This document shows, one piece after another, positions 1 to 64,000 of a DNA stretch of 64,000 nucleotides (its first letter is position 1; every line of letters begins with the position of its first letter). Under the pieces are notes generated by a model. The model saw only the letters and a list, made by a program, of their open reading frames with translations. It was not told the origin of the DNA and searched no databases. Both the position numbers and the translations under genes were made by a program. The stretch is from Candidatus Calditenuaceae archaeon HR02 (lineage in GTDB: Archaea; Thermoproteota; Nitrososphaeria_A; Caldarchaeales; Calditenuaceae), in contig BEHE01000001.1 in the NCBI GenBank assembly GCA_002898395.1, forward strand, positions 91,182 through 155,181, in the 5' to 3' direction.

Positions 1-1354
1 CCTTGTGCTCCGTCTCATACCATTCAGCCTCCGGTTTACTGTCGGCAACCACCCCCATACCCACCTGAATACTCGCACTCGAATCTGAGTGGCCCAGAAG
101 CGTCCTGATGGTTATAGCGAAATCAGCGCTACCATTGAAGGAGAGGTATCCCACGCAGCCAGCATAGGGTCCGCGCCTCACAGGCTCGAGCTCGTCAATT
201 ATCTCAATAGCCCTGAGCTTTGGAGCGCCTGTCACAGTTCCTGCCGGGAAGGTGGCCTCGAGGGCGTCTATTGCGCTCAAGCCAAGCTTTAGCTCTCCAA
301 CTACATGGGAGACGAGGTGCTGGACATGGCTGTACCTGTGCACCTCCATCAGCGAAGCGACCCTAACCGTCCCATACCGACAGACCCTGCCCAGATCATT
401 ACGCGCTAAGTCAACCAGCATTACATGCTCGGCCAGCTCCTTCTCGTCTCTCCGCAGCTCCTCCATCAGCCTGTCATCCTCTTCTGCACGCCCGGTCATC
501 GGCCTCGTACCCGCAATTGGAAAAGTCTCAACCCGAGAACCCTCAACCCTCACAAGCATCTCCGGACTTGTCCCGACAATCCACCTATCATCCAGCCTTA
601 ACACATACATGTATGGGGAGGGGTTCAGCCGCCTCAACTCCCTATAGTATCCCCTATAGCTCCCAGCCACCTCTACGTCTATCCTCCTAGAGGGGACGAC
701 CTGGAGAACATCACCAGCCGCAATATACTCCTTCGCCCTGACCACCATCTCCTCAAACTTCTCCTTTGAGATGCTCGACTTGGCTCTGAGGGCACGTAGG
801 GGCTCTTCGTCGCCCACATCCTTCATCAGCCTTTTTACCTCCTCCCAATCTGAGCCTGGGTCATGGCCATAGATGTACACCTCATTCATGCGATGGTCAA
901 ATATAATGCCCCGATTGTAGACCCCGAACTCCATCTCGGGAAAGTCGTGCTCCTCCTTCACTCTAAACCGAATATCTTCCCAGTACTTCACAGACTCAAA
1001 GGAGATATACCCAACGCCCCCGCCCAGGAACCTGAACCTATTCTCCCTATTCCTCGAGCTTAGAATAATCTCTCCCAGCAGCCTCAGCGGGTTTCCCACG
1101 TCAACCTTGAACCTCGCGCCCTCCACCCTATCGACAACCTCGAGAACACCCTGCTCAACGGCAAGGGTCGCGACCGGGTCCCATCCTATGAAAGAGAACT
1201 CGGCCAACTTTCTCGGGCCACTGACAGACTCTAGCAAGTATGACCGCTCATATGCCTCTGATAAGGCGCTGAAGATCTCGAAGGGCTGATAGCCGCAGTC
1301 ATCTATCTTTTTTACCTCAATATTCCGCTGACTTATCGCCTCTGCAAGGCCAAA
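1..1354 (-). CDS. trpE: anthranilate synthase component I (TrpE); last few C-terminal residues lie beyond the left edge
   Basis: This is my own minus-strand translation. It is absent from the ORF track because it has no in-window stop and no canonical start. Signature blocks of chorismate-binding TrpE/PabB enzymes are present: SYLLESVSGPRKLAEFSFIGWDP, RLNPSPYMY, MLVDLARNDLGRV, FPAGTVTGAPKLRAIEII, RGPYAGCVGY, GVVADSKPEAEWYETEHK. The frame is closed upstream by TAG at 1355-1357. No ATG/GTG/TTG lies between that stop and the LLES block, so the start codon is unresolved. Confidence 0.85.
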
Positions 1355-1496
1355 CTAGACCCCCTCTCAAACCTCGCAGACATCAGTCCCCCATCGCCTA
1401 TATAATCCTTCACTGCCACCCGGCGAGGAAGGGCCACACCGCCTGACCAGACAGCGCTAATATAGTGGCTTACAACATATCGAGGCTGGAGAGGGG

Positions 1497-1892
1497 TTGA
1501 GCAGGCCGGCAGAGCTGGGGTCGATAAAGGAGGGAAGCAACATCGTTATAGATGGCGAGCCGTGCCGCGTGGTCGAGGTTGAGAAGTCTAAGACTGGGAA
1601 GCACGGATCAGCGAAGGTCAGGGTTGTGGCCATAGGCATATTCGACGGGGTTAAGCGGAACATAGTTGGCCCTTCAGACCAGAGGGTTGAGATACCGATA
1701 ATCGAGAAGAGGTCGGGGCAGGTCGTGACGGTGGGTGATGTTGTCTCAGTAATGGATCGGGATACCTTAGAAATTGTCGAGATACCGCTCCCAACCGAGG
1801 AGGGGCTGAGAAGCAAGCTTGAGCCAGGAGTCAATGTGGAGTATTGGGTTGTTCTGAATAGAAAGATGATAAGTCAAGTACGTAAAGAGTAG
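1497..1892 (+). CDS. eif5a: translation initiation factor 5A (aIF5A)
   Basis: 131 aa with the hypusine-loop motif [13 protein letters not shown] start preceded by purine-rich GGAGAGGGG. Length and layout fit aIF5A. Confidence 0.9.
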
Positions 1893-1980
1893 TTATGTAT
1901 TTTGCGTGAAGGAGATCAGTTATAATATTTAAACTTTACTCGAATAAAAAGCATAATTATTTACACTAAAACACAATATA

Positions 1981-2593
1981 TCACGTAACATGACAAATAT
2001 AATACACACATCCCAAATACAAAAAGCAAAGGTGCGTTAACGGGCCTCGAGACAGACATAATTCAGCTTTAATATCGTAGCAGCTGCCTTTTCGTTCGCC
2101 GTCCCAAACATAGGGCTCTTCACTAAGCCAAAGGGCGGCGATGTGGTCCAAGCGAGGATCGATGGGGCGACCTCGGCGATCGAGACAGTAGGCTCGGTGA
2201 TAGTTAGGAACGACCTCAATGTAGGTAGCTGGCAGGGTAGCTAACGTTACAATCTTCTTAAAAGTAGCTGTAGGGAAGGGGCTACCGACTTGCGGGTCGG
2301 CTCACTTGCGGTAACCTATCACGACCCAAGGACAAGTATTGAGAACGTTTACACAAGCAATGTAATCCGCTGTGATTTCCTTCAGCTTTCCTAGAGTCAT
2401 CGTAAAACAGATTGTCGGTGACGGAGACCATTTGATAGGGTTTGGAGATTGGAGAGCTCTGGTCGATAACCGTCGTAATCGACGAGATGCAGCATCTACA
2501 GCCGACAGAAGTCTCTACTATCCGGTTGAAGCCGGTGATTGGCTCGGTGCTGAAGGTGGAGAGGGGGCTACCACCATCCTTGGACCCAGTCAT
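1981..2593 (-). pseudogene. uncertain or decayed coding locus (overlapping open frames, in-frame TGA)
   Basis: Track ORFs 2282..2593 and 2037..2219 are Ser/Thr-rich and unconvincing. A third minus-strand frame reads MTLGKLKEITADYIACVNVLNTCPWVVIGYRK, then TGA at 2302-2304. It stays open for a further 106 protein-like codons (..FKKIVTLATLPATYIEVVPNYHRAYCLDRRGRPIDPRLDHIAALWLSEEPYVWDGERKG..) down to TGA at 1981-1983. I recognise no family. Confidence 0.25.
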
Positions 2594-2641
2594 GGACCCA
2601 GCATAAGAAGAGACAATATATTAGATACACCCCACTCCCCT

Positions 2642-3550
2642 CTATTTTTTGCCCCTATACCACTTAACGTATTTTTTCACTATTGACTCAAGGCTGGTTG
2701 TAGGCATCCACCCCAGTATTTGTCTCGCATTGGTTATGTCGGCCCAGCTTCTCAATGGCTCATGATGTGAAAGCTCCTCAAGCAATATCTTCACATCGCA
2801 GCCTGTCTCCTTAAGCACCAGTTCCGCCAGGTCCCTTACGCTGACAGGTCTCCCACTTCCGATATTCAACTTGTAGACGCCGCGTTCGAGAGATAGAGCC
2901 TTGACCGTCGCATCAGCCACGTCTCCAACGTAGATAAAGTCTCTGGATGCGGGTATAAACTCGCCCCCAATCCAGCGACCCCTAACTACCAACGGCTTTC
3001 CCGCCATCGCGTTTTCTACGAATATTTTCAGGACATTTTTCCCCCCTTCTCCAAGAACATTGAAGTATCGTAGGATTGTCGCGTCGGTTCCGAAGCTACT
3101 GTGATAGGCTTGGGAGAGGATCTCGCAACATAGTTTGCTGAGGCCATATGGGTTTGTAGGTCTGGCCTCTGCATCCTCCCTCAGCGGTGGGGAAGCGTCT
3201 CCATAGACAGCGGCGCTCGAGGCGAGCACAATCTTCTCCACTCCGGAGCGCCTCGCGGCCTCAAGGATGTTCAAGTGCACTGTGAAGTTGTTTTGGATAT
3301 ACTTCTGTGGATGAAGAAGCGATTCGTGCACGTCAATGTGTGCTGCAAGGTTCACCACACCTCTAACTCCCCGCATAGCCTCCAGGGCTCTAGAGAATTC
3401 CGCAGCGTCTCCCCTAACAATCTCTACATCCTTCGGAAACGATCCGCCAACCTCCGCCCTGTCAAGGACCCTAACCACCTCGCCCCTAGAAGCCAGGTAC
3501 TCGACAACCCGCCTGCCGATATAGCCGAGACCACCCACGACAAGTATCAA
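2642..3550 (-). CDS. NAD-dependent epimerase/dehydratase (extended SDR, GalE-like)
   Basis: 302 aa with N-terminal Rossmann motif VVGGLGYIGRRV and catalytic YxxxK (YGLSKLCCE). Confidence 0.8.
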   Translation of the reverse strand: MILVVGGLGYIGRRVVEYLASRGEVVRVLDRAEVGGSFPKDVEIVRGDAAEFSRALEAMRGVRGVVNLAAHIDVHESLLHPQKYIQNNFTVHLNILEAARRSGVEKIVLASSAAVYGDASPPLREDAEARPTNPYGLSKLCCEILSQAYHSSFGTDATILRYFNVLGEGGKNVLKIFVENAMAGKPLVVRGRWIGGEFIPASRDFIYVGDVADATVKALSLERGVYKLNIGSGRPVSVRDLAELVLKETGCDVKILLEELSHHEPLRSWADITNARQILGWMPTTSLESIVKKYVKWYRGKK

Positions 3551-3610
3551 CCTACAGAGGTGGGCACGGCTGCATGAATATAATTATCAGAGCAAGACGG
3601 TCTGCAAAGA

Positions 3611-3620
3611 CTTATAAGTA
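3611..3620 (+). promoter_or_regulatory. candidate TATA box for the 16S rRNA transcript
   Basis: cttataagta lies in an AT-rich stretch about 200 nt upstream of the mature 16S 5' end, ahead of the GC-rich leader. Position only; no TSS data. Confidence 0.3.
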
Positions 3621-3773
3621 GCCCAACTGTACATATACCTTGGGCCAGGGCTCATAGGCGGCGCCACCGCCAAGGCAGGTGTATGACACCTACGCGATGA
3701 GGCGGTGACATCCGGCTCTGGCTACAGTTAGGGGTGAAGACCTGAGGGACGGTAGAAGATCCTCAGGTCCAAT

Positions 3774-3789
3774 GTGGGCCGCTTCCGTG
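3774..3789 (+). promoter_or_regulatory. 5' strand of the pre-16S processing stem
   Basis: gtgggccgcttccgtg is the perfect reverse complement of cacggaagcggcccac at 6217-6232. The two 16-nt strands bracket the 16S gene, as expected for the archaeal pre-rRNA processing helix. Confidence 0.8.
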
Positions 3790-4154
3790 CAGACCCCGCC
3801 AATAAAAATGGCCGGACTCCGGTTGATCCTGCCGGACCCTACTGCTATCGGGGTAAGGCTAAGCCATGCAAGTCGTAGGCCTCGGGGCATCCCGGGGCCT
3901 GGCGCACGGCTGAGTAACGCGTGGCTAACCTACCCTGCGGAGGGGGATAACCCCGGGAAACTGGGGATAAACCCCCATAGGTGAGCAGCTCTGGAACGAC
4001 TGCTCGCCGAAAACCCTCTGCGGGGACCCTCCGCTGAGGGGCCGCAGGATGGGGCTGCGTCCTATCAGGTAGTTGGTGGGGTAATGGCCCACCAAGCCTG
4101 AGACGGGTAGGGGCCCTGAGAGGGGGAGCCCCCAGATGGACTCTGAGACAAGAG

Positions 4155-4186
<32 letters not shown>

Positions 4187-4548
4187 ACTCCGCAATGGGC
4201 GAAAGCCCGACGGGGTTACCCCGAGTGCCACCCTCGTGGTGGCTTTTGCCCGCTGTAAACAGGCGGGCGAATAAGGGGAGGGCAAGTCGGGTGTCAGCCG
4301 CCGCGGTAATACCCGCTCCCCGAGTGGTAGGGACTATTACTGGGCCTAAAGCGCCCGTAGCCGGCCTGGTGTGTCCCTCGTTAAATCCACAGGCCTAACC
4401 TGTGGGCTGCGGGGGATACTACCAGGCTTGGGGGTGGGAGAGGCGCTCGGTATTCCCGGGGTAGGGGTAAAATCCTCTGATCCCGGGAGGACCACCAGTG
4501 GCGAAGGCGGAGCGCCAGAACACGCCCGACGGTGAGGGGCGAAAGCTG

Positions 4549-4582
<34 letters not shown>

Positions 4583-4689
4583 CAGCTGTAAACGATGCGG
4601 GCCAGGTGCCGGGACGGCTACGAGCCGCCCCGGTGCCGAAGGGAAGCCATTAAGCCCGCCGCCTGGGGAGTACGGCCGCAAGGCTGAAA

Positions 4690-5385
<696 letters not shown>

Positions 5386-5415
5386 CGTTGCGGCTTAATC
5401 GGATTCAACGCCGGA

Positions 5416-5662
5416 AAGAGGGTTAACAAATCGGCAAGCATGTTATTACTTACTCACGTAATGATTAATTACCTAGGGTGTGTGGTGATAAGGCATTGTG
5501 ACAAGCGGTGGATCATCGACGAGTTATGTCTGGAGTTAAAGATTACTCCCAAGTGCTGTGAGAACTGTTCTCCGCCCTTTAGTAAAATTGGGCGCTGATA
5601 GAAGGGTTAGAGTTGGAAAATCAATCCTTTATCTGCTTGCCGATGGTTAACCCTCCCGGAGA
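5416..5662 (+). other. 16S rRNA intron 2 (about 245 nt, no endonuclease ORF)
   Basis: It interrupts ggattcaacgccgga..gaccttaccggggg. A long terminal helix forms from gagggttaac 5418-5427 pairing with gttaaccctc 5646-5655, and tcggcaagca 5431-5440 pairing with tgcttgccga 5634-5643. The interior is AT-rich and holds only a 52-codon ORF (MLLLTHVMINYLGCVV..) with no LAGLIDADG motif. ccgga is repeated at both ends, so the junction is ambiguous by a few nt. Confidence 0.7.
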
Positions 5663-6216
5663 CCTTACCGGGGGCGACGGCAGGATGATGGTCAGGCTGA
5701 CGACCTTACCGGACGAGCCGAGAGGAGGTGCATGGCCGTCGCCGGTGCGTGCCGTGAGGTGTCCTGTTAATTCAGGCAACGGACGAGACCCGCGCCCCCT
5801 GTTGCCATCGGCCGAAAGGCGCTGGGCACTCAGGGGGGACCGCCCCCGAAAGGGGGAGGAAGGAGCGGGCTACGGCAGGTCGGTATGCCCCGAATCCCCC
5901 GGGCCGCACGCGACGTTCAATGGCGGAGACAGTGGGACGCCACCCCGAAAGGGGGAGCTAATCCCTAAACTCCGCCTCAGTTGGAATCGAGGGTTGCAAC
6001 TCGCCCTCGTGAACGCGGAATCCCTAGTAACCGCCCGTTACCACCGGGCGGTGAATACGTCCCCGCTCCTTGCACACACTGCCCATCGCTCCACCCGAGC
6101 TGGGGATGGGCGAGAGCCACTCAAGTTGGGTGGCCCGAGCCTAGACCCGGTGAGGGGGGAGAAGTTGTAACAAGGTGGCCGCACGGGAACGTGCGGCCGG
6201 ATCACCTCCCAAATCT

Positions 6217-6232
6217 CACGGAAGCGGCCCAC
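6217..6232 (+). promoter_or_regulatory. 3' strand of the pre-16S processing stem
   Basis: cacggaagcggcccac is the perfect complement of 3774-3789 and starts 8 nt after the mature 3' end. Confidence 0.8.
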
Positions 6233-6416
6233 ACATCACCCCTACATTTCTTCAACATATTCCACTTACACGTTTTTGTCTTTTAAGCCCGCACACTATA
6301 TAGTAGAAAATAATCACGATTTGAAATCGAGCCCATAGCCCATTCTTCAACAAGATCAACACCTACATTTTAAGGTCTCGAAACAATATTAATACGGCTC
6401 CACTACTTTATACAGA

Positions 6417-8408
6417 ATGAGGATTAGAAGAAGAGCAATCCTACCAGCGTTATTAGCGATGGCCGCAACGACTGCGTTATATGGCATCGTATCATTTTTC
6501 AGCCATGGAAAACCATATTACACTACTAATACCACAGATACACGGTACATGGGTAAAACTAGATTAGAAGAGGGCCAGGCTTGTCTATACGTTGAGGGGA
6601 AAGGGGAAGTTGTAGGAAACCTCATAGCCGCGAAACTGGCAGAAAAGGGTGTGGGATTTTTTACATATGGTGAATACTTCGAGGCAGAGCCGTTCCTGAT
6701 AATTTCCGATCAAGAAATAAAAGTGCAGAAAAATGTATGGATAGATGGGGTTGCAAACAGAACAATATTGGTAGAGGGAGCTGTCCTTGAGGAGAAACTA
6801 CTCACTTATGGTGATACACTCATATACAAAATGCGTAATACGTCAAGTTCTGAAACAAAATTTAAAGTTGATGGAATGGTGCAAATCTTCAGCTGGTTCC
6901 TATCAGAGTCACGCAGCAAAATTGCAGAGATGGCTGGCTCAAAGTTTGAATATCATGACGGGACATTAGTTGGCTTTTATTCTAGTAATGGCCCGTTCAT
7001 CACCATAAAATCAAATAATAGAATCAAGATCAAGAGTGTCGAGCGAGCCTATTCAACCTTCAGAGTAGATATATCACTTGCGCCTGATGAAGAATTCATT
7101 TTGACTGTCGCAGGGCATCAATCATCTGTCGAGGCAAGCAATACAAGCGCCGACAAGGCATTAGTGACTTCGGAAACAATAGAAGGAATGAAGAGAAGGG
7201 AGTTGTGCGAGATGCTGATCAATGCTACAAACAAAAACCCAGTTAAAAAAGAGTTTGAAAAAATATCGAGATATATGTGGTATGTCATATTATCCAACCG
7301 AGCGCGTGTAGAAAATCATCCAATCCTTAAAAACTCCTTCGTCATGCCCAGCAAATTCGGTTTAAGGCACCAATGGCTGTGGGACTCAGCATTCCATGCC
7401 ATCATATTATCAAAATATAGCTTAGAGATGGCTAAGGAAGAGATCCTAAACCTTTTTTATGCCCAGAAAAAAGATGGGCGGATCCCGCACGAAATTTTTT
7501 TATCCAAAGAGTTCTGTAAGCTCTTTTGGAAAGTCGATGATTACACACCATGGACAACACAGCCACCAGTACTAGCATTAGCAGTTGCCAAACTATTACA
7601 AATGGAAGAAGATAGAAAGTTTGCGGAAATAGCTTATGAATCATTAGACAGATATGACAGATGGTTCAGGAGTCAAAGAGATAAAGATGAAGACCAGTTA
7701 ATTTGTTATGTAGACTACCTAGAATCTGGATGGGACGACTCTGTGAGATGGGACGAGCCGAGGCGACGATTTAGCAACAACCCCGAAAAGTACAAGATGG
7801 CTTACAGTCAAGTAAGGATGGCGCCAGTAGAGGCAATAGACCTAAACTGTCTTATCTACCTGCAAAGAAAAATCCTATCCAATTTGGCCGAAGAATTGGG
7901 GTATAAGGATGAGGCGGAAAAGTATCAGAACCTCGCTGAAAAAACGGTAAATGGGATAAATGAGCTTATGTGGGATGAAGACACAGGCTTTTACTACGAT
8001 ATATATGAAAAAGAGCATAAATCTGTTGGTGTCAAGACCCCCGCAGCATTTCTTACACTCTATGCTGGAGTAGCAACACAACAACAAGCTAAAAAACTTG
8101 TTAAACACTTGCTTAACCCTCGCGAGTTCTGGACCACATTCCCTCTACCTACAGTAAGTGCAGACGACCCAAAATACGATCCCAAAGGGTATTGGAGAGG
8201 AAGGTCTTGGCTAAATATAATCTGGTTCACTTACCACGGTCTAAAAAGATACGGTTTTGATAATGAGGCTAGAATGCTTGCACAAAGCGTAATTAACATT
8301 ATGAGTAAAGGCCCATCCTGCAATGAAAACTATGATAGCCAGACTGGTGAACCATTAGGAGTTCCGGATTTCAGCTGGTCAACACTTGCCCTCGATATTT
8401 TAACGTAG
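6417..8408 (+). CDS. membrane-anchored (alpha/alpha)6-barrel glycoside hydrolase, GH63/GH37-like
   Basis: 663 aa with an N-terminal anchor (RRRAILPALLAMAATTALYGIV). The C-terminal ~400 aa carry HQWLWDSAFHAII, GWDDSVRWD, RGRSWLNIIWF and GVPDFSWST, reminiscent of the GH63/trehalase clan. The family call is from memory only. Confidence 0.55.
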   Translation: MRIRRRAILPALLAMAATTALYGIVSFFSHGKPYYTTNTTDTRYMGKTRLEEGQACLYVEGKGEVVGNLIAAKLAEKGVGFFTYGEYFEAEPFLIISDQEIKVQKNVWIDGVANRTILVEGAVLEEKLLTYGDTLIYKMRNTSSSETKFKVDGMVQIFSWFLSESRSKIAEMAGSKFEYHDGTLVGFYSSNGPFITIKSNNRIKIKSVERAYSTFRVDISLAPDEEFILTVAGHQSSVEASNTSADKALVTSETIEGMKRRELCEMLINATNKNPVKKEFEKISRYMWYVILSNRARVENHPILKNSFVMPSKFGLRHQWLWDSAFHAIILSKYSLEMAKEEILNLFYAQKKDGRIPHEIFLSKEFCKLFWKVDDYTPWTTQPPVLALAVAKLLQMEEDRKFAEIAYESLDRYDRWFRSQRDKDEDQLICYVDYLESGWDDSVRWDEPRRRFSNNPEKYKMAYSQVRMAPVEAIDLNCLIYLQRKILSNLAEELGYKDEAEKYQNLAEKTVNGINELMWDEDTGFYYDIYEKEHKSVGVKTPAAFLTLYAGVATQQQAKKLVKHLLNPREFWTTFPLPTVSADDPKYDPKGYWRGRSWLNIIWFTYHGLKRYGFDNEARMLAQSVINIMSKGPSCNENYDSQTGEPLGVPDFSWSTLALDILT

Positions 8409-8441
8409 AAGAGAGTAAGCTAAGGGCTCATATCATATACC

Positions 8442-9362
8442 TTACTCTCCAGTGACTTTTTTAAGCCTTGGATTAAATAATTCGTCGAGCCCTATATTTA
8501 TGAGGTTCAATGATATAAAGATCAATATTAGCGATATCACAGGCCCAATGATAAAGTGATAGTATCCTTGAATTATTAATCCGCTAGTCATGAATATGTG
8601 TATAAGTAAACCTAGCGTCATAACCTCAGCAGCACCTAGTCCGATTAGACGCAATCCAGTCTCTGCCAAGATACCTCCGATAACAGCATAAGAAAAACCA
8701 ACAATGATGTATGGAAGGATATTAGGAAGAATCTCAAAAAATATAATTTCTGAGTCCCTTTCTCCAACCATCTTTGCTAAGTCTATATAGGGCCTAGATT
8801 TAAGACTGAGTACCTGCGACCTGATCTGTCTAGCAGGCCCTGCCCATGCGAAACTAGCGATGATCAATGCCACAAGTGTTATGTCTAATCTTTGTATATA
8901 TGCAACAGCGGCAGCTGCTATTGCCCAAGAAGGTAAAATCAATATTACATTGGTGAGGGAATTAAGTAAATTATCTATAGTGCCGCCCTTATAAGCAGCA
9001 AAAAGTGAGACAACAAGGGCAACCGATACAGCGACAAAGCCGACTAAAAAACCAACAATAAGCGAGTTCTTTATACCCGTAATCAACATCGCAAAAACAT
9101 CTCGGCCAAAATGATCAGTTCCCAATGGATGATTTTGTGAGGGCATTTGTAGCCGTGGGAAGTAGCCTATAGCTGAGGACTGAAGACCCCCTAGTCTGAC
9201 TCCATTTATGATGGGCTCAAAGATTGCGACTAAAATCAATGATGATAGGATTGAAGTTCCTACAAGAAGCTTTTTCGACTTTGCAGTGTAGTATGACGCT
9301 GACTTAATGACTATAAGTGATCTTCTTAATACATTTTGATAAAAGAAGCTTTTCTCGTTCAT
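8442..9362 (-). CDS. ABC transporter permease (DppC/OppC type)
   Basis: 306 aa, polytopic, with an N-terminal TM helix followed by a binding-protein-dependent transport core. Overlaps the upstream permease gene by 4 nt. Confidence 0.8.
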   Translation of the reverse strand: MNEKSFFYQNVLRRSLIVIKSASYYTAKSKKLLVGTSILSSLILVAIFEPIINGVRLGGLQSSAIGYFPRLQMPSQNHPLGTDHFGRDVFAMLITGIKNSLIVGFLVGFVAVSVALVVSLFAAYKGGTIDNLLNSLTNVILILPSWAIAAAAVAYIQRLDITLVALIIASFAWAGPARQIRSQVLSLKSRPYIDLAKMVGERDSEIIFFEILPNILPYIIVGFSYAVIGGILAETGLRLIGLGAAEVMTLGLLIHIFMTSGLIIQGYYHFIIGPVISLILIFISLNLINIGLDELFNPRLKKVTGE

Positions 9363-10393
9363 GTTATGGCGACCCTCGGGTCAATTAATGGATAGATAAG
9401 ATCCATTATAAGATTAGCTGTTAGTACGGTGAACATTGTGAGCATTATTATTCCCTGTATTACATTGAAGTCCAGCAGTCCTATCGCGTTGACGAAAAGA
9501 GCACCTATTCCCGGATATACAAATATCCATTCAACGAGAAATGCACCTGTAACTATAAAACCTAAAGATATAGCTAGCCCTGTTGTCTGAGGCAGCAACG
9601 TATTTCTCAATATATATCTAGTGAGTATCCTTCTATTGCTAAGTCCTTTCGCCTGTGCGTATTGAAGATAATCTTCACCGACTATGGTTATGACTAGCGC
9701 TCTAGTAGAAATGAGCCAGCCGGTCATTGAGACTAATATTATAGAAAGTGCTGGTAGAAATGCATGTTGAATCGCACTAATGACAAAGTTGACGTCAAAG
9801 AGGGTTAGTGATGCTGCATATGCTCCTCTTGAAGGGAAAATGGGAAAGATGTAAGCAAATAAGAGAAGTAGAATTACAGCCACGATGTAGTAAGGGATTT
9901 GTGAGAAAATTAGGGAGAATGTGAAGAAAAAATTGTCGAATCTGGATCCACGTTTCCATCCGATAATCACACCAAGCATGAGGCCTATGATCCATGACAG
10001 GAGAGTGGTGACTGAGAGCAAGATGATAGTCCAAGGTAAGTGTCGTATTATCAAATCTTGTGCTGGAGTTGGAAACGCCATAAATGAAGGACCTAAGTTA
10101 AACTCAAAAAGCAGTCTTCTCAGAAATATCAAATATTGGCTAAAGACATCTTCATTAAGACCAAACATTTCCTCAAACATCTGTATTGTTCTATCGCCAA
10201 TCGGCTCGAAACCATAACGTGAGCGGAGCATGTATACGTATGCGCGTATGGGGTTGCCTGGAATAAGTCTAAGAATAAAGAATACTGCGGTGAAAGATAA
10301 GAATAGTATGATTATGTAGCTGACCACTTTTCTTACCATATATCGATGAATGCTCAGACGTTGTGAAGACATCCTTAATAGATGGAGATTCAC
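9359..10393 (-). CDS. ABC transporter permease (DppB/OppB type)
   Basis: 344 aa, polytopic, with a DppB-like layout. The true start may be the internal MVRKVVSYII. Confidence 0.8.
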   Translation of the reverse strand: MNLHLLRMSSQRLSIHRYMVRKVVSYIIILFLSFTAVFFILRLIPGNPIRAYVYMLRSRYGFEPIGDRTIQMFEEMFGLNEDVFSQYLIFLRRLLFEFNLGPSFMAFPTPAQDLIIRHLPWTIILLSVTTLLSWIIGLMLGVIIGWKRGSRFDNFFFTFSLIFSQIPYYIVAVILLLLFAYIFPIFPSRGAYAASLTLFDVNFVISAIQHAFLPALSIILVSMTGWLISTRALVITIVGEDYLQYAQAKGLSNRRILTRYILRNTLLPQTTGLAISLGFIVTGAFLVEWIFVYPGIGALFVNAIGLLDFNVIQGIIMLTMFTVLTANLIMDLIYPLIDPRVAIT

Positions 10394-10441
10394 TCAAAAT
10401 ATAAATCTTATCAAAGATCATGAACGTTCACGAACAGTAAA

Positions 10442-11512
10442 GTGCTGAAAGAGTCCAAGTTAGCTTATATGCTTGGCGATAAGAATTACCCTTATTTAAG
10501 GGTTGAACCAACAGTTAAATATGCGGATAATAAATACGTGTGGTGGACAACATTGCTTGAAGTAATCGACCTTAGAGTTTATTACAAGTCAATTTTTGGA
10601 GACTACAAGTCTGTGGATGGTGTATCACTCTCGGTCAAGAAAGGAGAGATATTTGGTATCGCGGGGGAGTCTGGATGCGGTAAATCTACTTTGGTAGACG
10701 GGATATTGCGCCTGATTAGACCCCCCGGGTATATTAAATCAGGTAAGGTCTTCTTTGAGGGCATAAATCTCCTCGAGCTGGATGAAAGTAGAATAAATAA
10801 AATCAGATGGAGCAGGATATCATATATTCCCCAGGGATCTATGAATTCCCTTAATCCAGTTTTAAGAATTGAAGAGCAGGCGACTGATGCCCTTATTGAG
10901 CATTCTAATCTGACTAAAAATGAGGCTAAGAGGGTCATAGAGGAAAAACTGGGGGTGGTTGGATTGCCTAAAGAAGTTTTACGCTCTTATCCGCATGAGC
11001 TGAGTGGGGGCATGAGGCAAAGGGTCGTAATTGCCATGGCTATTGCTCTTAACCCAAGTCTCGTCATAGCAGATGAGCCAATAACAGCTCTCGACGTAGT
11101 GGTGCAAAAATCTCTCCTAAAACTGTTAAAGGACCTTCGAGATAATTACGGGGTTACATTGATATTTGTGTCGCATGACATGGCTGCTCATGCTCAACTT
11201 GTAGACAGGATGGCGATAATGTACGCTGGAAAAATTGTTGAGGTGGGTGATACAGAAGAGATTTTCTATAACCCGCAGCACCCTTACACGAAATTATTAA
11301 TTTCCTCGATTCCGAGGCTGGAGAAAAAAGAGATAAAAGGGATACCCGGTATTGCGCCGAGCCCTCTCAACTGGCCTAAGGGTTGCCGCTTTCACACCCG
11401 ATGCCCCTGGGTCATGGATATATGCACTACTCATGAGCCTGAGATGATCCAGATTAATGGAGGAAGGATCGTGGCTTGTCACTTGTATGGTGAGAGTGGA
11501 AGGCAACATTGA
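10442..11512 (+). CDS. ABC transporter ATP-binding protein (DppD/OppD type)
   Basis: Walker A GESGCGKST, signature LSGGMRQR, Walker B LVIADEP. C-terminal Opp-type extension with Cys motif (GCRFHTRCPW..C). The N-terminal extent is uncertain. Confidence 0.85.
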   Translation: MLKESKLAYMLGDKNYPYLRVEPTVKYADNKYVWWTTLLEVIDLRVYYKSIFGDYKSVDGVSLSVKKGEIFGIAGESGCGKSTLVDGILRLIRPPGYIKSGKVFFEGINLLELDESRINKIRWSRISYIPQGSMNSLNPVLRIEEQATDALIEHSNLTKNEAKRVIEEKLGVVGLPKEVLRSYPHELSGGMRQRVVIAMAIALNPSLVIADEPITALDVVVQKSLLKLLKDLRDNYGVTLIFVSHDMAAHAQLVDRMAIMYAGKIVEVGDTEEIFYNPQHPYTKLLISSIPRLEKKEIKGIPGIAPSPLNWPKGCRFHTRCPWVMDICTTHEPEMIQINGGRIVACHLYGESGRQH

Positions 11513-12510
11513 CAGACCATCTTTTAAAATTCGACAACGTGTCTATGATATTCAAAATTGGAGGCGGTTTAGGCCTTTTTGGAGGTAAACGCGTTGTAGC
11601 TTTAAATGATGTGTCCTTCACAATTCCTGATAAGCCAGGGATAGTGGCTTTAGTCGGTGAGAGCGGCAGTGGAAAAAGTACAATCGCGCGTCTTGCCCTA
11701 GGATTGTTGAGACCAACAGTAGGTCAAGTATTATATAGAGGACGAGAGATATCTGAGTGGCTTAAAAGCGATAAATATAGGTTCAGAAGAGAGGTACAGG
11801 CTGTTTTTCAAGACCCCTATGGCATTTATAATCCATATTACAAGGTAGATCGCGTCCTTTATCTTGCACTACGAAAACTGATGCGCATCAATGATAGAGA
11901 GTATGCCCAGTCATTAATTGTTAATGCCATGAAAACCCTAGGAATGAGACCGGAAGAAGTTCTAGGACGGTACCCTCATCAGCTAAGTGGGGGTGAGAGA
12001 CAGAGGCTTATGCTTGTTCTCTCATTGTTAATAAAACCGCGCCTACTAATTGCTGACGAGCCGGTTTCTATGATTGACGCTTCTCTTAGAGCCATCTTTC
12101 TTGAGAACCTTCTGGAATTGAAAAAAACACTCGGCATATCATGCCTTTACATCACACATGACTTAATCACTGCAAACTACGTGGCAGATGAGATTATTGT
12201 ACTGTGCCACGGAAAAATAGTTGAGATAGGTGATGCGACTAATGTAATAAGAGACCCTCTTCATCCTTATACGAAGCTTCTCGTTGACTCAATGTTGTTG
12301 CCTGATCCTCGAGCCGGTAAAGCGATTGAGGCAGCAAGCATAGACGTTCGTAGCTTAAGCGAGCTAAAGCCTGAAAAAGGGTGTGTCTTTAGATATCGAT
12401 GCCCTTATGCAATGAAGGTATGTGTGGAAGGTGTACCTGATCTAATTGAAGTTGGTGATGGGAGAAAAGTTGCTTGCTATCTTTATGGGGAACAAGCATC
12501 ATCCGTTTAG
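11509..12510 (+). CDS. ABC transporter ATP-binding protein (DppF/OppF type)
   Basis: Walker A GESGSGKST, signature LSGGERQR, Walker B LLIADEP. 4-nt overlap with the upstream ATPase gene. Confidence 0.85.
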   Translation: MTDHLLKFDNVSMIFKIGGGLGLFGGKRVVALNDVSFTIPDKPGIVALVGESGSGKSTIARLALGLLRPTVGQVLYRGREISEWLKSDKYRFRREVQAVFQDPYGIYNPYYKVDRVLYLALRKLMRINDREYAQSLIVNAMKTLGMRPEEVLGRYPHQLSGGERQRLMLVLSLLIKPRLLIADEPVSMIDASLRAIFLENLLELKKTLGISCLYITHDLITANYVADEIIVLCHGKIVEIGDATNVIRDPLHPYTKLLVDSMLLPDPRAGKAIEAASIDVRSLSELKPEKGCVFRYRCPYAMKVCVEGVPDLIEVGDGRKVACYLYGEQASSV

Positions 12511-12558
12511 ATACATTTATAAATTTTGATAGTGCGGTATAAGTGGTGACCTAATTAG

Positions 12559-13512
12559 GTGAGGGGATTCTTTCAACGTTATGAAGGGAACCCCATAATT
12601 AAGCCTGACAATAAATATTGGAGATCCTTATGCACCTTTAATCCAGGTGCCATAGAACTCAAAGGTGCAGTCTATATTCTCTTCAGAGCGATGTCAGATG
12701 ATATGACATCAACAATAGGCTTGGCAATTAGCAAGAATGGACTAGATGTCATTGATATTTTAGATGAGCCAATATATTCTCCCAGAGAAAATTTTGAGAT
12801 GAAGCTGCAACCAGGCCATTCAGGGTGTGAGGACCCGCGTCTCGTCATCGTGGGGGAACGTATCCTAATGTTTTATACGGCATATGATGGTATTCATCAC
12901 CCAAAAGTAGCATATACCTGGATATACGTAGATGATTTTTTAGAGTTGGAGTGGAATTGGGCAAAGCCTAAACTCGTTTCACCACTTGATATCGATGATA
13001 AGGATGCATGTATCATTCCGCAGAGATTTAATGAAGGATTTTTCTTCATTCATAGAGCTGGAGGAGTAAATATGGTCTACGATTATATATACGATTTGGA
13101 TAACGTAGACACAAGGAAGTTGAATTCGTTTAAGCTAATGAGACCTAGGCCCGGTCTATGGGATTGTAAGAAAGTAGGATTGGCGTCACCACCTCTAAAA
13201 CTGAGAGACGGGTGGCTCACATTCTATCACGGCGTGTCCCATGATAATGTATACAGAGTCGGAGCCATATTACTTGACCTATACAGACCTTCGCAAGTGC
13301 TGTCAAGAACTTTTGAGCCTCTCTTATCACCTGAAGCATGGTACGAGAAAAAGGGTTATGTTAATAATGTGGTCTTTCCATGTGGCGCCATAATTAGAGA
13401 CGAGACGGTATACTTATACTACGGCGGAGCAGATAAATACGTGTGTGTTGCTACTGCATCTCTTCGAGAACTTATGATGACGTTAAAGGGAGAACAGAAT
13501 CAGGGTCAATAG
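12559..13512 (+). CDS. GH130-family glycoside phosphorylase/hydrolase (beta-mannoside type, PH1107/DUF377-like)
   Basis: 317 aa with YEGNPIIKP, FNPGAIELKGAVYILFRA, GCEDPRLV, FYTAYDG and LYYGGAD, typical of the five-bladed propeller GH130 family. Confidence 0.75.
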   Translation: MRGFFQRYEGNPIIKPDNKYWRSLCTFNPGAIELKGAVYILFRAMSDDMTSTIGLAISKNGLDVIDILDEPIYSPRENFEMKLQPGHSGCEDPRLVIVGERILMFYTAYDGIHHPKVAYTWIYVDDFLELEWNWAKPKLVSPLDIDDKDACIIPQRFNEGFFFIHRAGGVNMVYDYIYDLDNVDTRKLNSFKLMRPRPGLWDCKKVGLASPPLKLRDGWLTFYHGVSHDNVYRVGAILLDLYRPSQVLSRTFEPLLSPEAWYEKKGYVNNVVFPCGAIIRDETVYLYYGGADKYVCVATASLRELMMTLKGEQNQGQ

Positions 13513-14543
13513 ATTGTCACTGTTTTTCCAGTCTTTGCAGAGACATATGCAGCTTCTAATATCTGCATTACATGGTGTCCTTCTTCTGGAGTGCCAATTG
13601 GCTTTTTGTTATTCAGTATGCAGCGTATGAAATGTCTATGAGTATGCTGTGGCTCCTTCTCTTTAGGTAAATTTGGATAAGACCACCCTATATTTTCGCT
13701 ATAGATGGCGATGCAGTGTCCTAAGTAGTTTATATGGATGGTCCCCTTGTCACCGTATAACGATGTCGTATTCTGACCTGGGACCTGCGTCCAGCTGGAC
13801 TCAGCTAGCGCAAGAGTACCATCCTCCATCTCAATCAATATAATACTATTGTCATCCACCTCTGATGCCTTACTTAGAGTAGCTGTAAATGCTGATACTT
13901 TCCTAGCCCTTCCTAACATATAAACTATCCTAGTAACGGAATATACGCCAAGATCTAGTAATACACCACCATGAGCTTTCTCAGAACTGAAAAACCATAC
14001 ATCCACAGGCTCTCCGAACATATTAGCAATTTCTGCTTGATACTTCTCAGGGCCACCGTGAGATGTTCGCGCTTCAGCCATGCATATTTTGCCTATTTCA
14101 CCGGTTAGTAAGACCTCTTTAACGTAATCATATACTGGTGTGTCATAGTATATGAATGGTAGAACCATAATTTTTAAGTCGGGGTTTTTTCTTGATGCTT
14201 CCACTATTAGGAATGAGTCCCTAGCATTTGTCGTCATGGGCTTCTGGATTAGGACATGTTTATGGGCCTCTATTGCATCTATAGCAATCTTCGCATGCGT
14301 GGGATGGGGTGTCGCCACTATCACCGCATCTAGATCTTCTTTCTCAAGCATCTCTTTATAATCTATATACCAATGCGCTATGCCGAATTTTTTTGCCGTA
14401 ATCTCTGCGCGTTCAGGCTTTATATCGGATATAGCAACAATCTCAGCCTCTTCAATCTGAGACAGTTCGGGGAGATGAAAATGATTTGATATTCCACCAG
14501 CACCAACTATGCCGAACCTTACCTGCTTCATGGAGATACACAT
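13506..14543 (-). CDS. Gfo/Idh/MocA-family oxidoreductase
   Basis: 345 aa with N-terminal Rossmann VRFGIVGAGGISNHFHLPEL, the EKP-like motif LIQKPM and a C-terminal alpha/beta dimerisation domain. Confidence 0.8.
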   Translation of the reverse strand: MCISMKQVRFGIVGAGGISNHFHLPELSQIEEAEIVAISDIKPERAEITAKKFGIAHWYIDYKEMLEKEDLDAVIVATPHPTHAKIAIDAIEAHKHVLIQKPMTTNARDSFLIVEASRKNPDLKIMVLPFIYYDTPVYDYVKEVLLTGEIGKICMAEARTSHGGPEKYQAEIANMFGEPVDVWFFSSEKAHGGVLLDLGVYSVTRIVYMLGRARKVSAFTATLSKASEVDDNSIILIEMEDGTLALAESSWTQVPGQNTTSLYGDKGTIHINYLGHCIAIYSENIGWSYPNLPKEKEPQHTHRHFIRCILNNKKPIGTPEEGHHVMQILEAAYVSAKTGKTVTIY

Positions 14544-14544
14544 G

Positions 14545-15588
14545 CTAGAGTGGGAGATTTATAATAGTGCCTCGCTCAACAGATTGGAGACCGGCCTCGA
14601 GAACCTCTTGGACAGCCATGTTAAACTTGGCATTCAACGGCTTTTCTATCTCTTCATCTTGTAAAACCTTCTGGACAAAGTATTCGGGGCCATTCCTGTA
14701 TCCTTTTGGTGGTGTTGGCGGCTTTATGGACTCGCTTCGAATATCCCTAAAATCACTTGAATTCTTAACTTGCCATACATGGACTTTTCCATCATCCGTG
14801 ACGATTATAGTTCCATCGGAGCCATTGATGATGGGCCCATGTATTGGATATGACCCTATTTGAGACCAGCTTGCCTCTGCAACTCCTATTGCGTCGTCGA
14901 ATTCCATCAATAGTATGGCGTTATCCTCAACAGGAATATATTTACGGACGAGATTTTTGGCGGTTGCCCAGACTCTACTGGGTAGCTTATCTAGAAACCA
15001 TAAAGTAATATTAACGCCGTAGCAACAGTAATCCATTAATGCTCCTGCCCCGTTTAGCTCTTTGTCATATAGCCATCTATAGAAATATGGCGAACAACCG
15101 ACTTCGCGGGGGCCAGCATGAGCACCTCTATATCTGATATGGAATATATCCCCTATTTTCCCCTCCATAGTAAGCTGGAGTGAATATTGTATGCCAGGAT
15201 TCCAGGTAGTAGGGTAGTTGACCAGCACCTTTACACCATGGCGCTCTGAAGCACTTACAATTCTACGAGCTTGAGATAAATTAGCCGCCATAGGTTTTTC
15301 CATTATCACATGTATACCATTCTCTGCAGCTAGCTCAACTACATCAGCGTGCCTTGCATTTTCATTGCAGACCAACGCAATATCTACTTCTTCTTTCTCA
15401 AACATTTCCGAAAAATCACGGTAGATTCTCCTAATACCATATAGATTTGAGGCTCTCTCAAGTAGCGGAGGGTTATAATCGGCAGCCGCTACAATTTCAA
15501 CAGATCCGATCTGTCCGAATTGGTCTAATAACCCCCAAACATGATCATGTACAAGCCCCGCAACACATAGTTTAAGTTTCTTAGTCAT
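14545..15588 (-). CDS. Gfo/Idh/MocA-family oxidoreductase
   Basis: LKLCVAGLVHDHVW Rossmann start and the MEKPM motif. I trimmed the track ORF (14545..15672) to the ATG at 15586-15588 (MTKKLKL), because the extra 28 N-terminal residues look non-native. Confidence 0.75.
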   Translation of the reverse strand: MTKKLKLCVAGLVHDHVWGLLDQFGQIGSVEIVAAADYNPPLLERASNLYGIRRIYRDFSEMFEKEEVDIALVCNENARHADVVELAAENGIHVIMEKPMAANLSQARRIVSASERHGVKVLVNYPTTWNPGIQYSLQLTMEGKIGDIFHIRYRGAHAGPREVGCSPYFYRWLYDKELNGAGALMDYCCYGVNITLWFLDKLPSRVWATAKNLVRKYIPVEDNAILLMEFDDAIGVAEASWSQIGSYPIHGPIINGSDGTIIVTDDGKVHVWQVKNSSDFRDIRSESIKPPTPPKGYRNGPEYFVQKVLQDEEIEKPLNAKFNMAVQEVLEAGLQSVERGTIINLPL

Positions 15589-15778
15589 CGAGGGAACGGC
15601 AACTACGCTAAATAAAAAGTTTATACTCCATAAATAAAAACATGACACTAAAAGTCTCCTCATATACCGCATAAAATAAGCTCATCCAAAAAGGCATGAT
15701 ACACTCAGCGAGATCTCTCACAAATAGATCGTCAATACTATGGACATAGCTCCATTCAATTAACAAGCAGATAGGAAA

Positions 15779-17911
15779 TTATAAGCCAATGATTGATTTT
15801 TCTCCCAACAAAAATAATCGTGTCTCGTTTTGACCAATTTTTACAGTGAATTCGTTTATATCGCGTGCAACATATGTCTCAGATACAATGTCGTAGACAT
15901 TTGTAGTCTTAGGGAGTCTTATTATCTTAGTTCCGGGCTTTCTGGAGTGTATCGATAAGAAGTACTGATTTGAGTAGATTATATCGTTGTCATCGCTGTA
16001 TATGTGGACGCCGGCATACCTCGCTATATTTCTAAGAATTGTTACAGGTATTTTAGGAATAGCTATGAATACAGACCTCCAGTCTGAAGTCTCCTTTACG
16101 CAGAAGCCGGGCCATTCTTCGCCTGTAACCCAATGCTGATGTACTAGCAGCTTTCCAAGCACCCTTACACTAGGGTCAAGTGTGTAAAAAATTGGCCCAA
16201 TATTCGTAGATGTTCCGAAGGTCGTTACGGGCAAGTTTGATGTTATGGGGTGCTCAAAATCTGTAATTGTAATGAATAATGGTGTAGCCTTTTCGAAGAA
16301 AGTTCTAACTTCGTGGAAGCCAATCTTCATACCGGTGAGCTCCATCATAGCCTCGGTCGAAAACCCATCTTCGCTTAGAAAACCTGGGCAGAAGACCCAA
16401 ACTGCTGTTTTCCCATCTTTCTGTACTCGTTCCCTAATGGCCTTTCTTTCACTCTTAGTCAGATAAAAGGTATTAAGAAAGATGTACAATTTATATTCAG
16501 GCATATTTGGATTTGCCAAGGCTTCATGTAGATATATGTCGATTCTTGTGCCGATTCTATAGAGTTCGTGTATGAGCTGGTCGAAGACAAGCGGCTTTAG
16601 GAGTTCAGTCCCTAGTTTTAAGTGAAAAGGTGTCTCGGCGTCTATTATTACAGCAACCCCGTCACCTTTTGTAGATCTATCAAGTTTTAGACTCGCTTGA
16701 CCTAACTTTTTCAATTTCGATATTAGACGCAGAATCTCGGGATTATCATACCACCCGCCCTCTGGCCATAGGTCCATCCACCAGAGGCCCACCCCTCTAA
16801 CCAAGTTGTGTGCAAAGTCTCTCTTGTGGATGTTAAGGGTCTCGTTAAGCGTCTTAGCCAATCCATGCCTCCATGAATATGGGAAGTGGTCGCATTCTGT
16901 GAACCAAAGCTTACCATAGAGCTTGACCATATCTACTGGTGCTTGAAGACCATCAACTCCTCCCGGCCCCCTGTCGTGATATTGATATGGTGCGCAGAGA
17001 AAATCTATGTCAGGTGATTCCAACACTTTCATAAGTGCGTTATGACCCCAGTGCTGTGAGTAGTATGGGAAACCAGTAGCGTTTAGAAGGTAACCATAGA
17101 AGGCACCTACTATATGATCACGAGTGACCTGTTTTACCACTTTACAGAAGTATAGAAGGGCGTCGGCCGTGGTTTCTGATAGAAACTGGTAGTAGTCTGC
17201 GACAGCTGCATTGCGGCCAGGATCTCTGAAGAGCCCTAGGTCGCTTGACATTCTCTGCTCTTTTGTCGGTATAGTAACAGTATCGAAATCGACATCCCTA
17301 CTGCCCCACCTTTTGCGTAGAGTATCAATATCGTTTTCATATTTATTTCTCAACCATTTCCTGAAGGCTACGAGAGCTGGGCCGCTAAAATCCGGCAGTT
17401 TTCTAGTCCAGTAGAACCATTCGTTGACTCCACCTGTTATTTGAAATCCTATGAAGTGCTCGCCGTGCGGGCCTTCTATGGCATGTCTCACCAGCCTTCT
17501 GAGCGCTTCTCCAGCCTCCTTTCTCCACACGATCGAGGCTAATGAGACACCTTCCTTCTCTCCATCATCATATACGTTCATTTCATCTGAGTGGAGGTCA
17601 TACCACCATCCAGGTGGAGAGACCGCTAATCTAGGGAATAAATAACAATCCTTGTCAGCATTGACGAACGTCTCAACCTCTTTATCGAAGGCGGTGTAGT
17701 CATAGGTCTCCGGACCTATCCAGCATAGATCACGCGAGTGACTAATTATGTCGCTCCAACCCCAAGTGAAAAGATGAATACCTGCATCCCTAAACTGCTC
17801 AATATAGGCCTTAATGGGTACTGGTAGATAATATGCATATGGTGGATAGGGCTGATCGTTGATGAAGAGGGTTGGAGCACCATTATAAGGCCTAACTTCC
17901 GCATGCGTCAT
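15779..17911 (-). CDS. putative GH42-like TIM-barrel glycoside hydrolase
   Basis: 710 aa. The N-terminal half has a GH42-like flow (NGAPTLFINDQPYPP.., AGIHLFTWGW, FRKWLRNKYENDIDTLRKRWG). The C-terminal half resembles the trimerisation/GATase-like domain. Family is tentative. Confidence 0.45.
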   Translation of the reverse strand: MTHAEVRPYNGAPTLFINDQPYPPYAYYLPVPIKAYIEQFRDAGIHLFTWGWSDIISHSRDLCWIGPETYDYTAFDKEVETFVNADKDCYLFPRLAVSPPGWWYDLHSDEMNVYDDGEKEGVSLASIVWRKEAGEALRRLVRHAIEGPHGEHFIGFQITGGVNEWFYWTRKLPDFSGPALVAFRKWLRNKYENDIDTLRKRWGSRDVDFDTVTIPTKEQRMSSDLGLFRDPGRNAAVADYYQFLSETTADALLYFCKVVKQVTRDHIVGAFYGYLLNATGFPYYSQHWGHNALMKVLESPDIDFLCAPYQYHDRGPGGVDGLQAPVDMVKLYGKLWFTECDHFPYSWRHGLAKTLNETLNIHKRDFAHNLVRGVGLWWMDLWPEGGWYDNPEILRLISKLKKLGQASLKLDRSTKGDGVAVIIDAETPFHLKLGTELLKPLVFDQLIHELYRIGTRIDIYLHEALANPNMPEYKLYIFLNTFYLTKSERKAIRERVQKDGKTAVWVFCPGFLSEDGFSTEAMMELTGMKIGFHEVRTFFEKATPLFITITDFEHPITSNLPVTTFGTSTNIGPIFYTLDPSVRVLGKLLVHQHWVTGEEWPGFCVKETSDWRSVFIAIPKIPVTILRNIARYAGVHIYSDDNDIIYSNQYFLSIHSRKPGTKIIRLPKTTNVYDIVSETYVARDINEFTVKIGQNETRLFLLGEKSIIGL

Positions 17912-18099
17912 ACCCCAACTTCAAAACATTGATGAGGGCCCACCCTCTATATATTTTTCCGCGGATAAGTTAGGTACAAGCAGTGAAGACTATTACCTAC
18001 TCATGTAGCTGTAGTGTGAAAGCGTGGACAACAGTAAGCGCATTGAGTATCTGTAATAAATGCAGCATATGGATTGACATAAAAAATGACTTTAGAGAA

Positions 18100-20082
18100 T
18101 TATTTGGCTCTTCTCCTAACTAGAAGCCCAGCCGCTATCCCCGCGATTCCTATTACTATCCCTGCAGCAACTGCTGGTAAGACCCAGCCCGGAACAATCT
18201 CGACTTGGACCTCCTTTGTCACCGTCTGCTCAACTGTCCTAGCTATTGTCTGGACAATTGTTTCCCCCCTGACAACGGTTGTCCTAACCTCTGTAGTAAG
18301 TATCTGCGTCACCGTCTGCTGGCCGGGTGGCGGAGGCGCAGGTGGGGCTGGCTTAAGCTCAAAGAGTATGAAGATCAGCTGAGGCCACCAGTTATAAGGA
18401 ATAATATACATATTGTCGGTTGTAGGCCACCCAACCCAGTATTTGGTTCCGAAGACTGGGTGGAAGATTTTTTCAACAACGGGTAGGTATGGTAACTCCC
18501 TCAAGAACATCTCCACTATTTCTCGGTACAAAGGCTCATTTGCAGGGTCATTAGGATCCCTCGTCCTTAACGTGTCGACTATCTCGTCAAGTCTAGGGTT
18601 GCAGAATTGCTTACCGCATTCAGCGCCTCTAATTTTGCTGTGATGCCTTAGCGCACCTTCATAGATATCCCCAGATATCCACATACCGTGTGGGAGGTGG
18701 GATACTTCCACATCTATCCAGAAGTTTCCAGTACGCCGCATCTCCTCCCTTGTGGCAAATGATGGAGTTAAAACGGCAGCCTCGATACCGAATCTGTTAA
18801 GCTCGTCAGCCAATACATTTGCTATTAGGTTTTCAACACTCGGCGGACCCCACGTAGTTATGGTGAATGACAGCCTTGTTCCGTTTGGTGTGACCCAGAT
18901 ACCATCAGGACCCTTGGTGAATCCTAGGCTCTTTAGTAGCTCTTCGGCCTTGGCAGGATTATATTCAATCTTGTATTTCTCGTATAGATCTTTGTACTCA
19001 TATTTCTTCAACGCCCCCCAATCTGCGTGTATGTAATAGGCAGGCTTACCCTCGAGTGCAAGTGGATAAAGACTTGCCACCTTATCCTTATTTGTTAAGT
19101 ATGCAATAGCCCACCTAACCTCTCTGAGACTTAGCGGATATCGTGCCATATTGAACTGTATTCCGAAGGGTACAGGATCTGGGAATGGGGCCTCAACCAT
19201 TGATACACCAGAGCCCTTGGCAGTTCTAATCATATCGACCGTGAATAGGAACGGGATTGGTGAGTCTACATCACCTCTGAGAAAGTCTGCAAGGTCTACA
19301 TCAGCCGGCGGTGCACGCCTCCACACCACATATTTGGGGGCTGGAAACTTCCCGTGCACCGTCTTACCCCAGTAATCCTCGACGCGTTCCCACACATACA
19401 TCTTCAGATCGGGGAAGACCTTCCACAGTTTGTATGGCCCCGTCTCAACTGGTGGCCAGTTTGCAAAGGTTAACGGGTCCTTACCCTCCCAGACATGCTT
19501 AGGCCTCACCCACTCTCCGTTTGGTCCCCACATCCTAAAGACGTGGTGAAAGCGGGGGTTCGGCTCCTTCAACCTAATCTCTACTGTCAATTTGTCTATT
19601 GCCCTCGCGGATTCGACGTTCAATGATATGAAGCTGCTTGTAAAGTATTGTTTTTGCAGGTTCACACTAAATACTACATCTTCCGCGGTGTACTGTACAC
19701 CATCATTCCACTTTACACCGTCCCTGATCTTTAAAATGAAAGTTCTGAAGTTATCTTTATACTCCCACCCACTAATCCGCCACAAAATGTATTCCCCTGT
19801 TATGTAGTTAATGTACCAATCCCACTCGACTACGTTCTGATGCCAGCCCGAACCCCACTGGGTACCGCCAGGTATGAATGGGTTCGCCTTATCAAAGACG
19901 GCGGGGTCAACGTCAGTCTCGATTATGACTGCTTGGTCCCTTGGAACTGGAAGCCAAGCCGGTTGCTGGGCTCTACCAATAGGTAGTGACGATAGTAGTG
20001 AGATCAACAGAAACGTTGAGAGAAGGGCAGCCAGTACTATTTTTCTTCCATATTTCATTTCAAGATTTTTTATAGTTGCCAC
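18100..20082 (-). CDS. ABC transporter substrate-binding protein (family 5, Dpp/Opp type) with C-terminal membrane anchor
   Basis: 660 aa with an N-terminal signal/TM. After the SBP_bac_5-like body comes a Pro/Thr-rich linker (PAPPAPPPPGQQTVTQILTTEVRTT..) and a terminal TM helix plus RRRAK. This is the usual archaeal way of tethering binding proteins. Confidence 0.8.
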   Translation of the reverse strand: MATIKNLEMKYGRKIVLAALLSTFLLISLLSSLPIGRAQQPAWLPVPRDQAVIIETDVDPAVFDKANPFIPGGTQWGSGWHQNVVEWDWYINYITGEYILWRISGWEYKDNFRTFILKIRDGVKWNDGVQYTAEDVVFSVNLQKQYFTSSFISLNVESARAIDKLTVEIRLKEPNPRFHHVFRMWGPNGEWVRPKHVWEGKDPLTFANWPPVETGPYKLWKVFPDLKMYVWERVEDYWGKTVHGKFPAPKYVVWRRAPPADVDLADFLRGDVDSPIPFLFTVDMIRTAKGSGVSMVEAPFPDPVPFGIQFNMARYPLSLREVRWAIAYLTNKDKVASLYPLALEGKPAYYIHADWGALKKYEYKDLYEKYKIEYNPAKAEELLKSLGFTKGPDGIWVTPNGTRLSFTITTWGPPSVENLIANVLADELNRFGIEAAVLTPSFATREEMRRTGNFWIDVEVSHLPHGMWISGDIYEGALRHHSKIRGAECGKQFCNPRLDEIVDTLRTRDPNDPANEPLYREIVEMFLRELPYLPVVEKIFHPVFGTKYWVGWPTTDNMYIIPYNWWPQLIFILFELKPAPPAPPPPGQQTVTQILTTEVRTTVVRGETIVQTIARTVEQTVTKEVQVEIVPGWVLPAVAAGIVIGIAGIAAGLLVRRRAK

Positions 20083-20168
20083 TATTTAAGTCTTTATACA
20101 CATATTTAAAGCGAGTTCCCAGATGTCACAGCTCCACACCTCATTTTTTAAACACAGCGCACGTGGCA

Positions 20169-21296
20169 TTACTGGGCTATTTCCTTTGGTCCGAGACTTA
20201 TCTTGGTTAGGTATAGGTTTTCGTCGGGGCCGGGTGCAAGGTATATTTTGTCTGGGTATAGGATTGAGAGTTTGTTTATTGTATCTCGGACCATTGTGGG
20301 TGTTGCTATTTGGTTGTTTTCTAGTAGTCTCATGCAGACTGCCATCTCCAATAGGCTTACCTTTACGGGTCCTCCCAGCCATGCAGACATCGTGTGGAAT
20401 GTTTGGACTAGTTCTCTGTTTAACGCCTCTCTGGATGGTCTGCCTGTGTAGGGGATGAAGAGTGGGGCTAACATTGAGAAGATGTTTTCTCGGAGCCGAG
20501 ATGGCGGGTAGGTGAGTGCCTTAGCCATTACTTCTTTATGGCTTAGTATCTGTTCAGAGACTGTGTACCGCCCCCTCCTAAACCTGTTGAGTATTCCCAA
20601 GTCGACGAGCCACTCGAGCCTGGGTGGGACAACATGCCGATACTTGGCATATAGGCTACTTCTAATCCAGAGGGCCTTTGTGGCGTATTTCAGCCGCTCC
20701 TCCCTGAACCTCTTAGCCATCTCTATCTTAGAGAGAATCTCTCCTCGAGCCTTCTTCCCCGCTGCCGTCAGGAGTGATGCTAGGGCTTGAGGGTATAGCT
20801 CCTCCATGACGTAGTTCATGGCGTCTATTCTTGCGAACGCTTCGTGTTCGATTGCCCACCTAATTATGCCTGGAAGTATTAGGTAGTCTTGTGTGAGTAA
20901 TAGCCAAGTAAAGAAGACCTTATCGACTGGTTTGAGAGATATCAAATCTAGGAGCGATAACTTTGTTTCTCCTTTGAGATATGCGTCGATAGGTGATATG
21001 CTTCTTGTGAATGCGTAGACGATCCCATTCTCTCCAAGCCTCTGTGTTTGCCGATCAATGAGGCCCAGCTCTGCAGCAAATGAGACATAGTTTCTAGCCG
21101 CCACTGAGCTACGTATTAGGCCTATGATGTCTTGACCCAACTGATGCCCCTCTTCGAGCTTTTTCAAACTCTCCTCCAACACTGCAGCGATAAAGCCAGG
21201 AGAAACCTGTCTAGTGTGAGACTCTGTCTTTGCTGCGCCTACTATCAAGCGGAGGTAGCCGAGTCTGCACACCTCGCCGTGAGTCTCGAGTATCAA
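20169..21296 (-). CDS. hypothetical protein, translationally coupled to the methyltransferase (candidate restriction or effector partner)
   Basis: 375 aa, mostly helical by composition. I can see no PD-(D/E)xK, HNH, GIY-YIG or NTPase motif. Its start overlaps the methyltransferase stop by 4 nt (21293-21296). Confidence 0.5.
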   Translation of the reverse strand: MILETHGEVCRLGYLRLIVGAAKTESHTRQVSPGFIAAVLEESLKKLEEGHQLGQDIIGLIRSSVAARNYVSFAAELGLIDRQTQRLGENGIVYAFTRSISPIDAYLKGETKLSLLDLISLKPVDKVFFTWLLLTQDYLILPGIIRWAIEHEAFARIDAMNYVMEELYPQALASLLTAAGKKARGEILSKIEMAKRFREERLKYATKALWIRSSLYAKYRHVVPPRLEWLVDLGILNRFRRGRYTVSEQILSHKEVMAKALTYPPSRLRENIFSMLAPLFIPYTGRPSREALNRELVQTFHTMSAWLGGPVKVSLLEMAVCMRLLENNQIATPTMVRDTINKLSILYPDKIYLAPGPDENLYLTKISLGPKEIAQ

Positions 21297-22483
21297 GGCA
21301 TGACGACACCTCTAATCGGGCCGCCGCTACTCCAATTAATATTTACTTTATTCTCCACAGAATGTCCTTTTTCAAGCTCCAGTATGACTTCGCCACTAAC
21401 TCCCTGCTTCGCATCGAGATACATTAAATACTTGTTTTCTTTCGGTATGTTGTCATAGACTATTCGCCTCACCTCAAAGCCCGCCCTCACTGCTATAGGT
21501 TCAACAAACTCGGCCAGATCAATACGCTCGCCGTTCTTCTTGACAACACCTAGCACGACTACACACGCCTTATCCCATTTCAATACTCTAAAGATTTCCC
21601 GGAATACCTCATCCATGAAGACGGCGAATTTTTGGAGGGAGTTTGAGTGGAAGAGTCTCTCCGCTATTTTTCTATAGTCTTCTCCTAAGAACCATAGTCT
21701 TAGCCAGTTGTCCCAGGCATATGTCTGCATGTTAAGGTATGGTGGTGATGTGATGACGAAGTCAATTGACTCGTCCTCTATTGGGAGGCTTCTTGCGTCA
21801 CAGCTGTATGCCATGCCATCTACGAGATGGACATGAGACTGTAGGACCCTTCTCGCCTTCATTAGGAGACACTTAGGCAGGCTTCTAAGAGGCTTCTTCA
21901 GCCCTAAAATCCTCTTAGATCTGGCAACATATCCAGGAGACATGGAGAATGAGTGTGAACATTTTACAGATAGACTTAGGCTGCTTGAGCCGTGTAAAAT
22001 CCCTAGGATTAACGCCTTAATGAATATTCCAGTCCTCGTGTAGTCATCCATTAAGAGCTCCCGCGCAGCTAAAATCTGCCTTAAGGTCTTCTTATGATAG
22101 AATACCTGGACCTCCTCAGGGGCGTCAGCATCAACTCCTCTCTCCAGAAATTCTCTGTTTCTCGAAACCCACTCCTCTACCTGTCGATATGTGATTGGCT
22201 GGACCTTCGCATGTGTCAGCACATACGCCTCTGGAGCCAGATCGTTGCCCACACCTACCCGGCCAGTAGCGCAGGCTTCAAGCGGGGCAGTCCCCTTACC
22301 TGAGAAGGGATCCAAGACCACGTCGCCCGGACGGGAGTATTTTACGATATAGTAGTGGGCCATTGCCGGCGGGAAGGAGCCAGTCCTCGAGCATAGGCGG
22401 TGTAGTGGTGACCCCCACGCGTGTGGCGAATACTTCCAGCTCCCACTCAGCTCCCAGCTTGACACCTGTCTTAACTCCAGCAT
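21293..22483 (-). CDS. DNA methyltransferase (N4-cytosine or N6-adenine, amino-MTase)
   Basis: 396 aa. AdoMet motif X/I SFPPAMAHYYIVKYSRPGDVVLDPFSGKGT near the N-terminus. Catalytic motif IV DFVITSPPY about 175 aa later, which is alpha-like motif order. Confidence 0.8.
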   Translation of the reverse strand: MLELRQVSSWELSGSWKYSPHAWGSPLHRLCSRTGSFPPAMAHYYIVKYSRPGDVVLDPFSGKGTAPLEACATGRVGVGNDLAPEAYVLTHAKVQPITYRQVEEWVSRNREFLERGVDADAPEEVQVFYHKKTLRQILAARELLMDDYTRTGIFIKALILGILHGSSSLSLSVKCSHSFSMSPGYVARSKRILGLKKPLRSLPKCLLMKARRVLQSHVHLVDGMAYSCDARSLPIEDESIDFVITSPPYLNMQTYAWDNWLRLWFLGEDYRKIAERLFHSNSLQKFAVFMDEVFREIFRVLKWDKACVVVLGVVKKNGERIDLAEFVEPIAVRAGFEVRRIVYDNIPKENKYLMYLDAKQGVSGEVILELEKGHSVENKVNINWSSGGPIRGVVMP

Positions 22484-22621
22484 CTCGTGAGCGAAGCATA
22501 CCGCACACCAGTATCTTTAACCATTGAGACGATTTTGATGGAACAGACTACTATATTATATCCGAGTGTAATATACTGGGAGTGTCGCTAGCTTCTGAAT
22601 AGGAATTCTCTGCCTATTACT

Positions 22622-23206
22622 TCAGACTGCCTGCTTGAATATTGGGAGAATCCCTAGGTATTCCACATCTTCGAATATTCCACCCTCCAAGAGGATTGCA
22701 GCCTTCTTGTAGACCCGCCCTCCGGCCATAGCGACGAGTTTTTCTAATGCGGAGAGGGTCTCCCTCGTGCTCACTATGTCGTCTACTATTCCCACATTTT
22801 TGTCCTTGAGGTATGGAACGTAGCGTCCGTCTATACAGAGTTTTATCGGGGCCTTGCTAGTCACTGGTTTACACTCTGTGACTAGTGGGTTTACCATGAA
22901 TGGCTTTAACTCCTTTCTTGCCACTATGTATCTCTTGTGGTCTAGGATTTTGGCTATCTCGTGCACTAGGGGGATGCCCTTGCTCTCCGACGTGACCAAT
23001 ATTTCACATCCCCTGAGCCTCTCTGAGAGCTTCTCAGCGCATTTGGATATGAACTCCCTGTCACCCAGACTGTCGAAATAGGCTATCCAAGTGTCCGTGG
23101 CGACTTTGAGCAATGGAAGCCTACGTCTTATACCCTCAACCTCTATCTCGTAGTATTCCCTATTCTCGTAGGGGAGGATTACCTCTTTCACGCCTGATAG
23201 CGTCAA
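22622..23206 (-). CDS. phosphoribosyltransferase (type I PRT fold)
   Basis: 194 aa with PRPP-binding loop VGIVDDIVSTRETL. Substrate not assignable. Confidence 0.65.
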   Translation of the reverse strand: MTLSGVKEVILPYENREYYEIEVEGIRRRLPLLKVATDTWIAYFDSLGDREFISKCAEKLSERLRGCEILVTSESKGIPLVHEIAKILDHKRYIVARKELKPFMVNPLVTECKPVTSKAPIKLCIDGRYVPYLKDKNVGIVDDIVSTRETLSALEKLVAMAGGRVYKKAAILLEGGIFEDVEYLGILPIFKQAV

Positions 23207-23215
23207 TGCTCTGGA

Positions 23216-25315
23216 TTAAAAGTTTAGCACCCCCTCGTCGCGGTGCTGGATTCCGAGACTATGGGCTATATATCGGATTGTATGTCTTACCTTTAGCCCG
23301 GTGAATTGTCCGAGCTGCTGTGCACAGACGCTGCTCTCAGTCGCAATCTCCATGCATCCTGTTCCCAGTATGATCTCTGCGACTCGGCGGCCTATCTCCG
23401 CGCTTATGAGGAATCCTTCAACACCCCGCCTCATGCCCCAGGTTCCGGCAATACCGCAGCAGCCGTAATCGACGGTAGCCACGTTCAGCCCTATTCTCTT
23501 CAGGAGGTCTTCAGACGGCCTGCCGGGTGATAGGAGTCTCGAGTGGCATGGGTGGTGGTAGAAGACGTAGGTGTTGGGGGACTGTTCGGTGTTAGGTGAC
23601 AGGGACTTGGCTTCAGTAGCTATGAGGTTGGTGAGCTCCCACGTAGACTCTGAAACCCGCTGTGAGGAGGGCGTGTTTAGTATCTTTGGATAAGCTTCAC
23701 GGAGACAGTAAGCGGCTGTGGGCTCTGAGCAAACGATCCTCACTCCAGCCTCGGCATAGCTCTTCAGCTTCTCGACGTTCTTTTCGGCGACTCTTTTAGC
23801 CTTTAAGAGGAAGCCATATTGTATGGACGGCATTCCCGAGCCATATGTTCTTGGCACAGCTACTGTGTATCCCAAAGCTTCTAGGACCCTAACCACCAGC
23901 AGTCCTATTCCCCAGTCTATGTAGGCGGCGAATGTATCTGGGAAGTACACGATATCGGCGTCTCTCCTCCTGAGATACTCCTCCCCTAGAACCTCGTATA
24001 GATTGCCGCCCCTGAACCTGTGCATCAGCCTCCGCCTATCTATGCCTAGTAGGCCCTCCATGAGCCTCCTTGACACCCTACTTCCTTGTAGCCAATTGAA
24101 GAGGCGTGGGAGGCGCGAGCCCAAAACAGCGTAAAACTCATACATTGTCAGCATCCTCTCTCGTAGAGTTTTTCCCGCCGATGCATGCTTAATCCAAGAT
24201 ATGGTTATGGGGATGTCTATCTGAACCGGACAGACGTGTAGGCATAGGCTACATGAGACACAGTACTTCGCTATCCCGGATGCGTCTTTGAGACTTTTTG
24301 TTATGGCCGTCCATGGAACTCCCATCGGTCCCGAGTATATGTCTCCGAAGACGTGGCCACCCAGTATGCGGTAAGTGGGGCAGATGTCTAGGCAGGCGGC
24401 ACACCTGATGCATCTGAGTGCATCCTTGAGCCATGGGTCCTGGCTCGCCTCCATGCGCCCATTATCCAGAAGCACCATGTGGTATTCCGGAGTCTTGACG
24501 TGTCTTGACATTCCGCGGGGACCTATAACTGTAATGTAGCTTGTCGTGTCTCTGCCCACTGCGCTGACGGGCAACACCCTCAACACATTAAAGGCGTCAT
24601 CCCAGGTCTCAACTATCTTCTCTATACCGGCGATGGAGACGAGTATTCTAGGCATCGCTGTGACAAGCCTCCCGTTCCCCTCGTTAGTTACTAGCACAAC
24701 CTGCCCCGTCTCGGCAACCACAACATTCGCACCCGTAATCCCCATCTCAGCTCTTTTGAAGTCGGACCAGAGGTCTTGTCGGAAAAACCGTGTGATGGCC
24801 TCCGGCTGGTGCGGAAGGTCGGCCCCCTTCTTCTCATTAACCAATCTCGCAATCTCCTCTCGGCTTAGGTGGACTGCTGGAGCGATGATGTGCGAAGGTC
24901 TCTGGCCGGCAAGTTGGACTATCCTCTCACCTAGGTCCGTTTCGATGACGTCGATTCCTCGGCTAAGCAGCGCGTTGTTAAGGTCTATCTCCTCGGTGGT
25001 CATGGACTTTGACTTGATTACACACTTGACCCCCCTGCTCTCGGCGAGACTAACTACGTATCTCCGGGCATCCTCTGCTGTTTTAGCAACATAGACGTTT
25101 CCACCCTCCCTCTTGACCGATTCGACGGTAAGCGCGACTAGCCTCTCAAGGTTCTCGACGGCCCTCCGCCTAGATTCAAAAATGCCTTCTAGGTATCTGT
25201 TCTGCAGCCGCGCTATTCCTTCTCTGCTTTTGAGATGCATGGTTAGCATGCTGCGCCAGCGAGTATCAATCTCCCATTTCTTCTCCAATGCGTCGACGAT
25301 TCTAGACCTGCTCAT
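23216..25315 (-). CDS. LutB-like iron-sulfur oxidoreductase fused to a LutA/GlpC-like CCG domain
   Basis: 699 aa. LUD/DUF162 domain, then two 4Fe-4S ferredoxin motifs (CIRCAACLDICP, CVSCSLCLHVCP), then a C-terminal Cys-rich CCG-type region (HHPCH.., DYGCCG). Confidence 0.7.
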   Translation of the reverse strand: MSRSRIVDALEKKWEIDTRWRSMLTMHLKSREGIARLQNRYLEGIFESRRRAVENLERLVALTVESVKREGGNVYVAKTAEDARRYVVSLAESRGVKCVIKSKSMTTEEIDLNNALLSRGIDVIETDLGERIVQLAGQRPSHIIAPAVHLSREEIARLVNEKKGADLPHQPEAITRFFRQDLWSDFKRAEMGITGANVVVAETGQVVLVTNEGNGRLVTAMPRILVSIAGIEKIVETWDDAFNVLRVLPVSAVGRDTTSYITVIGPRGMSRHVKTPEYHMVLLDNGRMEASQDPWLKDALRCIRCAACLDICPTYRILGGHVFGDIYSGPMGVPWTAITKSLKDASGIAKYCVSCSLCLHVCPVQIDIPITISWIKHASAGKTLRERMLTMYEFYAVLGSRLPRLFNWLQGSRVSRRLMEGLLGIDRRRLMHRFRGGNLYEVLGEEYLRRRDADIVYFPDTFAAYIDWGIGLLVVRVLEALGYTVAVPRTYGSGMPSIQYGFLLKAKRVAEKNVEKLKSYAEAGVRIVCSEPTAAYCLREAYPKILNTPSSQRVSESTWELTNLIATEAKSLSPNTEQSPNTYVFYHHPCHSRLLSPGRPSEDLLKRIGLNVATVDYGCCGIAGTWGMRRGVEGFLISAEIGRRVAEIILGTGCMEIATESSVCAQQLGQFTGLKVRHTIRYIAHSLGIQHRDEGVLNF

Positions 25316-25901
25316 CGAGCTCGATCCCCGCCACTATACAGCCGCATCCAACCGGGCCATGAACACCTATGATGGGTGTCAGCTCGATGTCTGAAGTGCT
25401 GCTGGGGCCTGATATTATGACTATCCCGCCGGGCCTGGTCTGCCGTATTACGGGAGTGAGCATCCAGTAGTCTTGGAGGATTTCTCCCTCCTCTAAGAGC
25501 GCGACAGAGTATTCGGGTATCAGTGATGCGAGGTTTGACGCCCAGTTGTCAAATATTACGAGACCCCCTGTCTCCTTTATTCCGGCGTTGGCGCGGAAGA
25601 CGCCCAGAGAACTGGTTCTAAGCTCTCCAATCTCAGTCTCCGCATCCCCTATCTCCAGAACCTTGCATCCACTCCTTCCCGTAAACTCGCCTCGAATCTT
25701 CTCTGACAGCCCTTTAGAAAGCCCACCTAAGATGATCCACCTCACACCCCAGCCCGAGGCCCAATCGGTCAACACCGATAATAGAGCTTCTATGCTCCGG
25801 ACATATGCGACTTGTAACCCATTCAACTTACACCTCTCCAAGAACTCCTTCACATCGGGTCTCACACCAGCCACTACTAACTCTCCCTCACGACCAACCA
25901 T
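25302..25901 (-). CDS. LutC-like LUD-domain protein
   Basis: 199 aa, LUD/DUF162-like (ANAGIKETGGLVIF.., SLIPEYSVALL). Overlaps the downstream LutB-like gene. Confidence 0.6.
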   Translation of the reverse strand: MVGREGELVVAGVRPDVKEFLERCKLNGLQVAYVRSIEALLSVLTDWASGWGVRWIILGGLSKGLSEKIRGEFTGRSGCKVLEIGDAETEIGELRTSSLGVFRANAGIKETGGLVIFDNWASNLASLIPEYSVALLEEGEILQDYWMLTPVIRQTRPGGIVIISGPSSTSDIELTPIIGVHGPVGCGCIVAGIELDEQV

Positions 25902-26105
25902 GCTAGATTAATATCGTTAATCTCTCTTTATTTATTTCCGGACGCTCTCAATCCGAGCGTTGTGTATGTCTGTGCTTTTATGCTCTCATACTTTGTTGCT
26001 TAATTCATTGGGTTATTGCCGTTTTCTGAGCCTTGTAGAGGCGATTTTCGAGGGCGGTTTTGCGGTTGGAGGTGCCTTTTATATAAATTTGATAGTGTTC
26101 GGATA

Positions 26106-26312
26106 GCGTCCGGATAAGCATCTTTGCATGTAATCTTGCTCGACCTGCTCTATATATTTAAAAAGGGTCGACTGATGTCCTTGAGGTCCTCTACGGCGCC
26201 CTAGGACGCCCCGCTACCTTTACTTTCGGGCTTTCCACCACATCTGAAAATACCTGAGACTAAACACTACAACCAAAGCCCGGCCTTTAAAAATACCAGC
26301 TTATCCGGGCAC
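26106..26312. mobile_element. MITE copy A (~205 bp, terminal inverted repeats GTCCGGATAAG / CTTATCCGG)
   Basis: gcgtccggataagc at 26107-26119 and cttatccgggcac at 26300-26312. The interior aligns by eye along its whole length with the reverse complement of 28974-29172 (shared blocks tctttg..taatctt..gctct.tata.ttaaaaaggg..ccttgag..ctctacgg..acaacca..). Confidence 0.7.
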
Positions 26313-26798
26313 TATCGATATCAGGAAGAGCTATGACTATATCTAGTAGACTTGGCCTGGAGTGGTGAAGCAATGTTCCAGTCTTATCATTGAGGCTCCT
26401 GACATAGCCCCTACACAGATACCTATTCCACACCCGATCATTACTATCCGTGTAATGCCTTTTACTCTAGACCCTACCACAATAACGCCTAGGATTGCAT
26501 AAGCCATTACGCACTCTAAACCATTTTAAAAACCCTAATCAGCTCATCCCTAAGCGAGTCGAGCATCCTGGACATGCGAACAGACTATATTATTATATCT
26601 ATTATATTCGATTATATTCGCTCATCTCGGCACTGTGAGGGATACTTGTGTACGGAACCACCTTGTGGCATGTGGCTTCCCTCAGTTAACTGAGGCACCC
26701 CCCTATCTATTACTATAAAGGTCCATGACGAATGGACCTTTATAGTATGGATGAAGTAAGTTAACATGATACCCCCGCAACATTACCAGAAAAACCAT

Positions 26799-27104
26799 CT
26801 TTTTCAACTCACATTTTTGGGATCAGACGCAGGTAGTGGATTTCAGCGACGCCATAGCCGCAATAATCTTTCAATTCCCTTTTTGGGATCAGACCAGAAC
26901 AAGAAGTAGAAACAAGCAACAACCCCGGCGAACTAGACATCTTTCAATTCCCTTTTTGGGATCAGAATAGCATAAACACCAAATGGCCGGAAATAAGCGC
27001 GAGGCTCTCCTTTCAATTCCCTTTTTGGGATCAGAAGGCGGAAAGGGTCAGGCGCCGTTAGGGGGAAGCCATATATGGTCTTTCAATTCCCTTTTTGGGA
27101 TCAG
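26799..27104 (-). CRISPR. CRISPR array with 5 repeats (one degenerate) and 4 spacers
   Basis: The 25-nt repeat ctttcaattccctttttgggatcag occurs at 26868-26892, 26941-26965, 27010-27034 and 27080-27104. A degenerate copy lies at 26799-26826. Spacers are 41, 48, 44 and 45 nt. The minus strand reads CTGATCCCAAAAAGGGAATTGAAAG, ending in the ATTGAAAG 5'-handle sequence typical of crenarchaeal repeats. Transcription is therefore leftward, with the leader at 27105 onward and the degenerate repeat at the trailer end. Confidence 0.9.
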
Positions 27105-27298
27105 TGCTGGGAGTTTTGGGTTTCTGGTTCGCTTTTGTGCGATTTTTTAGCCGTGGTTTGCGGCGAGTATAGTTAATTGTTGGGACTATTTAATGTTCAA
27201 CTACAACGCCGTTATACTGAATACTGTTCATAGTCCTGGGTAAATCTCTGACCCGCCTTGCTTATAACAAACCCTAGCCAGTTCCTATCCTAAGTAGG

Positions 27299-28834
27299 AT
27301 GGACAGCCAGAGCAAGAGGGGGCTTCTGGTTATCGCCCCGGTTGGAGACCCAACGGCATGGAGACTGGCCGAATACAGAATCGGGGGGAGGAAAGTCAAG
27401 AGCTGCTGCTCAGCAACAGCAATAGTAACAGCTAACACCGAGAAACACCAAAGAGAGAGCAAAACTATCAATATACGCGATAGACTCCCTACCCTGCACA
27501 CCACTAATACAGAACTGGAATCTAAGGCAGAACAGGATCCCGAGAAACGAACTAAAAGAAACGCTGGAGAGACTAATCACAGAAGAGCTTATGAACACGG
27601 CTAAACGCTCCAACATAACACTGGTGGAAAAACAGTCCGAAAATACGGTAAGGATAAACAACTGCGAAGTCGCGGTAGAAGCTCATATATCCCAGGAGGC
27701 GGGAGAATTCCCAATAAATCAAGAAAACCCACCAAAGCTAACGGCTGAGTTCACAGGTGACCCAACCGCAGTATTCTGGAAAATCATCCAAACGCAGTTA
27801 AACCAAGAACATCAAAACCAGAGAATAATCCTAGACCTAACACACGGAATAAACTACGTGCAATCCATGAGCATATACGCGCTGGAGATCCTAAAAACAA
27901 TAAAGAATCTAAGAGAAATAGAGATTAATAACTCCTCACCATACCCAGCCGGCATATACGAAACTGAAATATGCTTCATCAAAACCCAGAAGACAAGACC
28001 GCAAAAACTAATGATAGAACCAACCCTAAAAGTACTAGACATCACAGCAATAAGCAACATATGGGATCTAGCAAAAACCCTCTCAACCTACATGGTAACA
28101 AAAGAAGAGAACACAAACATAAGGAAGGCACTACATGAAATACGAAAAGACATGCCCCAGGGCATGCTGGATAACATGCGGCGAATAATCCTAGCCCTGT
28201 TTTACCTAAGCCAAGGAATAATAACGATAGGATACTATAATCTATGTAGGGTAGACGCCAGAGGGCTGGAAGAAAGTCGCGAAGAATACCTTAGGAGTAT
28301 AGAGGAGAATGAAATCCTATATGAGCGATCGAAGCAGAGCATAAGCTGGTGATAAACTACCAGAAGACTGTGGCATACGCCCACACACTACCAACAATAA
28401 CAACGGCAATATATAAGGAGCTGATAAAGATAACAAACATCCCAGCAAAAGTGAAGAGTGAGAAGATAACAGTAGATATGGGCGAGCTTATCAGAACCGT
28501 AGAGAAACTAAGCGAGAGAAACCCAATATACAGTGCGCACCTAACATCCCTAACCTACGAGAAGAAAGAAATACTCGATAAAGTGAAAGAGTTGGGCAAA
28601 ACCGAATTCAGCATGAGCAGAAGAGAAGACACGATAATAGTCCACTCACCTGACGGAACAAGGTTAAGCGAGCTAAGCCCAACCGAACGTAAACGTCACT
28701 TAATAGCCCACGCAGGAATAACATACGAACCCATAACGCACATCAAGATAAACCCACAGACAAAAACAATCAAATTAACAATAGAGCCTCAACAACTAAC
28801 AGAAGACCCACTAAAAACATGGCTCACTAGCTAA
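27299..28834 (+). pseudogene. csx1: csx1-family CARF-HEPN gene (Cas_DxTHG type), split over three frames
   Basis: ORF 27299..27604 starts GLLVIAPVGDPTAWRLAEYRIGG (Csx1-type CARF N-terminus) and then turns low-complexity. A second frame is open from 27429 with protein-like sequence and carries RIILDLTHGINYV (DxTHG). The third ORF (28349..28834, GTG overlapping the TGA) carries the HEPN Rx4H motif ERKRHLIAHAGI. Confidence 0.7.
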
Positions 28835-28924
28835 ATCTCCTCCACGATCAGCGACGTCATACGCTCAATCCATATGCTATGCATCGGATCATTATAAAAG
28901 AATCACTTTTACTGCATGTAGATT

Positions 28925-28953
28925 TGTCCGGATAATGGGATATATTTAAAGGC
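28925..28953. mobile_element. orphan terminal fragment of the TGTCCGGATAAG-TIR element
   Basis: tgtccggataatgggatatatttaaaggct is nearly identical to the reverse complement of 53459-53488. Confidence 0.6.
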
Positions 28954-28973
28954 TTAACGTCTCTTCCGTGGTA

Positions 28974-29172
28974 GTGTCCGGATAAGCTGCTATAATTTAA
29001 AGTCGGGGCCTGGTTGTAATAATATCGTTTCAGGTGTATCGGAGAGTCTTGAGGTCAAGGTACTGGGCATCCTGGGGCACCGTAGAGGGTCTCAAGGAAA
29101 TCATTACGGCCCTTTTTAATTATACAGAGCAAGCCAAGAAAGATTACTAACAAAGACGTCTTATCCGGACAC
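28974..29172. mobile_element. MITE copy B (~200 bp), inverted relative to copy A
   Basis: gtgtccggataagc at 28974-28987 and cttatccggacac at 29160-29172. The interior is the reverse complement of copy A. Confidence 0.7.
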
Positions 29173-29229
29173 CTATGTGGGGCCTACTCCTCTATTTAAG
29201 GCAAACACCTATACGCCCTAACGAAGGGC

Positions 29230-30348
29230 ACTATCCCAACCACGCCACCAGGCCCCACAACCACTATCACGCGCTAAGAAGCGCAGTCCGATACTCGTAT
29301 CTAGTTATTGGGCCTGAGCATGATTCACGAACGGTCTCCTATCCCTAAGCATCGCGTAGCAGCACCTCAACAACCTCCTAGCCAGCGCTACTATAGCCAC
29401 CTTCTTACCACGCCTAGCAGCAATCCTATGATAAGCCCTAGTGAAGTGCGTATCATACTTTACATGGACGTGGGCAGCCTCAACCATAATTCACCTAAGC
29501 CACCTAGACCCCTCCCTAGTTATCCCACCCCTCCTCATCCTTCCACCACTACTCCTCTCTGAAGGAACTAGGCCGGCATAGCTGCATAGATGATCAGCGT
29601 CAGGGAACCTAGCGATGTCACCGATCTCTGCCTTTATCATCAATGCCGAGTACAATCCAACGCCTGGTATAGTCATGAGAAGCCTAACATCCTCATCACT
29701 AGAGTATTCGCCTAGCTCCCTAGATACAAGACCTATCTCCTAGTTCAAACCCTCCAGCAACCTTAGGTACTGGCCTATAGAAGGTATGCCTAGAGACTCC
29801 AGCCAATCCAATCCACTCCTGGTGAATAGCTTGAAATCCCTAGGAACTTCTATGCCCTCTAGAGCTAGTGTAGCTATTATCCTGTTCTTCAGCCTAGTCC
29901 TGATCCTCACCAGGAAGGCCCTCCTCCTAACAAGCTCCCTAACCCTAGCAACATCACCCTCGGGTATGTAAGACATAGGCAAGGCTCCCAGCCTAGCTAG
30001 CTCAGCTAAACATTTAGAATCGCTCCTATCACTCTTAAGCCTGTTCTCAGCGATGAGCCTAGTCTTCCTGGGATGGGCAACCATTACGTTCAAACCCATA
30101 CCCCTAAGCCTACTGTACATAGGATAGACGTAGCTAGAAGACTCCATAGCTACTAGAGAGACATTTCTGCTAGAAAGGAACGGGTAGACCTCATCCCTAG
30201 GCATCCTCCTAGACTCCACTACGTTCCCGAACCAGTCAACCAACGTAGCGTCGCAGCATCTCTTATGAACGTCTAAACCGCAGACTAAGCCGCTCATGGC
30301 ATGCTCTGAGCGGCCCTTAGAGTTAAGCCTAACCCCACATCGCATCAC
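29230..30348 (-). mobile_element. IS110-family element, copy 1; its transposase carries two in-frame nonsense codons
   Basis: ORFs 29740..30348 (MSGLVCGLDVHK.., DEDD-type N-domain), 29491..29676 (MTIPGVGLYSALMIKAEIGDIARFP, HhH domain) and 29305..29487 are all in one frame. They are separated only by TAG (29740-29742) and TGA (29491-29493). The 5' end tgatgcgatgtgggg (30333-30347) is shared with copies at 57159 and 53255. The 3' boundary is approximate. Confidence 0.75.
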
Positions 30349-30839
30349 TATCTAGGCCTAGACCCCTACAAGCGGCCAAGTAATGACTCCCACCATCAGC
30401 ATATACTGGATGCCTCCCAAACCTCTTGACAAGCTCCCTCAGGAACCTCTCAACTACCAGCTGGTTCCTAGTCCAAGATAGCCACATACCCAGTATCCTC
30501 CTCTCTAATGGCTCATATGCTATAAAGAACCAAGCACTAGAACCACCTATCCTAACCTCAGTATCATCTATCAGGAATAGTGATACCCTACATCTAGATG
30601 CGTAGACATTCCTAAACCCCTTAAGCCTCTTCTCCCAAAGCCAGACAGAAACATGACTCACCACGACGAAGGCTCTAAAGCCCTAGCCACCCCTCCTAAG
30701 ACTATTACCCAAATACCTGAGGTATAATGCATAGAGGACGACAGGCACCGGAGTCCCAGAGACCATCAAGAAAACCCATAAACAAAGAACAAGAAAACCA
30801 GGCCATAAACAAAACAATAAAACCAACTTAACGGACCCC
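30349..30839 (-). mobile_element. IS6-like element, copy 1 (5' part), interrupted by the IS110 element
   Basis: ORF 30329..30664 reads VSHVSVWLW..LIDDTEVRIGGSSAWFFIAYEPLERRILGMWLSWTRNQLVVERFLRELVKRFGRHPVYADGGSHY (DDE/IS6-like flow). Terminal repeat ccaacttaacggacccc at 30823-30839. The upstream HTH part (..LGGVARALEPSS) is in another frame. Family assignment is tentative. Confidence 0.55.
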
Positions 30840-30913
30840 ACTACCTCACCCTAAAGGTTGAAATATCATCACATGTAAATATATATACCCTCCTCGCAGT
30901 CAACATATATGCA

Positions 30914-31876
30914 ATGAAGTTAGGCATTTTTACCGTTCTCTTTAACGAAGAGCCGCTTGAGAAGGTCTTGAGGTATGTGTCAGGGTTGGGGTATGAGGCT
31001 GTTGAGCTTGCCGCTTGGCGTGGAAGTAATCACCTGAACATTGAGAAGGTATTGAATGGTGGTGCACAGGAGGTTAAGAGGCTTGTGGAGAAGTATAACA
31101 TGACCATTTCAGGTATCTCCAACCATTTAGAGGGGCAGCTGATACTCGGCCCCCACGACGCCTCGACTGACGCTTTTTTCAAGGGCTCTCCTGAAGAGAA
31201 GATCAAGTATGGTATTGAGAGGATGAAGAAGACGGCTGAGGCTGCGAAGCTGCTGGATGTCAATGTTGTGAACGGGTTTATTGGTTGTCCGAACTGGGGC
31301 GCCTGGTATATATTCCCAGCAGAGTATGAGAGAATTTACGAGGGTTATTTCACCCTCTTCGCGGAGCGTTGGGGGGAGATCTTAGACCATTTCGCAGCCA
31401 ACGGTGTCAGGTTTGCCCACGAGGTACATCCACAAGAGGTTGTATATAACATCGAGACTGCAGAACAGGCAATAAAAGCGGTGAATGGTAAGAGGGAGTT
31501 TGGATTCAACTTCGACCCAAGCCACCTCGTCTGGCAGCTCATAGACCCCGTGGTCTTCATTAAGCGGCTAGGCGACAGAATATACCATAGCCACGCGAAG
31601 GACGGCGAGCTTGTGAAGGAGAACCTGCCTGTCTCCGGCTCCATCCCGACAGGGTCTTGGACAAGGCCGACGAGGGGCTTCCGCTTCAGGATTCCCGGCT
31701 GGGGCGACGTCCCGTGGAAGAGAGTGATCACGGCACTGGCTGAAGTGGGCTACGACCACGTCCTAAGCTATGAGCATGAGGACCCTGTGATGAGTAGGGA
31801 GGATGGTGTTGAGAAGACTGCCGCCTTCCTAAAACCATTACTCATCAAGAAGCGGCTGGAAAAGGTCTGGTGGTAG
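30914..31876 (+). CDS. sugar phosphate isomerase/epimerase (xylose-isomerase-like TIM barrel)
   Basis: 320 aa with the AP_endonuc_2/IolE-like pattern (GYEAVEL.., HEVHP.., NFDPSHL.., HAKD.., SYEHED). Confidence 0.75.
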   Translation: MKLGIFTVLFNEEPLEKVLRYVSGLGYEAVELAAWRGSNHLNIEKVLNGGAQEVKRLVEKYNMTISGISNHLEGQLILGPHDASTDAFFKGSPEEKIKYGIERMKKTAEAAKLLDVNVVNGFIGCPNWGAWYIFPAEYERIYEGYFTLFAERWGEILDHFAANGVRFAHEVHPQEVVYNIETAEQAIKAVNGKREFGFNFDPSHLVWQLIDPVVFIKRLGDRIYHSHAKDGELVKENLPVSGSIPTGSWTRPTRGFRFRIPGWGDVPWKRVITALAEVGYDHVLSYEHEDPVMSREDGVEKTAAFLKPLLIKKRLEKVWW

Positions 31877-31894
31877 TCGGGGGAGGAGTTAGGA

Positions 31895-33034
31895 GTGGTT
31901 AGAGATATAGGCGTGGGTATGCTGGGCTACGCCTTCATGGGCAAGGCGCACAGTAATGCGTTTATCAAGATGCCGAGGATGATGCAGCAGGTCCCCGCCA
32001 TCCCGAAGCTCGTAGCCATCTATGGGCGGACAGAGTCGCAGGTGAAGGCAGCGGCTGAGCGTTTCGGATACGCGCGATACTACACCGACTGGCGCAAGGT
32101 TATACAGGACGCTGAAGTCGAACTCGTAGACAACGGTCTGCCAAACAATTTGCATAAAGACCCATGCATTGAGGCGGCTGAGCGGGGTAAGCACATCCTT
32201 TGCGAAAAGCCACTGGCTATGAATGCGAAAGAGGCGGAGGAGATGTATAGGGCGGTGGAGAAGGCGGGCGTCAAACATATGGTGGCGTTCAACTATAGGT
32301 TCGTCCCCGCAATAGTGCTGGCTAAACAACTAATCGAAAGGGGGGTGATAGGAAGAGTACTCCAGTTTAGGGGAGCGTATCTTCAGGACTGGATCATGGA
32401 CCCGTCCTTCCCCCTTGTCTGGAGGCTTAGGCGGGAGGTGGCTGGCAGCGGCGCACTAGGCGACCTAGGCTCCCACGTGTTTGACCTGGCCCGCTACTTG
32501 GTGGGTGAGATTGAGGCGGTGATGGGTATGGCTAAGACCTTCATAGAGGAGAGACCGCTTCCCGAGAACCCCTCGCAAAGAGGCAGGGTTACTGTTGATG
32601 ACGCATTCATATCTCTCGTCAAGTTCAAGAATGGCGCTATAGGCTCTGTAGAGGCGACTCGGTTCGGGGCGGGCTGCAAGAACCTCCTAAGGGTGGAGAT
32701 CCACGGCTCTGAGGGAACGCTCGTATTCAACTTGGAGAGGCTTAACGAGCTTGAGTTATTTGAGAGGCGGGGTGATGCTGAGACGCAGGGGTATAGAAGG
32801 ATACTTGTTACGGAGCAGGCCCATCCCTACATCGCTAACTGGTGGCCACCAGGACACATAATCGGCTGGGAGCACACCTTCGTCCACGAGATACACCACT
32901 TCATAGACTGCATAGTGAATGACAAGCCGGTCGCACCGATGGGAGCCACATTCCTCGATGGTCTCAGGAACAACCAGATACTCGACGCCGTCCTAAGATC
33001 TGCGGAGACTGGGCGCTGGGAGCAGATACCATAA
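31895..33034 (+). CDS. Gfo/Idh/MocA-family oxidoreductase
   Basis: 379 aa with IGVGMLGYAFMGKAH Rossmann and the CEKPLA motif. Confidence 0.8.
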   Translation: MVRDIGVGMLGYAFMGKAHSNAFIKMPRMMQQVPAIPKLVAIYGRTESQVKAAAERFGYARYYTDWRKVIQDAEVELVDNGLPNNLHKDPCIEAAERGKHILCEKPLAMNAKEAEEMYRAVEKAGVKHMVAFNYRFVPAIVLAKQLIERGVIGRVLQFRGAYLQDWIMDPSFPLVWRLRREVAGSGALGDLGSHVFDLARYLVGEIEAVMGMAKTFIEERPLPENPSQRGRVTVDDAFISLVKFKNGAIGSVEATRFGAGCKNLLRVEIHGSEGTLVFNLERLNELELFERRGDAETQGYRRILVTEQAHPYIANWWPPGHIIGWEHTFVHEIHHFIDCIVNDKPVAPMGATFLDGLRNNQILDAVLRSAETGRWEQIP

Positions 33035-33053
33035 AGCACCTAGACCAGGTCAC

Positions 33054-33761
33054 CTATAGTCTGTCCTGATAGGATAGTCCTAGCACGCTCCTAAGGAGCT
33101 GCTGGCTCTCCGCTAGCCTGTCGCGCATAATAATTCCCGCAATTTCTCCATCCATCATAAGCGCGATCCTGTCTGCCAGCTGAAAGACTAGGGCTGGGTT
33201 CTGTTCAGCAATTATTGCCGATGCACCACGACCGGTGAACCTCTTAACAACCTCCACTATCCGCCGGACCATAGGAGGGGCTAGTCCTGTGGCAGGCTCG
33301 TCCATCACGAAGAGCTTGGGCCTCGAAGCCAAGGCCCTCGCAACCGCAAGTATCTGCTGCTCACCGCCACTGAGCTCGCCCCCCCTCCTATACCTGAGGG
33401 GCTCGAGCTCGGGGAATAGCCTGAACGCCTCCCTCAAGATCTCTCCGTTTAGCCCTTCCGCCAACCTTAGATTCTCCTCGACAGTCAGCCTCGTGAATAT
33501 GCTTCTGTCTTGGGGGACATATCCAACTCCTAGACGCGATATCGCGTGAGGGGGCCAGCCAGTAACATCTAAACCATCTATTACTATCCTTCCACTCACA
33601 GGCCTTATATGTCCTACGACCGTCTTCAGCAGTGTAGTCTTACCCACCCCATTTCTACCCACTACAAACAGCACCTCACCCTTCTCAACCTTAAGGGAGA
33701 CGCCCCTCACAATCTCGATTCCAGAGTAGCCGGACACCAGCCTGCTTATCTCCAGCATCAA
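33054..33761 (-). CDS. livF: branched-chain amino acid-type ABC transporter ATP-binding protein (LivF-like)
   Basis: Walker A GRNGVGKTT, signature LSGGEQQ, Walker B LFVMDEP. Confidence 0.8.
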   Translation of the reverse strand: MMLEISRLVSGYSGIEIVRGVSLKVEKGEVLFVVGRNGVGKTTLLKTVVGHIRPVSGRIVIDGLDVTGWPPHAISRLGVGYVPQDRSIFTRLTVEENLRLAEGLNGEILREAFRLFPELEPLRYRRGGELSGGEQQILAVARALASRPKLFVMDEPATGLAPPMVRRIVEVVKRFTGRGASAIIAEQNPALVFQLADRIALMMDGEIAGIIMRDRLAESQQLLRSVLGLSYQDRL

Positions 33762-34474
33762 GCCCCTCCTCTCAGATACACCTCTTCGATCTTCTCCGCG
33801 ACCCAGCTGTCCCTAGGGCTGCCCAGCGCCAAAATCCTCCCGCGATGCATGACAGCGATCCTCGGAGATAGTGAGGCCACGAAGTCGACTCTATGGTCGA
33901 TGACGATTATCGAAATCTTCTCTCCCAGGCTTTTAAGAGCCTCCGTAAGGGTGTTCACCTCTAGGCCGGTTAGGCCTTGGGTAGGCTCATCCATCACCAG
34001 CAGTCGCGGCTGGGAAAGGAGGGCCATACTTATCTCCACTAGTCTAATCTGGCCATGTGAGAGCTGGGAGGGCTTGAGCTGCAAAACGGGCTGCAGGCCC
34101 AGCAACTCCGCCGTCTCTAAGATCTGCCGCCTCGGGTCCGTGTCTGCTCTGTGGAGCACAGCCAGTTCTAGGTTCTCGTAGACTGTGAGGGAGGGGAAGG
34201 CCCGCGGTATCTGGTGGGTGTTGGCTATTCCTAGGCGGGCCCTCTTCCTCATCGGAAGGCCGGTTATCTCTCTTCCTAGGAAGAATATTCTGCCGCTGTC
34301 TGGCCTGAGGGAGCCTACAATGACCCCGGCTAATGTGGACTTGCCCGCGCCGTTTGGGCCAATTACACCAAGTATCCCCGTATCACTTAATTCTAGGGAG
34401 ACCTCTGCAAGGGCTTGGACACCATCAAAGGACTTTGAGACGCTTTGGAGTGAGAGGAGAGGTCTAGGCTGCAC
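33758..34474 (-). CDS. livG: branched-chain amino acid-type ABC transporter ATP-binding protein (LivG-like)
   Basis: Walker A GPNGAGKST, signature-like LSHGQIR, Walker B LLVMDEP. 4-nt overlaps with both neighbouring genes. Confidence 0.8.
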   Translation of the reverse strand: MQPRPLLSLQSVSKSFDGVQALAEVSLELSDTGILGVIGPNGAGKSTLAGVIVGSLRPDSGRIFFLGREITGLPMRKRARLGIANTHQIPRAFPSLTVYENLELAVLHRADTDPRRQILETAELLGLQPVLQLKPSQLSHGQIRLVEISMALLSQPRLLVMDEPTQGLTGLEVNTLTEALKSLGEKISIIVIDHRVDFVASLSPRIAVMHRGRILALGSPRDSWVAEKIEEVYLRGGA

Positions 34475-35423
34475 GACTCCTCCACCTCGCCATTAGCTGG
34501 TAGGCCCACCGAAGCCTGCCAGTCGCGAGGGCGAAGGCTACGAGACCAGCCCCCACAACCAGCACATGCCCCCTCAGGAGAGCCCGCGCAGCATCTGCCA
34601 ACAAGTTCACCAAGAGACATCCGAGAAACGGTCCAAACTCCACGTAGGGGCCGCCCACAAGAACCCAGAGGACGGGCTCCACCGAGTTAAGGACCCCCGC
34701 ATACCCAGCCCCCACGTAGCCGTAGAGAAGAGCTATCAGGGAGCCGGAAGCCCCGGACAAGGCGCCAGAGATCGAGAAGGCTAGTAGTTTGAGGAGTGAG
34801 GTGTTGTAGCCCAGGCTCTCAAGCTTCTCCTCATCATCTCTAACAGCTAGCAGCAAGCGTCCTAGACGCGAGGAGGTGAGGAGAGTTATGCCGACCACCG
34901 CGACAGTTAATGCGAGTAGTGAGGCTACATACCGGGCATCCAGCTCAGAGAGTAGGGGTTTGAGGGCTCTTACGATGGTGGCCTCGCCTCTCAGGACCAG
35001 CCCCTGCTCACCACCGGTTATATCGTTAAAGTGCAGTGCTGCCAGGTATAGTGTCTGCGAAGCGAGCAGGGTTCCTATCATCAGGTAGTGCCCCCCGACA
35101 CGCATAGCGAGTACCCCCAAAAGCATAGAGAGCAGCACCGAAGATGCGACACCAACAGACAGTGCTGGGAAGGGGTCTGGCGAGACGTAAAAGGCGTAGA
35201 AACCCGCGCCATACATACCGGCTGCGAAGAGAGCCGCGTGTCCCAGACTCATAACACCGATCATCTGGAAGCACACTGCATAGCCGTAGGAATATATGGA
35301 CAGTATCAGGACACGGGACATGAGGGCTTTTTGATAATCTGGAAGGGCCGGGTAGGCCGCAGCTAGGATAACCGGTATTATGAGCGCTGCTATATTGGTG
35401 GGGCGCGGTCTCAATACCTCCAC
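34464..35423 (-). CDS. livM: Liv-type ABC transporter permease (LivM-like)
   Basis: 319 aa, polytopic, sitting between livH-like and livG-like genes. Confidence 0.75.
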   Translation of the reverse strand: MEVLRPRPTNIAALIIPVILAAAYPALPDYQKALMSRVLILSIYSYGYAVCFQMIGVMSLGHAALFAAGMYGAGFYAFYVSPDPFPALSVGVASSVLLSMLLGVLAMRVGGHYLMIGTLLASQTLYLAALHFNDITGGEQGLVLRGEATIVRALKPLLSELDARYVASLLALTVAVVGITLLTSSRLGRLLLAVRDDEEKLESLGYNTSLLKLLAFSISGALSGASGSLIALLYGYVGAGYAGVLNSVEPVLWVLVGGPYVEFGPFLGCLLVNLLADAARALLRGHVLVVGAGLVAFALATGRLRWAYQLMARWRSRAA

Positions 35424-36280
35424 ACCCCCTTAACAGAGCCCAGCCTCCTAGCCACGATGTATATCAGGGCCAGAGTTAGGGTCAGGACCCTTGCTACTGT
35501 AGGTGCGAGGAATAGGGCGGCTAGGCTCTCAAGCAGGCCCAGCGCAACACCTGCCGCAATTGTCCCACCGATCCTCCCCACACCCCCTAAAACCACTACC
35601 ACGAACGACATGGCTAGGGCGTCAAACCCCATGAGGAAGTGTATCTGCCTGAAGGGGGAGGTTAGAGCACCGGCTAACCCCACTAGCGAGCCGGCCAGGA
35701 CGAAACCGATCATAAACACTCTGCTAGTGTTTATTCCTAGGGACTCCGCCATCAGCCTATTCTCTTGAGCAGCCCTCAGGAGCGGCCCAATCCTGCTCCG
35801 CTCAACACCAATCCAGACTAGAAGAGAGGCTGCTAGCGAGATCATCCCTGCCAAGAGCTTGAAGCCCGAGTAACTGAAGCCTGAGAACTCGATGATGGGG
35901 TTGAAAGGGGGTGGAATAGAGCGCGGCGCAGGCCCCAAGACGGCCAAGCCCACCTGCTGCATAATGAGGAGGAGCCCAAAAGTTGCTAGGACCGTTTGAC
36001 CAGGCTCATGCTCAAACCTCTGGAGGATGAGCATGTTTATAACCACAGCTAACCCTCCAACGAGAAGAGGCGCGACGACTAGGGCGGACGCATAGGGGAG
36101 AGCAGCCTGTACTAGGAGCCAACTTATCATTGCGCCGAACATGTATAGCTCGCCGTGTGTCAGGTTCACGACATTCATTATGCCGAATACTATAGCGAGT
36201 CCTAGGGCTATGAATGCTATAACTGAGCCGTTGACTAGTCCGTCGACTACCGCCAGCCCCAGATTCTCTGAGGGGAACAA
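35411..36280 (-). CDS. livH: Liv-type ABC transporter permease (LivH-like)
   Basis: 289 aa, polytopic (VNLTHGELYMFGAM is typical of LivH). Confidence 0.75.
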   Translation of the reverse strand: MFPSENLGLAVVDGLVNGSVIAFIALGLAIVFGIMNVVNLTHGELYMFGAMISWLLVQAALPYASALVVAPLLVGGLAVVINMLILQRFEHEPGQTVLATFGLLLIMQQVGLAVLGPAPRSIPPPFNPIIEFSGFSYSGFKLLAGMISLAASLLVWIGVERSRIGPLLRAAQENRLMAESLGINTSRVFMIGFVLAGSLVGLAGALTSPFRQIHFLMGFDALAMSFVVVVLGGVGRIGGTIAAGVALGLLESLAALFLAPTVARVLTLTLALIYIVARRLGSVKGVWRY

Positions 36281-36282
36281 TT

Positions 36283-37599
36283 CTAGAACAATGGCTGCTT
36301 AGTATAATCGTTCGGATGCTCGTATACTGAGTCCTCTATCTCAGTCCTATGGACAACCACTAATCTGCCATTCTTAACAAGTGATATGAATTGGTGCCCA
36401 AAGGATTGGTGTAGCCTACCGTTGAAGAGCTTGTCTCCTTGGGGGTGCCAGAGACCCTCGTTGAACCAGTCCATTGACTCGAGAGTCTTGATGAACACCT
36501 CATAGTCGCTACGAGTAGGCTCGCTGTAGCCGCTCTGCTCCACAACCTCCTTAATCGCGAAGAGAGTCTCCCAGACCCCGAACATGTGGCTGAAGGCGGA
36601 GACCCGGGAAGGGTCTGACTTGTCGGCGCCACTCTCGTCAACCCCAACAGCTTCCCTATAGAACCTTGCAAAGGGGGTATCGTAGCCGTCAGCATACCGC
36701 GGGAACGCCTCCCAGAAATAGGTCCCCTCAAGATACTCCAACCCCGGAGCTGAGAGCGGAACGGCCTCAATGCTATCTATAAACCCGAACAACTCAGGCC
36801 TCTCACGCCCAAGATAGACGCCCAGCTCCCTGATAAAAGTAAGCACGTCTCCAACCATCACGTGGTAGAGCACATCAACGTCCCTAGGAATTCTGGTAAA
36901 GTATTTCGTAAAGCTTGTCTCACCCGGCGGGATGGGAATCTTCTCAACAATCCTCGCACCATATCTCTCAGCAGCCTTAGTTAGTGCATCTCTGTGGTCA
37001 TGCCCAAAAGCATAATCCGGATAAATCATGGCAACCCTATTTCCCAAGTTCTCGAAGATCCACTTGGCCACGGCAGTCACTTGGCCGGGGACATCTGTTA
37101 TGCCTGGCTGAAAGCACCACCTGTTTAGTTTCCCAAAAGGCACGTGTGTCCCTTCACTTACCGCAAAATAAGGCCTCTTTAGCTCACCAGCCCTAGGGCC
37201 GGACGCAAGAACTACGTCCGAGAAGAGAGCCCCGAGGATAAAGTCTACATTGTGGGCTAGCACAAGCCTCTCAACAACCTGTGCACCCTTTGCTGGACTC
37301 GTTTCGTCATCCTCCGCTATGAGCTCAACCGGGCGCCCAGATATACCGCCAGTCCTGTTAATGTAGGAGACCGCGGCGTTGGCCACTCGCTCATACCAGA
37401 AACCATAAGGCGCTCCAATCCCAGTTCTATGAACTTGAAATCCGATCTTGATGGGTTTCACGCCCAACTCGCGTCCCTGCGGAGACTGCCCTCCAAAAGA
37501 GCTACCAGCCATGTAGCCGGTAACAGCTCCCAGGCCCGCCGCACCAACGGCCACAATGCCTGTCTTTAGTAGACTTGAGAGAGCCTGCCGTCGATTCAA
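36283..37599 (-). CDS. Liv-type (type I periplasmic) substrate-binding protein with Tat-like signal
   Basis: 438 aa. N-terminus MNRRQALSSLLKTGIVAVGAAGLGA (twin-arginine-like). First gene of the five-gene transporter operon. Confidence 0.75.
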   Translation of the reverse strand: MNRRQALSSLLKTGIVAVGAAGLGAVTGYMAGSSFGGQSPQGRELGVKPIKIGFQVHRTGIGAPYGFWYERVANAAVSYINRTGGISGRPVELIAEDDETSPAKGAQVVERLVLAHNVDFILGALFSDVVLASGPRAGELKRPYFAVSEGTHVPFGKLNRWCFQPGITDVPGQVTAVAKWIFENLGNRVAMIYPDYAFGHDHRDALTKAAERYGARIVEKIPIPPGETSFTKYFTRIPRDVDVLYHVMVGDVLTFIRELGVYLGRERPELFGFIDSIEAVPLSAPGLEYLEGTYFWEAFPRYADGYDTPFARFYREAVGVDESGADKSDPSRVSAFSHMFGVWETLFAIKEVVEQSGYSEPTRSDYEVFIKTLESMDWFNEGLWHPQGDKLFNGRLHQSFGHQFISLVKNGRLVVVHRTEIEDSVYEHPNDYTKQPLF

Positions 37600-37740
37600 T
37601 TCCAGCCAAGTAGGTGACGAAACCGTTTTTTATAGCTAACGAAACTGGCAAAAAATGATTCAAAACATGACTCAGCTGTAAAATTGACCGTAATACCCAA
37701 AATTGATAAGCCACTCTATAAAAGATAATGTCAGGACGAC

Positions 37741-38775
37741 ATGGGGATCATAGTCAAGGTCTATGGGCGCAGCTCTGGGATAAGGCATGAGGTTGAAGAA
37801 GTTCTGAGGGATAAGCTACAAAATGTTAAAGTTTGTGAGTCTCTCGCGGATGTTGGGTTTGAGAGGGGGGACATACTTATAGTTGTTGGTGATGATAAGG
37901 ATGTTCTCCAGGCACTACACACAGTCAGCGACAGGGATGTGAGAGTCTTGGCGGTCAGCCGCGAGGCCACGCGAGGATTCCTATCTCAAGTTATGCTTGA
38001 CGAGCTTCCGGATGCATTGGAAAGGATTGAGAGGGGCCAGTTTATGACTGAGAGTCTTACGGCGCTGAGGGTGATGGTCGACGACCGAAACGTTGCTACG
38101 GCCGTAAATGAGGCAGCACTCTTTTCGCAGATAAGCGCTACTCTCGTGGAGTATAGTCTGTACGTGGATGGGGAGCTCCTCTGGCGCGACCTAGCCGACG
38201 GCCTTATAGTTTCCACCCCCTTAGGCTCGAGTGGATACTCCCTCTCAGCGGGAGGACCATTGATACATCATGCAGCCAAAGCACTAGCGGTTGTTCCGGT
38301 AAACTCGATAGACATGACGCGTAGACCATTAATCATAGGAGATAAATCTGATATATCTGTAGAGAACATATCGTCGAGGGGAGGGGCGGAGGTTATAGTT
38401 GACGGGCTTCTCCGCGTCCCCGTTGAGGAGAGTCTCACAATCAAAGCATATGAGCCACCCATCAGATTCATTAGGCTGAACGGCCCTTCCCCCATATTCA
38501 GCAAGATTGAAAAGAAGATACACCTAGCCGAGGAGTTGTTGGACACCCCTCCATCAGCGAAACTCATACTGAAGACAATAGAGTATGAGGGGCCACTAAC
38601 TTACTCCCAGCTCCTCAAAAAGACCATGCTACCAGAGAGAACACTCCGCCACGCACTCAACATACTGGTCTCTAAGAGGCTTCTCGCTCGTAGACCACTC
38701 ACAAGAGATGCGAGACAGAAGATATATTATATTCCCGAGAGTAATCAGGCTGGAGAGCTGAAAACAACAGGGTGA
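37741..38775 (+). CDS. NAD kinase-like protein fused to a C-terminal winged-helix domain
   Basis: 344 aa. NAD-kinase blocks AVNEAAL and DGLIVSTPLGSSGYSLSAGGPLI are present, but the GGDGT motif reads VVGDDKDV. The last ~80 aa (LILKTIEYEGPLTYSQLLKKTMLPERTLRHALNILVSKRLLARR) look MarR/wHTH-like. Confidence 0.65.
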   Translation: MGIIVKVYGRSSGIRHEVEEVLRDKLQNVKVCESLADVGFERGDILIVVGDDKDVLQALHTVSDRDVRVLAVSREATRGFLSQVMLDELPDALERIERGQFMTESLTALRVMVDDRNVATAVNEAALFSQISATLVEYSLYVDGELLWRDLADGLIVSTPLGSSGYSLSAGGPLIHHAAKALAVVPVNSIDMTRRPLIIGDKSDISVENISSRGGAEVIVDGLLRVPVEESLTIKAYEPPIRFIRLNGPSPIFSKIEKKIHLAEELLDTPPSAKLILKTIEYEGPLTYSQLLKKTMLPERTLRHALNILVSKRLLARRPLTRDARQKIYYIPESNQAGELKTTG

Positions 38776-38782
38776 GCATGTT

Positions 38783-39289
38783 TTGGATGATGGGCTGAGA
38801 GATCTTACGGCGAGGCAGGAGGGTCTGAAGGCCTTCATGAGACTATATCCTCAGGGAGTGACTGTTGTCACGACCTGGGTCGGCGACCGTGCTTACGGCA
38901 TGACTGTTAGCTCCTTCACCTCAGTATCTATGAACCCGCCTCTAGTTTTGATAGCCATAGATAGGTCGGCCAATTCCTACAAGGCCTTCACGGAAGCCCA
39001 AATGTTCGCAATACACATTCTCTCCAGCAGCCAAGCACTGCTGAGCGAGATATTCGCTGGTAGGCAGAAAAACCACGACAAATTTAAGGATGTTAACTAC
39101 AAGGAAGGGCCTGAGAAAGTTCCACTCCTCAACGACACTTTGGCATATTTGGTCTGCAGGAGATACAGGATTTACGAGGCTGGGGACCATGATCTAATAA
39201 TCTGTGAAGTTCTGGATGTTGTTATAAAGAATCCGGACCTCAAACCGCTGATATATAGGAATAGGGCATATACTACCGTCGCTAGTTGA
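38783..39289 (+). CDS. flavin reductase-like FMN-binding protein
   Basis: 168 aa, split-barrel flavin reductase pattern (FMRLYPQGVTVVTT.., GMTVSSFTSVSMNPPLVLIAIDRS). Confidence 0.75.
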   Translation: MDDGLRDLTARQEGLKAFMRLYPQGVTVVTTWVGDRAYGMTVSSFTSVSMNPPLVLIAIDRSANSYKAFTEAQMFAIHILSSSQALLSEIFAGRQKNHDKFKDVNYKEGPEKVPLLNDTLAYLVCRRYRIYEAGDHDLIICEVLDVVIKNPDLKPLIYRNRAYTTVAS

Positions 39290-39327
39290 GGTAAAGGCTA
39301 AATCAACGCTTATGAAATACCTTAGGT

Positions 39328-39388
39328 GTGATGAGACCGACCTGCGCTGAGGGCTTCCTGCCCAGTGAAGAGCATGTCTCCTCTCTGA
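39328..39388 (+). ncRNA. candidate C/D box sRNA (2'-O-methylation guide)
   Basis: C box GTGATGA at 39328-39334. A 12-nt guide follows at 39335-39346. D' box CTGA at 39347-39350. A spacer able to form a GGGC/GCCC hairpin at 39351-39364. C' box GTGAAGA at 39365-39371. A 13-nt guide, then D box CTGA at 39385-39388. The element lies in a 121-nt intergenic gap. The D' guide pairs with 10 contiguous nt of this window's own 16S (5875-5884). Confidence 0.55.
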
Positions 39389-39410
39389 GAACTTTAGGGT
39401 GTAGTGTGGC

Positions 39411-39683
39411 TTGATTGTTCAACTCTATGGACACCTCCGCGCAGAGGCAAAGAGCCGCCTCATAGAGGTTAGACTTGGCGGGAGAGTGCCCCTCAAAGCC
39501 GCGTTAAAGCTCCTCCCCGACCCGGTCAGGCACCAGGTCCTAGACGAGCGCGGAGAAATCATTACTGGGCTCCTAATCCTCGTGAACGATGTAGATGCAC
39601 GCACAGTCTACAGATACGAGGTGGAGGTTTCTGACGATGACAGGGTCACTATTGTGCCAATGATCCATGGTGGCTGTGATTAG
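39411..39683 (+). CDS. MoaD/ThiS-family ubiquitin-like protein (SAMP/Urm1-like)
   Basis: 90 aa of beta-grasp size. The C-terminus reads ..VTIVPMIHGGCD, a diglycine followed by two extra residues. TTG start. Confidence 0.6.
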   Translation: MIVQLYGHLRAEAKSRLIEVRLGGRVPLKAALKLLPDPVRHQVLDERGEIITGLLILVNDVDARTVYRYEVEVSDDDRVTIVPMIHGGCD

Positions 39684-40215
39684 GTCTAGCTACGGACCAT
39701 ACAGGTTTGCGGCCGCATTGATAACCGGCATCAAGAAGAACCCGCTGAGACTGCTTGTTGAGCTACGCCTCAACGGTTCGTCAGGGATACAGTTCTGCAG
39801 GCCGGAGATAGTTGTGTCAGAGCGCCATCTAATCGCGGCATTCGCAGCTGCAGCCACAACCACTCAAGCAGGAGTTGCAAGGTCAAGGCGGATCGAGGTC
39901 GAGTATCTCCTAAGACTCTCCTGCCAGAGGCAGATTCAAGATGCACTCAGGGTCGCGGGCCTGCGAGGGGACGAAGACAAAATAATTGCAGTGGCAATAA
40001 CCATGAGCGAGGAAGACCCTGGGGTACTACTCTACAAGGTTGCTGAGGAGCTGGGCGGGAAAATAGAGCCATTCAGACGGTTAACAGGCTCCGACATCTT
40101 AATGGAGATTTACAAGATAAGCGAGGAGCAATTAGAGGCCATTCCAGCAACAGGCGAAACAGACCCACTCGAACTCCTAATCTTAGAGAGGGTAGTCTCA
40201 AGCTACGTTGGCTGA
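39667..40215 (+). CDS. cgi121: KEOPS complex subunit Cgi121
   Basis: 182 aa. Cgi121-like flow: ..IQFCRPEIVVSERHLIAAFAAAA.., RRIEVEYLLRLSCQRQIQDALRVAGL. Overlaps the upstream gene by 17 nt. Confidence 0.6.
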   Translation: MVAVIRSSYGPYRFAAALITGIKKNPLRLLVELRLNGSSGIQFCRPEIVVSERHLIAAFAAAATTTQAGVARSRRIEVEYLLRLSCQRQIQDALRVAGLRGDEDKIIAVAITMSEEDPGVLLYKVAEELGGKIEPFRRLTGSDILMEIYKISEEQLEAIPATGETDPLELLILERVVSSYVG

Positions 40216-40306
40216 GGATATGGCGCCTCCACAACCTCCCTAAGGGGCCACCGTGAATATCTCGGGGCTTAGTATAGGCGAGGTGTGAAGTTGCCAGAAT
40301 ATTGTT

Positions 40307-40804
40307 TTATTCGTATTTGTATAGTGTTTGTACCTCGAAGTTTTCGGGCAGGACGCCAGTCGACTTGTAGTATTTTACGAGCCGGTGTATCTTTGCCTCC
40401 ACTAGCTGGAGCCGCTTCCTGTTGTAGCGGTCTGATCGATGGGTTTGCAGGTGTACGTGCATTCTTCTAGCCCTAGCGATGAGGTTTGAGAGGTCTTCGG
40501 GTATCTCTGGAGCAAGACCGTTTTCCTCAAGTATCTTAAGCATTCTCTTGCCCACGATAGGTTTGACGAGGGGGATACCATGTTGGTCGCGGAGTATAAC
40601 TCCTATCTGGCTGGGCGGGATGCCGCTTTTCGCGTACTTCACGACCAGCGCCTTAACCTCGTCTGGAGAGACTGTGAGCCAAGGTGGAGGTACTTTGCTT
40701 ATGGGTCTTTTTGACCCCGAGCGGCCCCTTTTTCTGGCATGCATCCGCGCCAAGCCTAAACCACTAATGGCTACTTTCCCCTCCGCGTGATTTAAATCTA
40801 GCAT
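40307..40804 (-). CDS. rps15: ribosomal protein uS15 (S15P/S13e)
   Basis: [95 protein letters not shown]. The real start is probably about 20 codons inside the track ORF. Confidence 0.9.
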
Positions 40805-40870
40805 GAGCCATGATTGGGAAGCGGGGGCCTGAATAGCCTTAAATGAGGCATGATGAGGCTAACATCGTAG

Positions 40871-41950
40871 ATGAGCGAAAATAGGGGTGGGATTCTAGTA
40901 TATGCTGTTTTTGTCGCCTCGTGGATTGCTAGCGGGCTCATACACTTCCCCCAGCTCAGCTGGAGCATATACAGCGACATAGTCAGCTTCTGGTATAGGC
41001 CGGAGAGCGGAGAGATGCTTAGAGCTGGAGCCGCGCCGTGTTTCCATTTCTTCTTCGAGTATCCCCCCGCCTCCTGCCTTACAATATATGTATCAGCCAT
41101 ACTCGGTTCAGGAGACATTATAAGATACTATCAAACATTCTTTTATCTCAGCCTGCCAGCATACCTCGCGATTGCATGGTCTATTATACAGGTCTCTAGA
41201 ATTAGTGGCTCAGGTTGGCTGGGCCTAGTCTTCGCAGTTTCTCCAAGCCTCGTCTTCTACGGCATCTACAATTTTGACCACTATGCAGCAGCGCTCGCAG
41301 GCTTGTCAACTGCATTTCTTCTTAGAAAGAGGTACTTTATCAGTGGCCTGGGGGCCGGTCTGGGCTTCGTGTTCAAACTCTACACCGCTCTCCTCATACC
41401 CATAGTATTTGCTGAGACAAGGTGGACTGAGAGGATTCATTATTTGCTGGGGTTCATAGCTGGTGCCGCCCCGTTATATCTTGCTCAGGCGGCCTTCAAC
41501 CCTGCCGGGCTTATCCAATTCGTAGAGTATCATAGTGGATGGGGGCTAGAGAATGCATGGTATATCTGGATATTCTGGGACCAGTTCTCGCCCACCGCTA
41601 AGATGCTCGGGACGCTGTTGGGAGTCTTCCTAGTCCTTCAGGCAGCTCTAATTAGGGGCCCGATGCTTCCGCGGATGTTTCTCGCCGTCTCATCCTGGCT
41701 GACCATGTCATATATCTTTACCCCTCAGATGGTCATCTGGCTCATCCCATTCCTAGCCGCCGTTCCTAGGTCTGTACTCCCCTATTGGCCGAGCCTAGAG
41801 ATAAGCAACGTAGCGATAATATTGACGTGGTTCGGCGACTACAACCCCGTCATGCCCCCCTCACCACCCCAGGTTATGGTGCTGATCAGAGCAGTTTCTC
41901 TGGCGCTTATGATTGTCTCGGTGTATCGTAACGAAGTAAAAAAACTATGA
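40871..41950 (+). CDS. polytopic membrane protein, GT-C-like glycosyltransferase (DUF2029-like), putative
   Basis: 359 aa with roughly 9-10 predicted TM segments by hydrophobicity. The family call is weak. Confidence 0.4.
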   Translation: MSENRGGILVYAVFVASWIASGLIHFPQLSWSIYSDIVSFWYRPESGEMLRAGAAPCFHFFFEYPPASCLTIYVSAILGSGDIIRYYQTFFYLSLPAYLAIAWSIIQVSRISGSGWLGLVFAVSPSLVFYGIYNFDHYAAALAGLSTAFLLRKRYFISGLGAGLGFVFKLYTALLIPIVFAETRWTERIHYLLGFIAGAAPLYLAQAAFNPAGLIQFVEYHSGWGLENAWYIWIFWDQFSPTAKMLGTLLGVFLVLQAALIRGPMLPRMFLAVSSWLTMSYIFTPQMVIWLIPFLAAVPRSVLPYWPSLEISNVAIILTWFGDYNPVMPPSPPQVMVLIRAVSLALMIVSVYRNEVKKL

Positions 41951-41977
41951 TTGAGTACCGCCTTTATAGCTGATGGG

Positions 41978-43066
41978 TTATCTCTCACGCTTCCCCTCTA
42001 TAAACTCTTCGAGCATTGTCCGTGCAACGTCGTCAGGGTATTGGATGGGTGGGGACTTCATGAGGTAGGCTGATGCTGATATGAGGGGGCCGCCGATTCC
42101 CCTCTCCTTTGCTATCTTAATGCATCTTATAGCGTCGATTACTACTCCCGCGGAGTTGGGTGAGTCCCAGACCTCCAGTTTGACCTCCACGGTCAGCGGC
42201 GAGTCCCCGAAGTTCCGTCCCTCTAGGCGAATGTACGCCCACTTCCTGTCCCCAAGCCATGGGACATAGTCGCTGGGCCCGACATGTATGTCGGATTCGC
42301 TCATCTTGTAGGGTATCAGCGATTCTACAGCGGAAGTCTTTGATACCTTTTTTGACTGGAGCCTCTCCCGCTCAAGCATGTTTAGGAAGTCAGTGTTTCC
42401 GCCAAAGTTTAGCTGATAGGTTCTGTCGATCTTGACCCCCCTATCTACAAATAGCTTCGCTAAGACCCTGTGGAGAATCGTTGCACCAACCTGGCTCTTA
42501 ACATCATCACCCACTATGGGCACATTCCTCTTCTCGAATATCTTCTGCCACCTTCTCTCCCGCGCAATAAACACGGGTATAGCATTCACGAAACCCGTTC
42601 CCGCATCTAGGGCCTGCTCGACATACCACTTAGTCGCGTACTCGCTGCCGACAGGGAGGAAGTTGACAACTACGTCGGCCTCAGCCTCCTTCAGGACAGA
42701 GGCGACATCCACCGTTTCTCCAGGTGCCTTCTTGATAACATCTTTAAGATACTTCCCAATACTGTCAAAGGTCATCCCCCTCATGACCTCAACGCCCAGC
42801 CTAGGGACATCAGCGAACTTCCGGGTATTGTTAGGGGGTGCGAAGATTGCTTCTGAAAGATCCTTCCCCACCTTCCGCTCATCGATATCGAAGGCCGCCA
42901 CGAACTCTATGTCCGAAACATGGTATCCCCCTAGCCTCACATGCATGAGTCCAGGGACAAACTCGTCATCAGGCGCGTCCCTATAATACTCTACGCCTTG
43001 GACAAGTGAGGAGGCGCAGTTCCCCACACCCACTATGGCGACCTTAATTTTTCCCATATCGAGCAT
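41978..43066 (-). CDS. ino1: myo-inositol-1-phosphate synthase (archaeal type)
   Basis: [25 protein letters not shown].., [21 protein letters not shown] and [10 protein letters not shown] are characteristic MIPS blocks. Confidence 0.85.
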
Positions 43067-43147
43067 CTAATACCTCCTCTTTAATAAATGTTAACAAGGA
43101 CATGGAAACAGATAAATACTATGCACCAGTTTACTACGTGATGTCGC

Positions 43148-44185
43148 TTGGTGTCTATTGTTTATTCTAACAAAATCCTCTTGAGTATACGATTCATTCT
43201 GATATTCTCTCTGATCGCTGCGGGGCTTACAGCTGGTGTTTTGTCACAAAGCGTCGTTACTAGGACTCGGACCTCTACCACGCTAGAAACTATTGGAAGC
43301 ACGATAATTACAACCACTGTAGTAATTGAAGGGGGTGAAAAAACCATCACCATGGTTGTCCCTGGCTATGTGGTAGTTGAGGTACGTTTAGAATCGGGTA
43401 GGACGTGTGTAGTTATCTTCAGAGCGTTGAGAGAGATTCCCGAGCAGACTGTGACGATTACTGGAGGGACGTTTAAGTTCCCCGGAACGACAATGTCGAC
43501 CGTGATTAGGGAGCAGACGATTATCTTCTCCACGGCCTACACTGACGCCGGCTGGACAACCACCTATACTGGCCTCGGCCCCGGCTACGTCACTACCATG
43601 AGAATTGGTGGCATGGAGTATACCTTCAGTTATCCGGTCGGGGGCGAGTTCAGGGAAAGGTGCGGAGAGAACATAGTTTCAGTCTTGAATACGGTTATCT
43701 TTGAGACCGGTCCAGCCACCTTCTATCTGGCGTTTCCAGGCTACACCTTCACTATTCCGGCAGCAACCTACACTATTCCAGGCATTACACTAGAGATCGA
43801 GCCATTTACTACAACCTATACGAGTGTCATTAAGGGAGTAACTGAGACACAGACAACAACATTCCGCGGCTCAACCATGATAGAGACTATCACTCTACAG
43901 GCCAGCACATACGTGACCACGGTCGTCAAAGAAGGAAGTACTGTAACTCGGCTTGTCTACTTGGTCGAGACTGTAACACTTGGAGAGGAGACCACTACGC
44001 CAGCTACCACTACGACACCAACAACGACTGTAACAACGCAGCCAGCCACCACGACACCGCAAGTTACAAGAACGGAGACTCAGCCACAGCCGGCACAATT
44101 CGATGTAGTCATAGTTGCAATCGTCCTGGCTGTAGTCGCTGTTGTAGCCGGAGCCGTGGTCTATATTTTAAAGAAAAAGCCGTAG
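43148..44185 (+). CDS. Thr/Val-rich secreted protein with C-terminal membrane anchor (putative surface protein)
   Basis: 345 aa. N-terminal hydrophobic segment, a Thr-rich body, a TTTPATTTTPTTTVTTQPATTTPQ stalk and a terminal TM helix plus KKKP. Confidence 0.5.
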   Translation: MVSIVYSNKILLSIRFILIFSLIAAGLTAGVLSQSVVTRTRTSTTLETIGSTIITTTVVIEGGEKTITMVVPGYVVVEVRLESGRTCVVIFRALREIPEQTVTITGGTFKFPGTTMSTVIREQTIIFSTAYTDAGWTTTYTGLGPGYVTTMRIGGMEYTFSYPVGGEFRERCGENIVSVLNTVIFETGPATFYLAFPGYTFTIPAATYTIPGITLEIEPFTTTYTSVIKGVTETQTTTFRGSTMIETITLQASTYVTTVVKEGSTVTRLVYLVETVTLGEETTTPATTTTPTTTVTTQPATTTPQVTRTETQPQPAQFDVVIVAIVLAVVAVVAGAVVYILKKKP

Positions 44186-44212
44186 AGTAAACCCACTGGA
44201 CTTTTATGCAGA

Positions 44213-45436
44213 TTATCTGTCCCACTCCACAGGCCAGAAGTTGTTGGACCAGTAGATGACCGGTATATCGGCTATTCTTTTCCCACGCCCAGTATAGGGT
44301 ATGACTATCAGGTTTCTGAAGGATGGTGCAAGTATTCTTACCCTGTATGGTTTATCTGAGCCGTCTGACCTGACGTAGTAGGCCATCTCGCCGTGTGCGG
44401 CCTCAGCCCTAGCAAAGGCCTCGCCAGCAGGGACCCTAATGTTTATTGGATGCTGCTTGAGCTTAAAGGGGCCGTCGGGAAGCCCCTCGATAAGCTGTCT
44501 AATAATCTTGAGGCTCTCCCTCATCTCCCTAAAGGCTACGACAGCCCTAGCATAACCATCTCCCTCAGTAAGCACTGGGACCTCGAACTTTACGTCGCTG
44601 TAGGCATCGTAGGGCTCATCCACTCTTACATCCCTCCTTAAGCCGGACGCCCTCAATGTGACGCCTACGGCGCCAAGTGCTGCAACCTCATCTGGCGTTA
44701 ACCTTCCAACCCCTCGCGTCCTGCTTATGAATATCGCGTTGTCGAGAATCAGGTCCCAGTAGTAGTCCAGCCTACAATCTATGAAGTCGGCTACGTGTAA
44801 AGCATATTTACGGAAGTCGTCTGTGAGTTCAGACTCGCTTGGCCTCTTACCTGTCGCCTCAGAATACCACGTCCTGAAGTGCTGCACAAGCCTGGGCGGG
44901 ACCCTAGCAAGAACATCATTCCTAACACCGCCAGGCACAAAGTATGAGTGCGTGATTCTCTGACCCCCAATGAATTGGACTAAGTCGACGATGAATTCGC
45001 GGTCGCCGAAGCACCAGAGGAAGGGTGTTGGGAGTCCCAAGAAGACCCCGTAGAGGGCAAAGTAATAGAAGTGGCTACCAATCCTGTTGAGCTCGGCCAT
45101 GAGGGCGCGGAGGTATTTTGCGCGGGGTGGCGGCTCGACTCCCATCAGCTTCTCAACAGCCAGGCAGTACGGGTATAGCATTCCAGCGGAGTCGAGGATA
45201 GCGGGCCTTTCGAGGTGCGGAACATTAGTAATCCAAGTCTTTGACTCGCACATCTTTTCCTCCCCCCGATGGACGAATCCCGGGTCAGGCTCTGCCTCAA
45301 GCACTGTATCCCCTAAGACTCTAACGATTAGTCTGAAATGGCCCGTTCCTGGGTGCTGTGGGCCGTAGGAGAAGACAAGCCCCTCACCAGTATCGTAGAT
45401 GTATATCTCCCTGCTCTCCTGACCCTCCTCTTGCAT
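44213..45436 (-). CDS. nuoD: NADH-quinone oxidoreductase subunit D (49-kDa subunit)
   Basis: 407 aa with YGPQHPGTGHFRLIV.., GFVHRGEEKMCE, IGGQRITHSYFVPGGV. Confidence 0.85.
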   Translation of the reverse strand: MQEEGQESREIYIYDTGEGLVFSYGPQHPGTGHFRLIVRVLGDTVLEAEPDPGFVHRGEEKMCESKTWITNVPHLERPAILDSAGMLYPYCLAVEKLMGVEPPPRAKYLRALMAELNRIGSHFYYFALYGVFLGLPTPFLWCFGDREFIVDLVQFIGGQRITHSYFVPGGVRNDVLARVPPRLVQHFRTWYSEATGKRPSESELTDDFRKYALHVADFIDCRLDYYWDLILDNAIFISRTRGVGRLTPDEVAALGAVGVTLRASGLRRDVRVDEPYDAYSDVKFEVPVLTEGDGYARAVVAFREMRESLKIIRQLIEGLPDGPFKLKQHPINIRVPAGEAFARAEAAHGEMAYYVRSDGSDKPYRVRILAPSFRNLIVIPYTGRGKRIADIPVIYWSNNFWPVEWDR

Positions 45437-45590
45437 CTAAATCTCCTCCACATAGCCTCTATTATAAGCTATTGAACCTTCCAGCAGAACGAGGCCTCCT
45501 CAGATAGAAGGTCTGAAGGACCTGGATTCATGGATAGTGTCTTTGGACGTTCAAAGGTTGTTGATTGTGTTACTAGCATTAACCATTTTT

Positions 45591-45782
45591 CTATCGCTTC
45601 TCCTGCTTCATCAAGAGAAAGACAAGAACAAGTACGACAAGTATTAGGAGGAGACCCAGGCGGAATAATACGCCCAGCACAGCCCTAATCCCTGCAAACA
45701 CACCCCAAAGAAAGGCGCCTCCCACACCGATGATGGTGACCAGAAAAGCTAGTAAAATGATTATGAGTCTCGGGCTCAACAC
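45591..45782 (-). CDS. small two-TM membrane protein between nuoC and nuoD (hypothetical)
   Basis: I trimmed track ORF 45591..45971 to the GTG at 45780-45782, because its upstream part overlaps nuoC. The product is VLSPRLIIILLAFLVTIIGVGGAFLWGVFAGIRAVLGVLFRLGLLLILVVLVLVFLLMKQEKR. Confidence 0.35.
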   Translation of the reverse strand: MLSPRLIIILLAFLVTIIGVGGAFLWGVFAGIRAVLGVLFRLGLLLILVVLVLVFLLMKQEKR

Positions 45783-45837
45783 CCTCCTGCCCCACTCCCG
45801 TGGGTCCTGATGCCTGTTGAGAGATTTATGAGTTGTG

Positions 45838-46338
45838 CTATTCTCTCCCTGGAGGCCGATAGTCCTTTCTAAGTGGTGGGATATCTGACCACCATTCTGG
45901 AAGCAGTAGTCGCTTGAGCTTTGGATGACCTTCGAATACCACCCCGAGCATCTCGTAGGTCTCACGCTCATGGTACTCTGCGCTGGGCCAAATTTTAACC
46001 AGCGACGGCGAAACTGGCCTGTCTCGGGGAAGCTTAGTGGAAAGGTTCACGACATAGGGGGCGAGCTCGCCATCAAGGTAGGCCCCCGCGTGGTAGATCA
46101 GCTCTATCGCGTTTTCACTCTGTTTAAGCGCTATCAAGTCGATGCCAGTTACGCCCTTCACATGGTCGAAGCCCATCTCCTTCAAGATAGCCGCTGCCTC
46201 GACCAGGGCCCCAGAAGCCACATTAACCTTGATGATCTTCTTATCAACCGTAACCCCCTGTAGCTTATCACCTAATACCATCTTGAGCCTCTCTAGGGCC
46301 GCAGCGAGTTTGGGGTTGGCACCGTGAAGCTCGCTCAT
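45838..46338 (-). CDS. nuoC: NADH-quinone oxidoreductase subunit C (30-kDa subunit)
   Basis: [18 protein letters not shown]...[35 protein letters not shown]. The ATG at 46336-46338 overlaps the nuoB stop (ATGA). The longer track ORF start lies inside nuoB. Confidence 0.8.
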
Positions 46339-48209
46339 ACCAAATCCTCGTTTAATATCTTGTCGCGAAGCAGCACAAAACCTTGTATGAGTGTCTGGGG
46401 GTTGGGTGGGCATCCTGGTACATAGACGTCTACGGGGACTATGTCGTCGACTCCCTGGAGGACATTGTAAGAATCTTTCGCATAGAGTCCACCAGAGATG
46501 GCGCAATTATGGACTAACACTCCATTTGCAAAAAAGTTGTGGTATTTGTCTACCTCTATGTCAAAGACATTATCGTGGCCCACATATTCTACGTTGGAGA
46601 CCTTAATAAGTGATATGTCTTTATGATTTGTCCGAAGTAATGACTTATTGTTCCTTCTACGTCTAACTATGTTACCCCTCACTCTCTCTATATATTCCAG
46701 TCTGGTTAACGGAAGTTCCGCTACAACGGAATGAGGCAGTCTAATACAATACTCTTCAGAGGCTACTTTTCTCCCATCTATCGTGTTTACTTTAAATTTT
46801 CTATAAATGCCTGATACGTGGATTCCTCTGAAGTGGCATAGCTCCACTAAGTCTCTGAGAAGCTGCCTATTAACTGAATATATGTATGCGGAGCCATCAA
46901 GTTCGACATAACCGTCAGACTCTATTAAACCAGCTATAAAATGCATAACGTGATTTAATGGAGATAAATAAATCCAATTTGGAACCCTCTTATTATATAC
47001 ACCATTATATGGTTGCAAAGTTGTTAACATACCGCTAACAGCAGTAGATTCTATTGTAGCCTGTCGCCAGCTTGAGGGTTTTAACCCAGATATCTCTTCT
47101 ATTGTATTTTCGAGTTCATTTCTTATTGGGTCGTGTGGTAATATCGAAAACTCTATGCGGTTTTTGTTTTTCAATCCGTCTCCCATATAGACTCCTACAA
47201 TCCACGCCAGCTTTTCATCCACATACTCAGGTAGCCTGACTTTGTTCTTAATCCATCCATCATGTTTATAAGATATTTTAACAGGAATTCCATCAAGCTG
47301 CAGGTTAAAGACTGGTAATGTATCGCCGATTTTAACCTCTCTTAGAGTTTTCCAAGTAATTTCATACCCAAACCTAGCTGGTGGGTTCTTTAACCAATAT
47401 GACAGAGTCTTCCTAGAAATTCCGAGAGTATTAGCGACCTCCTCCTTCTTCATACCGCATTTAAGCATCTTCTTAGCATAGCTATACATTCGCCACTTAT
47501 GTGTTTCTGTTTTCTCATAAACAGCTATTGGGTGATCTTCAGTAGCTTCCAGCTCATAAGAGCCAGCGGTTATTCTATATATTCTCCTGATTCCGTTATT
47601 CTTTTTAGCCTTAACCTTAGCAGTAACCACTCTTCGGCTATATTCATCATATGCAAACACAATATCCCCGACATGAATATCCGATATTCTTTTGAGACCT
47701 GAAGGTGTATAGACGAGTGAGTGGGCAGGAAGACAGGCACCCATGGCCACCACATACTTCGGCTCAGGCATCTGGTCATATATTATCCGGACCCGCTGGG
47801 CCATCTTAGTGGTAACCGTCCCCTCCACGATGAGGAGGTCGGACTGCCTCAGTGAGCCGACCGCGTTCAGTATTCCAAACCTCTCGGGGTCGTATCTGGA
47901 GCCGACCGTTCCGGCGAACTCGACTGAGCAGCAGGCCGTGGTGAGGTGGACTGGAAAGAGGGATGAGAGCCTACCCCAGTTCACAATATACTTGATGAGC
48001 GACCTCCTCCTAAACCACTGAATCACGAAGTTTCCCCCACCTTCCTCGTTAAGCTTTCCTACCCCATACCTTCTAACCGATTCGGGAACCTTTTGAGGGG
48101 GGACCACCTCCTGGGAAATAGATTCCACAACAACTCGAGAGGAGCCTAGTGTGAGGTTGAAGAGCCCTGTTTTCCGCCGACCGTGCGCGTATGCGCAGAG
48201 AGGGGCCAA
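46335..48209 (-). CDS. nuoB: NADH-quinone oxidoreductase subunit B (PSST/20-kDa) precursor containing an intein
   Basis: Extein blocks are [33 protein letters not shown] | CAISGGLY, and [13 protein letters not shown] 410-aa insertion separates the GA from the CA. The N-terminal extent of the extein is uncertain. Confidence 0.85.
46506..47735 (-). mobile_element. NuoB intein with LAGLIDADG homing-endonuclease domain (410 aa)
   Basis: Begins [13 protein letters not shown] (block A, Cys1 codon 47733-47735). Block B is TEDHPI. LAGLIDADG blocks are [12 protein letters not shown] and [13 protein letters not shown]. Ends [21 protein letters not shown] (Asn codon 46506-46508), followed by the +1 Cys. 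Confidence 0.85.
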
Positions 48210-48284
48210 TTATGGTTCTCGGCTATTCTAGCGTCCCACGCCTTATTTAAGCCTATTTTACAACTCCAACCAAAATTCTCTTTC

Positions 48285-49301
48285 TCAAAACACTAAGACA
48301 ATTTTTCCAGTGTTTTCTCTCCTCTCGACGATTCCAAGTGCCTCTGATGCCTTTTCGACCGACAGCGTTGTGATGGCTGGTTTAAGGCGGCCAGACCCTA
48401 AAAGTTCCAGCGCTTCTTCCATGTTCCCCCGCGTCGAGCCCACAGCCCCAACTACGGCGTTCTCTCTAAGTATCAAGTAGCCTAGGGGCACCTTAACATC
48501 CTCTACCGAGACGTTTCCAATCACGATTACGCGGCCTCCCCAGGCCGTCGACCTTAGTGAGTGCTCAAACGTGGGAGCGCCCACACACTCTAAAACGACG
48601 TCAACACCCTCGCCCCCTGTTACCTCTCTGACCCTGGCGGACAGCTGTTCAACACCAACGACGACGTGATCTGCCCCAGCCTGCTTAACCCTCTCGGCCT
48701 TTGAGCTGCTTGAAGTGTTGGCGACCACCTTGCATCCCAGCAGCTTAGATATCATGACCGCGTGGATGCCTACTCCGCCTCCTGCGCCAGTAACCAGTAC
48801 CGTTTCACCTGTCCTAACCCTCGCCTGGTATCTCAAGGCGTGAATTATCATCCCCAGGACGCAGCCCGTTATCGAGGCATCTGGGGGGTCGACCGTATTT
48901 GGGACCTTAACAACGTCCCTTGCATTAACTACTATGTACTCAGCCCAAGAGCCATCCCTCTCCTCACCGAGCTGGAGCCTGTTTCTGCAGAGATTCTCCC
49001 TACCCTCCACGCAGTATCTACATCCGCCACACGTCGTGTGCGGGAGGCCCGCAACCCTCTCACCGATATCTAATCCATCAACACCATCACCCAGCTCGAC
49101 TACGATTCCTGAAAACTCATGCCCCATCACAACAGGGCGCTTAGCCCTCGGCATCAGGCCCCGCTGATTGAGAAGGTCGCGATAACACACACCTGCAGCC
49201 TCCACCTTGACCAAGACTTCGCCTCGCCTAGGACTCACAGGTCCCGCGACACTAGTAACAAGCAGATTCTGCTCCCCACGTGTAAGGACTACAGCCTTCA
49301 A
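48285..49301 (-). CDS. zinc-type alcohol/threonine dehydrogenase family (MDR) oxidoreductase
   Basis: 338 aa with GHEFSG, a structural-zinc Cys cluster (CGGCRYCVEGRENLC) and the GAGGGVG Rossmann motif. Confidence 0.8.
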   Translation of the reverse strand: MKAVVLTRGEQNLLVTSVAGPVSPRRGEVLVKVEAAGVCYRDLLNQRGLMPRAKRPVVMGHEFSGIVVELGDGVDGLDIGERVAGLPHTTCGGCRYCVEGRENLCRNRLQLGEERDGSWAEYIVVNARDVVKVPNTVDPPDASITGCVLGMIIHALRYQARVRTGETVLVTGAGGGVGIHAVMISKLLGCKVVANTSSSSKAERVKQAGADHVVVGVEQLSARVREVTGGEGVDVVLECVGAPTFEHSLRSTAWGGRVIVIGNVSVEDVKVPLGYLILRENAVVGAVGSTRGNMEEALELLGSGRLKPAITTLSVEKASEALGIVERRENTGKIVLVF

Positions 49302-49345
49302 GCCTTATCAACACGAAAGAGGCAGGAAGGTGGCGACATGCTTCT

Positions 49346-51451
49346 CTACTCCTTAGCCTTGAGGTGTACTACCATGCTCTTGTAATCACCCCTGATTCCG
49401 GGGTCTAGGCCATAGCTCATGAGGTATGAGCCGCTGAATACTTGGCCACTATTGTTGAGCTCGTAGGCGAGGTCGGGGTCCAGTCCGCGGAGCCGTATGC
49501 TCGGCACACGTTTCCCAAATCCTTGCTGTAGTGTGAAGGCGAAAAGTAAGGCTTCGGTCTTTTCCGGTGTGACAAACTGTAGGGCGGCGAACTCTCCTGT
49601 CCTAGGGCTCTTGAGCCTATAGAGATCTCCATCCTGCACAATATGTCTCACACTTTTGTAGAACTCTATGTGCTTCTTAGCCTCTTCAACCTCATCCTTA
49701 CTTAATTCTAGTAGATTGACGCTGATACCTAAGGCGCCCATCATCGCCGAGTGGAACCTGAACTCGAGTGAGAGAAACCTGTTGGTGAGGAAGTTGGGAA
49801 CCCCTGTCACCCACGCCCCCATGGTCTTAGGACAATAAGCCATCGTGAACCCTTCTTGGATAAACAGCCTGTCAAGGGCGTCGGTGTTATCGCTTGTCCA
49901 GAACTGGTCAAACCTCTCCATTGCCCCCAGATCAACTCTACCACCTCCACCGGAGCAGCCTTCAAAGATTACGTTTGGATGCCTCCTCCTTAGCTCGTCG
50001 AGAATCCCGTATAATGCCTGGACGTGCCTAACCCAGATCTCCCTCTGCCTCTCGCGTGGGGCGTCGGGCCAGCCGGGCTCGCTAAAGCTCCTATTCATAT
50101 CCCACTTAACGAACCCGATGTCGTTCTCGGTGAGCAGTCTATCAAGCGTGTTGAAGACATACTCTCTAACATCCTCTCTACAGAGGTTTAAGACTAGCTG
50201 GTTCCTCATCTCACTCCTCGGCCTGCCGGGGAAGTGATATACCCAGTCGGGGTGAAGCCTGTATAGGTCGCTGTTGGGGTTTACCATCTCGGGCTCCACC
50301 CAGATTCCGAAGACCATCCCCCTCGACTTGACATGCTCAATCACGGGCCCAAGCCCATGGGGGAACTTCTTCGGATCTGGAGTCCAATCACCGAGCCCTG
50401 CCCTATCATCATTACGCCCCTTAAACCAGCCGTCGTCAACCACGAAGACCTCCACCCCTATCTCCGCGGCAAGGTCGGCCAGCTTCTTCAGGTTCTCCTC
50501 ATTGACATTGAAATAAAGTGTCTCCCAAGTATTATAGACTACTGGGCGCGGCTTATTGGCATTGTTTCTGGGCAGGACTACATTTCTCTCGAAGCGGTGG
50601 AGGGATCTGCTAAGGGCTCCAAAACCGCCTTCACTGCGAGTCAAAACCATTTTAGGAGTTCTGAAGGATTCTCCAGGCCTAAGGTAGAGGCTGAAGTCAA
50701 AGTCGTTCACACCCATTGAGACTCTAAGCTGGTCATGCCCAACGTATTCCGAGACACACTTCCAGTTACCGCTCCAAGCCAGCAGACACCCCCAAACTTC
50801 TCCCTCCTCCTCCCCCGCGTCCCCCTCATCAAAAAAGACTGCAGGGTTGAGCTGGTGGCTGGTTACTCCTCGTCTGCTCTCTAAGACTTTCTTGCCAGCC
50901 CTAAGCTCTTCTTGTACAATCCTCGTCTCGCCTGCCCAGTGGCCCGCGAGCAAAGTCATGCGCCAGCTGCTTCTCCGCGGAAGCGAAACAGCCCCCGAGA
51001 GCACTTCTTCGAGGATGATAGGCTCTGGCCCCGCGTTGCGGATCTCGGCCCACCTCGTGATCACGCTATACTCAGGATACGCACGATAGTGCAGGTCTAC
51101 TAGGAGGCTGTATCCAATATCTTTAAGCGTTATTGAGAGTTCATTTTCGTCAATTAGCTTGTGGCCTTCATATTTTAGGACGCAGTCTCTCACACCGCTT
51201 GGAAGCTCGGCCTTGAGACACGGTTCCATAAACCTAAGACCTCCAAATGTGCTATACTCTTCGCGCAAGAGGTGAAGCCCCGGTTCAAAGGGGAAGTGGC
51301 CACCTAGTTGGATTGGCTCCCTAAACTCTGCACGGCCACCAAAATGTACGTTAACGAGTGACCCGTCATCCGCAACCTTCAAGACGTAGTGGAGTTCCCC
51401 CGCGCTAATCGACCACAGCTTTCCTGACGGAAGAAAACTGATAGGCGCCAC
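49346..51451 (-). CDS. GH36 alpha-galactosidase
   Basis: 701 aa with FVVDDGWF, KFPHGL, FGIWVEPE, VKWDMNR and EGCSGGGGRVD, the hallmark GH36 blocks. Confidence 0.85.
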   Translation of the reverse strand: MAPISFLPSGKLWSISAGELHYVLKVADDGSLVNVHFGGRAEFREPIQLGGHFPFEPGLHLLREEYSTFGGLRFMEPCLKAELPSGVRDCVLKYEGHKLIDENELSITLKDIGYSLLVDLHYRAYPEYSVITRWAEIRNAGPEPIILEEVLSGAVSLPRRSSWRMTLLAGHWAGETRIVQEELRAGKKVLESRRGVTSHQLNPAVFFDEGDAGEEEGEVWGCLLAWSGNWKCVSEYVGHDQLRVSMGVNDFDFSLYLRPGESFRTPKMVLTRSEGGFGALSRSLHRFERNVVLPRNNANKPRPVVYNTWETLYFNVNEENLKKLADLAAEIGVEVFVVDDGWFKGRNDDRAGLGDWTPDPKKFPHGLGPVIEHVKSRGMVFGIWVEPEMVNPNSDLYRLHPDWVYHFPGRPRSEMRNQLVLNLCREDVREYVFNTLDRLLTENDIGFVKWDMNRSFSEPGWPDAPRERQREIWVRHVQALYGILDELRRRHPNVIFEGCSGGGGRVDLGAMERFDQFWTSDNTDALDRLFIQEGFTMAYCPKTMGAWVTGVPNFLTNRFLSLEFRFHSAMMGALGISVNLLELSKDEVEEAKKHIEFYKSVRHIVQDGDLYRLKSPRTGEFAALQFVTPEKTEALLFAFTLQQGFGKRVPSIRLRGLDPDLAYELNNSGQVFSGSYLMSYGLDPGIRGDYKSMVVHLKAKE

Positions 51452-51709
51452 AGATAGGCGTTAATCCACGCCTGCTTATTTTTCTTTCCAGCACAGTACT
51501 CCACATACCTGCGCGGCCCGATATGCTTATCCCTAAATTGACCGCCAAGATGTTGCCCAGCTTATTTAGACAAGGCCTATACAACCTTATTCCGCACCGA
51601 CACCTCACCACCCGCGCACGAACAGAAGATTGACAGAGCACATCAAGGCTCTAGGCCAGCTCCGCAAAGGTTAGGCAACCCCTAAACCGGCCCTAAGGCG
51701 CGGTGAAAA

Positions 51710-51718
51710 CTTAAAAGC
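51710..51718 (+). promoter_or_regulatory. candidate TATA box for tRNA-Asp
   Basis: cttaaaagc lies 32-40 nt upstream of the mature tRNA 5' end. Position only. Confidence 0.3.
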
Positions 51719-51749
51719 AAGCACCACAAAAAAGCAATTGAGTCAAAAC

Positions 51750-51824
51750 GCCTGGGTAGTATAGCCAGGTCTAGTATCGGCGGCTGTCGCCCGCCGGACC
51801 CGGGTTCAAATCCCGGCCCAGGCG
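51750..51824 (+). tRNA. tRNA-Asp (GUC)
   Basis: 75 nt. Acceptor stem GCCTGGG/CCCAGGC. Anticodon stem GGCGG/CCGCC with loop CTGTCGC (anticodon GTC at 51786-51788). T arm CCGGG-TTCAAAT-CCCGG. Discriminator G. No encoded CCA and no intron. Confidence 0.9.
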
Positions 51825-51916
51825 TAAGATTTAAATACTGGATATCGTCGGCCTGTGACAGCTTGATTGTAAGCGAGTATGAAGAATAGAATAGAGAGGA
51901 GAAGGGGGAGGGGGTC

Positions 51917-52815
51917 TTAGGCTGTCAGCAGTAGTCTTCTCTTTTTCAAATACTCCTTGAGCCGCCTTCTCTTCCTTTCGATAGTAAAGCCAACTTTCTC
52001 GTAGAATGTCAGATTTGACTTCATACTAATGTAGACGTAATAGACGTCTTTTCTCCGTCTATATACTTTACCTGTCTCCGGGTCTCTAATTGGTGTGCCA
52101 GCCCGTACACGTAGTTTTGGCTCGTCCGAAGTCGTCTCTATGCCGATCTTCTTCAGGAGATATATGACGTATGTTAGCAGTTTATAGTCGGTGTTATACG
52201 CTACTATGGTGCCGTCTTCAGCGACGCATGCCTCGCTGTCGAAGAATCCCCTCAGAAACATTGCGATGCATTTATCGCAGTGTTCAATAAATGGTCTGAT
52301 CTTGTGGATGTCGATTGGTTTCTTGAGTAGTTCGTAGAGAGTTCTAGACTTAGCTACGGTGACCCATCTGCCGTCTTTATTTAGCCTCGGTATTGGCGGT
52401 TCTCTTCCTAACACCCTCGCTATTCTCCTGCTGAATTCTTCGGCGAACTCCCTGTCCTTGACCTCTAACACTATGTAGCATTCCCTGTATCCGCGCCGTG
52501 GCCTGCCTCTCCGCCGAGCGCACCCATCTCTAGCCACCACACCTATAACATATGCCAGGTCCTCTGATGGTTTTAGAGACTCTGTCGATAGAATCCTTAT
52601 TCCGTTGAGCGGAGAATGTATTCCTCTGCGCCAGTAGCTGCAGTGGGACTTGCTGATGACTACACCATTTTTTTCTCTATCTCATAGATAGTCTCCCTGT
52701 ATGATAGTCCTTTCTTGGAGAGTTCTAGGACATCTTCGTATATCCTCATCCTCAACCCTCTAGGAAGATAGCTCCCCCTCCTCTTCCCTACTATTTCTTC
52801 TCTCCTACCACTCAT
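51917..52815 (-). pseudogene. free-standing double-motif LAGLIDADG endonuclease gene with N-terminal HTH, frameshifted in an A7 run
   Basis: Track ORF 51917..52540 has FLRGFFDSEACV (motif 2). My upstream translation gives MSGRREEIVGKRRGSYLPRGLRMRIYEDVLELSKKGLSYRETIYEIEKK (ATG at 52813-52815). After a one-base shift in the run at 52668-52674 it continues (N)GVVISKSHCSYWRRGIHSP..EDLAYVIGVVARDGCA (motif 1). Confidence 0.7.
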
Positions 52816-52869
52816 TCTACACCACCTTTCTGAATGCTAGGGCGTATTCATGTTGTAGGTCGTGTTGGT

Positions 52870-53255
52870 GTCTTTTTATGGTGTGGTATTTTGCTAGTCG
52901 GCTGCCGTTGGATTGCATGAACTTAAAGTCGCTCCTATCGCTCTTAAGCCTATTCTCTCCAATCAACCTAGTCCTCTTAGGATGAGCCACTATTACCTTC
53001 AAAACATTCCCCTCAGCCTGCTATATATTGGATATACGTAGCCGGAGGACTCCATCGCTACTAGTGAGACTTTCCTCCTAGAGAGGAAAGAGAAGACCTT
53101 AATCCCTAGACACTCTCCTAGAATTCACCACATTCCCAAACAAGTCTACTATCGTAGCGTATCAACAGCTCTTATGAACATTCAAACCACAGACCAAACC
53201 GCCCACAGCATGCCCTGAGCGAGCCCTAGACTTAAGCCTACCCCCACATCGCATC
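52870..53255 (-). mobile_element. IS110-family element, copy 3 (5' fragment only)
   Basis: Fragments ..SGHAVGGLVCGLNVHKSC and VIVAHPKRTRLIGENRLKSDRSD parallel copy 1. The shared 5' end gatgcgatgtggggg lies at 53241-53255. It is truncated after about 110 codons. Confidence 0.65.
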
Positions 53256-53490
53256 CGTACCCTCATAGATAGCTCGTGTATAGTTGGCTTACTTATCGAC
53301 CCCATAGCCATACTCAGAACCCTAGAAACCCTCCTACAGCTACCATGAAACATGTACTCTAGGACAGCAACCACCTTAACCTCACGACTTTTTTGTTGCG
53401 CTTGAAGCAGCTCGAGATCAGAGCGACTACGTCCACGCAGAAGACCATCGAAGACCAGCCTTTAAATATATCCACTTATCCGGACACTAC
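53256..53490 (-). mobile_element. 5' fragment of an IS with GTAGTGTCCGGATAAG terminus (candidate autonomous parent of the MITEs), interrupted by IS110
   Basis: The terminus cttatccggacactac is at 53475-53490. An HTH-like N-terminus ..KSREVKVVAVLEYMFHGSCRRVSRVLSMAMGSISKPTIHELSMR reads inward and stops at the IS110 junction. Confidence 0.5.
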
Positions 53491-53530
53491 CCTTGACGAG
53501 CTTGAAAAGCGTAAATAACGATATGTAAGC

Positions 53531-53902
53531 ATGAAAGACATGCAAGATAACTCCCCATGGATTACGGATTACATCAAATTGCTCGTTGAAAAGTATTTTG
53601 GACCTTGTGGGCTGGTAAAAGACGCGCTTAAGGAACTCCGGAACCTACCTAAAAGTCTCTCTAGGAGACTCGGCTGCGATGTGCAAACATGGCAAGAATA
53701 CCTATCCGACCTTAGCAAGGCTCCCACGAGGCTCAACCTAATAGAGGGTGCAGTCAAATTCGTCGGCGAGAAAGCCCTGCGTGACTCGGAAAAATACGGC
53801 AAGGATTTACGTTATTATCTCAACAGGGCATTAGATGAAGAGCATATGACAAATTTTATTTCACGTTTTATAGAGGAAATGGGGATAACCGAAAGGCGTT
53901 AG
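53531..53902 (+). CDS. hypothetical protein
   Basis: 123 aa, helical and acidic, with no motif recognised. Coding-like composition. Confidence 0.4.
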   Translation: MKDMQDNSPWITDYIKLLVEKYFGPCGLVKDALKELRNLPKSLSRRLGCDVQTWQEYLSDLSKAPTRLNLIEGAVKFVGEKALRDSEKYGKDLRYYLNRALDEEHMTNFISRFIEEMGITERR

Positions 53903-53925
53903 ATGAACCTGTACAAACGAGGTGA

Positions 53926-54390
53926 TCAGACAGTATAAGTTTCGTTTTTCCTTTCCGATACCACAGACCTGAACCCCTCAGCCCTCCTGTACACCCAGTA
54001 TGCCCTTCTGCTTCTGTCCCTCACCCTCTCCAGTATCCCGAGCGCAGTTAAGTGCTCGAGGGCAGGTCTCACGTGCTTGAAGTCCCTCGGGGCCCATCCC
54101 CTCCTGTGGAGCTCCCTAGCGACCTCAGAGGGCGACCTGTAGCTCTCGAAGAATCCGTCCTCCATCAGAAGTATGATCCTGCCGTAGAGCTCGTTCTCGG
54201 AGACCTTGATGTAGACCGGCTCCCTCGATATTATGACCTTAGGAACCTCTACTCTGACCTCTACTGTGCCTATGCCCTTCAGGAGGTTCCTGACCGCCTG
54301 CTCCAACGCCTCTACCCTGTGCCTGAGTTCTTCTATCTCGGACTCCACATCCATGCCGCTATGGAATATGTTATTTCGCTTACGCTTCAT
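53926..54390 (-). CDS. hypothetical coiled-coil plus winged-helix-like protein
   Basis: 154 aa. N-terminal heptad-like ESEIEELRHRVEALEQAVRNLL. C-terminal SPSEVARELHRRGW..ALEHLTALGILERV resembles a wHTH. Confidence 0.4.
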   Translation of the reverse strand: MKRKRNNIFHSGMDVESEIEELRHRVEALEQAVRNLLKGIGTVEVRVEVPKVIISREPVYIKVSENELYGRIILLMEDGFFESYRSPSEVARELHRRGWAPRDFKHVRPALEHLTALGILERVRDRSRRAYWVYRRAEGFRSVVSERKNETYTV

Positions 54391-54499
54391 CTTAACTTCG
54401 CAAGGGATTTATATATTCTCCTCGGGATTCGTTGGCCGTGGATCCTGAGGCCGTGAGGCTGGTCTTTCTCCCCGACAGGGATTAGTGCCTAGAATATCT

Positions 54500-55303
54500 C
54501 AGGAGGATTAGGTTTAGGGGAGGGCTTAGGTGTGTTTATTGCGGCTCTTCTGAGGTAAGGAGGGGGTGGTAGGGACAGGAACGGTTATCAGGTATACGAG
54601 TGCGCTTCATGTAAGAGGAAGTTTAACGACTTGACTGGAACGATATTCTCTAGGCATAGGCTGCATGTAGAGGAGACGTTCTACATGGAGGGGGAAGAGC
54701 ATAGGTCAGATAGCTAAGGAGCTTGGTAGGAGCTACTTGTCTGTACTCAGATTCGTGAAGGAAGGTCCATAGACTTGCCGAGAGGTCAGGGAAGCTGTCC
54801 CTAGAGGGTATATGCGAGGCCGACGAGGTCTACGTGAATTCCGGGAATAAGGGGGTTAAGGAGGGTAATCCTAGGGGGAGGGGGCTATCGGTAAAGGAGG
54901 GGGAACTTACGAAGGAGATAGGCCACCCGTGCTAACGCTGGTAAGGAGGAGAGACGGGATGACCGAGTTCGTTGTGATGAATGATATGAGTCAGGCAGTA
55001 GAAGAGATTAGATCGAGGGCATCTGAAGATTGCGTAATCATAACTGACAACTACCCTGCATACGATAGACTGGATTCCATCGGGATAAACCACATGAGGA
55101 TAAACCACTCCGAGAGATACGCAGATGGAGACGTTCACGTGAACAGATGTGAGAACAGGCACTCATTCCTCAGGTCATTCCTATCGAGTTTAAGAGGGGT
55201 AAGCAAGAGGTACCTCCAAGAATACCTATCATTCCTAGCCCTTTTGATCAACACGCCTACAAGGTGGTTCAGTACACCGCTATCCCTTACGATGCCGAGA
55301 TGA
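54500..55303 (+). pseudogene. IS1595-family (ISH4-like) transposase, multiply frameshifted
   Basis: Zn-ribbon CVYCGSSEV.. and ..YQVYECASCKRKFNDLTGTIFSRH lie in shifted frames. A DEVYVNSGNKG-like block follows. The C-terminal ORF 54929..55303 carries ITDNYPAYDRL..INHSERYADGDVHVNRCENRHSFLRSFL..RGVSKRYLQEYL. Confidence 0.65.
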
Positions 55304-55309
55304 GAGTTC

Positions 55310-56409
55310 TGGTTATATATATGGCTGGTGTCTATATTGTTAGTTCTAATATTAGGAAGGCTGAGGCCCTAGCGTTGCTTCCCCTAGTTGTTGTAGGTGT
55401 CTTTCCCTATTTCTTGTTTCATCTTGTTTGGAGTGGATGCTTGGCCGTTGATAGGACCGAGCTTAATAGCCTGATGCTTATTGTTCAGTTCTCAGTCCAG
55501 GCTGTTTTCTCGCCTGTTATGGTTATTCTCGGGTTTGGTATATGGGGCGTTGCACTAGTTTACTTGATACTGGTCCCTCTGTCTGCGAGTATTCCTTCTC
55601 TTTTTATGCTCCTACGGGTTCTTAGTTTGAGCAGGCCTAGTCTAAGTGTTTTTGAGGGAGCTTCTATCTTTTGGTCTTCCCCTCTCTGGTAGTGGTCTTC
55701 TCTTTACAGTTAGGCAGAGTGTGCAGAACGTCCTGTTGTCTAGGTTTGCCTCTAGCATGGATCTTGGTAACTATACGGTTGCTATGCGTCTTGGGCCTTT
55801 GGTGGATGCGGTTAATTACCCTATAACTACGATGCTTTTCCCAACGTTCTCCGCGTTATCTGAAAGGAATAACGTTAGGATTGTGTTTAATAAGCTCGTT
55901 AAGCTCTCGCTGGTGGTTGTGGCTCCTACTTCGCTGCTTATCATGGTTTTGTCCCGTCCCCTACTCCTAACCTTCTTCAGGACTGCCTATGAGCAGGGAT
56001 GGCCCTACCTGTCTATCCTCGCTGTCCACTGGCTTACCTACGCTCTTGGGGGTAATGTTGCTAATTATCTGTTATGGGCCAGGGATTGACTAAGCTGGTC
56101 TTTTACTTGAGCCTGCTCTGGTCTACTGTATCCTTGGCCCTAAGCTTCGCGTTGATACCTTTCATAGGCGTTTTCGGGGGCATAACTGTGAACATAATAT
56201 CTTTCCTCCCTCCCTTCATACTATCACTAGTAAGGATATGGAGCATATACGGCGCCGGATATCCTTTTAAGGACTTTGCGAAGATTATGTCTTCCTCATT
56301 TGTAGCCGCTCTCCTCGCACACTTTAACTCTGTGATGCTCGGTAATTTCTGGTCTCCTATCCAGCTGCTCGTTGCCCTACTTCTCGCTGCTATCCTATAT
56401 CTTTTTTGA
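55310..56409 (+). pseudogene. Wzx-like polysaccharide flippase (MOP superfamily), 5'-truncated and frameshifted
   Basis: Three consecutive overlapping ORFs (55264.., 55646.., 56074..) read as one polytopic protein. The characteristic block is LGNYTVAMRLGPLVDAVNYPITTMLFPTFSAL. The N-terminal third is missing where the IS1595 remnant abuts. Confidence 0.6.
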
Positions 56410-56825
56410 CAAAGAGGCTTGGTATTATAGTCGATAGTGAGCTGTCGGTTTTGGAGCGCTCAATAGGCACTATACCTGTCTTTGGCCCTTTAATTAAACA
56501 TGTAATAGCCCTGTATCAAGCAATTTGATCTCGTCAATGCTATCCCATTACGATATAGTTCAAGTCTTTCTTTCTGGGCTCGCTATGTGTTAAGATGAAG
56601 TAATTAGTTACACAGCGTCCTCATCAACTGAAAGCTAGAACTTATGACAAACTATTCTTTAAGAGCTGACAATTGCTTTATGGTTTTAGCCAGATGTTAC
56701 ACCAGCTAATGAGGAATAGGTGAGCATATCAGGAGGCCGTTATCTTGATAAGCAGGAATAGAGAATCTCTTAAGAGACGTGAGCTTTTGAAGGCTTATAT
56801 ATAATTAGCCTATAGTACCAATTAG

Positions 56826-57122
56826 ATGGCCAAGATAGCTGAAAAGGTTCCTAGTTGGGTAGCTAGGGTATTGCTACCTGAGATAAGGTCAATTATTAGA
56901 GAGGAAATATCATCTGAGGTTAAGCGACTAGAAGATAGGATTGGTAGTATAGACGAGAAGATTGATTTGGTCCGAAACGAGCTCCTAGCTGAGATCAGAA
57001 GGGTGGATGAGAAGCTGATCACTAAAATAGAGTCCATCGAGCGGAGTATCCCCCTTGCGTCGCGGCTAGCTGTCTTAGAGGCAGAGGTTAAGGAGCTTAA
57101 GGAGAAAATAGGCAAGACTTAG
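56826..57122 (+). CDS. hypothetical coiled-coil protein
   Basis: 98 aa, heptad-rich (EISSEVKRLEDRIGSIDEKIDLVRNELLAEIRRVDEKL). Confidence 0.4.
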   Translation: MAKIAEKVPSWVARVLLPEIRSIIREEISSEVKRLEDRIGSIDEKIDLVRNELLAEIRRVDEKLITKIESIERSIPLASRLAVLEAEVKELKEKIGKT

Positions 57123-57158
57123 AATCCATTATATTCTTCTCGGCAAAATATGCGGATC

Positions 57159-58045
57159 TGATGCGATGTGGGTTTAGGCTTAACTCTAGGGGCCGCTCAG
57201 GGCATGTTATGAGCGGTTTGGTCTGTGGTTTGGATGTTCATAGGAGGTTTTGTGAAGCTACTGTTGTTGACTGGTTTGGTAGTGTAGTAGAGTCTAGGAT
57301 GCTTCCTGGAGATGAGCTCTATTTATTCCTTTCTAGCATGAATGTATCTCTAGTAGTTGTGGAGTCTTCTAGCTATGTATATCCGATGTATAGTAGGTTG
57401 AGGGGTATAGGTTTGGTGGTGATAGTTGCCCATCCTAGGAAGACTAGGTTGATCGCTGAGAATAGGCTTAAGGGTGGTGGGAGGGATTCTAAATGTTTGG
57501 CTGAGCTTGCTAGGCTTGGGGCCTTGCCTAGCTCATACATACCTGAGGGTGGGGGTAGCTAGGGTGAGGGAGCTGGTTAGGCGGAGGGCCTTCCTAGTAA
57601 GGATTAGGACTAGGGTTAAGAATAGGATAATAGCTACTCTGGTTCTAGAGTGGGGTAGAAGTACCTAGGGATTTCAAGCTGTTCACTAGGAGTGGGTCGG
57701 ATTGGCTTAAGTCCCTTGGAGTACCCTCTATAGACCAGTACCTAAGGTTGTTTGAGAACATGAATCGTGAGATAGAGCTAGTATTCTTCGTAGTATCTAG
57801 GGAGCTAGATGAGTAGGCTGGAGATGAGGAGGTTAGACTGCTCATGACCATACCTGGAGTAGGATTGTACTCAGCATTGATGATAAAGGCAGAGATCGGT
57901 GACATATCTAGGTTCCCCCCACGCAGATCATCTATACAGCTACGCTGGCTTAGTTCCTTCTGAGAGGAGTAGTGGTGGTAGGGTGGGATAACTAGGGAGG
58001 GGGTCTAAGTGGCTGAGGTGGATAATGGTTGAGGTAGCCCACGTT
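57159..58045 (+). mobile_element. IS110-family element, copy 2 (frameshifted; 3' end cut off by the IS6-like element)
   Basis: Starts tgatgcgatgtggg. ORFs 57161..57562 and 57474..57668 parallel copy 1, and MTIPGVGLYSALMIKAEIGD is recognisable downstream. It ends within ..MVEVAHV at 58045. Confidence 0.7.
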
Positions 58046-58614
58046 GGGTCCGTTAAGTTTCTTTTATTGTTTTGTTTATGGCCTGGTTTTCTTGTTCTTT
58101 GTTTATGGGTTTTCTTGATGGTCTTAGGACTCCGGTGCCTGTCGTCCTCTACGCCCTATTCCTGATAGATGATACTGAGGTGAAGATAGGTGGTTCTAGT
58201 GCTTGGTTCTTCATAGCAGGAGGATACTGGGTATGTGGCTATCTTGGACTAGGAGCCAGCTGGTAGTTGAGAGGTTCCTAGGGAGCTTGTCAGGAGGTTT
58301 GGGAGGCACCCAGTATATGCTGGTGGTGTGAGTCATTACTTGGCCGCTTGTAAGAGCCTAGGCCTAGAGCATAGGGTATACGGCTTCGGTAGCTGGATGC
58401 ATGAGGTGATAGAGAGCGTAATATCCACAAGGATAAAGGACATGACTAGGGTATTTGATAGCTATTTTCCGTGTATGAGGGAGAGCTGCATGCTAGAGCA
58501 TGTATGGAGCTGGATGAAGCTAAGAATACTACTCCAAGAAGAATGGGTAAAAGACACACTAAAAAGACTAGTAGGGGTGATCAAGATTGAGTAATACCAA
58601 CTTAACAGATCCCC
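58046..58614 (+). mobile_element. IS6-like element, copy 2 (internally deleted, frameshifted)
   Basis: Terminal inverted repeats gggtccgttaagtt (58046 onward) and ccaacttaacagatcccc (58597-58614). ORFs 58072..58266 and 58328..58594 match copy 1 (LIDDTEVKIGGSSAWFFIA.., SHYLAACKSLGL). About 170 nt are missing relative to copy 1. Confidence 0.6.
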
Positions 58615-58992
58615 TACAGCCCTCCGTAAGGTCTGCACCGGAGCCTTAAAAGTTACTATAATAAGCACGGGAGATAAAGGGGGTGAGTTTTCGTCTGCGC
58701 CTCATTCTCCTGCCTGGACCTCTCTGTAACCTATCACAAATCTTCCACCAATCCTTCCTTTCTCTAATCCCATCCCTACAATGCCGTATCGTCTTTGTTG
58801 AGAGTTCGATACCCCCGACGCTAGTAGTGGTGCATATAGTGGGTGCCTTAAATACTCCCCAAAACACCAACAATACATAAACACAAAACAAAGAAAACCC
58901 CAAGAAGAGAATTACCCCCACCAAGGCGCCTCCATGACAGTTTTCCGAGAAAGTGTTATAGATTTTAATATCACTACTAAAAAGGGCAATTT

Positions 58993-59136
58993 GTGAGTAG
59001 TGAGAAAAGTGTCGGCACGAGGCTCGGCTGCCCGTACTGTGACATGTATTTCGAGTCGAAGACAGAGCTCTCGAAGCATATTAATAGAGTGCATGTAGGG
59101 AAGGGTCTTTTGGAGGGAGATAAGTCGAAGTGGTAA
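58993..59136 (+). CDS. small C2H2 zinc-finger protein (47 aa)
   Basis: Not in the ORF track because it is under 60 aa. GTG start. VSSEKSVGTRLGCPYCDMYFESKTELSKHINRVHVGKGLLEGDKSKW has the CxxC-x12-HxxxxH spacing of a classical C2H2 finger. Confidence 0.45.
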   Translation: MSSEKSVGTRLGCPYCDMYFESKTELSKHINRVHVGKGLLEGDKSKW

Positions 59137-59239
59137 TGGTTACAGATTAGCCAAAATATTTTATGGCCCAAGCCTCCTCGGTTGGATTTTTCTCTGGTAA
59201 GAGGAATCTTTAAAACGCTTCAAAGCACAGATACTTGAT

Positions 59240-61732
59240 ATGCGTCTTCTCATCAGGGTTTTGGCAGACTATCCTGAGCTCTTCGGTGTAAAGGAGGTTA
59301 ATGGGCGGCGGATTTCCGTGGAAGAGTTGATCGAGAAGATCGCACTCGAGCTTGGGCTTGAGATTGACGTGGTTCTTGAGGAGAGGAGGAAGTGGCTTGA
59401 GGATGACCGTCCCCTCTCGGTGAAGGGCGCATTCCCAGACTGGGAGGAGGTGTTCATGGATGCGGATGGAAATAGGCGGACCTTCAGAGAGATAGTCTGG
59501 GGAATGATCGACAACTTCCTCGGACGAGACACGCGGCTTAGGTGGAGGCTTAACGAGAATGTCCCAATCCCCGATGATGCACACCCACTCAAGAATCCCG
59601 GCCTCGAGATAACGGGGCCGTGGTACCCGCTTAGCAGGGCAATAAACCAGATCAACTCCGACGTCGCAGTTGCTTTCGAGGACGAGGAGGATGCTTCCCC
59701 AGCCATGTATATTCCCTACGGCGCCAGGGATAGGTGTGCAGCTGTCTGGGAAGCTAGGAGGAATGTTAAAAGGGTTCTCGCCGGTGAACTGCCCAGCGAG
59801 TATACTGAGCGCGGTAAGGTGTATAGGGTTGAGAAACCCCGGCATAGATGGCCGACAGTATTCCACAGGTTGCCGGGAATACACCTACTGGACTTTGACG
59901 TCCTCTTGGACGGTAAGCCAATACCATCCATCATCACTTCTGCGGTCATCTATAGCTTAAACAACTATGAGTCTTTGAGGAGGGTGGGTTCTGGTGTCTA
60001 CTTCTACATCCCCAAGATTCAGACGCCTAGGGAGGCTCTTGTTGTGGAGCGGCTCCTAAGGATGATAGAGGAAGCTATAGGCGTCCGGTACGGCACCATC
60101 AAGATCGCAATGCTCTATGAGGAGGGACAAGCAGGCCGTTACCTCCCCGCAATCCTCTGGGTCTGGAGGGAGAGGGTCATCAAGTCCAGCAATGGTAGGT
60201 GGGACTACCTCGGCAGCCTGATAGAGATGTGGAGGGAGGAGAGAGTCTTCCCGGACCCGCAGAACATTACGATGAGCTCGCCGAACATGATAGTGTACCA
60301 GAGGTATAATGCGCTCATGATGCTAATGGCAGGTCTGAGGAATGGGGAAGCCGATTCGGCCCCTGTGGGAGGGATGGCTGCAGTAATGCTCTACCCGGCT
60401 ACAGACCCTTACCGGCGCAACAAATACAACCTCAAAGCCCTGAGAGACATAAAACTAGACAAGCTCCGCGAGCGCCTACTTGGCCTGATATTTGTCCCAG
60501 AGGAGCCTCTGGTAAGGGGCCGCAAAGTCACATTAGAAGACATCCTCTCAGGCAGAGTCAGGGGGAGGCTCTACGACGTATTCAGGCAGAGCTGGGTAGC
60601 GACAAAGGAGGAGTCGTATGTCGCCGCTGGTAATGAGCCCCTTCGCGCAGACGTGTCTAGGCTTCAGCATATAATAGACGCCGAGGTCAGGCTAGAGAAT
60701 GTTAAAGGAATGGTGCTGCCCACCGTGGACAGCGGCCTAACTGAAAGTGAGAAGAGGAGGTTTCAGATGCTTGGGCTACTAGACGCTGATGGCAAGATTA
60801 CGCCCTGGGTCATTCCGAGAGAGGAGGTCGAGGCGCCTGAGAAACTATTCTCAAGCCGTATCTGGGGAGACAAGGACCTGTGGCACGGCCTATACGACCC
60901 CCCAAGCGGTGACATAACTGTCGAGAACATCCAGCACGCCTTCTACATGGCCGCCAACTATGGCTTCCAAGTCCTAAATGGAAACCTCGCAGCAGCCATC
61001 GACGACTACGAGCTCAGGCAGAGATTCATGAATGATCTCGCAACCTATAGAATCTTCGTCTCCTGGCTCTGGACCCTGACACGCCACCGCGCAAGGATCA
61101 CCAAGCCAGGGCATCTTAAGGCGCCTAGACTCACGGAGATAGGGGTCATCCCTGCGGTTGACAGGGTTAGGATAGAAGCGGGGACTGTCTTCTCTGAGGA
61201 GCTCTTCAACAATCTCTGGGATCTTCACAACAAGTGGGTTGAAGAGTTCTATGAGGAGCAAGACAGGTTGGCCGCCACTAGGATAGTGTCAGGAGTACTT
61301 GGGGCTGGGGCGGTACCCATGGAGCTTGTGGAGAGGCTATTGCCCGTTATTAGGCGGGCTTATAGGGCGGGGCCATTCAGAGACCTATCACTGGATGAGG
61401 CTGCGAAGGAGGCTGCGGCGATACTTAACGCCGATCCCGGTACTGTTCGGAGAGAAGTTGAGCTCAACGCACCCCGCTTCGACAGGTCTAAGGCGCCCAT
61501 TATAATGGAGATTCTCAGGAGACAGCTCACCTCGCCCCGATATATACAGCACAGCGCCAGGCTCTTATTCGTCAGAGCCAGCATGAGTGATGAGGAAGGG
61601 GAGCGCCTACTTGAAGCAGTCTTCGCTCCGTCGAGAAGAGAAGTTGTCGAGAGGGTGAGGCGGGGCCTGCTGGAGGAGAGATACCTTGAGCTGCACGACT
61701 ACATCTACGACTATAGACCGGTTGGGGTCTAA
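59240..61732 (+). CDS. malate synthase (large archaeal type)
   Basis: 830 aa with YFYIPKIQTPREALVVERLLRMIEEAIGVRYGTIKIAMLYEE and SSNGRWDYLGSLIEM (the GRWDY block of malate synthases). The size matches the ~820-aa crenarchaeal enzymes. Confidence 0.7.
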   Translation: MRLLIRVLADYPELFGVKEVNGRRISVEELIEKIALELGLEIDVVLEERRKWLEDDRPLSVKGAFPDWEEVFMDADGNRRTFREIVWGMIDNFLGRDTRLRWRLNENVPIPDDAHPLKNPGLEITGPWYPLSRAINQINSDVAVAFEDEEDASPAMYIPYGARDRCAAVWEARRNVKRVLAGELPSEYTERGKVYRVEKPRHRWPTVFHRLPGIHLLDFDVLLDGKPIPSIITSAVIYSLNNYESLRRVGSGVYFYIPKIQTPREALVVERLLRMIEEAIGVRYGTIKIAMLYEEGQAGRYLPAILWVWRERVIKSSNGRWDYLGSLIEMWREERVFPDPQNITMSSPNMIVYQRYNALMMLMAGLRNGEADSAPVGGMAAVMLYPATDPYRRNKYNLKALRDIKLDKLRERLLGLIFVPEEPLVRGRKVTLEDILSGRVRGRLYDVFRQSWVATKEESYVAAGNEPLRADVSRLQHIIDAEVRLENVKGMVLPTVDSGLTESEKRRFQMLGLLDADGKITPWVIPREEVEAPEKLFSSRIWGDKDLWHGLYDPPSGDITVENIQHAFYMAANYGFQVLNGNLAAAIDDYELRQRFMNDLATYRIFVSWLWTLTRHRARITKPGHLKAPRLTEIGVIPAVDRVRIEAGTVFSEELFNNLWDLHNKWVEEFYEEQDRLAATRIVSGVLGAGAVPMELVERLLPVIRRAYRAGPFRDLSLDEAAKEAAAILNADPGTVRREVELNAPRFDRSKAPIIMEILRRQLTSPRYIQHSARLLFVRASMSDEEGERLLEAVFAPSRREVVERVRRGLLEERYLELHDYIYDYRPVGV

Positions 61733-63679
61733 CTATACGCCGGGTTTCTTAGGCGGCACTCGCCTCCAATAGTCTATTAGGGGCAGCCAGACAGTCATAA
61801 CCGAGTCACCCCTATTTGCCCAAGCGTAGTAGGGAATAGCATTTGCCCTAACTTTCCTTCTCGCCCTCAAAGAAGAGTCAGCACTCTTATAGAGCCTTCC
61901 AGACCATCCCGCAGAGTCAATCACCCATGCACTAAAGGAGAGCGTGGTTACTCCACCGAGCAGCTCCCTCCTAAACCTCTCCCGGAAGATTGTCCCCCTC
62001 TCCAGAGCCACCAGCCTGGGGTCCACCCTGTTGTCAACACTCTCAAGGCAGTAGATTAAGGGGCCGCGCGAGAGTGCTACTTTCCCAATATTATCCCTCA
62101 GGTATGGATGTGAGGCATACATTCTAACATTCATCGGGAAGCTGGCCTTGATTATAGTCTTACCATCCCATTTCCTCCTGAGCTCGACGTATTTCATGGG
62201 CCGCGGCCTATAGACCCGGCCATCCATCTTTACACGCGGCTCGTCGCACCAGCCAGGTATTCTGAGGAAGATTGAGAAGGTCGCAGGGCCTTCGCTTTCG
62301 ACCTCCAGCCTAACCTCACCCCTCCAAGGATAATCGGTTTCCTGCCTAAGCACTACCTCCACACCGTCAAGCTTCACAACGGCTTTGCTTGAGCCATATA
62401 GATGCACCCAGAGACCCTTCTCAGAGGTTGAATAGAAGTAGCCTGGTAGGGAGGTTAGCAGCCTCGCAACGTTTGGAGGACAGCAGGCGCATAGGAACCA
62501 TGGCGACCGCGAGTATCCACCGCTTGAGGCCAGGGGGTTCATGTAGAAGTACCTTGTGCCATCCAGCGAGATGCCTGAGAGGATGGAGTTGTAGAGGGCG
62601 AGCTCCATTATATCAGCAAACCTAGCCTCACCAGTCGCGAGAAGCATCCGCCAGTTCCACATGAAGTTCGCTATGGATGCACACGTCTCTGCATAAGCCC
62701 TCTCATTGGGGAGCTCGTAGTCCTCCCCGAATGCCTCTGAGACATATCTAGACCCGGCCGCACCTGTGATGTACATCTTTCTCTCGACGAAGCTGTGCCA
62801 TAGACGATCCATCGCGTCCAAGAGCGCCTCCTCGCCCGTCTCCATGTAGAGGTCTGTGACGCCGCAGTTTAGGTAGAGCGCTCTCACAGCATGACCGACA
62901 ATCTCGCCGAGCTCGCGGATGGGGGCGTGATCCACAAAGTATGATGCGCCCCCAAGCATCCTGTAGAGAGTGCTGTTTAACCGGTCCTCTGGGGAAGGTC
63001 TTAGACTGTCCCTTCCCCTCAAATTTATGAAGAACTCGGCTGTCTCGAGGTATCTCTTCTCACTCGTCTCCCTGTAAAGCTCTATTAACGCCATCTCTAT
63101 CTCCGGGTGACCGCACACCCCCTTTATCCCCCCGGAGTTGAATGTATCGGATATTAGATTGGCCAGCTTGACAGCGGATTGGAAGAGCTTCTCTTCACCA
63201 ACAGATCTGTGAAGAGCTATCGCCGCCTGAATAAGATGACCTGCACAGTAAAGCTCATGGTCCAATGTTAGATTTTTCCAGCGGCGCTCGGGCGCGCGAT
63301 GATGCTCAGTAAATAGGTAGCCATCCTCCTCCTGAGCTGCGACAATATCGTCTACAATATTATTGACTATCCCTCTCAGCTCATCCTCCCCACTCTTAGC
63401 GAGGTAGAAGCCGCATGCCTCCAACCACTTATAGACGTCCGAGTCATCAAAGGCGAAGAGTGAGCGAAGAGGCTTCTCAGAAATCCTACCAGCCGCCCAC
63501 CTAAACCTATTAATCCTGTCACTCTCCTCCAGCATCCTATACTGATGCCAGATCGCCTCCCTAGCTATCTCGCCAACCCACCGCCTCCAGAACCCACCAA
63601 CTATTTCGACACAGTCTAAGGGCACAGGTCTTAAACGAGCGTAGGGGCTCCTTGATACCTCAACAACGTTGACTGGCAT
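61733..63679 (-). CDS. GH127-family beta-L-arabinofuranosidase-like hydrolase (DUF1680)
   Basis: 648 aa with ETCASIANFMWNWRML and the Cys cluster FLCACCPPNVARLL, typical of GH127. Confidence 0.7.
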   Translation of the reverse strand: MPVNVVEVSRSPYARLRPVPLDCVEIVGGFWRRWVGEIAREAIWHQYRMLEESDRINRFRWAAGRISEKPLRSLFAFDDSDVYKWLEACGFYLAKSGEDELRGIVNNIVDDIVAAQEEDGYLFTEHHRAPERRWKNLTLDHELYCAGHLIQAAIALHRSVGEEKLFQSAVKLANLISDTFNSGGIKGVCGHPEIEMALIELYRETSEKRYLETAEFFINLRGRDSLRPSPEDRLNSTLYRMLGGASYFVDHAPIRELGEIVGHAVRALYLNCGVTDLYMETGEEALLDAMDRLWHSFVERKMYITGAAGSRYVSEAFGEDYELPNERAYAETCASIANFMWNWRMLLATGEARFADIMELALYNSILSGISLDGTRYFYMNPLASSGGYSRSPWFLCACCPPNVARLLTSLPGYFYSTSEKGLWVHLYGSSKAVVKLDGVEVVLRQETDYPWRGEVRLEVESEGPATFSIFLRIPGWCDEPRVKMDGRVYRPRPMKYVELRRKWDGKTIIKASFPMNVRMYASHPYLRDNIGKVALSRGPLIYCLESVDNRVDPRLVALERGTIFRERFRRELLGGVTTLSFSAWVIDSAGWSGRLYKSADSSLRARRKVRANAIPYYAWANRGDSVMTVWLPLIDYWRRVPPKKPGV

Positions 63680-64000
63680 TCGAAAATTCCTTGGATCCTA
63701 CTCCAAGATATACTTTAAAAGAGCGCCCTCAGCTATCTCGCCACTCTTCTCCTTTCACGGTTTGATACATGGTATGACTGCTTGAGACCATCTATAAGGG
63801 GCTTGATGACCATACATCTTCACTTCGACCTAATGGGCCGAGAGTCATGTACTATTCGGCATGCATAGGTTTATAATAGAACTGTGATACTGCTGAGGTC
63901 TGGTGAGCCTGACTCACCGGCCACATACACTTCGGCATACTCTTCGATCGCCCTTCTGAGCTCTGGCTTCAGCTATACTTCTTTAATCTCGTCTCTCACA

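Follow-up and report, generated by a model that had tools for sequence, protein, structure and literature searches.

In the 64-kb stretch of DNA analyzed here (the window), the genes nuoB, nuoC and nuoD for subunits of respiratory complex I were found on the minus strand, to which all coordinates given below refer. The nuoB precursor gene (46335..48209) encodes 624 amino acids plus stop and begins with TTG, as annotated at NCBI and in relatives. The open reading frame that the first-pass annotation had reported at these positions was verified, as its 624 codons are read without interruption, and an identical 624-aa precursor sequence is present in NCBI nr. The NuoB proteins annotated in relatives have the same start, and their length equals that of the precursor minus its intein. 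Other start codons for the precursor were dropped, since the databases contain only the 624-aa TTG variant.

The precursor consists of an N-extein (47736..48209; aa 1-158), an intein termed NuoB-b (46506..47735; 410 aa, precursor aa 159-568, CLPAHS...VLVHN) and a C-extein (46338..46505; 56 aa) starting with the +1 Cys. The intein is thereby inserted between Ala158 and a Cys of NuoB, and the coordinates given for this 410-aa insert by the first-pass annotation were confirmed to the base. The N-extein has a lineage-specific N-terminal extension of 71 aa and contains the tandem cysteines C93-C94 (47928..47933), two ligands of the iron-sulfur cluster N2. The +1 Cys (46503..46505) in GAC-AISGG corresponds to N2 ligand 3, while N2 ligand 4 is located in GCPP of the C-extein (46410..46412).

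Directly downstream of nuoB, nuoC (45838..46338; 166 aa; Complex1_30kDa, 4e-32) and nuoD (44213..45436; 407 aa; Complex1_49kDa) were found, so that nuoB is associated in the genome with complex I core subunits. The nuoC ATG and the nuoB stop overlap by 4 nt, and nuoC is predicted to be translationally coupled to nuoB. Other than nuoC and nuoD, no further nuo genes are present in the window; nuoA and nuoH-N are absent from these 64 kb. NuoD of the window shares 95.8% identity with NuoD of the related locus L028 and clusters at a level of at least 90% with proteins named Nitrososphaerota archaeon or Candidatus Calditenuaceae. Calditenuaceae is a family of the order Caldarchaeales, formerly 'Aigarchaeota'. 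The host is a hot-spring archaeon similar to Ca. Calditenuaceae, and Caldarchaeales are from thermophilic settings.

Splicing and endonuclease domains of the insert

The insert lies in frame with the exteins and has the block A, block B and blocks F/G as well as the +1 Cys of class-1 inteins. The block A nucleophile is Cys1 of the intein (47733..47735), block B is represented by TEDH (47532..47543) with T65 and H68 of the intein, and blocks F and G (46506..46568) comprise D392, the penultimate H409 and the terminal N410. In an alignment of 15 homologous inteins (A1), Cys1, T65 and H68 are invariant, and D186, D274, D392, H409 and N410 are likewise kept. Cys1, TEDH, two LAGLIDADG motifs, the terminal HN and the +1 Cys had been listed as hallmarks by the first-pass annotation; all of them are at the expected positions, and the matches are far beyond chance. 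Profile searches bore this out, as the Pfam models Intein_splicing (1e-13 on the precursor; 51.8 vs cut-off 35.8), LAGLIDADG_3 (24.9 vs cut-off 22.5) and Hom_end (24.3 vs cut-off 21.1) were all above their cut-offs. Also, TIGR01443 intein_Cterm was matched with 1e-7 and 31.6 bits (cut-off 15.6).

For structural comparison, an AlphaFold2 model of the intein was obtained from A1 (pLDDT 89.1, pTM 0.84). The top PDB matches of this model in Foldseek were the Tli and Pho VMA inteins, PI-SceI, PI-TkoII and PI-PfuI (E 1e-23 to 1e-14), and the model points to a Hint fold of the insert. A sequence search of the PDB with the intein yielded weak partial matches only. By its sequence and predicted fold, it is assigned as a bifunctional and canonical intein of class 1.

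The endonuclease part contains LAGLIDADG motif 1 (47175..47210) with the catalytic Asp D186 of the intein and motif 2 (46905..46943) with the catalytic Asp D274, so that each of the two motifs ends in a catalytic acidic residue. A candidate empty-site target was recovered from L028, ...AAGTATGTGATGGCCATGGGCGCC|TGCGCAATCTCTGGCGGACTCTAC..., and candidate targets were also recovered from L030 and L031.

Within the Hint domain, after block B, the AlphaFold2 model contains a three-helix module resembling a helix-turn-helix (HTH) domain (47388..47501; intein aa 79-116), the helices of which comprise residues 79-92, 97-104 and 108-116. Pfam HTH models match this module weakly and do not reach their cut-offs (HTH_3, 0.003; HTH_23, 0.01), and the residues W81, G94, E99, W114 and P119 are conserved in the family. 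From the model, we infer that the three helices may form a putative auxiliary DNA-binding region.

Spliced product and cluster N2 cysteines

Splicing of the precursor in silico resulted in a protein of 214 aa with the junction Ala158-Cys159. The Pfam model Oxidored_q6 matched the precursor in two stretches (8e-25) and the spliced product in one (9e-30; score 103 vs cut-off 27). With the spliced product, NCBIfam NF005012 for NuoB (201 bits vs cut-off 116) and TIGR01957 (196 vs cut-off 143) were each matched by the single stretch 72-212, and this single NuoB stretch reached an E value of 7e-60. For comparison with solved complex I and NDH-1 structures, the spliced product was aligned with NdhK, NDUFS7 and Nqo6 chains, which it matched without a gap over the junction (...AMGAC.I.GG...; E down to 7e-49). 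The HMMER alignments cover residues 72-211 of the query and 64-201 of the chain for Yarrowia NUKM, and residues 72-209 of the query and 24-159 of the chain for Thermus Nqo6. NuoB had been proposed as host by the first-pass annotation, and this proposal holds, as the cut-offs of curated families are exceeded and the product aligns colinearly with the NuoB/Nqo6 models and structures. By these alignments, the host protein is assigned as NuoB/Nqo6/NDUFS7, the 20-kDa Fe-S subunit of complex I.

The motif AMGA-CAISGG that splicing was expected to regenerate is indeed seen in the in-silico spliced product. Its cysteines 93, 94, 159 and 190 are located in TACCSVE, GACAISGG and PGCPP, and all four cysteine ligands of N2 are thereby present in the pattern CC…GxC…GCPP. 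A fifth Cys at position 5 is non-conserved. Cluster N2 is held by four cysteines of NDUFS7 including a strained tandem pair, which in Yarrowia are C85, C86, C150 and C180 (PMC8042128). According to the coordinates of the HMMER alignment, C93, C94, C159 and C190 of the spliced product correspond to C85, C86, C150 and C180 of Yarrowia NUKM, respectively. In Thermus numbering, we take the N2 ligands to be C45, C46, C111 and C140. Since the alignment coordinates for both NUKM and Nqo6 place the four cysteines on the N2 ligands, the splice nucleophile is assigned as N2 ligand 3. The earlier suggestion that the +1 Cys is an N2 ligand is thus substantiated and can be specified, C159 corresponding to C150 of Yarrowia NUKM, the third ligand.

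Intein-less and decayed alleles in related genomes

A search with the spliced product detected NuoB proteins that lack an interruption and have exactly 214 aa, with 94%, 92% and 89% identity at 100% coverage. The loci L028-L031 have the same gene order as the window: GH36, Zn-ADH, nuoB, nuoC, a 62-aa ORF, nuoD, a hypothetical gene, inositol-1-phosphate synthase, GT87 and S15. On the DNA level, the spliced nuoB of the window has 645 nt and thereby the length of the empty alleles, to which it can be aligned without gaps with 86.5-88% identity, the intein being inserted at GCC|TGC. BLASTN comparison of the window with the empty-allele loci showed a collinear alignment over more than 11 kb with ~85% identity and a single break at 47734/46505, two positions which directly neighbour each other in the empty alleles. 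Apart from the 1,230-bp intein, no large indel distinguishes the window from these alleles.

The locus L032 is more distant (70-77% nucleotide identity; NuoD 89.6% identity) and contains in its nuoB an intein homologue of 353 aa at the same codon. The Hint parts of this homologue are 49-59% identical to the window intein, and its endonuclease region is degenerate. The GC content of the window intein is 0.387, compared to 0.565 for the N-extein, 0.497 for the C-extein and 0.544 for the flanks; within the family, this is the lowest GC content of an intein and also the largest deficit relative to the host. In the L032 homologue, the GC content is nearly ameliorated (0.484 vs 0.511).

The inteins are sporadically distributed, as the site is empty in the closest relatives, the intein is decayed in L032, and mini forms occur elsewhere. 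Taken together, the window with an intact and compositionally foreign intein, the nearest relatives with empty sites and a cousin (L032) with a decaying intein show what can be read as the pattern of a homing cycle.

The exteins were compared with the empty alleles also with respect to selection and were found to be under purifying selection. Taken as a whole, they gave a dN/dS of 0.06-0.08, and their core gave 0.015. As these values equal the dN/dS between two empty alleles (0.086), the interrupted nuoB appears to be maintained as a functional gene, which in turn implies splicing. On account of dN/dS and the intact motifs, nuoB as a pseudogene was rejected.

Distribution of inteins in NuoB

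An insert at the codon interrupted in the window (site b) was found in 53 of the 61 best database matches to the precursor, representing at least 53 protein clusters. Full length (406-411 aa) is retained by 46 of these 53 inserts; five others, with 209-353 aa, are decayed or mini forms, and the remaining two are fragments. Also, 12 species-representative genomes (GTDB) contain a site-b intein with 43-49% identity to the window intein. All site-b carriers are Nitrososphaerota, and the 12 genomes are uncultured Nitrososphaerota or Thaumarchaeota metagenome-assembled genomes (MAGs). Among 5.8 billion proteins, the best identity to the window intein found elsewhere was 53%, and its 90% cluster contains only short fragments besides. 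When representatives at 50% identity were searched exhaustively, the family came down to essentially a single one (P0207; 9e-192), followed by inteins in SufB and ClpP with ~30-33% identity.

A catalytic Asp is lost in the family members P0040, P0046 and P0047, and the whole endonuclease domain is lost in P0001, P0048, P0050, P0051, P0053 and L012, of which P0050, P0051, P0053 and L012 are mini forms. With several members devoid of a catalytic Asp or the whole domain, decay of the endonuclease is frequent in the family. Viral contigs were searched for a vector and contained only unrelated inteins with 22-28% identity. Searching the six-frame ORFs of the window with an intein profile revealed no other inteins.

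A second LAGLIDADG intein of NuoB (NuoB-a, ~378 aa) was found between the tandem cysteines (ETAC|C...VVHN|CSVE). It is not present in the window and was found only in Nitrososphaerales, either alone (P0054, P0055) or alongside site b. Regarding the occupancy of the two sites, all four states, i.e., none, a only, b only and both, were found.

The naming of site-b precursors differs between databases. Some of them are annotated automatically by JGI as 'NuoB-like.../intein/homing endonuclease', and some are named 'LAGLIDADG family homing endonuclease' at NCBI.

Proposed mechanism and alternative explanations

Very probably, nuoB of the window contains a class-1 intein with a LAGLIDADG homing endonuclease, and its precursor splices to mature NuoB. 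In the proposed mechanism, nuoB would be translated as the 624-aa precursor, from which the Hint domain would excise itself. Splicing would start with an N-S acyl shift at Cys1 of the intein, followed by trans-thioesterification, by which the N-extein would be moved onto the +1 Cys. Subsequent cyclization of Asn410, assisted by His409, would release the intein, and an S-N shift would finally form the peptide bond Ala158-Cys159. The expected product is the 214-aa NuoB with the motif G-A-C-x-x-x-G-G intact. Only in this spliced product would C93, C94, C159 and C190 be placed jointly for the [4Fe-4S] cluster N2, and it can soundly be inferred that Fe-S assembly, i.e., the insertion of N2, would depend on prior splicing.

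The freed intein of 47 kDa is predicted to cut intein-less nuoB at ...GCC|TGC..., and recombinational repair would then copy the intein into the cut allele (homing). Such homing into intein-less nuoB alleles can explain the patchy distribution of the intein. Alternatively, splicing could be kept with an inactive endonuclease, and the intein would then be a vertically inherited passenger at the post-fixation stage of the homing cycle. The absence of a close intein copy from the 5.8 billion proteins and the frequent decay of the endonuclease in the family are in line with such a passenger, but the window intein has retained both LAGLIDADG motifs with both Asp residues, its 410-aa ORF is uninterrupted, and the model is confident over the endonuclease core. 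Also, its GC content is very low compared with that of the host, which speaks for a short residence, and the sites in the nearest relatives are empty. Overall, we consider an inactive endonuclease possible but rather unlikely, and on the sequence features listed the endonuclease is probably still active.

According to a further explanation, the intein has been recruited by its host as a post-translational switch, with splicing gated by redox or by the availability of metal or Fe-S, thereby tuning the maturation of complex I. Such gating is conceivable since Cys1 and the +1 Cys adjoin other N2-ligand cysteines, and it would also agree with the use of an N2-ligand Cys as +1 nucleophile by each of two unrelated inteins at sites a and b. 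Precedents for conditional splicing that is sensitive to redox or metal exist among other inteins, e.g., the mycobacterial DnaB intein as an oxidative-stress sensor (PMC6195587) and the SufB intein (PMC8891592). Oxidation or premature binding of metal or Fe-S at the N2 thiols could then stall splicing, which would be a redox/iron checkpoint on N2 maturation; we give this idea little credence. The patchy presence, absence and decay in close relatives is as expected for a selfish element but not for a retained regulator, and conserved cysteines may simply be good homing targets that meet the need for a +1 nucleophile. A regulatory function of the intein is accordingly judged improbable.

An insert that does not splice, with nuoB inactivated and its function lost or provided by another copy, might be considered with 64 kb of genome in view and nuoC and nuoD as the sole other nuo genes there, but is highly improbable given that every catalytic splicing residue is present, the frame is open over 624 codons, extein dN/dS is as low as in intact alleles, and nuoC and nuoD are intact with nuoC apparently coupled to nuoB.

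Novelty and relevance

The full-text literature was searched for reports connecting inteins with NuoB, NADH-quinone oxidoreductase, ubiquinone oxidoreductase or NADH dehydrogenase, and no paper doing so in a relevant sense was found. The same search revealed no paper on thaumarchaeal NuoB inteins, neither for site a nor for site b. In the main text of an intein census (PMC4760082), NADH and respiration are not mentioned; its supplementary table could still list NuoB. The first-pass annotation had described NuoB as an unfamiliar intein host. With respect to the literature this view stands, as no describing paper was found, but it does not apply to the databases, where an intein at this codon is common (53 of the 61 best matches; 12 genomes). 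The abundance of NuoB inteins at the same codon in sequence databases makes the case less singular than first thought. In summary, a conventional mechanism is combined with a host and a site that are new to the searched literature, and databases already contain the allele in abundance.

The host range of inteins is extended by this example to a core respiratory Fe-S subunit. A splice nucleophile doubling as cluster ligand would provide a natural system for the interference between splicing and cofactor insertion. Also, the homing cycle can be studied on a small set of alleles, which includes empty, full, decayed and mini forms as well as two independent insertion sites, each at a different one of the four N2 cysteines, and for which target sequences are available. 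Owing to the naming of some precursors as endonucleases at NCBI, nuoB can look absent and complex I incomplete in reconstructions from Nitrososphaerota MAGs. Protein engineers may find uses for an intein derived from a thermophile and for its natural mini versions. How inteins are understood in general is not changed by the NuoB case.

Comparison with known inteins

NuoB-b has the same architecture as the bifunctional LAGLIDADG inteins of archaea and yeast, namely PI-SceI (Sce VMA1), PI-PfuI (Pfu RIR1-1), PI-TkoII (Tko Pol-2) and the Tli and Pho VMA inteins, for which the PDB entries 1vde, 1dq3, 2cw7 and 7qss/7qsu/7qst were considered. In all of them, the Hint domain is interrupted by a two-motif LAGLIDADG endonuclease, and Cys1, TxxH, the terminal HN and the +1 Cys are shared. 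The TM scores of NuoB-b with these inteins in Foldseek are at most 0.70, and the sequence identity is only 13-18%. NuoB-b differs from them by its conserved three-helix HTH-like module after block B and by its host, a respiratory Fe-S subunit, whereas the hosts of the other inteins are ATPase, polymerase or RNR.

By profile search, the nearest relatives outside NuoB are the inteins of SufB, such as Mtu SufB and the archaeal double-intein SufB. Profile matches to SufB inteins were P0208 (1.5e-99), P0213 and P0225, all with SUFBD_core exteins. SufB resembles NuoB as an Fe-S-related host protein, but its inteins have ~30-33% identity to NuoB-b, match mainly the endonuclease and the C-terminal Hint part, and differ in host and insertion site.

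Much closer to the window intein are the site-b alleles in MAGs of soil and peat Nitrososphaerales (Thaumarchaeota; P0002-P0047, L001-L012), which occupy the same codon (…MGA|C…HN|C[AS]I[ST]GG). They have 406-411 aa, are homologous to the window intein over the full length and contain the same HTH-like module. The intein identity to the window is 43-53%, and the host of the window intein belongs to a different order, Caldarchaeales.

NuoB-a and NuoB-b are found in the same host protein, both are LAGLIDADG inteins, and in both a Cys that is a ligand of N2 serves as +1 nucleophile. However, they are of unrelated origin; the identity between them is 26% and restricted to the endonuclease core, for which reason sites a and b as duplicates of one intein were rejected.

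A second intein in NuoB

A LAGLIDADG intein of about 378 aa was found at another position of NuoB, here termed site a, where it is inserted between the tandem cysteine ligands of the [4Fe-4S] cluster N2 (ETAC|C...VVHN|CSVE). It is unrelated to the intein at site b, which lies directly before the Cys of the G-A-C motif and is the site occupied in the window. The second intein was present in the related proteins P0008, P0014, P0016, P0020, P0023, P0024, P0026, P0027, P0030, P0031, P0034, P0039, P0051, P0054, and P0055 and at the loci L003, L006, L011, and L012. All four possible states of occupancy were found, namely no intein, a only, b only, and both a and b. As the site-a intein lies between the tandem cysteines, different alleles would use two of the four N2 ligands as the +1 nucleophile of splicing.

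At NCBI, the intein-bearing NuoB precursors P0013 (HVB95166.1) and P0084 (MGD0146695.1) are named 'LAGLIDADG family homing endonuclease'. This name conceals nuoB, and complex I could thereby seem incomplete in metabolic reconstructions from MAGs.

The nuoBCD region

The genes nuoB-nuoC-nuoD (44213..48209) are isolated from other nuo genes, with neither nuoA nor nuoH-N detected within the 64-kb window. They are flanked by genes of sugar metabolism (GH36, Zn-ADH, GH63-like, GH42, and GH127) as well as by genes for solute-binding proteins, a LutB-like Fe-S protein, and malate synthase. NuoB starts with TTG and carries an N-terminal extension (aa 1-71; 47997..48209, minus strand) preceding the conserved core. 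The NuoB length of 214 aa is constant among the Caldarchaeales relatives, and the extension partly resembles thaumarchaeal N-termini, a 12-residue stretch in the window corresponding to KSGTFQVLVGK there.

Between nuoC and nuoD, an ORF of about 62 aa (~45591..45779, minus strand) is conserved in every relative, with counterparts in the same interval at the loci of the nearest relatives (L028:4941-5129 and L030:7202-7390) and of a more distant one (L032:8211-8408). Its product is strongly hydrophobic, probably with two transmembrane helices. No Pfam family matches it, and it could be a small membrane protein associated with complex I that has so far gone unrecognised. Also without Pfam match is a 345-aa Thr/Val-rich ORF (43148..44185, plus strand) with a poly-Thr/Pro tract and a hydrophobic anchor at the C-terminus, whose product is possibly a glycoprotein that is secreted or displayed at the cell surface; relatives have a hypothetical gene of 312-356 aa at the matching position.

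Variants and relatives of the site-b intein

Natural mini-inteins without endonuclease occur at site b in P0050 (209 aa), P0051 (225 aa), P0053 (248 aa), and L012 (203 aa). Together with the decayed forms in P0048 (287 aa) and P0001 (353 aa), they show that the endonuclease domain was deleted several times independently. The closest relatives outside NuoB are inteins of SufB (P0208, P0213, and P0225), the scaffold of Fe-S cluster assembly, and some of these proteins contain two inteins. Throughout the site-b family, a three-helix HTH-like module is kept as an insertion within the Hint domain after block B (intein aa 79-116; 47388..47501, minus strand). It is a candidate DNA-recognition region, its position being analogous to that of accessory DNA-binding regions in other large inteins.
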